Part shown: positions 1 through 18,061 of the stretch, piece by piece
Layout: each line of letters begins with the position of its first letter
Numbering within the stretch: position 1 is the stretch's first letter
Origin: Elusimicrobiota bacterium
GTDB lineage: Bacteria > Elusimicrobiota > Elusimicrobia > FEN-1173
Direction: 5' to 3'
Assembly (NCBI GenBank): GCA_052388135.1
Contig: JBQTIM010000184.1
Span: 1 to 18,061 of the forward strand
Length of the DNA: 18,061 nucleotides
Program-made: the position numbers and the translations under genes
The notes under the pieces: generated by a model
What the model saw: the letters and a program-made list of their open reading frames with translations, nothing else
Databases searched by the model: none
What the model was told of the DNA's origin: nothing

Positions 1-41
1 GGCCACCCCCTTCCCGTTAGGCCGGCCGAGGGAGGACGTTC

Positions 42-470
42 ATGACAGAATCCACCATGGGAACCTTGCGCTTCTCCGCTTTTCAAACCGCCCCCGCCAA
101 CGATCAAATGGAAAAGGATTTCCTGACGCTGGCCGCCTCGCTGGCCGCCCTCAGCGCGCATCCGGCTTCGCCGGACGTGGTCCGCGTCGCCAAGGCCAAC
201 CAATGCCCGCAGTGTCCCGTGCTGGGGTTTCAGGATTTTCCCGGCCGCGGGTTCGGCGGGGCCGTGCGTTTGCCCGGCGAGGAGGCGCCCCGGGCCGTGC
301 TGGTGGGCGCGCGGGAGTTCCTCCAGGAGTCGGGGCTCGAAATGCCGGCGCTGCTGGAAACGGCGGCCCGCCGCTGGGAGGCCGTCGGAGCCCGCGTCGT
401 CTTGGGCGGCTGGGACGGCTACGTGCGCGGCGTCATGAAATTCGAGGAAAGCGGGGACGGAGAGCCATAA
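42..470 (+). CDS. Stand-alone, degenerate nucleotide-binding (N) domain homolog of a P1B-type heavy-metal-translocating ATPase; likely gene remnant or non-catalytic paralog
   Basis: The 142-aa ORF has a strong RBS (GGGAGGA, 7-13 nt upstream) and an in-frame TAG at 18-20 that closes the frame upstream. It aligns along its length with the CopA/ZntA region from the phosphorylation motif through the N domain (LTLAASLAALSAHP, VLGFQDFPGRGFGG, AVLVGAREFLQESGL, ARVVLGGWDGYV). The DKTGT motif is degenerate (ESTMGT). The ORF stops exactly where the P domain would resume. Confidence 0.5.
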   Translation: MTESTMGTLRFSAFQTAPANDQMEKDFLTLAASLAALSAHPASPDVVRVAKANQCPQCPVLGFQDFPGRGFGGAVRLPGEEAPRAVLVGAREFLQESGLEMPALLETAARRWEAVGARVVLGGWDGYVRGVMKFEESGDGEP

Positions 471-528
471 TTTTTTCGCGCTCTCCCCGCCGAGACTGAA
501 AACGCTGGTCATAGGCCATCGCGGCGCC

Positions 529-1248
529 ATGGGCCGCGCGCCGGAGAACACGCCGGCCTCCTTCGACCTGGCCCGCCGCCTGGGGGCCGACGTCCTGGAG
601 TGCGACGTCCACCTCACCCGCGACCGCCGGCTCGTCGTCATCCACGACGAATCCCTGGACCGAACCACCTCCGGCACCGGCCTGGTGAAGGACGCCCCTT
701 GGTCCCAAGTCAAGCGCTTGGACGCCGGCGGCTGGTACCACCGTCGCTTCCGCGGCCAGCGCGTTCCCGATCTCCCGTCCCTGCTGGCCTGGCTGAAGGA
801 CAAGAAGGCCCTTTCCGGCGCTCCGCTCCGCCTCCTCATTGAAATCAAGAACGAGCCCGTGCGCTACGCCGGCATCGCCGACGCGGTGGCGGCCTGCTTG
901 AAGGACGCCGGCATGACGGACCGCGCGGGCGTGATCTCCTTCGATCACGGCGCCGTCAAGCGCGCCAAGCGCCTGGCCCCGTCCCTCTTCACGGGGCTCC
1001 TCTTCCACGAGCCTCTCCCCGACGCGGCGGCCCGCCTCCGCTGGACCGGGGCCGACGGGCTCTTTCCGCGCCGCCATTTGGTGGACGCCCGCCTGGTTCG
1101 CTGGGCCAAGCGGCGGAAGGTGTTCCTGGGCACCTGGACCGTCAACGACCCGGCCGAGATGAAGAAGATGATCGGGCTCGGTCTCGACGGCATCGCCACC
1201 AATCATCCCGACCTCCTGGCCGCGCTTTTGAAAACCCGCCTAAAATGA
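529..1248 (+). CDS. Glycerophosphodiester phosphodiesterase (GDPD/UgpQ family); true start probably upstream of the first ATG
   Basis: The protein is collinear with E. coli UgpQ (APENT, ECDVHLTRD, VVIHDESLDRTTSG, LDAGGWY, EIK, GLDGIATNHPDLL). The catalytic HRG motif (LVIGHRGA) is encoded in frame at 505-528, upstream of the first ATG at 529, and no ATG, GTG or TTG precedes it after the in-frame TGA at 436. Confidence 0.8.
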   Translation: MGRAPENTPASFDLARRLGADVLECDVHLTRDRRLVVIHDESLDRTTSGTGLVKDAPWSQVKRLDAGGWYHRRFRGQRVPDLPSLLAWLKDKKALSGAPLRLLIEIKNEPVRYAGIADAVAACLKDAGMTDRAGVISFDHGAVKRAKRLAPSLFTGLLFHEPLPDAAARLRWTGADGLFPRRHLVDARLVRWAKRRKVFLGTWTVNDPAEMKKMIGLGLDGIATNHPDLLAALLKTRLK

Positions 1249-1267
1249 CCGGCCGTCCCCTCCGTCC

Positions 1268-2401
1268 TTGACCGCGTTCCACGATCTCATCGTCGCCGAG
1301 GTGCGCCGCCGCGGCGGCGTGACCTTCGAAGAATACATGCGGTGGGCCCTTTACCATCCGCTCCACGGCTATTACGCGGCGGGCCCGGCGCGCACCGGCC
1401 GGGGCGGGGATTTTTTCACCAGCGTCCAGGCCGGCCCGCTCTTCGGGAGCCTGCTGGCGGAAACCTTCGCGGAGATGTGGGACCACCTGGGTTCGGAGCG
1501 GCTGACCCTGGTGGAGCTGGGCGGCTCCGACGGCGTTCTGGCGGAGCGCGTGATCACGGCCCTCGGGGAGAAAGGCCGCGCCCGCGGTTTGGTTTATCGT
1601 CTGGTGGAGGCGAGCCCCGCGCGGCGCGCGGAGGCGCGCCGCCGGCTGTCCCGTTTCCCGCGGGTGGAGATCGTGGAAAGCTTGGAGGCCCTGGAGCATC
1701 CCTCCGAGGGCTGCGTTTTCTCCAACGAATTCTTCGACGCCCTGCCCTTCCACCGCGTGACGCAGGAGTGCGGCGCTCTGAAGGAGCTCTGGGTGCGGGA
1801 GGAGTCCGGCCGCCTGGCGCAGCGGGCCGGTCCCCTTTCAACGCCCCTCTTGGCGCGGGCTTTGGCGGAACAATCCGTCTCTTTGGAGGAAGGCCAGGAG
1901 GCGGAGGTGTGCCTGGCTCTCGAGGCGGCCGTGGGCCACATCGCCCGCGTGCTCTCGCGGGGTTTCGTCCTCACCCTGGACTACGGCGAACCGTCCGCCG
2001 ACCTTTACCGGCCCGAGCGGCGGCGCGGCACCTTGCAGGTTTACCATCGCCACCGCCTGTCGGACGACCCTTTCGAGAACATCGGCGAGTGCGACCTGAC
2101 GGCGCTGGTGGATTTCGGCCGCCTGGCACGCCTGGGCGCCGCCGAGGGGCTTCGGCCCCTGATCTTCGCGCGCCAAGGGGCGTTCCTGCTGAACTCCGGC
2201 GAGAAAGTCCTGCGGCGCGCCGTGGAGGAAACCCCCCGCCGCGGCGCGGGGGCGGCCGCCCAAGTCCAACAGCTCCTTCATCCCGACGCCTTGGGGGGAA
2301 GGTTCCAGGTCTTGGTGCAGGGCAAGGAGGTGGCCGAGCCGGTTCTTTCCGGCGGCCGGATCAACCGGATCGGCCGGCTGGCTCTGGAAGGCGCCTCTTG
2401 A
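1268..2401 (+). CDS. Class I SAM-dependent methyltransferase, MidA/NDUFAF7 (DUF185) family
   Basis: It has a TTG start. The N-terminal pattern (FEEYMRWALYHPLHGYY...GDFFTSVQAGPLFGSLLAETFAEMW) matches the MidA family, and it carries the methyltransferase glycine-rich motif LVELGGSDG. Confidence 0.7.
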   Translation: MTAFHDLIVAEVRRRGGVTFEEYMRWALYHPLHGYYAAGPARTGRGGDFFTSVQAGPLFGSLLAETFAEMWDHLGSERLTLVELGGSDGVLAERVITALGEKGRARGLVYRLVEASPARRAEARRRLSRFPRVEIVESLEALEHPSEGCVFSNEFFDALPFHRVTQECGALKELWVREESGRLAQRAGPLSTPLLARALAEQSVSLEEGQEAEVCLALEAAVGHIARVLSRGFVLTLDYGEPSADLYRPERRRGTLQVYHRHRLSDDPFENIGECDLTALVDFGRLARLGAAEGLRPLIFARQGAFLLNSGEKVLRRAVEETPRRGAGAAAQVQQLLHPDALGGRFQVLVQGKEVAEPVLSGGRINRIGRLALEGAS

Positions 2402-4446
2402 AAAAGACGCCGCGTCGGAGAGCCTGGAAACTTTTCGTCCTGGCCGCCGCCCTCGCCTCGCCGGGCTCGGCCCGGGCCGACGGCAAGGCCCTCCTTCAGC
2501 AGGCCCGCCGGCATTACTTCAAGGGGGATCTGGAGCGGGCGGCGGAAGTTTACACGCAAGTTCCCGAAGGCGATGTCTTCCATCCGGAGGCGGTGCTCAG
2601 CCGGGCCGTGACTCTCAACCATTTGGGGAAACCCGAGGAAGCCCTGCGGGAATGGGTACGCTGCGAACGCCTCCTGCCCAAATCCCATTTCGTGCGCCGC
2701 CAGCTGGGTTGGACGTATTTTTCCCTCGAATCCTACGAAACCGCCGTCTATTGGTTCCAGAGAGCGCTCGACGGCGATCCGGATTCCTGGGAAGCCCTCC
2801 TGGGCCTGGGGTGGTCCTACGCCCGGCAAAACCAGTACGACCGCGCCCTGGCCGCTTACCAAAAAAACCTGTCTGAGAATTCCGACTCGGCCATCCTCTA
2901 TTACATGACAGGCCGCCTTTTCGAGCGCATGGGACGCGCGCGCTTGGCCCTGACGGTTTACGGCAAAGCGCTCAGGCAAGATCACGCCATGGCCGAGGCT
3001 CGCATTGCTCGCGACGCCCTGCAGGCCGGGGAAGACCGTCCCCTGCCGCTTTACCGGCGGCTCCTGCGCATGGTGCCCGGCAGCGGCCTGGTGCTCCGCA
3101 CCATCCGCCAGCTCGCCCCGCGGTCCGACTATCCCACCGTGCCGCCGGCCGAAGCCGTGCGGGAGCTCCCCGCCCTGGAACTGGCGCCGCCGCGGGCGCC
3201 TGCGGCCACGTTTTCCCGGGCGCGCAAGGCCCAGGTCCGGGTGGGTCTGGGGTTGGACGATCTCGGCCGTCCTCTGCCTTTGCGGGAGATAACCTTCACG
3301 TGCCGCTCGGAGTTCGACGTGGACGGCGGAGGGAAAGCGGCGCCCCTCCACGGCGCCGCGGGCGACGTTTGGAATGTGCGCTCGTCCGGGGAAGGCGTTT
3401 TGACGGTGGCGGGTCCTGGGAATATACGCCGCTCCGGCCTGAGCTCCGTCACCATCGACCCGCGCCGGGATGGAACCTTCGTCATCGAAAACCTAGCGGG
3501 ACCGGCCGGCGAGCGGCGGGGCGGAGAATACAAAGGCCGCATGGAGATTTACGCCGGAGCGCGAGGCCTGCGCCTGGTCAACGTGGTGCCCATCGAGGAT
3601 TACCTGGCTTCCGTCGTCCCCTCGGAAATGATTCCCTCCTGGCCCCTGGAAGCGTTCAAGGCCCAGGCGGTTCTATCGCGCTCGCTGGTGGCCCTGGGCG
3701 ATTTCCACCGGGAGGAATACTCCCTCTGCCACGGCCAGCAGTGCCAGGTATAGCGGGGCGGGGGAGCCGAACCGCCCGGCGCGCGCCGGGCCGTCCAGGA
3801 AACCCGCGACGAAGTGCTCGTTTACGGCGACAAAGTGTCCCACGGGGTGTATGCCTCCAACTGCGGCGGGCACACCCAATGGGGGGCCGAACTCGTGAAG
3901 TGGACCAAAGCGCCCTATTGGCGCGGCGTGCCGGACGGCCCGGTGTCGCCGCCGTCATCGCCGGCGAGCGTGGAGCGCTGGGTACGTTCCATCCCCAGGA
4001 CCTTTTGCCGTCCGTCCCGCCGCACCCCGCGGTCGGATTCGCGCTGGGTGCGGCTGGTGTCCGCCGCCTATCTCGAGGAGCGGCTGAGGCAAGGCCATCC
4101 CGACATCGGCCGCGTGCGCCGCCTGGTGGCGCGCCGCCGCTCCCGTTCCGGCCACGTGAATTCCTTGGAGATTGTGGGCTCCCGCGGCTCCGTGGTGGTG
4201 GACCGCGAACACAAAATTCGCAACCTGCTGGCGCCCGGGAGCCTGCGCAGCACCCTCTTCACGGTTCAGACGGTGCACGAGGCGGGGCGCCCCGCGCTTT
4301 TCGTGGTCTGGGGCGGCGGCTGGGGCCACGGCGTGGGCCTCTGCCAGGCCGGAGCCGCCACTCTGGCCGCCGAACAGCGCAGCTACAAAGACATCCTCAA
4401 ACACTACTTCCCCGCCTGCCGCCTGGCCAAACTGCGGCAAAACTGA
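2398..4446 (+). pseudogene. Secreted TPR-repeat plus SpoIID/LytB-domain protein (amidase-enhancer family), interrupted by a single in-frame TAG at 3751-3753
   Basis: The TTG start at 2398 overlaps the midA stop (TTGA). A signal peptide (KKTPRRRAWKLFVLAAALASPGSARA) is followed by TPR-like repeats. The SpoIID domain (YKGRMEIYAG, VPIEDYLASVVPSEMIPSWPLEAFKAQAVLSRS) runs to CHGQQCQV, stops at TAG, and resumes in the same frame (ETRDEVLVYGDKVSHGVYASNCGGHTQ ... GGGWGHGVGLCQAGA ... YKDILKHYFP) as far as TGA at 4446. Segments are 2398..3753 and 3814..4446. Confidence 0.75.
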
Positions 4447-4551
4447 CCCGCGAATTAAATCACCGGGCCCGTGTCTTTAAGGTCTTGGTATTGCCGGCTG
4501 GGCCGGGAGGAAAGGATTTACCTGGGGAAGGAAATGATCGAGGACGGAGAC

Positions 4552-5337
4552 TCAAAAATTAAACGGTTCTAACGCTTGAATTCCGGAAAAACCACCCTCC
4601 GTAAATTCAACAATCGTCGTCGGTTGATTCGGAACTGTTTCTGGTTGACAACGTCCCCTAGCCCCCGACAGAAAATTGACGATGACGCCCGCAATCGTTG
4701 CCAGCAGAGTTAAGACCATGATTGCTAGCGTGAACATCTCTTTTCTATTCGGGCCTTGTGGCTCATCCAACGACACCGAAACATAAGGGAAGAGTTTCTG
4801 TTTTAGATTCATGTAGCTCGCTGCCCACAGCACGACCCCCGTTATGGCTATCGTGCTGGCCAGCAAGTACATCCCTTGCGCGGCGGCGAATGGCACTCCG
4901 ACGGCCGCAAGGCCAATTCCAATTCCCCCAATGGCCGGCATAGCCTTGCCGAGGCGCCAGTGCCAAGGTTTGTGGTTCTCCAAGAAGCGGCCAATGTGCT
5001 TCTCGAGCTTCAAGAACGTCCCTTCGTCAGTGGCGTGGGGCTGCCAGGACACGTTGTTGTGATTAAAATTTAAGGAAACGCCAGCATCGATTTCCTGATT
5101 CGCAGTCCAGCGCAGAGCACGAACCGATAAATGGTCTGTCTGGAGATCTGGAAGTTTGGCAGCGAGATCGTCGACCGTTTCCGCCTGGACTGTTCGCCGT
5201 TCATCGCGCACAGCGAACTCTAGGTGGACGTCACCTCCATCAAGCGCCCTTTTCAAAGCATCCTGGAGTTCATTCAGGCCACGTCGGGTGAGCCGCGTTG
5301 GAGGGCCGTCGTTCAGGCTGCGAAATTCTTCTGTCAT
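4552..5337 (-). CDS. Hypothetical membrane protein of the low-GC island: cytoplasmic N-domain of about 145 aa followed by 3 predicted TM helices
   Basis: The ORF lies in a region of about 48-50% GC inside a 68-70% GC background. I start it at the internal ATG at 5337, which has an AAAGGCGGA RBS-like sequence upstream; the ORF track extends to 5508. Hydrophobic helices are AIGGIGIGLAAVGVPFAAA, YLLASTIAITGVVLWAASY and FTLAIMVLTLLATIAGVIVNFL. The N-domain has no recognisable family. Confidence 0.5.
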   Translation of the reverse strand: MTEEFRSLNDGPPTRLTRRGLNELQDALKRALDGGDVHLEFAVRDERRTVQAETVDDLAAKLPDLQTDHLSVRALRWTANQEIDAGVSLNFNHNNVSWQPHATDEGTFLKLEKHIGRFLENHKPWHWRLGKAMPAIGGIGIGLAAVGVPFAAAQGMYLLASTIAITGVVLWAASYMNLKQKLFPYVSVSLDEPQGPNRKEMFTLAIMVLTLLATIAGVIVNFLSGARGRCQPETVPNQPTTIVEFTEGGFSGIQALEPFNF

Positions 5338-5486
5338 GGAGTTCCGCCTTTCTGTGCTCGCGCAGTCGTGGCGAAGCTTGTCCGCGAACTTAGACCTATT
5401 GCCCTGATGGGAGGCGGTAGCTAACGAATAAGCCCAGCCACGCGGCTTGGTGTGCCGCGTCGGCTGGAGCGAATTGTTATGCCGCA

Positions 5487-5756
5487 CTATCGAAGCGTTT
5501 CCTCGCATATCTGCAGGTCGAGTTCGTCCGGTGGTTTACAATTTTTCCCAATTTCATAGTCCCAGCGCGCGTCAGGGGCGGCCACTTTGGTGTGTTGCTT
5601 ATTAATCCATCGGCGAGCCTCGTCAGTCGATGAAAAAATAGGGCCTCTAGTGAAAATCGTGAGGTCGTCCGCATCAGGATAGTAAACGGGTTGAAACGTG
5701 TCTGGTTTCAAGCAGGCCGTAATGAGCATTGCCACAACTAAGAGACCCGGTTTCAT
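5487..5756 (-). CDS. Small lipoprotein (89 aa) of the low-GC island
   Basis: The signal peptide ends in a lipobox (MKPGLLVVAMLITAC). A GAGGA RBS lies 3-4 nt upstream of the ATG. The GC content matches the neighbouring membrane protein gene. Confidence 0.5.
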   Translation of the reverse strand: MKPGLLVVAMLITACLKPDTFQPVYYPDADDLTIFTRGPIFSSTDEARRWINKQHTKVAAPDARWDYEIGKNCKPPDELDLQICEETLR

Positions 5757-5778
5757 TTGTCCTCATGCGCTCCGCTGA

Positions 5779-5826
5779 GCTTGTATTCGACCCCCCAAAT
5801 GGGGTAGCATTTCGCCTGATACAAGC
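5779..5826. repeat. Nested palindromes (GCTTGTAT ... ATACAAGC, enclosing CCCC-AAAT-GGGG) in the divergent region between the lipoprotein gene and radC
   Basis: Perfect 8-bp inverted arms are separated by 32 nt, with an inner 4-5 bp palindrome. The element sits at the right edge of the low-GC island, just upstream of an AT-rich stretch. Confidence 0.4.
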
Positions 5827-5888
5827 GAAGTTATCTATTTAGTCATTTAATGTCAACGGTTTTGTGGGCGGAGGGCGAGAGGCGTAAT

Positions 5889-6566
5889 ATGACGGCTCGG
5901 GCGGCTTTTAAGTCTTTGCATGCGGTGGACAGGCCTCGGGAGCGGTTGGCTCGACAGGGGGCCAAGGCTTTGAAGGATGAGGAGCTTTTGGCCATCCTTC
6001 TGCGCACGGGCTATAAGAACATGGACGTGCTGGCTTTGTCGCGGGAGTTGCTGAAGCTTTATCCGGGGCGGACGCTTTACGAGCTGGCTTTTCCGGAGCT
6101 TAAAAAGATCAAAGGGGTGGGGGCTTCGCGGGCGTCGGCGCTTCAGGCGGCTTGGGAGCTGGCGCGGCGCTATTTCGAGTCGCCGGACCGCCTGCCGGTT
6201 TTGCAGTCGCCCCGGGACGTTTGCGCGCAGATCGGCGAGATCCGCGCCCAGAGGAAAGAGCACTTCGTGGTCCTTTATTTGAACACCCGCAACCAGTTGG
6301 TGCACAAGGAGGCGGTTTCCGTGGGCACGCTCAACGCGAGCTTGGTTCATCCCCGGGAGGTCTTTGAACCGGCCCTGCGCCACTCGGCGGCGGGGGTGAT
6401 TTTGGCCCACAACCATCCGTCGGGGGATCCGTCGCCGTCGGAGGAGGACCGGGAGCTGACGCGGCGGTTGGCGGAGGCGGGGCGTCTGCTGGGCATAGAC
6501 GTGCTGGACCACGTGGTGGTGGCGGACGGGCGGCATTACAGCTTTCAGGAGAACGGGGCTTTGTGA
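5889..6566 (+). CDS. radC: RadC-like JAB/MPN domain protein (UPF0758)
   Basis: The N-terminal region matches RadC ([27 protein letters not shown]), and the JAB motif is present ([21 protein letters not shown]). I prefer the ATG at 5889, which has a GGAGGGCGAGAGG RBS, over the ATG at 5850. Confidence 0.85.
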
Positions 6567-6934
6567 GGATTGTTTCGCTGTGGGCGCCGCCGGCTCTGTG
6601 GTGCGGGCTGATTTTTTATTTGTCGGGCATTCCCGACTTGGGCACGGGCCTGGGGTTTTACGATTTGATCTTGCGCAAGGCGGCCCATTTCATCGAGTAT
6701 GCGGTGCTGGCGCTTTTGGTGTGGAGGGCCTTGGCGGGGAGCGGAAGCGTTCCGCCTCGGGGGATTTTTTGGGGAGCTTTCGGTTTTTGCGTCCTCTACG
6801 CGGTGAGCGACGAATGGCATCAAGGTTTCGTCCCGGGCCGGGTTCCGTCGAGACTGGACGTCCTGCTGGATTCGCTGGGCGCCCTGGCGGCCGTTGTCTG
6901 GAAGCGCGGGCGGGGGCGGAGGGCGGCGGCGTGA
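6563..6934 (+). CDS. VanZ-family membrane protein
   Basis: The GTG start overlaps the radC stop. Four hydrophobic segments are present, and the VanZ signature ([25 protein letters not shown]) is there. Confidence 0.65.
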
Positions 6935-7341
6935 AAAGCCATACCAAATATCTTTGGTTCGAGACCGAGAAGCGCCGGGAGCTGATCAACATCACGGAGG
7001 AGCTTCACAAGGCGGTGAAGGCGAGCGGCGTGAAGGAGGGCCTCTGCCTGGTTTCGGCCATGCACATCACGGCGGGGATTTGGGTGAACGACGAGGAGCC
7101 GGGGCTGAAGGAAGACCTTATGGACTGGCTGGACCGGCTGGTTCCCCGTGCCGACTACCGGCACCACCGCACCGGAGAGGACAACGGCGACGCGCATTTG
7201 AAGCGGACGCTGACGCATCATCAGGCCCTCCTGCCCGTCACCGCCGGAAAACTGGACCTGGGGCCCTGGGAGCAGGTGTTTTACGCGGAGTTCGACGGCC
7301 GCCGCCGCAAGCGCGTGGTGGTGAAGATCATCGGCGAGTAG
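6931..7341 (+). CDS. yjbQ: YjbQ/UPF0047 family protein (secondary thiamine-phosphate synthase-like)
   Basis: The GTG start overlaps the vanZ stop (GTGA). Motifs are [28 protein letters not shown] ... HLKRTL and [29 protein letters not shown]. The gene stops at TAG. Confidence 0.8.
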
Positions 7342-7356
7342 GTTTTTCGCCGGACG

Positions 7357-7390
7357 CCGTCGGTGTGATATAATAGGACGACGGTGTCCT
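7357..7390 (+). promoter_or_regulatory. Sigma70-type promoter with an extended -10 (TGATATAAT, about 7366-7374), flanked and overlapped by inverted repeats (CCGTCG/CGACGG and AGGAC/GTCCT); drives a near-leaderless transcript of the 7391 gene
   Basis: A perfect TGnTATAAT lies 16 nt upstream of the ATG at 7391. The IRs bracket the -10 and the predicted start site. No SD lies upstream of the ATG. Confidence 0.45.
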
Positions 7391-8047
7391 ATGCCACGAA
7401 AGCGCGACTATTTTAAGAAAATCAACTTCGACAAGCCCTGGGAGGAGGACGACTGGGAGCTGTTCTTCCAGGCCCAGGAGACCCTTTTGCGGGAGCTGGG
7501 GCCCGCGACGGGCGCTTACAAGGACCGCGTTTTTTCCTCCCGGGCCATTTTGCGCCGCCTCCGCCTGCAGGCGGATCACGGCCCGGCGCCCGCGCCCCCG
7601 TCCGGCGGCTCCGGCGAGGAGTTTTGGCGCGAGGGCGCCGCGCCGGACAGCTTGCCCTCTTTCCGCCTGGCCGAGACCTTCCGCCAGGACCTTCGCCTTC
7701 TCTACAAGCGCCTCGGCCGCCGGCTCTACAAGAAATACGAGAGCCCGGCCCACGCCCAGGCCCAGCGTCTTTTGCACCGCATGGCCGCCCACGCCGCCCA
7801 GGCGCCCCGGGAGTTGGCCCTGGGCCACGAGCTGGGCTACGAGCCGGAGGGCGTGAAAGGCAACATCGCCCGCTGCAAGCGCGCCCTGGCCCACGCCGAT
7901 CATTGCCTGGGCTGCCTGAGCCGCCTTCCCGCCCGCCGCCTGCCCGCCGGCGAGCATCGCCGCCTGTTCCAGGAGGCCGCTGCCGTGCGCAACGCCCTGT
8001 CGGCCTGGATCGCGTTCCTGCGGGAACACTTCGTCCGGGTCGGATAA
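7391..8047 (+). CDS. Hypothetical protein (218 aa), upstream of and co-oriented with rmuC
   Basis: A 218-aa ORF sits on the coding strand with a 6-nt gap to rmuC. I recognise no family. It has a C-terminal Cys/His cluster (CKRALAHADHCLGC). Confidence 0.45.
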   Translation: MPRKRDYFKKINFDKPWEEDDWELFFQAQETLLRELGPATGAYKDRVFSSRAILRRLRLQADHGPAPAPPSGGSGEEFWREGAAPDSLPSFRLAETFRQDLRLLYKRLGRRLYKKYESPAHAQAQRLLHRMAAHAAQAPRELALGHELGYEPEGVKGNIARCKRALAHADHCLGCLSRLPARRLPAGEHRRLFQEAAAVRNALSAWIAFLREHFVRVG

Positions 8048-8053
8048 CCTTTT

Positions 8054-9199
8054 ATGAACATGGACATTTTTCTCATCGCCGGCCTGGCGCTGGTGGTGGC
8101 CCTGGGTTTCGCCGCCATTTTTTTCAGCTGGCAGGGCTACAAGGCCGCCCGCGAATCCCGCGGCAACGAGCAGGCCACGCGCCTGCTTCAACAGCAGTTG
8201 GAGGGCCTGCGCCTTCAGCTGGCCGAGAACATCAGCCGGCAAACCCAGACCGTGAACCAGCAGTTGGACCAGCTCACGACCCAGGTGAGCCGCCGGCTGG
8301 AGTCCGTTTCCGAGCAGATGGTGAACTCCCAGAAGGCCGTGGGCGACCGCCTGGACAACGCCGCCCGCGTGGTGGGGGAAGTGCAAAAAAGCCTGGGCGC
8401 CCTGGGGCAGGCGTCGGAGCGCATCTTCGAGGTGGGCAAGGACATCGCCGGCCTGCAGGAAATTTTAAGCGCGCCCAAGATCCGCGGCGGGCTGGGCGAG
8501 TTTTTTCTGGCGGACCTGCTTCAGCAAATCCTGCCCGCGCGGCACTTCGAGCTTCAGCACTCTTTCCGGACGGGGCACGTGGTGGACGCCGTCATCAAGC
8601 TCGGCGGGCGCATGGTGCCTGTGGACTCCAAATTCCCCATGGAGAACTTCCGGAAGGTGTTGGACGCTTGTTCCGATGAAGACCGCCAGGCCGTGAAGCG
8701 CAAGTTCGCCGCCGACGTCCGCAAGCACGTGGACGCGGTGGCCGCCAAATACATCCTCCCCGACGAGGGCACCTACGACTTCGCCCTGATGTACATCCCG
8801 GCGGAGAACGTTTACTACGAAACGGTGATCAAGGACGACGCGGGAGAGAATAAGTCCCTGACCGAATACGCGCTGGCCCGGCGGGTGATCCCGGTTTCGC
8901 CCAACTCTTTTTACGCCTACCTGCAGGCCATCATTCTGGGGCTCAAGGGGTTCGAGATCGAGGAGAACGCGCGGACCATCATGGAGAACCTGGCGCGCCT
9001 GCAGGGGGATTTCCGGCGCTTCCGGGATGAGTTCGACGTTCTGGGCCGGCACATCGGCAACACGCGGACGAAATACGAGGAAGTGGAAAAGCGCCTGGGG
9101 CGGTTCCAGGACAAGCTTGTGGCCGTGGAGGAGGAGGCCGCGCCCGCGGCCGTCCTGCCCGTCGCCGCGGGCGTCAAGCCGGCGGAGAGGGATATTTAG
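8054..9199 (+). CDS. rmuC: DNA recombination protein RmuC
   Basis: It has an N-terminal TM helix and a long coiled-coil. The RmuC core is conserved (VPVDSKFPMENF, DFALMYIPAENVYYE, VIPVSPNSFYAYLQAI). Confidence 0.85.
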   Translation: MNMDIFLIAGLALVVALGFAAIFFSWQGYKAARESRGNEQATRLLQQQLEGLRLQLAENISRQTQTVNQQLDQLTTQVSRRLESVSEQMVNSQKAVGDRLDNAARVVGEVQKSLGALGQASERIFEVGKDIAGLQEILSAPKIRGGLGEFFLADLLQQILPARHFELQHSFRTGHVVDAVIKLGGRMVPVDSKFPMENFRKVLDACSDEDRQAVKRKFAADVRKHVDAVAAKYILPDEGTYDFALMYIPAENVYYETVIKDDAGENKSLTEYALARRVIPVSPNSFYAYLQAIILGLKGFEIEENARTIMENLARLQGDFRRFRDEFDVLGRHIGNTRTKYEEVEKRLGRFQDKLVAVEEEAAPAAVLPVAAGVKPAERDI

Positions 9200-9274
9200 G
9201 ATTTTTTCTTTTTAGGCGAGCCGGCGTGCCGGCGCCGGCCGGTGTTCGGTATGTGAAACGTTTTTCAGATTCGG

Positions 9275-9318
9275 TTTTACTTCCTGGACCCCGGCCTTCG
9301 CCGGGGTGACGAAGAGAA
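9275..9318. repeat. Copy A of a conserved 45-nt hairpin repeat (TTTTAC-N3-CTGGACCCCGG-loop-CCGGGGTGACGAAG-nGAA)
   Basis: Copy A is near-identical to the copy at 11013-11056 in the same orientation. The stem CCCCGG/CCGGGG is preserved while the loop differs (CCTTCG versus TTTTCA). Confidence 0.6.
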
Positions 9319-9372
9319 TCGGGTTTCCGAGGCTCCGCGCCGGCGTCGTGGGTCTAACGCTCCTTTACATCC

Positions 9373-9482
9373 GTCATTGCGAGGAGCGTCGTTGGCGACG
9401 AAGCAATTCCGGCTTTCAGCGCACGAAGAATGGCCTCAGCGCCGGGAAACCTGGGATTGCTTCGCCTTCGGCTCGCAATGAC
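9373..9482. repeat. Structured inverted-repeat element of about 110 nt (possible small RNA or REP/MITE-like element) in the convergent rmuC-9518 intergenic region
   Basis: The left arm GTCATTGCGAG...GAAGCAAT and the right arm ATTGCTTCG...CTCGCAATGAC are reverse complements (11 + 8 bp). Each arm contains its own small hairpin (GTCG-TTGG-CGAC and GCC-TTCG-GGC). No ORF support exists apart from an unlikely Arg-rich 71-aa frame. Confidence 0.4.
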
Positions 9483-9517
9483 AGCCGGATAAGCCAAGGG
9501 ACTTGTGAGACGCCGCG

Positions 9518-9778
9518 CTAGGGCTTGGGGGAAGGCGGGGGAAGTTCTTTGGAGCCCGCGGCCGGAACGGGCTCCTTCGGGGCGGACGGCCCGCCGGCCG
9601 CTTCGCCGCAGGCGGCCCGCGCTTCTTTAAGCTCGGCCTTCAGGCGGTCCACCAGGTAGCCGCCCAGGGCCATGGACGCGAAGGCCGCCAGCCACCCCGA
9701 CCAAAGAGTGATGTGGCGCAAGACGCGGATGTGCGCCTTGCGTTTCTCCTCGCGCTCGGCTTCCGAAAGCTCAGACAT
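9518..9778 (-). CDS. Small single-pass membrane protein (86 aa) with a Pro/Ala-rich tail, overlapping the ychF 3' end by 8 nt
   Basis: The ATG overlaps the ychF stop. One TM helix is present (ITLWSGWLAAFASMALGGYLV). No homology is recognised. Confidence 0.4.
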   Translation of the reverse strand: MSELSEAEREEKRKAHIRVLRHITLWSGWLAAFASMALGGYLVDRLKAELKEARAACGEAAGGPSAPKEPVPAAGSKELPPPSPKP

Positions 9779-10844
9779 TGAACCGGAAGTAAACCACGTC
9801 GCCGTCCTTCATCTCGTATTCCTTGCCTTCCATGGACACCAAACCTTTTTCCTGCACGGCCTTGTAGGTCCCCAGCTTCAGCAGGTCGTCGTATTTGTAG
9901 ATTTCGGCGCGGATGAAGCCGCGCTCGATGTCGGAGTGTATTTTGCCGGCGGCTTTCACGGCCTTCGTGCCGCGCGGGATGAGCCAGGCCCGCGACTCCT
10001 GGGGACCCGCCGTGAAGAAACAAACCAGGTTGAGAAGGTCCTGCCCGCGCTGGGCCAATTCGGCCAGGCCCGGCGAGGCGATGCCCGCCGATTCGTAATA
10101 AACCGCCCGTTCCTCGGGGGGAAGCTGGACGATCTCGGCCTCCAGCTTGGCGCAGAGGACCACCACCCGCGCGTTGTCCTTTTTGGCCCGCTCCATCAGC
10201 GGCCCCAGCAGGGCGGGAGGGGGGCCTTTCTCGTCGGTGTTGGCCACGTAGAGAAGGGGCTTGCCCGTGAGGAACTGAAACTCCTGGAGGGTTTCCGGCG
10301 GGAGGCCCTGCTGGCGCGCCGATTTTCCCGATTCAAAATTTTTGATGATGCCTTCGACCAAGGCCAGTTTCTCCTTGGCGCCCTTCTCGCCGGAGCGGGC
10401 CGGTCCCTGAAGCTTGTCCAAGAGCTTCTGGGCCTGCTGAAGGTCGGACAGCAAAAGCTCGGTTTCGATGATGTCCGCCGCCTCCTGCGGGTTCACCGCG
10501 CCCAGCACGTTGACCACGTCGGGGTCCTCGAAACAGCGCACCACGTGGGCCACGGCGTCCACGGCGCGGATGTGGGACAGGAATTGATTGCCCAGGCCCT
10601 CCCCTTGGCTGGCTCCCTTCACGAGCCCGGCGATGTCCACGAAGCGGATGCCCGCCGGAGTGATTTTCTCGCTGGCGAACTTTTCGCCCAGGACCCGGAG
10701 GCGCTCGTCCGGAAGGGGCACCACGCCGACGTTGGGGTCTATGGTGGTGAAGGGGAAATTCTGCGCCGCCGCCGCCGCGCCCGTGAGCGCGTTGAACAGC
10801 GTGGATTTTCCGACGTTGGGAAGCCCGACGATGCCGATGTCCAT
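9771..10844 (-). CDS. ychF: Ribosome-binding ATPase YchF (Obg-family GTPase, OLA1/YchF subfamily)
   Basis: The protein is collinear with E. coli YchF. It has the G1 motif GIVGLPNVGKSTLFNALT, then FPFTTIDPNVGVV, DIAGLVKGASQGEGLGNQFL and HVVRCFED. The C-terminal TGS domain is present (AGKIHSDIERGFIRAE ... KDGDVVYFRFNV). Confidence 0.9.
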   Translation of the reverse strand: MDIGIVGLPNVGKSTLFNALTGAAAAAQNFPFTTIDPNVGVVPLPDERLRVLGEKFASEKITPAGIRFVDIAGLVKGASQGEGLGNQFLSHIRAVDAVAHVVRCFEDPDVVNVLGAVNPQEAADIIETELLLSDLQQAQKLLDKLQGPARSGEKGAKEKLALVEGIIKNFESGKSARQQGLPPETLQEFQFLTGKPLLYVANTDEKGPPPALLGPLMERAKKDNARVVVLCAKLEAEIVQLPPEERAVYYESAGIASPGLAELAQRGQDLLNLVCFFTAGPQESRAWLIPRGTKAVKAAGKIHSDIERGFIRAEIYKYDDLLKLGTYKAVQEKGLVSMEGKEYEMKDGDVVYFRFNV

Positions 10845-11012
10845 GGCGTAAAGGATACATTAAACCGGACGTCCGCCACAAAACGGGCGGGTTCGGCTCG
10901 AGGGCGCCGGGGTCCGTATCGCCGGCCGCGCATGCCCGCGGCGGGATCGGCGTTTCTTTGATGGGGCGTCGGTGAAAGCCGGCGTTCGGAGGCGGAGGCG
11001 GTTCGGGGCAAG

Positions 11013-11056
11013 TTTTACGGCCTGGACCCCGGTTTTCACCGGGGTGACGAAGTGAA
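11013..11056. repeat. Copy B of the 45-nt hairpin repeat
   Basis: See copy A. Copy B lies between the encapsulin 3' end and the ychF 5' region. Confidence 0.6.
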
Positions 11057-11097
11057 GAGACTTGTGTGGGGCGCCCCGCCGCTTTTGGCCGCGGCGC

Positions 11098-11904
11098 CTA
11101 GCCTTGGAGTTTCAACTCAACGAAGGCGGTGGGGTCGAGGACGCGGAAGGTGAAGGATTCGGAGAGATAGAGGCGGACGGTTTTGCTGTCGTGGGTTTCG
11201 TAGCCGAGGGAGAGGTCCTGGCCCAGGGTGAGCTCCAGGTCGCCGCCGCGGGTGGAGACGAGGAATCCTCCTTCTATGAACGGGCTCAAGGCGATGGGGC
11301 CGCCCAGGAGTTGTTCGACCTGCTTGCGGGGCGGGTAGGCGGCGTAGCTCCCCTGCAGGGCCTGGAAAGGGCGCGGGCCGAGGACCAGGGCGTAGGGGCC
11401 TTCCACCTGCTTGTCTTTGAGGACCAGCATGGCGCGGACCACGGTGTCGGGAAACTTGGCGGCGTCGGCGGCCAGGGGGAGAGGGGCGTTTTCGCCGCCG
11501 CGGGCCAGGCCCGCGATGCCGCCGGGCTCGAAGCCGTCGTAAACGGCTTTCTCCTCGAAACCGGCGATGCGGCGGGCGGCGGCGTCCAGGGGAGCGAAAT
11601 CCAAATCGCGGGCGCCGCGCTCCACGTCGTCGAAAGACCACACGTTCAGCTCGAAGGAAGCCCGCGCCTCCACCAGAGGCAAAACGCGGTGGATGCCGTA
11701 GCACATCTTGTCTTCCGCCGGGCCGCAGGGGGCGACCGTCAGGCGGCCCAGGCCCACGGCGGCGAAATCCAGGCCTTTGGGCCCGTTGACGTCGGCGATG
11801 GCGCGGGCCGACAAATTGTTCCGGAGGGAGCGCCGCGCCTGGTCCTGCAGGGCGGCCCAGGCTTTGTCGGTGAGAGGGGCCAGGGATCGCTTTAAAATGT
11901 CCAT
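11098..11904 (-). CDS. Family 1 encapsulin nanocompartment shell protein (Linocin_M18 / HK97 fold)
   Basis: The match to T. maritima-type encapsulin is strong (ILKRSLAPLTDKAW, VSTRGGDLELTLGQDLSLGYETHDSKTVRLYLSESFTFRVLDPTAFVELKL). A perfect AAGGAGG RBS lies 6 nt upstream of the ATG. Confidence 0.9.
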   Translation of the reverse strand: MDILKRSLAPLTDKAWAALQDQARRSLRNNLSARAIADVNGPKGLDFAAVGLGRLTVAPCGPAEDKMCYGIHRVLPLVEARASFELNVWSFDDVERGARDLDFAPLDAAARRIAGFEEKAVYDGFEPGGIAGLARGGENAPLPLAADAAKFPDTVVRAMLVLKDKQVEGPYALVLGPRPFQALQGSYAAYPPRKQVEQLLGGPIALSPFIEGGFLVSTRGGDLELTLGQDLSLGYETHDSKTVRLYLSESFTFRVLDPTAFVELKLQG

Positions 11905-11914
11905 AAGGTCCTCC

Positions 11915-12364
11915 TTATCGTCGGGGAATGAGGGACGAGAGGGCGCGCCGCGCCTCCGGCAGAACCAGCGGCAGGATGAGGATATGCGCCAGCGCCGTGA
12001 GGATGCAATAGACGCACCAGGAGCCGGATTTCCGCATGGTGTTGAAATACCACACGGCGGCCGCTCCCTCCGCCGACGCTTTGCCGGCCAAGGCCAAGGG
12101 GATGAGGGGAAGCATCGCGGCCCGGTTCACGCCGCCGGCGGCCGCGAGAACGACGTTCAAGCTGAGCATGGCCAGGTCCACGGTTCCGTCGGGCACGCCG
12201 TACATATAGGCGGTGTCGGAAGAGTTCACGGCGGCGGAGTCGAAGCGCGGGCCCAGGGGCGGGTCGGCGAGGCCTTTGATCATCCCCGTCTGGAAAAGGG
12301 ACACGTAGGCCATGTTGGCCAGGCCGAAAAGGGACAGGCCGATGATCCAGCGCCGCCGCGCCAT
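11915..12364 (-). CDS. VKOR-like 4-TM membrane protein with a CxxC motif, inserted between the encapsulin cargo and shell genes; an alternative start at 12502 adds 46 aa
   Basis: Four hydrophobic helices are present. WCVYCILTALAHILIL at the start of the last helix matches the VKOR CxxC active-site placement. The loop segment NSSDTAYMYGVPDGTVDLAMLS aligns to the VKOR loop, but the loop Cys pair is replaced. The TAA stop lies 10 nt before the encapsulin ATG, with the encapsulin RBS inside the gene's 3' end. Confidence 0.45.
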   Translation of the reverse strand: MARRRWIIGLSLFGLANMAYVSLFQTGMIKGLADPPLGPRFDSAAVNSSDTAYMYGVPDGTVDLAMLSLNVVLAAAGGVNRAAMLPLIPLALAGKASAEGAAAVWYFNTMRKSGSWCVYCILTALAHILILPLVLPEARRALSSLIPRR

Positions 12365-12534
12365 GTCTCCGCCGGGCCCTTCCCGTATTTGCCGCCGCAG
12401 TTCCTGAGGAGGCAGGCGGCCCAGAAAAGTTTTAGGGGCTGCGGTTTTCACCCGGGGTCCTCCTTCCGGCACGGACGGGACAACCGCGCCGCCGACGGCC
12501 ATAAAACTCCGAAGGGCGTTCGCGGCGCGGCGGG

Positions 12535-12906
12535 TCACGAGGGTCTTTCGGCGCCGCGATTTTTCAAATTCCCCAGGCCCAGGTCGGCGGGCGCGTCCGG
12601 TCCGCCGCCTTTTTCCAAAGATTCTTCGACTTCGGTGATGGGGGCTTCGGTGAACAGATAGTTGCGGAGATTCTCGTCCCACTTCGGGCTGCGGCGGCGC
12701 AGCCACTCCAGCAGCATGCAGGCGTGCTCGATCTCCTCGTCGCGGTGGTGGGAAAGGACGGCTTTCAGCGCCTCGTCGCCGGAAGCGGCCACGCGCTGGT
12801 TGTACCAATCCACCGCCTCCAGCTCTTCCATGAGGCTTTTAACGGCTCGGTGCAGGTCGCGGGCGTCGTCGGGCAGAAGCTCGTAGGGCTCGTGGTACTC
12901 GGACAT
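12535..12906 (-). CDS. Encapsulated ferritin-like protein (EncFtn/Flp cargo) with a C-terminal encapsulin targeting peptide
   Basis: I start it at the internal ATG at 12906, which has a GGAG RBS. The EncFtn core is present (LHRAVKSLMEELEAVDWYNQRV ... HHRDEEIEHACMLLEWLRR). The C-terminal tail DLGLGNLK matches the family-1 targeting motif (L-x-V/I-G-S-L-K-like). Confidence 0.85.
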   Translation of the reverse strand: MSEYHEPYELLPDDARDLHRAVKSLMEELEAVDWYNQRVAASGDEALKAVLSHHRDEEIEHACMLLEWLRRRSPKWDENLRNYLFTEAPITEVEESLEKGGGPDAPADLGLGNLKNRGAERPS

Positions 12907-12993
12907 GGAGTCTCCAGTGAGCCTGAAAGGGATTTTCTCGGCGGGATGTGCGGGGAAGGCCGTCGATTTATTTTCCCATTTCCGGAGGCGGCG

Positions 12994-13022
12994 GTCAACG
13001 ACGGCGGGTGGAATGGTATAAT
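12994..13022 (+). promoter_or_regulatory. Sigma70-type promoter with an extended -10 (TGGTATAAT, about 13014-13022) for the CBS/YHS genes, in the region divergent from the encapsulin operon
   Basis: A perfect TGnTATAAT sits about 105 nt upstream of the CBS ATG. A weak -35 (GTCAAC/TCAACG) lies at 17-nt spacing. The rest of the window is GC-rich, which makes this motif stand out. Confidence 0.45.
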
Positions 13023-13127
13023 GGAAAGGAAGTTCCCCCCGCGCACCGACTCTCTCTCCCGACAACGGGTTCGCCCGACAATCCCGCCCGGCGCTCGCCG
13101 GACGGTCCCGTCCTGGAAGGAGGTTCC

Positions 13128-13574
13128 ATGAAAGCCAGCGATATCATGACCCGTGAGCCGGCCGTGTGCCTGCCGCAGAGCACCCTGCGCGACGCGGCCC
13201 AGATCATGGTGGAGGAAGACTGCGGGGCGGTCCCCGTGGTGGAAAACCGCGATTCCATGCGCCTGGTCGGCATCATCACCGACAGGGACATCGCCTGCCG
13301 CGCCGTGGCCGACGGCGCCCATCCCCTGCAAAAAACGGCCGGCGACTGCATGTCGAGCCCGGTGGTCACCGTGACGCCCGACGCCAGCCTGGAGGAATGC
13401 TGCGAGGCGATGGAGGAAAACCAGATCCGCCGCGTGCCGGTGGTGGACCGCGACGGCGTCTGCGTGGGCGTGGTGACCCAGGCGCACATCGCGCGCCGCG
13501 CGCCCGAATCCGACGCCGCCCGGGTGGTGAGGAACGTGTCCGAGCCCACGCGGGAAGCCTCCCGCGTGGGTTGA
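13128..13574 (+). CDS. CBS-domain pair protein
   Basis: An AAGGAGG RBS lies upstream. Two CBS motifs are present (IMTREPAVCLPQSTLRDAAQIM ... VPVVENRDSMRLVGIITDRDI, and CMSSPVVTVTPDASLEECCEAMEENQIRRVPVVDRDGVCVGVVT). Confidence 0.8.
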   Translation: MKASDIMTREPAVCLPQSTLRDAAQIMVEEDCGAVPVVENRDSMRLVGIITDRDIACRAVADGAHPLQKTAGDCMSSPVVTVTPDASLEECCEAMEENQIRRVPVVDRDGVCVGVVTQAHIARRAPESDAARVVRNVSEPTREASRVG

Positions 13575-13585
13575 AAGGAGGCGTT

Positions 13586-13774
13586 ATGGAGGAAATGAAA
13601 ACCATGGACCCCGTCTGCGGGCGGGAGGTGGCGGTGGACAAGGCCGTCCGCGCCGAGTTCGAGGGGGACGAGTTCCACTTTTGCTCGCCGGAATGCCGGG
13701 AGGTTTTCTTGAGGGAAATGGAGCATTTCCAGGAGGAAGCCCGTTCCCAGCCGGAAATCGGGAACCCGCGCTAG
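13586..13774 (+). CDS. YHS-domain (TRASH-like) metal-binding protein, 62 aa
   Basis: An AAAGGAGG RBS lies upstream. The YHS signature is DPVCGREV ... FEGDEFHFCSPECREVF. The gene starts 12 nt after the CBS gene. Confidence 0.75.
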   Translation: MEEMKTMDPVCGREVAVDKAVRAEFEGDEFHFCSPECREVFLREMEHFQEEARSQPEIGNPR

Positions 13775-13839
13775 GCCGGATTCCCCGTCGGGCGCGAGGA
13801 CCGAGACGGAAAAGACGGAGATTTTTACGAAACAAAAAA

Positions 13840-13930
13840 GTGAGAGCGTAGCCCGGACTACGGCCGGACTTTTTTGTGAAGGAAAAAAACCGGAATTTAC
13901 GTCGAATCCCGCGATCCAAGCGGGGAATTC
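13840..13930. terminator. Convergent-gene terminator region: GC hairpins with flanking T6/A7 runs, bracketed by a long-range imperfect inverted repeat (CCGGATTCCCCG ... CGGGGAATTCGG)
   Basis: The stretch GTAGCCCGGACTACGGCCGGACTTTTTTGTG...AAAAAAACCGG lies between the YHS gene (+) and the SDR gene (-). Confidence 0.3.
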
Positions 13931-13944
13931 GGGCTAGGCCTTGC

Positions 13945-14778
13945 TCAGCCGCCTTTGGGCATGCGGGTTTTTCGCAGGATGAGATCGCCGAGCCTGGGGA
14001 AGAGGACGCTCAGCCAGGCGCCGGGGCGCACCCACCAGGGGACGTAAACCTCCAGGGGCTGTTTTTCCACGGCTTTCACCACGGCCCGGGCGGCGCGTTC
14101 GGCGGAAATGCCGCGGATGTGGCGCGGGTAGTCCCGAGGCAGGCGCGACCGGTCCACACTCTCCGGCATTTCCGTTTCCACGCCGCCGGGGTAGATCACG
14201 GTGAAGCGGATGTTCTGCGCCGCCAGCTCCAGCCGCATGGATTCCGTGAGGCCGGCCAGGGCGAACTTGCCGGCGGAGTAGACGGCCATGTAGGGCAGGC
14301 CGCGCCGGCCGGCGCCCGACCCCACGTTGACGAAGTGCCCGCCGCCCTGGCGGGCCATGACGGGCGCCGCCGCCCGCACGGCGTGGACGGCGGGCCAGAA
14401 ATTGGTGGCGAAAATGTTCTCCATGTCGGACAGAGGCATGGACAGGACCGGCTCCATGATCAGGACGCCGGCGTTGTTGATGAAGACGTCGAGCCGGCCG
14501 TAGTGGTCGTGGGTCTTCTTGACGATGGACTCCACGTCCTCGCGCCGCCGCACGTCCGCCGGCAGGACCAGCGGCGGCGCGCCGCCGCGGTCCAGCAGTT
14601 CCCGCGCCAGCGATTCAAGCCGCGACACGCGGCGAGCCGCCAGGGCCAAAGCGTGCCCGCGCGCCGCCAAAGCCAGCGCCGCCGCCCGCCCGATGCCCGA
14701 TGACGCGCCGGTGATGAGGATGACTTTCTTGATTGCGGATTTCGGAGGGCGGATTGGGGATTGAGGATCCGACGTCAT
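13945..14778 (-). CDS. Short-chain dehydrogenase/reductase (SDR) family oxidoreductase
   Basis: The Rossmann motif is TGASSGIGRAAALAL. The NNAG motif and the active-site region are present (YSAGKFALAGLTESMRLE). I prefer the ATG at 14778; the ORF track extends to 14826. Confidence 0.85.
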   Translation of the reverse strand: MTSDPQSPIRPPKSAIKKVILITGASSGIGRAAALALAARGHALALAARRVSRLESLARELLDRGGAPPLVLPADVRRREDVESIVKKTHDHYGRLDVFINNAGVLIMEPVLSMPLSDMENIFATNFWPAVHAVRAAAPVMARQGGGHFVNVGSGAGRRGLPYMAVYSAGKFALAGLTESMRLELAAQNIRFTVIYPGGVETEMPESVDRSRLPRDYPRHIRGISAERAARAVVKAVEKQPLEVYVPWWVRPGAWLSVLFPRLGDLILRKTRMPKGG

Positions 14779-14822
14779 TTTCCGTTCCGCTTGGCGGTTT
14801 TTATGGAAGCCACCGTCATAGT

Positions 14823-16526
14823 TCATTGCCGCTCAGCAATGCGCGATCCGAAATCCTCAATGTATTTATTCGTGACGGGCATGCGGCGGTCGCGGCCGAA
14901 GGCTTTGGGGGTGATCTTCACGCCGGGCGGGGCCTGGCGGCGCTTGTGCTCGGCGGCGGCGATGAGGCGCAGGACGCGCCGCGCGGCCGTTTCGTCCGCG
15001 CCCGCCTTTAAAATTTCAGCCAGGCCTTTGTCGCCTTCCACGGCCAGCTCGACGATCTTGTCGAGCGCGTCGTAGGGCGGCAGGGAATCCTGGTCCGTCT
15101 GGTTCGGGCGCAGCTCGGCAGTGGGCGGGCGGTCGAAGACGCTTCGCGGGATGATCTCGCGGCCGGCCCTCTCGTTGACGCGGCGCGCCAGGCGATAAAC
15201 GAGATTTTTGGGAATGTCCTTGATGACGGCGAAGCCGCCGGCCGTGTCGCCGTAGAGAGTGCTGTAGCCCACCGAGGTTTCCGATTTGTTCCCCGTGGTG
15301 AGGACCATCCAGCCGAACTTGTTGGACAAAGCCATCAGCAGGACGCCCCGGACGCGGGATTGCAGGTTCTCCTCGGTGATGTCGGCGGGTTTTCCGGCGA
15401 AAAGGGGCGCCAGGGCCTCCAGGAACTTCTCGACCACGGCCTGGATCGGGATGGAATGGAACGCCAGGCCCAGGTTGCGGGCCAAAGTTTCGGCGTCGGA
15501 GCGCGTCTCCGGCGCGTTGAACTTGGAGGGGAGCGTCACCCCGACGACGTTTTCGCGCCCCAGGGCGTCGGCCGCCACGCAGGCCACCAGGGAGGAATCA
15601 ATGCCGCCCGAGAGGCCCACCACCGCTTTCTGGAATCCATTTTTGCGCAGATAGTCCCGCGTGCCCAGCACGAGGGCGGCGTGGATTTCGTCCAGCTCCG
15701 CCAGCGGAGAAGCGACGGCCGGCGGAACGGCCGGGCGCGGCGCCGAGGGGGAGGGGAGGCTGAAAGCCGCGCGCGCGGGCTTGCGGGCCGGGGGAAGGTC
15801 CAGGTCCAGGGTGAGGAGGGCCTCCTGGAATTGGGGCGCGCGGGCCAGGACGCGGCCGCGGGGGTCCACCACGAAGGACGCGCCGTCGAAGACCAGCTCG
15901 TCCTGGCCGCCCGCGAGGTTGCAGTAGGCGACGTGGGCGCGGCTTTCCCGCGCGCGGGCGCGCAGGAGTTTTTCCCTTTGATCCAGCTTGCCGGCGTGGT
16001 AGGGGCTGGAGGAAATGTTGAGGATGAGGGAAGCGCCTTTCCGCGCCGCCTGGAGGGCGGGGCCGCCGGCCGTCCAGATGTCCTCGCAGACGGTGACGCC
16101 GGCCAGAGCGCCGCCGCTTTTGAGCAGGAGCGGGTCGCGGCCGGGGACGAAATAGCGCCGTTCGTCGAAGACGCCGTAGTTGGGCAGGAGCTGTTTGCGG
16201 TAGAAGGCGCGGACTTTGCCGCCGGAGATCACGGCTGCCGCGTTGAAGAGGCGGCCCGGCGCGCCCTCGGGACAGCCCGCCACGGCGGCGAGCCCCGGCG
16301 GAAAATCGCGCGCCAGAGTTTGCAGGGTCCGGGCGGCGGCCTTGAGGAAAGGGCCGTGGAGCAAAAGGTCTTCCGGGGGATAGCCCGTGAGCGCCAGCTC
16401 GGGAAACAGCACCAGGTCCGGGCGCAGAGGGGCGGCGCGGCGCGCGAAATCGAGGATCTTGGCCGCGTTGCCGGTTAAATCCCCGACGGTGGGGTTGATC
16501 TGCGCGAGGGACAGGCGGAAGGGCAT
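14823..16526 (-). CDS. nadE: Glutamine-dependent NAD+ synthetase (N-terminal nitrilase/CN-hydrolase domain plus C-terminal NAD synthetase domain)
   Basis: The start is MPFRLSLAQINPTVGDL, by codon arithmetic from the ORF track. The CN-hydrolase region is FPELALTGYPPEDL, and the nitrilase catalytic cysteine sits in VTVCEDIW. The P-loop of the synthetase domain is GLSGGIDSS. The protein is 567 aa. Confidence 0.9.
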   Translation of the reverse strand: MPFRLSLAQINPTVGDLTGNAAKILDFARRAAPLRPDLVLFPELALTGYPPEDLLLHGPFLKAAARTLQTLARDFPPGLAAVAGCPEGAPGRLFNAAAVISGGKVRAFYRKQLLPNYGVFDERRYFVPGRDPLLLKSGGALAGVTVCEDIWTAGGPALQAARKGASLILNISSSPYHAGKLDQREKLLRARARESRAHVAYCNLAGGQDELVFDGASFVVDPRGRVLARAPQFQEALLTLDLDLPPARKPARAAFSLPSPSAPRPAVPPAVASPLAELDEIHAALVLGTRDYLRKNGFQKAVVGLSGGIDSSLVACVAADALGRENVVGVTLPSKFNAPETRSDAETLARNLGLAFHSIPIQAVVEKFLEALAPLFAGKPADITEENLQSRVRGVLLMALSNKFGWMVLTTGNKSETSVGYSTLYGDTAGGFAVIKDIPKNLVYRLARRVNERAGREIIPRSVFDRPPTAELRPNQTDQDSLPPYDALDKIVELAVEGDKGLAEILKAGADETAARRVLRLIAAAEHKRRQAPPGVKITPKAFGRDRRMPVTNKYIEDFGSRIAERQ

Positions 16527-16561
16527 AAGGGGCGGGCGCCGCCGGAGCGCGGGCCGGGCGG

Positions 16562-17788
16562 CTACCTTTTTAAATCTTCGGCCAGCAGGATGGCCTCGGC
16601 GATGTCCTTCATGGACTTGCGGCGGTCCATGCTCTGTTTTTGGATTTCGCGGAAGGCCTCGGGCTCGGAGACGCCGCGCTGTTTCATGAGCACGCCCTTG
16701 GCCCGCTCCACCAGCTTGCGGGTCTCCAGGGCCTCCTGGGCGGCCAGTTTCTCGGTCAGCAGGCGCGTGTGGACGATGGCCGAGGCGCACTGGTTGGCCA
16801 CGGCCTGCAGGAGGTCCACGTCCTCCTTGGCGAAATGAAGTTCCTCGGCCGCGTAGGTGTTGATCACGCCCACGGCCTTGTCCTTGAAAAGCATGGGCAC
16901 CGAGAGCATGGAGACCAGGCCCTCGCTGGCGGCGATGTCGGGGAAGCCGTAGCGCTTGTCCTTGCGCACGTCTGGCACCGTGACGGGTTTTTTCTCCAGC
17001 ACCGCCTGGCCGGAGATGCTTTGGCTCACCTTGATGGGCGGCTTGTTGCGGTAGGCGTCCGACAAGGATTGGGTGGCGGCGATGCGCAGTTCCTTGCCGT
17101 CGTCGTCCAAAAGCATGACGGAGCAGGTCTTGGAGCCGAGGAGGGAGGCCGTCATGGCCACGATGAGCTGGAGGATTTCCTCCGGGTAGCGGTTGGACGC
17201 CACGGTGTGCGAGACGGCGGAGAGAGTTTGGATGGCGTCGGCCTTGCGCTTGGCGTCCTCGTAAAGCCGCGCGTTCTCGATGGCGCCGCCCACCTGCCGC
17301 GCGATGGTGGCCAGCAGTTTCAGCAGGCTGTCGCCGTGGGCCACGGGCTTGCGGTGCTGGACGTTCACCACGCCCGCCAGGCCGTCCCGCGCCAGAATGG
17401 GCACGGAGAGGAACCCCTCGTAGCGGTCCTCGGGCAGGCTCTGGAAGAATTTAAAGCGCGGGTCTTCGTGGGCGCGTTCGGAAAGCACCAGGGGTTTCTT
17501 GTGCTGGGCCACCCAGCCCGTGAGGCCTTCGCCGACCTTCAGGCGCAGGCGGCCGATCTCGCCGGGGTGCGGGGTCTTGGAGGCTGAAAGCACCAGGCTG
17601 TTGGAGGGGGGAGGCTCGTATAAATATAGGAAGCAGGCGTCCGCCTTGGTGACGCGGGTCACCAGGCCCACGATTTCCTGGAGGATGGGCTTCAGCTCGA
17701 GGGTGGAGCCCAGGATGCCGGTGATCTGATGGAGAAGATCGAGCTCGGCCGCCGAGTCAGCCGGGGCTGTTTTTTTCGCGCGAGGCAT
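16562..17788 (-). CDS. GAF-GAF-ANTAR regulator (signal-sensing RNA-binding antiterminator)
   Basis: Two GAF-like domains are followed by a C-terminal ANTAR domain (AQEALETRKLVERAKGVLMKQRGVSEPEAFREIQKQSMDRRKSMKDIAEAIL). A GGAG RBS lies upstream of the ATG. The stop lies 35 nt upstream of nadE. Confidence 0.75.
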   Translation of the reverse strand: MPRAKKTAPADSAAELDLLHQITGILGSTLELKPILQEIVGLVTRVTKADACFLYLYEPPPSNSLVLSASKTPHPGEIGRLRLKVGEGLTGWVAQHKKPLVLSERAHEDPRFKFFQSLPEDRYEGFLSVPILARDGLAGVVNVQHRKPVAHGDSLLKLLATIARQVGGAIENARLYEDAKRKADAIQTLSAVSHTVASNRYPEEILQLIVAMTASLLGSKTCSVMLLDDDGKELRIAATQSLSDAYRNKPPIKVSQSISGQAVLEKKPVTVPDVRKDKRYGFPDIAASEGLVSMLSVPMLFKDKAVGVINTYAAEELHFAKEDVDLLQAVANQCASAIVHTRLLTEKLAAQEALETRKLVERAKGVLMKQRGVSEPEAFREIQKQSMDRRKSMKDIAEAILLAEDLKR

Positions 17789-17844
17789 AAAAGGTTTGCT
17801 CCAGTCGGAAGGATTTTAGAAACTGTATCAGGCGCCGGGCCAGG

Positions 17845-17873
17845 TTGACAAGCATACACATGTATGATAAAAA
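17845..17873 (+). promoter_or_regulatory. Strong sigma70-like promoter (TTGACA-17 nt-TGaTAAAAA) pointing rightward and divergent from the GAF-ANTAR gene, with a palindrome (CATACA-CA-TGTATG) in the spacer
   Basis: It has a perfect -35 hexamer, a 17-nt spacer and an extended -10. The spacer palindrome looks like an operator. Confidence 0.5.
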
Positions 17874-17962
17874 TTATTTATGAGGCCAAAAGTTCCGGTT
17901 CGCCGCGGGCCTTCCCGCCCGCATCCTGCAAGTCATCCGGAAACCTGTCATCGAGGAGGAGG

Positions 17963-18058
17963 CCGATTTTTCCGCGCCGAGGCGAAGAGCGAGAGGGGCG
18001 CAGGCCCTCTGCGGCCTGTAACCGACGAGCAACGAAGCCGCAGGGCGCGGAAAAATCG
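17963..18058 (+). other. Highly structured transcribed leader or ncRNA: 14-bp perfect inverted repeat (GATTTTTCCGCGCC ... GGCGCGGAAAAATC) enclosing about 68 nt with mutually exclusive hairpins; truncated by the window end
   Basis: The region lies 80-180 nt downstream of the promoter at 17845-17873. The internal alternatives are CGCAG-GCCCT-CTGCG versus CAGGCC-CTCTGC-GGCCTG, with a downstream CCGCAG able to pair with CTGCGG. A GAGGAGGAGG stretch sits just 5' of the element. Confidence 0.4.
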
Positions 18059-18061
18059 GAA

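Follow-up and report, generated by a model that had tools for sequence, protein, structure and literature searches.

The Elusimicrobiota window (the whole 18,061-nt stretch of DNA that we analyzed) carries what is probably a standard family 1 EncFtn encapsulin operon, in which a gene of the VKOR family is most likely a lineage-specific capture and a co-transcribed passenger. Gene calls together with Pfam, TIGR and NF matches agreed with the order proposed in a first-pass annotation of this DNA: on the minus strand, an EncFtn cargo gene (12906-12535) is followed by a gene for a VKOR-family membrane protein with a CxxC motif (12451-11915) and then by a family 1 shell gene (11904-11098).

Cargo and shell genes

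At 12535-12906 (minus strand), the gene for the cargo, EncFtn (encapsulated ferritin), encodes a protein of 123 aa that matched the Pfam EncFtn-like family PF22277 (1.3e-40) and TIGR04535 (3e-45; 152.8 bits, cut-off 125). Its closest solved relatives are 33bf, 5da5, and 7oe2, and its ferroxidase-centre motifs, EELEAVDWY and EEIEH (EExEH), align with those of the solved EncFtn proteins. Residues 108-115, DLGLGNLK (12562-12585, minus strand), which precede an 8-residue tail, align with the targeting peptide SLGIGSLKG of the solved EncFtn chain 33bf_A. Thus, the first-pass annotation was right to read DLGLGNLK as the predicted C-terminal targeting peptide of an EncFtn system. The related cargo at locus L085 has DLGIGALK and a longer tail.

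The shell gene (11098-11904, minus strand) encodes 268 aa, in the T=1 size class. The protein matched Linocin_M18 (PF04454) over its full length (9.3e-75) and NF041155 encap_f1 (4e-78; 262.5 bits, cut-off 100), and its closest solved relatives are 8u50, 3dkt, 7odw, and Cfp29.

In these respects the locus resembles the family 1 EncFtn systems of Rhodospirillum rubrum (5da5) and Haliangium ochraceum (7oe2/7odw): a Linocin_M18/encap_f1 shell closest to solved T=1 shells, a cargo with EELEAVDWY, EExEH, and a C-terminal LGxGxLK, and a cargo gene upstream of the shell gene on one strand. The shell family, the cargo motifs, and the targeting peptide that characterize such systems are all present. However, the cargo gene is not directly upstream of the shell gene, as it is in described EncFtn operons; here the 537-nt membrane-protein gene and an 83-nt spacer intervene. 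Family 1 operons have been described as having the cargo directly upstream of the shell (PMC8346489), the norm from which the first-pass annotation had reasoned.

Expression signals

A consensus scan identified a candidate promoter-like site upstream of EncFtn (12970-12998, minus strand), consisting of TTGACC, 17 nt, and GAAAAT, with TG ahead of the second hexamer. The scan gave two promoter-like sites where 0.2 were expected, as pattern matches only; the site at 12970-12998 is likely to be the start of a three-gene transcript. We found no terminator-like site between the cargo, VKOR, and shell genes, including the 83-nt spacer from the cargo stop to the VKOR start (12452-12534, minus strand), and consequently rejected an intrinsic terminator dividing cargo from VKOR.

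The spacer contains AAGGAGG (12465-12459) ahead of the VKOR start. A second AAGGAGG (11910-11916, minus strand), read from the sequence as the ribosome-binding site of the shell gene, shares nucleotides with the VKOR stop TAA (11917-11915), and one 10-nt string, AAGGAGGACC, is found ahead of the VKOR start and again ahead of the shell start. The distance from the stop to the shell ATG (11904) is 10 nt, exactly as first annotated; the accompanying claim that the shell ribosome-binding site is embedded in the 3' end of the membrane-protein gene holds in the form of this overlap with the stop codon.

The GC and GC3 of the VKOR gene are equal to those of the neighboring genes, and therefore its capture is not very recent. 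Given this match, and since no mobile-element or tRNA genes were found near the locus, a recent horizontal transfer of the gene is not supported.

The VKOR-family protein

The product of the intervening gene (11915-12451, minus strand) is a 178-aa membrane protein with a GTG start and four transmembrane helices, assigned from Pfam, its homologues, AlphaFold2, and Foldseek. It matched Pfam PF07884 with 43.2 bits over profile positions 2-133 of 134 (curated cut-off, 27.5 bits), which places it in the redox family to which the first-pass annotation had likened it. That annotation had correctly called a membrane protein here but had given its length as about 150 aa. We rejected the corresponding start, ATG 12364 (149 aa), in favor of GTG 12451, which is almost certain because AAGGAGG lies 7 nt upstream of it and because the 29 N-terminal residues gained include PQxLRRELQEG, a motif conserved in the family. 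Most of the homologues, like the database protein, are 165-200 aa long, typically ~177. We also rejected a spurious open reading frame, given the Pfam score and 277 homologues; these database matches are mostly from Acidobacteriota, with the best outside the lineage at ~1e-49.

At the start of helix 4 the family alignment placed the CxxC motif C146-V-Y-C149 (12005-12016, minus strand). C146 and C149 (WCxYC) are the sole conserved cysteines of the protein, are invariant in the 47 family members aligned, and line up with the active-site CMYC of Synechococcus VKOR (3kp9). None of the 47 members has a loop cysteine, so the first-pass description of a VKOR-like protein without the loop pair was accurate; Ser72 occupies the position of Synechococcus Cys56. 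An invariant loop motif, VNSS, aligns with VLSS of 3kp9 and supplies the conserved loop Ser/Thr (human Ser57).

An AlphaFold2 model (pLDDT 83.3, pTM 0.77) predicts a four-helix membrane bundle resembling solved VKORs. When this model was compared with the PDB by Foldseek, the top nine matches were all VKORs with probabilities of 0.99-1.0, but with E-values of just 0.03-0.3; the best were human, Synechococcus, and Takifugu VKOR (TM-score 0.51-0.58). The four-helix bundle, the helix-4 CxxC, and the loop serine motif are thus shared with Synechococcus VKOR (3kp9/4nv2; PF07884). In VKORs, loop cysteines (human Cys43/Cys51; Synechococcus Cys50/Cys56) relay electrons from a thioredoxin-like partner. 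Unlike bacterial VKORs, the protein here lacks both the loop cysteines and a fused thioredoxin-like domain, having a single VKOR domain within its 178 aa, and no Pfam hit to a thioredoxin-like partner was found among the 20 window open reading frames scanned. A review of VKORs lists Cys43, Cys51, Ser57, Cys132, and Cys135 as fully conserved, sequences without the conserved residues having been culled (PMC4555120). Therefore, the subfamily without loop cysteines falls outside the characterized VKOR set.

The N-terminal 35 residues include 9 Arg/Lys, and the large loop is acidic. From this charge distribution and the VKOR fold, we infer an inner-membrane protein with both termini in the cytoplasm and with the large loop and the CxxC in the periplasm. 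Family 1 shells assemble in the cytosol, and a CxxC on the periplasmic side would therefore have no obvious route to the shell lumen. We considered the C-terminal tail, ALSSLIPRR, as an encapsulin targeting peptide and rejected it, since its leucine spacing is unlike that of L-x-I-G-S-L and the tail motif is family-wide.

Gene order in relatives of the shell and of the VKOR-family protein

Outside the lineage, the eight shells nearest to that of the window (45-69% identity) all come from loci in which the cargo gene abuts the shell gene, with no VKOR gene between the two. The shells of these relatives are 69% (L085), 63% (L086), 60% (L080-82 and L083-84), 58% (L087, L088, and L089), and 45% (L079) identical to that of the window. 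A metagenome scan with the shell protein returned only one of these loci, L079, which has the canonical order; the others were looked up one by one. Viewed from the VKOR side, no encapsulin shell was found within 6 kb of the subfamily gene in any of 76 genomic loci, mostly from Acidobacteriota, and a weak EncFtn-like match, 5.6 kb away, occurred in just one. The subfamily genes outside the lineage have neighborhoods unrelated to encapsulins; the commonest neighbor was a membrane-anchored short-chain dehydrogenase of ~355 aa with a C-terminal helix, adjacent in 23 of the 76.

Only two metagenome contigs, L077 and L078, share the three-gene order. Both belong to one near-identical lineage with the window (shell 97% identical, DNA ~95% identical). 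A conserved accessory component would be expected to turn up repeatedly beside shell genes in diverged genomes, and the gene orders surveyed do not have that pattern.

The first-pass annotation had proposed a membrane-associated or quinone/thiol redox-linked nanocompartment, and had named a lack of synteny in related genomes as the finding that would count against it. This is essentially what we found: no shell lies near the VKOR gene at any of the 76 loci, the eight shell relatives have the two-gene arrangement, and the only sharers of the order are the ~95%-identical contigs, where helix 4 is largely deleted. Its remark that it did not recognize the arrangement from described systems fared better, since none of the papers searched combines 'encapsulin' with 'VKOR' or 'vitamin K epoxide reductase'. 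Among the entries listed from the operon table of Andreas and Giessen, PF07884 appears just twice, ten genes from DyP systems.

Divergence of the window copy and degradation of the sister copy

The captured VKOR copy evolves fast. Among the 88 columns with conservation of 90% or more, it departs from the family at 21 (family median, 1), and its terminal branch is 0.26 compared to a family median of 0.079. In a neighbor-joining tree of the subfamily it forms a long branch attached near the base, and the databases searched held no relatives at 57%-83% identity to it. It retains 45 of the 51 family-invariant residues, including the CxxC and VNSS.

The VKOR reading frame is intact in the window and in both sister contigs. 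In the sister copy, however, an in-frame deletion of 45 nt has removed 15 residues of helix 4, thereby lowering the 19-residue Kyte-Doolittle hydropathy maximum from 2.45 to 0.87, and two substitutions, Y135D and Y148H, fall at family-invariant positions. The cargo and shell genes of the sister contigs are intact, and the spacer between cargo and VKOR is 37 nt shorter than in the window. Comparison of the window with L077 gave a dN/dS of 0.27 for VKOR; the values for EncFtn, the shell, and YchF were 0.12, 0.09, and 0.03, so that the VKOR value is ~2-3 times those of the cargo and shell. A VKOR value well under 1 means that purifying selection has acted on the gene over much of its time in this lineage. 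These comparisons suggest that the insertion is already decaying in the closest relative. Degradation of the VKOR gene in a population whose encapsulin genes are intact indicates that the encapsulin system is independent of it.

Discussion

We think it probable that, in a single narrow lineage of Elusimicrobiota, a VKOR-family paralogue came to lie between the cargo and shell genes and has since been carried as a passenger. The promoter-like site ahead of EncFtn would probably drive transcription of all three genes, with the shell translated from its own strong ribosome-binding site. As the encapsulin system would then not depend on VKOR, the operon most likely works like any EncFtn encapsulin: EncFtn decamers would be loaded through the C-terminal peptide, EncFtn would oxidize Fe(II), and the shell would store the mineral.

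Several observations sit uneasily with a passenger. The insertion is precise and its tight spacing has been kept, with 10 nt to the shell ATG and a ribosome-binding site over the stop codon. The frame is intact in three contigs, even the sister deletion being in frame, and dN/dS is well below 1; GC and GC3 values like those of the neighboring genes also speak against a very recent capture. Moreover, fast evolution of the VKOR copy could reflect a new function instead of decay, and because one lineage was sampled, absence elsewhere is compatible with a lineage-specific function.

We regard it as improbable that the protein is a true accessory that tethers the encapsulin to the inner membrane or links the quinone pool to the oxidation or release of iron. 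The position inside the operon, 10 nt from the shell, would fit such a role, as would a gene order and frame maintained in three contigs from different samples, the VKOR dN/dS below 1, and substitutions at family-conserved sites, which could signal a new function. There is also a precedent: DUF1345 membrane proteins are accessory proteins of uncharacterized role in some Streptomyces DyP encapsulin operons (PMC8346489). In both cases a membrane-protein gene lies inside or beside a family 1 operon; however, DUF1345 is common across many operons of a type, whereas the VKOR gene occurs in one lineage and is degraded in a sister population. Against an accessory, co-occurrence vanishes outside the ~95%-identity lineage (none of 76 VKOR loci, none of 8 shell relatives), and the sister copy has lost helix 4 and two invariant tyrosines while cargo and shell are strongly constrained. 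In addition, the CxxC and conserved loop would face the periplasm, away from a cytosolic shell, the motifs of the cytoplasmic N- and C-terminal tails are common to a whole VKOR family otherwise unlinked to encapsulins, and the C-terminal tail does not match the spacing of a targeting peptide.

It is similarly doubtful that the protein is a working enzyme that retains an ancestral, encapsulin-independent role in quinone- or lipid-linked membrane redox chemistry and merely shares the promoter. Such sharing might come from a common response to oxidative or metal stress. The retained invariant residues, including CxxC and VNSS, and the detectable purifying selection are consistent with activity. 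The same strand also carries, 1.5 kb upstream, a gene for a short-chain dehydrogenase (14826-13945), dehydrogenases being the family's commonest neighbor. Nevertheless, this dehydrogenase shares only 30-33% identity with those linked to VKOR (cluster median, 38%) and has no C-terminal helix of their kind, the VKOR copy of the window is the strongest outlier of its family, and the sister copy is degraded.

There is less chance still that the open reading frame is kept for its effect on expression, either by tuning the cargo-to-shell ratio or by drawing the mRNA to the membrane as the nascent protein is inserted. With the latter, shell subunits would be made near the membrane. Survival of the frame through the helix-4 deletion, the overlap of the shell ribosome-binding site with the VKOR stop, and the repeated string ahead of both starts would be in keeping with this. 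Yet selection for a pure spacer predicts a dN/dS of ~1 rather than 0.27, a shell gene with a strong ribosome-binding site of its own needs no coupling, and the relatives manage without a spacer gene.

We give equally little credence to a captured protein newly recruited as the membrane partner of the encapsulin, anchoring or localizing shell assembly at the inner membrane or linking iron handling to the quinone pool. The cytoplasmic tails could do the anchoring, or co-translational insertion could bring the shared mRNA to the membrane; in this reading, the many changes at sites conserved across the family would record a shift in function.

A working partnership between VKOR and shell, if true, would make this the first family 1 encapsulin coupled to the membrane or to quinone redox chemistry, and would alter views of how iron-storage nanocompartments are supplied and localized. 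The evidence points the opposite way, and the locus is instead an example of how the order of genes in an operon can mislead the prediction of function: even a gene closely spaced with its neighbors, and apparently transcribed with them, can be a passenger of one lineage and already in decay. Perhaps more useful is a by-product of the analysis, namely a sizeable uncharacterized VKOR subfamily without the loop cysteines that have been regarded as common to all VKORs. This subfamily, often paired with a membrane-anchored short-chain dehydrogenase, merits study of its own.

Results

As the first-pass annotation had described, the minus strand of the window carries three genes in tandem, in the order EncFtn (encapsulated ferritin cargo), membrane-protein ORF, and encapsulin shell, and profile matches confirmed the outer two. 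The EncFtn gene (12906-12535, minus strand) encodes 123 aa (Pfam EncFtn-like, 1.3e-40; TIGR04535, 3e-45), and its closest solved relatives are the encapsulated ferritins 33bf, 5da5, and 7oe2. Alignment to solved EncFtn revealed that the EELEAVDWY and EExEH motifs are kept and that residues 108-115, DLGLGNLK, align with SLGIGSLKG, supporting the targeting peptide proposed earlier. The full-length shell gene (11904-11098, minus strand; 268 aa; Linocin_M18, 9e-75; encap_f1, 4e-78) is most like the solved T=1 shells from Klebsiella, Thermotoga, Haliangium, and Mycobacterium.

Between them, the membrane-protein gene (12451-11915, minus strand) most likely encodes 178 aa from a GTG. Its TAA (11917-11915) lies 10 nt from the shell ATG and is overlapped by the shell AAGGAGG (11916-11910), so both the spacing and the shell ribosome-binding site within its 3' end stand as first read. 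Given a promoter-like site upstream of EncFtn (12998-12970, minus strand) and no terminator-like sites found between the three genes in the window, co-transcription is plausible. The VKOR and shell starts are each preceded by the 10-nt string AAGGAGGACC; this could be a trace of insertion or just two similar ribosome-binding sites. A 37-nt indel separates the cargo-VKOR spacer of the window (12452-12534) from that of sister-population metagenome contigs (L077 1985-2031), indicating that this junction is variable, whereas the flanking genes are ~95% identical.

Divergent from EncFtn are a CBS-domain gene (12948-13574, plus strand) and a small YHS (metal-binding) gene (~13600-13774, plus strand). 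L077 has this pair too (744-1390), and two more distant relatives have CBS or YHS genes in the vicinity of their EncFtn-shell operons (L087 714-1163; L080 6477-6758); the association could be regulatory or concern metal handling. Elsewhere in the window, GC falls to 0.54-0.58 at 4500-6500, compared to ~0.67 in the remainder. In this region, which could be a foreign segment, lie a RadC-like JAB gene (5850-6566) and, on the minus strand, a 318-aa ORF that matched no Pfam family (4552-5508).

The start of the membrane protein is most likely GTG 12451. The ORF seen in the first reading was upheld; its length of about 150 aa, which corresponds to a start at ATG 12364, was not. An AAGGAGG lies 7 nt upstream of the GTG, the 29 added residues contain the family-conserved motif PQxLRRELQEG, and homologues are mostly 165-200 aa long (typically ~177). 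An identical database protein of 178 aa is annotated 'MAG: vitamin K epoxide reductase family protein [Elusimicrobiota bacterium]'.

The VKOR-like nature proposed earlier, with a CxxC and no loop cysteine pair, was also borne out. The protein scored 43.2 bits against a Pfam VKOR cut-off of 27.5, covering nearly the whole profile. With a profile of 47 homologues, the best solved sequence was Synechococcus VKOR 3kp9, weakly (E 0.016); in this alignment WCGYC falls on the active-site CMYC, the invariant VNSS falls on the serine motif VLSS, and a serine occupies the loop Cys56 position. The AlphaFold2 model (pLDDT 83, pTM 0.77) shows four long helices as well as short loop helices, and its best Foldseek PDB matches were human, Synechococcus, and Takifugu VKORs (probability 1.0, TM-score 0.51-0.58, E-values only 0.03-0.3). 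By sequence and modelled fold, then, the product appears to be a VKOR-family member. Only two cysteines are conserved, and loop cysteines were absent from every family member aligned (n=47). A review of the VKOR family, which culled sequences without the conserved residues, lists Cys43, Cys51, Ser57, Cys132, and Cys135 as fully conserved (PMC4555120). Thus, unlike characterised VKOR enzymes, the window protein is missing the electron-relay cysteine pair that is one of their defining features. Its N-terminal 35 residues include 9 Arg/Lys and its large loop is acidic, suggesting the usual VKOR topology, in which the termini would be cytoplasmic and the loop and CxxC periplasmic.

Besides the window, the three-gene order was shared only by metagenome contigs L077 and L078, whose shell is 97% identical and flanking DNA ~95% identical to the window, placing them in the same narrow lineage. 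The nearest shells outside it are 69%, 63%, 60%, 60%, 58%, 58%, 58%, and 45% identical, and in all eight the cargo abuts or overlaps the shell gene directly, matching family 1 operons as published, with cargo directly upstream of shell (PMC8346489). In one relative whose shell is 60% identical (L080/L081 4121-6430), ChaB, glycosyltransferase, Pterin_4a, and dodecin genes lie ahead of the EncFtn-shell operon, and behind it come two small ORFs and then FGE-sulfatase/DinB_2 and Methyltransf_33 genes resembling the ergothioneine genes EgtB and EgtD. In two others (L083 3809-5964; L088 2157-4565) the operon is convergent with hydrogenase maturation genes (a hypE-like AIRS-domain gene, hypD, and hypC).

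Scanning genomes with the VKOR-like family alignment yielded 76 loci, mostly from Acidobacteriota, with some from Armatimonadota, Nitrospira, Chloroflexota, and others. None had a shell gene within 6 kb of the VKOR-like gene; one had a weak EncFtn-like match 5.6 kb off. A membrane-encapsulin link kept in related genomes was thus not borne out, since the arrangement occurred in 0/76 VKOR loci, 0/8 outside shell relatives, and only the ~95%-identical contigs.

Comparison of the window with L077 gave dN/dS values of 0.27 for the VKOR-like gene (16 non-synonymous and 20 synonymous changes), 0.12 for EncFtn, 0.09 for the shell, and 0.03 for the neighbouring YchF. The encapsulin genes are therefore under strong constraint, while the inserted gene is faster-evolving and, in the sister population, structurally damaged. 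In the L077/L078 allele, the 15 residues immediately following the CxxC have been lost through a 45-nt in-frame deletion, and the helix 4 hydropathy maximum falls as a result from 2.45 to 0.87 (19-residue Kyte-Doolittle window). This allele also carries two substitutions, Y135D and Y148H, both at sites that do not vary among 45 other family members. The copy in the window is intact and stands out clearly from the family: of 88 columns with >=90% conservation, it departs from the consensus at 21 (median, 1), and its terminal branch is 0.26 (median, 0.079). Because 20 of these 21 departures are also in the sister allele, most of the divergence is older than the window/sister split. GC and GC3 of the gene match those of its neighbours, and no mobile-element genes or tRNAs were found near it in the window, suggesting that the capture was not recent.

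Two further differences separate these near-identical genomes. A MazE-PIN toxin-antitoxin pair (~730 bp) lies just downstream of YchF in the sister contigs (L077 4954-5596) and is missing from the window (~9771-9778), apparently through insertion or deletion. Within the targeting peptide of L077 EncFtn (1613-1984), residue 112 is changed from Gly to Arg (DLGLRNLK); family 1 targeting peptides usually have glycine there.

Discussion

The evidence best supports an ordinary EncFtn encapsulin operon into which a VKOR-family paralogue would have been captured in a single lineage. The faster evolution of the inserted gene and its structural damage in the sister population indicate that the compartment can do without it, and a direct redox link to the cytosolic shell lumen is hard to picture because the redox site is probably periplasmic. 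Purifying selection on the inserted gene is still detectable (dN/dS below 1) and its reading frame is preserved, which leaves a small probability for each of three rival readings. One is that the protein keeps an independent ancestral function and has only a promoter in common with the encapsulin genes; another, that translation of the intervening membrane protein affects expression or localisation; the third, that it has a new accessory role, as a tether or redox link to encapsulin. The membrane-associated or redox-linked nanocompartment suggested by the first-pass annotation is disfavoured.

The first-pass annotation did not recognise the arrangement from described systems, and the literature searched agrees: no paper joined 'encapsulin' with 'VKOR' or 'vitamin K epoxide reductase', and in the neighbourhood tables of Andreas and Giessen, PF07884 occurs only twice among the rows examined, both times at position -10 of DyP systems. 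Within those sources, the arrangement is a known system in a form not described before, and our analysis suggests that it is incidental.

The VKOR subfamily itself, of ~177 aa, has 277 database matches, mostly in Acidobacteriota, with an invariant CxxC, no loop cysteines, and the invariant loop motif LPDPP..FDS.KVNSSDTAY.LGVPDG; it appears to be uncharacterised. The gene most often found next to it, in 23 of the 76 loci, encodes a ~355-aa short-chain dehydrogenase that carries a hydrophobic helix at its C-terminus (e.g., L012 4065-5129 with 5629-6108). Putative fatty-acid-hydroxylase-like proteins, assigned by motif, are less frequent neighbours (19/76). In the window, the VKOR gene also has a short-chain dehydrogenase gene upstream (13945-14826, minus strand), co-oriented and 1.5 kb away, which recalls this pairing in other phyla; its product is only 30-33% identical to those dehydrogenases and is without their C-terminal helix. 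The subfamily and its dehydrogenase neighbour may act together as a quinone or lipid redox pair, and this loop-cysteine-less group may be a more interesting lead than the encapsulin arrangement.

Follow-up and report, generated by a model that had tools for sequence, protein, structure and literature searches.

When the gene of a predicted RNA-binding antiterminator lies back to back with a promoter that transcribes a multi-hairpin leader, is that leader the target of the regulator? The window, by which we mean the whole 18,061-nucleotide stretch analysed here, raises this question at its right-hand end, where a sequence-only reading had placed a GAF-GAF-ANTAR regulator next to nadE and had proposed that a divergent promoter feeds an attenuator under the control of this regulator. 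Our analysis points to a different arrangement, to which we assign a probability of about 0.78, namely that two unrelated transcription units stand back to back: on the minus strand an ANTAR-nadE-SDR operon, whose first gene would encode a nitrogen-sensing regulator of hexaloop RNA, and on the plus strand an autoregulated lexA, with a probable LexA operator, lying behind a strain-variable palindromic leader. This removes a tempting regulator-target assignment. That an RNA-binding regulator adjoins a structured leader is no evidence of control, a caution that holds most strongly at a contig end within strain-variable repeats.

The product of the gene at 16562-17788 on the minus strand, the first of its operon, comprises a tandem-GAF sensor and a canonical ANTAR domain connected by a long helix, and its 408 residues are 100% identical to those of a protein annotated in an Elusimicrobiota MAG. 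Pfam finds GAF in two stretches (7e-39) and a full-length ANTAR domain at residues 350-401 (4e-23; 16586-16741, minus strand), which bears out the GAF-GAF-ANTAR architecture proposed from the sequence. A profile check of the ANTAR domain, on which that proposal could have fallen, confirmed it at 81 bits against PF03861 (cutoff 27), over profile positions 3-54 of 54. The first GAF domain (GAF1, residues about 12-174; 17267-17755, minus strand) resembles that of EI-Ntr (PtsP), matching the PtsP GAF structure 3ci6 at E 5e-19 and the PtsP family NF008283 at 7e-30, and Foldseek superimposes it on 3ci6 with a TMt of 0.85-0.91 at 30% identity. The second (GAF2, the best Pfam GAF stretch, residues about 202-338; 16775-17185, minus strand) is most similar to the N-terminal GAF of NifA, with positions 3-183 of TIGR01817 (nifA) matching residues 185-362 at E 1.6e-24, far under the family cutoff. 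In the AlphaFold (AF2) model (pLDDT 87) the chain runs from GAF1 through a long helix to GAF2, and through a second long helix into a helical ANTAR bundle. At the ANTAR end, where pLDDT exceeds 90, helix 321-371 is followed by helices 375-389 and 393-407, and in this single-chain model a long helix thus enters a three-helix ANTAR bundle, as in a signalling helix.

A full-length ANTAR domain with a long preceding helix is shared with Rv1626/PdtaR of M. tuberculosis, EutV of E. faecalis, NasR of Klebsiella and AmiR of P. aeruginosa, whereas the sensor here is a tandem GAF rather than the REC, NIT or pseudo-REC of known ANTAR regulators. The earlier claim that two GAFs replace REC or NIT is therefore correct as to the domains, but the combination is not unusual, since mycobacteria have GAF-ANTAR as their commonest ANTAR architecture (10.1101/660928). 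Like the uncharacterised actinobacterial GAF-ANTAR proteins, the regulator is a one-component protein with GAF fused directly to ANTAR; it differs from them in carrying two GAFs, one EI-Ntr-like and one NifA-like, in occurring in Elusimicrobiota and in having nadE as a fixed partner. The nearest solved structures of its ANTAR domain are Rv1626 (1s8n, 2.4e-14), followed by NasR and EutV. When we compared it with the hexaloop-contacting residues of EutV (R142, K143, K147, K149, E160, Y164, R168, M172, N173, R175 and R177), 8 of the 11 positions were kept or conservatively replaced (R357, K358, R362, K364, E375, F379, M387 and R390), among them M387 (the Met plug) and the aromatic F379. Across 34 orthologues seven of these residues are invariant and R362 is nearly so. 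The positions that differ from EutV are Q383, D388 and S392, and Rv1626 likewise differs with Q and D. The retained contacts suggest that this ANTAR domain would bind RNA, and the protein may do so, at a hexaloop, when a small ligand occupies one of its GAF domains.

The gene order downstream of the regulator is as had been described. The glutamine-dependent NAD+ synthetase gene nadE (14823-16529, minus strand; 568 residues, with CN_hydrolase and NAD_synthase domains) begins 35 nt past the ANTAR stop and scores 707 bits against NF010588 (cutoff 479), and an SDR oxidoreductase gene (13945-14826, minus strand; adh_short 6e-54) overlaps the nadE stop by 4 nt. Among the orthologous loci (57-100% identity), ANTAR is followed by nadE wherever this could be assessed; the two are immediate neighbours in 30 of 37 loci, and the remainder consist of contig ends, a split hit and one locus with an intervening gene. 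The spacers between the two genes range from -4 to 88 nt, mostly from -4 to 35 nt, and hold no conserved hairpin, terminator or antiterminator; the SDR gene follows nadE where ANTAR identity is at least about 62%. The conserved adjacency lends good support to the view that the three genes form an operon conserved in Elusimicrobiota, and with it to the co-transcription that had been suggested as a possibility. A promoter scan places the probable start of this unit at an extended -10 promoter on the minus strand (17822-17851), with TTGTCA at 17851-17846, a spacer of 18 nt, TACAGT, and TG at 17830-17829, which would drive GAF-GAF-ANTAR, then nadE and then SDR. This promoter is conserved: an equal arrangement (TTGAC-N17/18-TGaTAAAGT) lies 40-100 nt upstream of the ANTAR ATG in orthologous loci L001, L003, L005, L008, L010, L011, L013 and L015, and by eye the 5' UTRs of the operon in the orthologues show no conserved structure. 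Known ANTAR systems have the regulated catabolic operon nearby, whereas here the regulator comes first in an operon with nadE, and unlike in the classical systems no cognate dual-hexaloop/terminator leader lies next to the gene.

What might such a regulator sense? The similarity of GAF1 to the EI-Ntr GAF, a domain that binds glutamine (PMC4848567), the similarity of GAF2 to the GAF of NifA, and a constant partner enzyme that consumes glutamine together hint at nitrogen status, in the form of glutamine or 2-oxoglutarate, as the most likely signal; here the ligand is assigned by best family similarity, with GAF scores far below the full-length family cutoffs. The output differs from that of both relatives, being an RNA-binding domain where EI-Ntr has a PEP-phosphotransferase and NifA an AAA+ activator. 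A linkage of nadE with glnB, and an interaction of PII with NadE(Gln), are known (PMC7196632), and the present arrangement is similar in that the gene of a putative carbon/nitrogen-status sensor is fixed beside a glutamine-dependent nadE. It is dissimilar in that the neighbour is a GAF-ANTAR gene and PII is not adjacent: when E. coli GlnB (PII) was compared by tblastn with all the retrieved loci, the single match lay in L013, 3 kb upstream of the ANTAR gene, and none adjoined nadE. A protein-protein interaction between the GAF-ANTAR regulator and NadE would be pure speculation. That a tandem-GAF ANTAR gene keeps its place ahead of glutamine-dependent nadE throughout an uncultivated phylum, in parallel with the glnB-nadE linkage, gives the large and uncharacterised GAF-ANTAR class a testable physiological context.

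We then turn to the divergent side. The promoter scan returned two promoter-like sites where 0.1 were expected, and the plus-strand site (17845-17874) has TTGACA at 17845-17850, a spacer of 17 nt, TAAAAA at 17868-17873 and TG at 17865-17866, with its -35 hexamer overlapping that of the ANTAR operon. The near-consensus divergent promoter noticed earlier is therefore real, and it is conserved. Overlapping contigs were reached through P0121, a member of the 90% cluster of the regulator, and through LexA homologues. One of them, L170, is an independent contig: it agrees with the final 302 nt of the window (17760-18061) except at one position, runs through 243 nt of further hairpins past the window end and then reaches the ATG of lexA, so that extending the sequence to the right, as the sequence-only reading had advised, gives the downstream gene as lexA. 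The L170 gene (558-1193) scores 178 bits against TIGR00498 (cutoff 111), its product matches both PF01726 (winged HTH) and PF00717 (S24 peptidase), and direct reading of the protein shows VPAGAP, GDSM and VKR, that is, the Ala-Gly site and the Ser/Lys dyad. The same promoter precedes lexA in L167, L168, L170, L172 and L173; in L167 and L168, which are 95% identical over ANTAR-nadE, lexA starts 52 nt past it, and in L173 lexA is again divergent from ANTAR-nadE-SDR. Judged by these comparisons of sequence, the promoter is one that drives lexA and not an ANTAR-controlled attenuator.

Between promoter and gene lies a leader of roughly 435 nt, of which the window holds the first 187 nt (17875-18061, plus strand), matched by L170. 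Could this leader still be an attenuator, in which the ANTAR protein binds hairpins and prevents termination before the downstream gene? The regulator and the structured leader do adjoin, the full leader folds with z = -8.05, the ANTAR domain retains its RNA-contact residues, and beyond the window end L170 offers a pair of A1/G4 hexaloop hairpins (309-324 and 349-362). The linker of this pair, however, measures 24 nt, where natural eut dual-hexaloop linkers measure 5-12 nt and one of 14 nt drastically reduced induction (PMC3369931); its second stem has 4 bp with two G-U pairs, and a pair of this kind arose in 2.7% of shuffles. The hexaloop hairpins that had been pointed out in the leader do exist within the window, at 17905-17922 and 18000-18019, but their loops, CUUCCC and CUCUGC, are not of the A1/G4 type. 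A search for intrinsic terminators gave 0 sites in L170 1-700, an interval that takes in promoter, full leader and lexA start. The leader is moreover missing where the regulator is more than 90% identical: L167, against which the indel is defined, and L168 have 45 nt in its place, and it is likewise missing from the lexA loci L172 and L173 and from all other orthologous loci. Part of it is a dispersed repeat (H-B, below), and the divergent neighbour of the ANTAR operon itself differs among relatives, where it may be a FA hydroxylase gene, crcB with a fluoride riboswitch, NamZ or a radical-SAM gene. A leader that is strain-variable, partly repeat, and free of both a terminator and a canonical dual hexaloop is therefore not an ANTAR-controlled attenuator, and we regard the attenuator as highly improbable. 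Binding of the ANTAR protein to the leader RNA is still conceivable, because the EutV structure has cut the minimal ANTAR site down to a single hexaloop (PMC8934654).

In looking for a cognate site elsewhere, a strict A1/G4 dual-hexaloop scan of 17789-18061 on both strands gave none, and the same type of scan over the whole window gave 1 match against 1.04 expected. The wider leader scan that had been suggested, which we ran on the window and, in 31 orthologous loci, on the interval reaching from 1.5 kb before the ANTAR start to 4.5 kb after it, likewise stayed at chance level, with no match recurring at a conserved position. The RNA target of the regulator would thus lie outside this window and outside the orthologous loci, and may sit elsewhere in the genome.

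The reading of the plus-strand unit as an autoregulated lexA draws on the palindrome in its promoter. The palindromic operator that had been noted in the spacer is present at 17853-17866 as CATAC-ACAT-GTATG (CATACACATGTATG), a CATAC-N4-GTATG element between -35 and -10, and it is conserved. Its core, ATAC-N4-GTAT, is found at this position in 4 lexA promoters, those of the window, L167, L172 (68% LexA) and L173 (67% LexA), and likewise in two lexA-less derivatives, L001 and L005, where DUF6504 and UPF0182 genes follow the motif. A second site in L167, 6 kb away, belongs to the promoter of a radical-SAM gene of DNA repair (TIGR03916-like). Over 330 kb of Elusimicrobia loci, exact ATAC-N4-GTAT occurs at 7 distinct sites, of which 6 lie in such promoters. 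The geometry agrees with the LexA motifs GAAC-N4-GTTC and TGTTC-N4-GAACA (PMC4951493), and as in autoregulated lexA promoters of Firmicutes and Actinobacteria, with the former motif, and of Verrucomicrobia, with the latter, a palindrome of 4/5-N4-4/5 form lies over the lexA promoter and recurs at the promoter of a DNA-repair gene. The half-site, in contrast, is ATAC instead of the GAAC of known LexA boxes, and the putative LexA regulon here takes in DUF6504 and UPF0182 genes. We infer that the palindrome is most likely a LexA box, an inference drawn from seven promoters, several of them kin by descent and only one belonging to a non-lexA SOS-type gene; recurrence at damage genes amounts to the radical-SAM case, the fetched loci holding no recA, uvrA or imuA. 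With CATAC-N4-GTATG serving as the probable LexA operator between -35 and -10, the lexA promoter would be autoregulated.

One could also speculate that the palindrome is the operator of some other regulator, for instance a NAD- or nitrogen-responsive repressor, that acts perhaps bidirectionally and also or mainly controls ANTAR-nadE. It does lie immediately upstream of the -35 of the ANTAR operon, where the two -35 hexamers overlap, and it survives in L001 and L005, where lexA was lost. Yet its place is fixed with respect to the promoter directed away from the ANTAR gene, in whose spacer it lies, while its distance to the ANTAR promoter varies, from overlap in the window to about 13-100 nt in L173, L001 and L005; most ANTAR-nadE orthologues are without it, and it recurs in L172, where only about 110 nt of contig precede lexA and no ANTAR gene is visible, as well as ahead of the radical-SAM gene of L167. 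This makes a different operator unlikely. Read as a LexA box, the palindrome offers a candidate LexA-binding motif for Elusimicrobiota, for which the literature we searched describes neither a LexA motif nor an SOS system, and on this reading the UPF0182 and DUF6504 genes of the phylum may be induced by damage. A broader and more tentative proposal, which we put forward at low confidence, is that in Elusimicrobiota GAF-ANTAR may replace PII as the nitrogen/carbon-status input to glutamine-dependent NAD+ synthesis, sensing glutamine or 2-oxoglutarate and exerting post-transcriptional control over nadE, or over a broader nitrogen regulon, by way of hexaloop RNAs unlike the classical terminator-linked dual hairpin, and that in some lineages its locus stands back to back with a lexA promoter bearing an undescribed LexA box (ATAC-N4-GTAT), through which DUF6504 and UPF0182 genes perhaps belong to the SOS regulon.

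If the leader is not a target of the regulator, what is it? A coding reading of 17881-18061 was considered, in an Arg-rich ORF from 17881, an ORF from 17864 open to the contig end and a minus-strand ORF that enters from that end, and was rejected: the GC1/GC2/GC3 pattern shown by the genes of the window appears in none of the frames, and sister strains lack the stretch. The sequence past the promoter is thus non-coding, as the earlier interpretation needed it to be. It consists largely of long palindromes. An inverted-repeat search finds an element, H-A (17930-18061, plus strand), that is cut by the contig end: its arms are 49 nt long and 80% complementary (L170 183-231 and 297-345), the 5' arm occupies 17930-17978 and the 3' arm passes the window end, and within them is a perfect core of 16 nt (17963-17978 and 18044-18059). 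The perfect inverted repeat reported earlier is therefore there, but it is 16 nt and not 14 bp long and forms the core of a longer imperfect one; two inverted repeats were measured, one of 49 nt at 80% and one of 13 nt at 100%. The window is the whole contig and ends 2 nt past the perfect repeat, the contig breaking within this variable, repeat-bearing stretch. We considered a foldback artefact of assembly as the source of this contig end and rejected it, because L170 and L169 independently carry the same sequence.

H-A occurs once only in the 18-kb contig and 1.49 Mb of loci. A second element, H-B, lies in the lexA leader just past the window end (L170 about 356-517) and has another copy in the window at 9353-9511 on the minus strand, GTCATTGCGAG...CTCGCAATGAC (blastn 81% over 162 nt, E 3e-36); in the alignment of the two copies both stems are retained and the loop has diverged. 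In one possible alignment of the indel, the insertion is flanked by an imperfect direct-repeat pair, GGGCCTTC and GGGTCGCTTC. Searches for relatives of the leader by blastn and nhmmer against 166 loci gave no homologue, and an exact search of a metagenome collection for both 16-nt arms 50-80 nt apart gave 0 matches. Rfam, applied to the window at gathering and E-value thresholds, to 17700-18061 and to all of L170, returned nothing relevant.

These observations bear on whether the hairpins do anything for lexA. If they served the lexA mRNA of this strain as a cis-regulatory or processing element, or formed a separate small RNA, and were not neutral repeats, one would understand the exceptional stability of the predicted leader structure (the z given above), the sense orientation of both H-B copies within their local transcription units, and the presence of the haplotype in four independent assemblies (the window, L169, L170 and L171). 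Against a function speak the lack of any Rfam family matching the leader, its poor conservation, in that sister strains and the other lexA loci do not share it, and the other H-B copy, which sits downstream of an unrelated operon. We consider a functional element quite unlikely, and take the hairpins to be selfish or neutral elements, of which about 420 nt lie between promoter and lexA in this strain, where its sisters have 45 nt. REP/BIME, ERIC, Correia and RUP are intergenic palindromic repeats of bacteria, MITE-like in character. The elements here, imperfect intergenic palindromes of 110-170 nt with presence/absence polymorphism and, for H-B, more than one copy, are likened to them by form alone, the present count being two copies of H-B and one of H-A in the contig and loci surveyed. 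A further argument against a role specific to the lexA leader comes from L167, where one more long palindromic element lies between lexA and UPF0182; this suggests that such elements are generally abundant in these genomes.

The sequence-only reading, in which a GAF-GAF-ANTAR regulator controls the multi-hairpin leader of an adjacent promoter by antitermination, merges two neighbouring, unrelated units: a regulator with its operon, which is real and modestly interesting, and a promoter, operator and leader that belong to lexA and to palindromic repeats, so that the link between regulator and target is not supported. The window is a complete contig of 18,061 bp from an Elusimicrobiota MAG, and its regulator (408 aa, 16562-17788, minus strand) does carry the proposed domains: GAF is matched twice (7e-39), and ANTAR over its full length at aa 350-401 (4e-23). 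As described, it lies directly upstream, by 35 nt, of nadE for glutamine-dependent NAD+ synthetase (14823-16529, minus; CN_hydrolase and NAD_synthase; NF010588, 707 bits), whose stop is overlapped by an SDR gene (13945-14826, minus). In an orthologue set of 37 loci (57-100% identity; Elusimicrobiota MAGs and metagenomes supplied nearly all), nadE directly follows the ANTAR gene in 30; in the rest, the contig ends, the hit is split (one case) or another gene intervenes (one locus). Since the spacers in these loci are mostly -4 to 35 nt (maximum 88 nt) and contain no conserved hairpin, and since the SDR gene comes next in closer relatives, there is strong comparative evidence that ANTAR-nadE(-SDR) is a conserved operon; adjacency and short spacers thus support the suspected co-transcription. 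The operon promoter, TTGAC-N17/18-TGaTAAAGT, is kept in orthologues 40-100 nt 5' of the ATG, and in the window consists of TTGTCA (17851-17846, minus) and TACAGT, 18 nt apart, plus a TG. The -35 hexamer of a plus-strand promoter overlaps this -35 (both within 17845-17851).

This plus-strand promoter is near consensus, as had been noticed (TTGACA at 17845-17850, a 17-nt spacer, TAAAAA, and TG two bases 5' of the -10), and sits 57 nt beyond the ANTAR start codon. The divergent neighbour of the ANTAR operon varies among relatives (DUF6504-UPF0182, UPF0182 alone, a fatty-acid hydroxylase, crcB, NamZ or a radical-SAM gene), a variability also shown by the comparison locus L164, where a fluoride riboswitch (4725-4794, minus; RF01734, 56 bits) precedes crcB, divergent from the ANTAR operon. 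The regulated gene had been placed outside the window, and the decisive loci for extending the sequence rightward were reached through a JGI protein in the same 90% cluster as the regulator. The sister-strain loci L167 and L168, 95% identical to the window over ANTAR-nadE, have the same promoter, with lexA 52 nt further on and UPF0182 behind it. A search with their LexA returned L170, a 1,796-bp contig from another sample, which matches window 17760-18061 at all positions but one and runs on for 243 further non-coding nt before reaching lexA (TIGR00498, 178 bits against a cutoff of 111); the two ends of its haplotype are confirmed by two further contigs, L169 and L171. In the more distant L173 (LexA 67% identical), lexA is likewise divergent from ANTAR-nadE-SDR. 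The gene beyond the window end is therefore lexA.

The leader between this promoter and lexA had been taken for an attenuator and a target of the ANTAR protein. Its hexaloop hairpins are present (17905-17922 and 18000-18019), as is the perfect inverted repeat, which measures 16 nt rather than 14 (17963-17978 and 18044-18059, ending 2 nt short of the contig end), and the whole leader (435 nt) folds much more stably than its shuffles (z = -8.05), although the 182 nt visible in the window give only z = -1.65. However, we found no intrinsic terminator in the lexA leader, no match to Rfam families, no coding signal in any frame and no homologue in the other loci, and the in-window hexaloops, CUUCCC and CUCUGC, lack the A1/G4 pattern. 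The full leader contains a single A1/G4 pair, whose linker is 24 nt and whose second stem is weak, found only after the linker limit was relaxed post hoc, a setting at which 2.7% of shuffles also contain one; natural linkers span 5-12 nt, and one of 14 nt drastically reduced eutP induction (PMC3369931). These results disfavour a regulatory leader. In the stretch from the -10 box to about 10 nt 5' of the lexA ATG, moreover, the window and L170 have about 420 nt and L167 has 45 nt, with nearly identical flanks. The leader consists of two long imperfect palindromes: H-A, with 49-nt arms (window 17930-17978 and L170 297-345) and the 16-nt repeat as its perfect core, and H-B, GTCATTGCGAG...CTCGCAATGAC (L170 ~385-497). 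H-B with its flanks has a second copy at window 9353-9511 (minus), 81% identical over 162 nt (E 3e-36), in which the stems are kept and the loop has diverged, inside the 570-nt intergenic region between rmuC and the ychF operon. The best explanation of the leader is that palindromic repeat elements were inserted 5' of lexA in a strain-variable manner; the window contig stops inside this insertion.

The second copy is a palindromic element of ~160 nt with the core GTCATTGCGAG...CTCGCAATGAC, its counterpart in the lexA leader being just past the window end. It is immediately preceded by a small minus-strand ORF of 86 aa (9518-9778), which overlaps the stop of ychF. In L167 the lexA-UPF0182 spacer is filled by another palindromic element (9065-9231, 167 nt; outer arms of 29 nt at 86%, inner arms of 45 nt at 73%), unrelated in sequence to H-A and H-B.

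The palindrome reported in the promoter spacer, CATAC-ACAT-GTATG, is indeed there (17853-17866), and the arrangement TTGACA-N3-ATAC-N4-GTAT-N1-2-TAnAA recurs in seven promoters. Four are promoters of lexA (in the window, L167, L172 with 68% LexA, and L173); two, in L001 and L005, have lost lexA and are followed by DUF6504 or UPF0182; the seventh is the further L167 promoter described below. Across 330 kb of Elusimicrobia loci, exact ATAC-N4-GTAT occurs at seven distinct sites, six of them in these promoter spacers. The dyad has the geometry of LexA boxes in Firmicutes and Actinobacteria (GAAC-N4-GTTC) and Verrucomicrobia (TGTTC-N4-GAACA) (PMC4951493), and we infer a putative LexA operator of an autoregulated lexA promoter; in the literature searched, no LexA motif is described for Elusimicrobiota. 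A second exact site in L167 (3442-3453), between TTGACC and a -10-like box, lies 17 nt 5' of a gene that is TIGR03916-like ("DNA modification/repair radical SAM") and probably belongs to the putative LexA regulon as well. DUF6504 and the large membrane protein UPF0182 come after lexA or, in lexA-less loci, directly behind the lexA-type promoter (L001 5508-5810, L173 4634-4996, L167 6212-8965, L005 2-2665), and DNA damage may induce them in this clade; the papers searched make no connection between either and LexA. Because the -35 hexamers overlap and the putative box abuts the ANTAR -35, LexA occupancy could influence the NAD-synthetase operon in the window's lineage; the two promoters lie apart in L173, L001 and L005.

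As to the regulator itself, in an AlphaFold model built on 34 orthologues (pLDDT 87) a long helix separates GAF1 (12-150) from GAF2 (202-313), and a second long helix (321-371) and two more helices follow. By Foldseek the model matches the tandem-GAF modules of PDE5, PDE2 and CyaB, the best single-domain match being the GAF of EI-Ntr/PtsP (3ci6; TM 0.85-0.91, 30% identity). By sequence, GAF1 is nearest to PtsP GAF domains (5e-19; NF008283, 7e-30), GAF2 to the NifA GAF (1.6e-24) and the ANTAR domain to Rv1626, NasR and EutV. The tandem GAF had been presented as a departure from usual ANTAR sensors; GAF-ANTAR as such is not unusual, being the majority, still uncharacterised, architecture in mycobacteria (10.1101/660928; PMC3369931). 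A gap-free alignment to EutV retains eight of its 11 RNA-contacting positions (R357, K358, R362, K364, E375, F379, M387, R390), among them the Met "plug", which is essential, and the aromatic residue stacking on G4 (PMC8934654); seven are invariant among orthologues and R362 nearly so. Since these contacts are kept, the domain very probably binds hexaloop RNA. A strict dual-hexaloop scan, run on the window and on 31 orthologous loci over an interval reaching from 1.5 kb before the ANTAR start to 4.5 kb past it, gave chance-level matches, none at a conserved position, and the 5' UTRs of the ANTAR operon are short and unconserved, which together place the RNA target, as judged by motif, outside the available sequence. 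We envisage that the tandem GAF module would bind a ligand, the signalling helices would pass on the change, and an ANTAR dimer would bind hexaloop RNA elsewhere in the genome. Because GAF1 is similar to the GAF of EI-Ntr, which binds glutamine (PMC4848567), and GAF2 to that of NifA, the fixed partner NadE consumes glutamine, and in other bacteria nadE(Gln) has a link to the C/N sensor PII (PMC7196632), our best guess at the signal, tentative and somewhat short of even odds, would be nitrogen status; in these loci PII does not lie close to nadE.

Between the SDR gene and ychF, the window also carries, all on the minus strand, an encapsulin shell gene (11098-11904; Linocin_M18, 9e-75), a VKOR-domain protein (11915-12808) and a 243-aa protein without family (12995-13726). 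This block, in which no cargo protein was recognised, looks like an insertion, since ychF directly follows the SDR gene in L005 and L162. In one relative, L164, the same interval holds a gene of the bAvd / 23S_rRNA_IVP family (8820-9164), whose members often accompany diversity-generating retroelements.
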